A DNA stretch of 10,187 nt. Origin: a virus. Taxonomy: Monodnaviria; Loebvirae; Hofneiviricota; Faserviricetes; Tubulavirales. How positions within the stretch are numbered: position 1 is the first letter of the stretch; the number at the start of each line of letters is the position of its first letter. Where the stretch lies: IMG/VR virus record IMGVR_UViG_2667527591_000022; one strand, given 5' to 3'. Shown piece after piece: positions 1 through 10,187 of the stretch. Made by a program: the position numbers and the translations under genes. The notes under the pieces were generated by a model. It did no database searches. It was not told where the DNA came from and saw only the letters and a program-made list of their open reading frames with translations.

Positions 1-41
1 TGCCCACGCAAGGTCGCCGTGGCTGATCCCCCTCGCGCGGT

Positions 42-1367
<1,326 letters not shown>

Positions 1368-1380
1368 AGTGTCCTCTGTC

Positions 1381-2595
<1,215 letters not shown>

Positions 2596-2608
2596 TTACC
2601 CCGCAAAA

Positions 2609-2968
2609 TTACTTGCCAACATTAAGCCCATTTGATTTAAATAAATCATAAACCAATCGATACACTCTATCCTTATAAAGATATATGTATGAAATAAATT
2701 GAACATGGAGGATGATATTAAAGCAGTACTGAATATTTAAAGGCAGGTAACTGAATGCAACTACAATAACATCGAGTTTATTAACATCGGAGATTTGACG
2801 AATAATAAAATTGACGGCAGATACAAGAGCATAATATGAAGTGTAGCAAAGACCAAGATAAGAAAGGAGCTTAGCCCATGCAACAGCTTTATCACCGATA
2901 ACTCCTGCAATGAAACGTAGTGATTTTAAAACAACATCAACAAAAAAAGCACCTAAAATGGCCCACAT
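2609..2968 (-). CDS. pVI-like minor virion protein (hydrophobic, 119 aa)
   Basis: Size and hydrophobicity match Ff gene VI (112 aa); sits between the pIII-like gene and pI; its ATG overlaps the pIII stop (TGATG); GAGGT Shine-Dalgarno 9 nt upstream. Confidence 0.55.
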   Translation of the reverse strand: MWAILGAFFVDVVLKSLRFIAGVIGDKAVAWAKLLSYLGLCYTSYYALVSAVNFIIRQISDVNKLDVIVVAFSYLPLNIQYCFNIILHVQFISYIYLYKDRVYRLVYDLFKSNGLNVGK

Positions 2969-4323
2969 CAGAGTTTTACCTCACGTTCAAATAATGTACG
3001 GCGAGAAATAACAAAAACGCGTAACATGGTTATCATATAAATAGCATATTCAAGAACAGAACGAACATAATCGTCATAAGCTTTTGCAAAATGGCTTGTA
3101 TCAATCTTGAAATTAATAGCGCCAATCAACGGAAGATCAAAGCTAAATTGTAAAATAAAAGGAAGAGCAGTTCCATTATTTGTATTTACCAGTTTGTCAA
3201 TATTAACTGTAAGCCAATTGTTATTATCATGACTCTCACTTCCCTGTCCTGGCAAGTAATGCGAAAGCTCCCCTAAAGGGAAATCCCCATCAGGCAAAGA
3301 AGAAGCTATATTCTGACTAATATCTTTAATACCATTGTCCAGTGAATTTAATGCATTATTCATATCAGCCTGAGAAACAGAAAAAGCATTATTTAAATCA
3401 TTCACTGACACCCATATTGTTTTTAACCAGCCCAAAATACCATCAAGCCAGCCATTGTCATCGCCGGATGAGCCACCGGATCCTGAACCTGAACTACCGC
3501 TACCGGATGAACCGCCGGAGCCCGAGCCGGAGCCACCGCTACCGGATGAACCACCGGAGCCAGAACCTGAACCACCACTGCCGGATGAGCCGCCGGAACC
3601 CGAGCCGGAGCCACCGCTACCGGATGAACCACCGGAGCCAGAACCTGAACCACCACCGGAACTGCCGCCGCCTGGGTTACCACCACCGGAACTGCCACCA
3701 CCTGAGCTACCGCCATCCTCCTTACCATCGGAGAATGCAGGATCTACAGCAACTGGTTTCCAGTCGGCAGTACAAACTGTATCATCATCGGGATTACAAA
3801 TAAGAGGATTACCGGTTGCCTCATAAATACACCCCTGCACATTAACATAACGGGTCCCGTCATCACCTTTATAAACATCAGAAAAAGTCATACCATCAAG
3901 AACCGGACGAGAAAGACAAATCTCGTCAGTTGGCGGCTTATTATATTCAGGTGTCAAATCCCCCTCACCACCCTGAAAAGCAAGGGTGCAGGCTGTCCAC
4001 TTTTGCTTGTCTGAATCCCAGACTTTATATGCTGACCACCGGGCACGGACAAAAGACCCGACAGTCGAAGGTGCATTAACAGGCGTTGAAAGTGGCACAC
4101 CACAATAATGAATTATTCCGGAACATGCGTCATAACTGCCCGAACCACAGAAAAGATGACCGGCCGCCCTGGCTAATTTAATCGACGTCCCCGCGTCCGA
4201 ATAATCTGTCCTGCAGGATGAATGGCCTGCACACTGAACAAGTGCATCCGGATTTTCTTTCTCTTCAGCGAAAGAAAACGAGGAAAAGAACAAAAACAGA
4301 AGCGGAATAATAAAGTGAATCAA
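2968..4323 (-). CDS. pIII-like adsorption / minor coat protein with Gly-Ser-rich linker
   Basis: Hydrophobic signal peptide, Cys-containing N-terminal domains, long (G/S)n linker, C-terminal hydrophobic anchor. The ORF track begins at a GTG (4332) that overlaps the AGGAG Shine-Dalgarno; a TTG at 4323 has 8-nt spacing and is the more plausible start. Confidence 0.75.
   Translation of the reverse strand: MIHFIIPLLFLFFSSFSFAEEKENPDALVQCAGHSSCRTDYSDAGTSIKLARAAGHLFCGSGSYDACSGIIHYCGVPLSTPVNAPSTVGSFVRARWSAYKVWDSDKQKWTACTLAFQGGEGDLTPEYNKPPTDEICLSRPVLDGMTFSDVYKGDDGTRYVNVQGCIYEATGNPLICNPDDDTVCTADWKPVAVDPAFSDGKEDGGSSGGGSSGGGNPGGGSSGGGSGSGSGGSSGSGGSGSGSGGSSGSGGSGSGSGGSSGSGGSGSGSGGSSGSGSSGSGSGGSSGDDNGWLDGILGWLKTIWVSVNDLNNAFSVSQADMNNALNSLDNGIKDISQNIASSLPDGDFPLGELSHYLPGQGSESHDNNNWLTVNIDKLVNTNNGTALPFILQFSFDLPLIGAINFKIDTSHFAKAYDDYVRSVLEYAIYMITMLRVFVISRRTLFEREVKL
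3495..3665. repeat. 39-bp in-frame tandem repeat (about 4.5 copies) encoding the 13-aa Gly/Ser linker unit of the pIII-like protein
   Basis: ccggatga recurs at 3503, 3542, 3581, 3620 (period 39); the protein shows SGSGGSSGSGGSG-type units repeated. Confidence 0.9.
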
Positions 4324-4344
4324 ACAAAACACTCCTGGTATGAT

Positions 4345-4368
4345 TAAAAAAGCGCCCCGGAGGGCGCT
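4345..4368 (-). terminator. Rho-independent terminator after the major coat gene (analogous to the Ff terminator downstream of gene VIII)
   Basis: Perfect 7-bp GC stem agcgccc/gggcgct (4351-4357 / 4362-4368) with cgga loop; on the minus strand it is followed by a run of six T (complement of 4345-4350), 16 nt after the coat stop. Confidence 0.55.
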
Positions 4369-4383
4369 GTCGTTAAATAACTA

Positions 4384-4644
<261 letters not shown>

Positions 4645-4650
4645 TTAAAA

Positions 4651-4821
4651 TTAATTAACAGCATCACTGAACATCCGGCAGACCAGAGTGAAAATAACAC
4701 CAAGACCAAAGCCAAGAAGCCAGCAGACAATCCAGACATAAAGAACGGACCAGTAAAGCTCCCCGTCCTGTACGCCAGAATTCAGTGCGGATAAAACACC
4801 GCTGAAATCAAATTCAGTCAT
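4651..4821 (-). CDS. Small single-TM protein (pIX/pVII-like minor coat candidate), 56 aa
   Basis: ATG at 4821 overlaps the stop of the preceding small ORF (ATGACTGA); one hydrophobic helix WSVLYVWIVCWLLGFGLGVIFTLV; position between ssDNA-binding candidate and coat as in Ff. Confidence 0.45.
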   Translation of the reverse strand: MTEFDFSGVLSALNSGVQDGELYWSVLYVWIVCWLLGFGLGVIFTLVCRMFSDAVN

Positions 4822-4954
4822 AATAACGCTGAACAGTAATGCTTTGTGAGTCACAGGCGCGAATCAGTTTTATTCCGATGCCAAAACCTGAAGAAAATAA
4901 AATCATTGCAGGCGCAGCAAATAAAACAAAGTTCAGAAAATCAGCGTCAGACAT
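4814..4954 (-). CDS. Small single-TM protein (pVII/pIX-like minor coat candidate), 46 aa
   Basis: Internal ATG at 4954 begins 2 nt after the stop of the upstream gene (the track's 5008 start is TTG); hydrophobic segment FLNFVLFAAPAMILFSSGFGIGI. Confidence 0.4.
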   Translation of the reverse strand: MSDADFLNFVLFAAPAMILFSSGFGIGIKLIRACDSQSITVQRYYD

Positions 4955-4958
4955 ATCA

Positions 4959-5384
4959 TCAGCCTTTTTCTTTACCTGCGGGCAGTGCACCCAGCGGCTG
5001 ACCGTCAAAACGTTTCATGGAGCCGGAAATAAAACGATACCAGACACCATGACGTTCTGAGCCTGTCGCCCATGAGTTAACATCCACCGTGAGATAAACA
5101 GGTTTGCCCTGCAAATCAGGACATGAATTAAAAAATTTAAAATCCTCCTCAGTACAGGAAAAGCGCTCATGCTCCTCACGGCGGACTTTTAATTTTCGGT
5201 CCTCATACGGATAGGCAATAACAATGGCATATTTGGGTTTAGCCTCAGGGTTATAATGAGAACCCGTGGGTTTTAACTCCTCATCATTTATGACAGTGAC
5301 GTGAATAAAATATCCCGCCATTGTCATGCCTGAGGTAAAACCCTCAGGGGAAGGAAACGGAAAACTGTCGTAAATTTGATTCAT
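4959..5384 (-). CDS. Hypothetical protein, candidate ssDNA-binding protein (gene V position), 141 aa
   Basis: ATG at 5384 with GAGGAG Shine-Dalgarno; lies directly downstream of Rep and upstream of the small coat genes. Function assigned by synteny only. Confidence 0.4.
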   Translation of the reverse strand: MNQIYDSFPFPSPEGFTSGMTMAGYFIHVTVINDEELKPTGSHYNPEAKPKYAIVIAYPYEDRKLKVRREEHERFSCTEEDFKFFNSCPDLQGKPVYLTVDVNSWATGSERHGVWYRFISGSMKRFDGQPLGALPAGKEKG

Positions 5385-5414
5385 AAATCAGACTCCTCAA
5401 TGTTAAAAATTCAG

Positions 5415-7562
<2,148 letters not shown>

Positions 7563-7751
7563 ATGAGCAGGAAAAGTATTGGTATAAGCAACGAGAGATA
7601 TCTGAGAATAGAAAGAGCAGCCGTAGATATCACAGCCAAAACAGGAAAAGTCACAAAATGGTCGGAGATCGTGAATTATCTGATAGATGAATATTTAAAC
7701 GATGCAAAACAAGATATGATTTCGAAAAATGAAATTACACAAAAAAAATAG
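7563..7751 (+). CDS. Small DNA-binding regulator, probable ribbon-helix-helix (CopG/Arc/MetJ-like), 62 aa
   Basis: ATG with AGGAG 8 nt upstream; N-terminal beta-strand-like KSIGIS, then the RHH-typical segment GKVTKWSEIVNYLIDEYL; divergent from Rep, as for inovirus repressors. Confidence 0.55.
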   Translation: MSRKSIGISNERYLRIERAAVDITAKTGKVTKWSEIVNYLIDEYLNDAKQDMISKNEITQKK

Positions 7752-8002
7752 TAATCACAAAACGATTTGGCGATTGCTAGAAGAGCAAAAAGTACCACCC
7801 GTGGTACAAAAGTGCAGTATTACATGATTGCTAAAAAGCAATATGCAGACAACCAGTGACTTAATTCTTGACCTGCTGATAAAGCATTTTGTTGTTGGCA
7901 GCATCACAGGCATGACAATATTCAGCCTGATAACGCTTGTCCTACCGTTGGTGATGACCATACACAACAAACTAAGTAAGGACACTGAAATCCTTTAAGG
8001 TT

Positions 8003-8098
8003 CAGTGCGCACAATGACGTTATGTATAAAAAGGCCGCTGCGGTGGAGAGTATCGCAGCGGCCTTTTCAACATAACGCGTGTCACATTATGCGCACTG
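8003..8098. other. Imperfect 96-bp inverted repeat whose arms resemble the XerC and XerD half-sites of dif; candidate folded attP(+) site
   Basis: Left arm aGTGCGCAcAA-tgacg-TTATGTataaa (8004-8030) against dif GGTGCGCATAA-TGTATA-TTATGTTAAAT; right arm in inverse orientation ttcAACATAA-cgcgtgtcaca-TTATGCGCACt (8065-8097). 8003-8016 pairs with 8085-8098 (13/14) and ttatgt (8020-8025) with acataa (8070-8075), leaving a bulge in the central region. Confidence 0.5.
8029..8067. terminator. Bidirectional rho-independent terminator
   Basis: Perfect 14-bp stem aaaaggccgctgcg / cgcagcggcctttt with 11-nt loop; A-run upstream and T-run downstream, so it reads as stem plus U-tract on both strands; downstream of the secretin on the minus strand and of the regulator on the plus strand. 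Confidence 0.55.
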
Positions 8099-8150
8099 AC
8101 GTTGTGGTAGGTAAACTGAGATGCCGCGTCCTGATAATCCCGGTCGGCAC

Positions 8151-9368
<1,218 letters not shown>

Positions 9369-9397
9369 TTAAGTGCTGTTTTTCAGTCATGAAGATA

Positions 9398-10077
<680 letters not shown>

Positions 10078-10187
10078 ACTTCGATCCTCCTCTTTCCAGC
10101 CTTGTTGCAACTAAATAGTATGGCTGTGTTTTGAGCAAAATGCGGTCCAGGATCAATTCTTCACGCCGAATTAACAAAATTTACATT

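Follow-up and report, generated by a model that had tools for sequence, protein, structure and literature searches.

Positions 8002-8099 of the DNA analysed here very probably constitute the attP(+) site of an integrase-less E. coli filamentous phage that uses the host proteins XerC and XerD. The window (the whole stretch of DNA that was analysed, 10,187 nt) is the draft contig CCCK01002538.1 (assembly GCA_000944435.1), reverse-complemented in full, and it carries a filamentous-phage genome with nearly all of its genes on the minus strand. A preliminary description had read the region as a CTXphi-style folded site, and this reading is supported by the junctions of prophages at dif and by homology to the att region of the phages CUS-1 and Ypfphi. 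The evidence likewise supports classification as a CTX-type folded attachment site of the CUS-1/Ypfphi family, residing on a different phage backbone that encodes a P2 gpA-type Rep. The att module itself is already known; what is new is the backbone that carries it, and the novelty is small.

The site consists of two dif-like sites in inverted orientation, with a G+C-rich hairpin between them, as had been described at the outset. An inverted-repeat search returned three nested repeats, at 8002-8016/8085-8099 (15 nt, 93%), 8018-8031/8064-8077 (14 nt, 86%) and 8029-8042/8054-8067 (14 nt, 100%), the last of which is the hairpin. The window contains the motif GTGCGCAYAA just twice, at 8005-8014 on the plus strand and at 8087-8096 on the minus strand, against an expected count of 0.10, and at least two occurrences were obtained in 3 of 200 shuffles. 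Read on the minus strand, the 5' arm has the order AGTGCGCATAA - TGTGACACGCG - TTATGTTGAAA, and the opposite arm reads AGTGCGCACAA - TGACG - TTATGTATAAA, giving inverted XerC/XerD site pairs at 8004-8030 (+) and 8065-8097 (-). The parts of the site are as follows.

8087..8097, minus strand: XerC-binding arm (assigned by sequence), AGTGCGCATAA; 10/11 against E. coli dif, and the arm at which the junctions of relatives lie
8076..8086, minus strand: 11-nt central region of the top arm, TGTGACACGCG; its middle 6 nt bulge out in the predicted fold
8065..8075, minus strand: XerD-binding arm (assigned by sequence), TTATGTTGAAA; 9/11 against dif
8029..8067, no strand assigned: G+C-rich hairpin closing the fold, with a 14-bp perfect stem and an 11-nt loop
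8020..8030, plus strand: arm complementary to the XerD arm, TTATGTATAAA, which pairs with it in the folded strand
8015..8019, plus strand: spacer TGACG, 5 nt, opposite the 11-nt central region, with 2+2 (or 2+3) bp around the bulge
8004..8014, plus strand: arm complementary to the XerC arm, AGTGCGCACAA, with one T.G wobble on the phage (+) strand

With E. coli dif (GGTGCGCATAA TGTATA TTATGTTAAAT) as the reference, the comparison with the host site bears out the proposed likeness, the XerC arm matching at 10 of 11 positions and the XerD arm at 9 of 11. The XerC arm and the bulged central region of the preliminary description therefore stand, but its XerD arm, given there as a partial TTATGT, is more complete than had been thought. 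The central region has its first TGT in common with the TGTATA of dif and nothing in common with it on the XerD side, and the XerC exchange point is predicted from the sequence to lie between 8087 and 8086.

When positions 7998-8103 were folded as single-stranded DNA, the plus strand gave -36.8 kcal/mol (z = -7.9) and the minus strand -40.2 kcal/mol (z = -10.3), and none of 200 shuffles folded as well on either strand. In the predicted minus-strand fold, the outer part is an 11-bp XerC duplex with one T.G wobble, followed by two closing pairs, and the inner part comprises a bulge of 6-7 nt, 2-3 pairs, the XerD duplex and the 14-bp G+C-rich hairpin. A single stem with XerC arm, bulge and XerD arm is thus predicted for this strand, in agreement with the fold that had been proposed.

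The site lies between a small plus-strand ORF and the secretin gene, and the phage genes of the window are arranged as follows.

1381-2592, minus strand: Zot/pI gene
2968-4332, minus strand: pIII-like coat protein gene
5415..7514, minus strand: Rep, a rolling-circle initiator of the P2 gpA type, 699 aa (Pfam Phage_GPA, E = 9e-49; phrog_91, 'nicking at origin')
7563..7751, plus strand: 62-aa ORF, divergent from rep and placed like rstR in CTXphi (phrog_2503)
7828..7998, plus strand: 56-aa hydrophobic ORF, whose stop lies 5 nt ahead of the site
8151..9359, minus strand: secretin (pIV-like) gene (Pfam Secretin, E = 9e-25), whose 3' end is 54 nt away from the site

No integrase or transposase domain was detected by Pfam in the 10 largest ORFs of the window. 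Searches of Pfam and PHROGs assigned a function to neither of the two small ORFs adjoining the site, and the 56-aa ORF had no family match; the 62-aa ORF is a candidate repressor. Rfam gave no match in the window at gathering thresholds, and in a megablast search of the window against a phage collection the 43-nt terminase tip was the sole match. The packaged (+) strand of filamentous phages has the sense of the structural-gene mRNA, and from this together with the orientation of the genes and of Rep, we infer that the window minus strand is the packaged (+) strand. Two sets of short repeats were also seen in the phage genes. At 7486-7520, where rep starts and faces the divergent 62-aa ORF, lie 2.2 copies of a 16-nt unit, TGCACAAATGCAATTG, which may be an operator or an iteron. 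Repeats of 39/78 nt and 15/30 nt lie at 3464-3715 within the pIII-like gene, and are reminiscent of the repeated flexible linkers in the pIII proteins of filamentous phages.

The most direct evidence comes from relatives that are integrated at dif. In E. coli strain 100416 (L001), two tandem copies of a 98.5% identical prophage occupy the interval from the ydeQ/ydeR fimbrial genes to hipA, which is the dif locus of this strain. At the left junction, ATTTAACATAATATACA/TTATGCGCACTGATG (the slash marks the joint), the XerD arm and central region come from the host and the XerC arm from the phage; the dif regenerated here differs from canonical dif only in the outer base contributed by the phage and is functional-looking in sequence. 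The junction between the two prophage copies is the same intact site as in the window, and at the right end the complete hairpin is followed by TTATGCGCACC/AACATAAACC, where the XerC-arm base and flank are those of the host. In another strain, a draft contig (L010) contains the junction ...CAGTGCGCATAA/TGTATATTATGTTAAAT, and the IMG/VR prophage loci L020 and L023 have junctions of the right-end type. Relatives at dif with junctions inside the region, for which the preliminary description had suggested a search, thus exist, and their crossover lies at the XerC-arm/central-region border: such insertion is seen in relatives 98-100% identical to the window phage (L001/L007, L010, L020 and L023), and the window copy itself is not at dif. 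From these junction sequences, the crossover maps to the XerC arm plus TGT, in line with XerC cleaving where the arm meets the central region. The same outcome, with dif regenerated on one side and tandem arrays, has been described for CTXphi and Ypfphi (PMC3442271, PMC4266046). One base of the hairpin stem also differs in the relative of strain 100416, where position 13376 of L001 (window 8034) carries a G-to-A change (GGCCGC to GACCGC), turning the pair into a G.T wobble on the phage (+) strand and into a C.A mismatch on the other.

Over 92 nt, the site shares 84% identity with the right (hipA-proximal) end of the CUS-1 prophage in UTI89, and the att region of Y. pestis Ypfphi is identical to that of CUS-1. 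Ypfphi and CUS-1 are both placed among the CTXphi-class members in a review table (PMC4246890), and the encapsidated genome of Ypfphi has been described in a review as having a potential inverted XerC/XerD site pair, which may act like the CTXphi site (PMC4266046). CUS-1 (E. coli O18:K1:H7) and Ypfphi have the layout of the window site, with XerC arm, 11-nt/5-nt central region, XerD arm and GGCCGCTGCG hairpin, and share with the window phage type the insertion at dif, the regeneration of dif and the tandem arrays (PMC4266046 and the prophage junctions above). The bulge and loop sequences differ, as does the 3' arm, which is GTGCGCAC in the window and GTTCGCAC in CUS-1/Ypfphi, the window form removing a G.A mismatch in the XerC stem. 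Beyond the att region, which is the only part of the CUS-1 and window phage DNA that aligns, the two phages are distinct; the secretins are 40-55% identical, and the Rep of CUS-1 is a 350-aa protein of the II/X family, in contrast to the 699-aa P2 gpA-type Rep of the window phage.

The CTXphi site recombines as a folded (+) single strand (PMC3442271). The attP(+) of CTXphi in V. cholerae is, like the window site, an inverted dif-like pair that folds into a XerC arm, a bulged centre and a XerD arm (PMC3442271); in both sites the central region begins with TGTG, the XerD arm is TTATGTTGA and the exchange is on the XerC side, and both phage types are without an integrase and have prophages in tandem arrays (PMC3442271). 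Read from GQ466611, the CTXphi site comprises AGTGCGTATTA, a 12-nt spacer, TTATGTTGAGG, about 85 nt of hairpins and the complementary arm with a 7-nt spacer. The window site differs in its spacers, which are 11/5 nt instead of 12/7 nt, and in the DNA between the arms, a single 41-nt hairpin in place of the ~85-nt forked double hairpin of CTXphi. The host dif is that of E. coli, and the window site is known from its sequence, the fold prediction and the junctions of relatives. VGJphi-type and TLCphi-type elements are also inserted at dif by the host XerCD, as proposed for the window phage. Sites of the VGJ type are single duplexes with a canonical spacer and reversible integration, and those of the TLC type need the phage factor XafT and use XerD first (PMC4246890, PMC6744903). 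The window site resembles neither type: a VGJ-type site is one duplex with a 6-7 bp centre, whereas the duplex spacers in the window are 11 (10 in some relatives) and 5 nt, and, in contrast to the TLC type with its degenerate XerD arm, the XerD arm of the window matches at 9/11 and no XafT (DUF3653) was found in the scanned ORFs.

Natural variants of the site were retrieved with a 17-nt pattern from the 3' arm, which matched 41 viral contigs and nine Enterobacterales genomes (Yersinia, Phytobacter, Photorhabdus, Kluyvera, Scandinavium, Citrobacter, Cedecea, Erwinia and Dryocola); about half of the 17-mer matches from the genome collection fell by chance in unrelated phyla and were dropped. Citrobacter, Cedecea, Erwinia and Dryocola contain part of the module, shortened or rearranged. 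Across 25 distinct full-length variants, GTGCGCATAA-TGT and CG-TTATGTTGAA are almost constant, with single substitutions in one or two rows, and the conservation of the 3' arm is there by construction, as this arm was set by the retrieval pattern. Between TGT and CG, which are themselves invariant, 5-6 nt are free in both sequence and length, the central region being 10-11 nt long, and in the XerD arm of the aligned variants one row is substituted within the 11 nt and one just outside. Cells that are paired in the stem make up 94.9% across 21 variants, compared with 28-53% when the partners were slid, and pair 11-89 in the XerC stem is U.G in all 21. Covariation is weak, most stem pairs being constant; there is one clean compensatory change within a helix (A-T to T-A at pair 35-70, in the hairpin stem), and the outermost 'compensatory' pairs are confounded by the host-derived bases of integrated copies. 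Two stem pairs are always T.G or G.T and two more are often so, and because these wobbles are A.C mismatches on the opposite strand, the phage (+) strand fold is more stable than its complement in 24 of the 25 variants, by a mean of 2.8 kcal/mol, the variants being related and thus not amounting to 24 independent observations. Established Xer sites (dif, cer and psi) have spacers of 6-8 bp, and since duplex spacers of 10-11 and 5 nt fall outside this range, the variant pattern fits a folded-strand substrate better than a duplex, although it is not proof. The natural variants serve as a free mutational scan of a CTX-type site, in which the arms, TGT and the two closing pairs are fixed and the bulge is free, and this pattern could guide XerCD experiments in E. 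coli.

Fragments related to these sites were encountered as well. In Dryocola (L072) and Erwinia mallotivora (L071), the sequence TTCGCACAATGACGTTATGCGCACC places the 3' arm directly on the XerC arm, without hairpin or XerD arms, and looks like a scar left by deletion or recombination of such a site, by host DNA resembling the dif flank. The plasmid pMS20659 (L006, 4001-4069) holds the left arm and hairpin of a CUS-1-type site without the XerC top arm. The same left arm and hairpin occur in 484 plasmid places, downstream of a truncated gene of the STM4504/CBY_0614 family on many large E. coli plasmids, and look like a fossil fragment of a CUS-1-like phage end; in pMS20659, a dif-like site with 3 mismatches lies 1.6 kb from the fragment.

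In the proposed mechanism, the inverted dif-like sequences of the packaged (+) strand would anneal, nucleated by the G+C-rich hairpin, and the resulting stem would offer a XerC-binding duplex, a mostly unpaired centre (11 nt opposite 5 nt) and a XerD-binding duplex. XerC would swap one strand with chromosomal dif at the border between the XerC arm and the central region, and the common TGT would stabilise the exchanged strand; as the remaining central region is non-homologous, XerD would be unable to complete the reaction, and replication would turn the intermediate into a prophage. This prophage would have the regenerated dif on its secretin side and the whole hairpin on its regulator side, and re-insertion into the regenerated dif would lead to tandem arrays, every internal junction of which would rebuild an intact-looking site. 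The use of single-stranded DNA, catalysis by XerC and resolution by replication are putative steps, and the tandem dimer at dif is consistent with the proposed single-stranded substrate, XerC-only catalysis, replicative resolution and irreversible integration.

The ends of the window lie outside this site, in and beyond an array of 339-bp repeats.

1..41, no strand assigned: contig tip, 41 nt, identical to the interior of a P2-like (P88-type) terminase gene
42..1367, no strand assigned: 3.9 tandem copies of the 339-bp unit, between zot and the contig end and outside the attachment site
9395..10000, no strand assigned: about 1.8 more copies of the 339-bp unit, next to the start of the secretin gene
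10001..10187, no strand assigned: contig tip, 187 nt, the 5' part of bssR with its upstream region

Both tips meet the repeat array with 1-2 nt of microhomology, without target duplication and at different repeat phases, and the contig ends in unique sequence after just 41 and 187 nt. The gene bssR is flanked by yliI and rimO, and the loci of the two tips were not neighbours in the genomes inspected. P2-like prophages are present in 1069 of 5426 genomes, at many positions, and in one genome inspected the P2-like terminase gene lies 11 kb within a prophage at yecA/tyrP. The terminase-phage-bssR arrangement was found in none of the complete E. coli genomes, the one genome of 5426 that covers at least 80% of the window being a dif-integrated dimer, and the joint between the repeat and bssR had no match in the species-representative genomes. 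In a sister assembly (the tail of L011), the array is joined to fadR-like sequence about 20 nt off the phase of the left joint of the window, and another assembly contains a wrap-around phage contig that is longer than one genome and without host DNA.

The window copy is probably abundant episomal or tandem phage DNA, the assembly of which broke at the repeats and the ends of which were extended by chimeric reads. Replicative forms and internal tandem junctions both contain the site intact between stretches of phage DNA, so that the apparent paradox of an intact but seemingly unused site largely dissolves. The claim that this copy had not been inserted through the site thus holds in that the site is intact and flanked by phage on both sides, but the boundaries in the repeats, to which the claim also appealed, are contig-end joints to unlinked fragments and probably not biology; the alternative offered with it, an episomal or tandem form, agrees with the junction of the strain 100416 dimer and with a replicative form. 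In genome annotation, such a site found intact and internal should be read as the mark of a tandem prophage or an episome, and not as an unused site.

Other readings of the site and of the window copy were weighed against this account. It is very unlikely that the site works as double-stranded DNA in the manner of VGJphi, with XerCD acting on one duplex dif-like site of the replicative form and with the second copy and the hairpin incidental, the latter for example as a terminator. The two arms, at 10/11 and 9/11, are good dif matches, and a duplex reaction at the minus-strand site would leave the same junctions in relatives, which therefore cannot tell a single-stranded from a double-stranded substrate; however, duplex spacers of 11 (10 in some relatives) and 5 nt stand against the 6-8 bp of established Xer sites, the interior of the spacer is free in sequence and length while the fold-pairing bases TG...CG are kept, and the wobbles favour the packaged strand in 24 of the 25 (related) variants. 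The homologous CTXphi plan, with spacers of 12/7 nt, moreover recombines as folded (+) single-stranded DNA (PMC3442271). It is hardly credible that the palindrome is merely a bidirectional terminator, placed where the regulator-side ORFs and the secretin operon converge, its likeness to dif arising by chance: a 14-bp G+C-rich stem with T-runs on both sides, between convergent ORFs, would suit such a role, but the joints between prophage and host at dif fall within the palindrome, which already contradicts it, and the dif-like arms, which are not part of the G+C-rich stem, are kept across genera. A simple terminator scan also left the hairpin (stem 14 bp) unflagged, because of its 11-nt loop and short T-runs (4-5 nt). 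With the palindrome taken as an XerCD attachment site, the hairpin at 8029..8067, which sits between convergent transcription units, may double as a bidirectional terminator, transcription termination being a second role.

For the window copy, it is unlikely that a real Xer-free chromosomal insertion took place, in which phage DNA broken in the array was joined by microhomology between a P2-like terminase and bssR, with the intervening chromosome replaced or rearranged. Microhomology-only joints are not the product of a de Bruijn mis-join and need either chimeric reads or real illegitimate recombination, and the 1-2 nt at both joints are typical of illegitimate end-joining and not of k-mer mis-joins; the second assembly, in which fadR-like sequence adjoins the array about 20 nt out of phase with the left joint, also speaks for such an insertion. 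Several observations speak against it. In the genomes inspected, the loci from which the two flanks derive are unlinked; the tips extend for no more than 41 and 187 nt before the contig breaks off within unique sequence; and the two ends, which show no target duplication, fall at different repeat phases. Moreover, the arrangement is found in no complete E. coli genome (5426), the joint is absent from the species-representative genomes, and three host partners in one series of drafts are what is expected of library chimeras of an abundant episome. The joints in the array are thus more likely assembly or library chimeras than real alternative integration, and because of this the implied anomaly of repeat-borne boundaries is weak. 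It is decidedly unlikely that the joints to bssR, the P2-like terminase and fadR-like sequence are all real and that a Xer-using phage also enters by Xer-independent microhomology joining; if they were, breakage would be preferential in an amplified, ColE1 origin-like repeat array.

Further candidates for the origin of the joints were rejected. A P2-like prophage as the neighbour of bssR was set aside, weakly and from one genome, as the terminase lies 11 kb inside the prophage at yecA/tyrP. Insertion by Rep, through rolling-circle nicking within the repeat, was rejected on the grounds that three joints lie at three unit positions, the window ends being 164-175 nt out of phase. IS110-type transposition was rejected since the window phage is without a transposase and the IS110 sister elements end beside rep and secretin, not in the repeats.

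The 339-bp unit has a G+C content of 59%, compared with about 45-50% for the phage. Matches at about 80-90% to its positions 220-322 occur in thousands of small mobilizable plasmids resembling ColE1, and this part presumably resembles the primosome-assembly (single-strand initiation) region of ColE1/pBR322; the unit may be the complementary-strand origin of the phage. The full unit is present in only 9 complete E. coli genomes, and in three genomes inspected (L001, L012 and L055) it lies between the secretin and zot genes of related phages, in numbers from about one copy (strain 100416) to several.

The CUS-1/Ypfphi-type folded attachment site is now seen on a second E. coli filamentous-phage backbone, unrelated to the first, and its occurrence on both implies that the att module travels from phage to phage as a cassette. 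Sister phages that share the Rep, coat, Zot and secretin genes are without the att/regulator module and have instead an IS110-family (RNA-guided) transposase next to rep (L002, 15390-16355; L012, 28058-29011; L055, 22078-23040), and lysogeny modules appear to be swapped among these phages. The IS110 sister phages reside at varied loci (ybiB/hcxB, yhbO/yraR and within a TolC-family gene), and up to about 24 matches to the repeat unit were counted in one genome.
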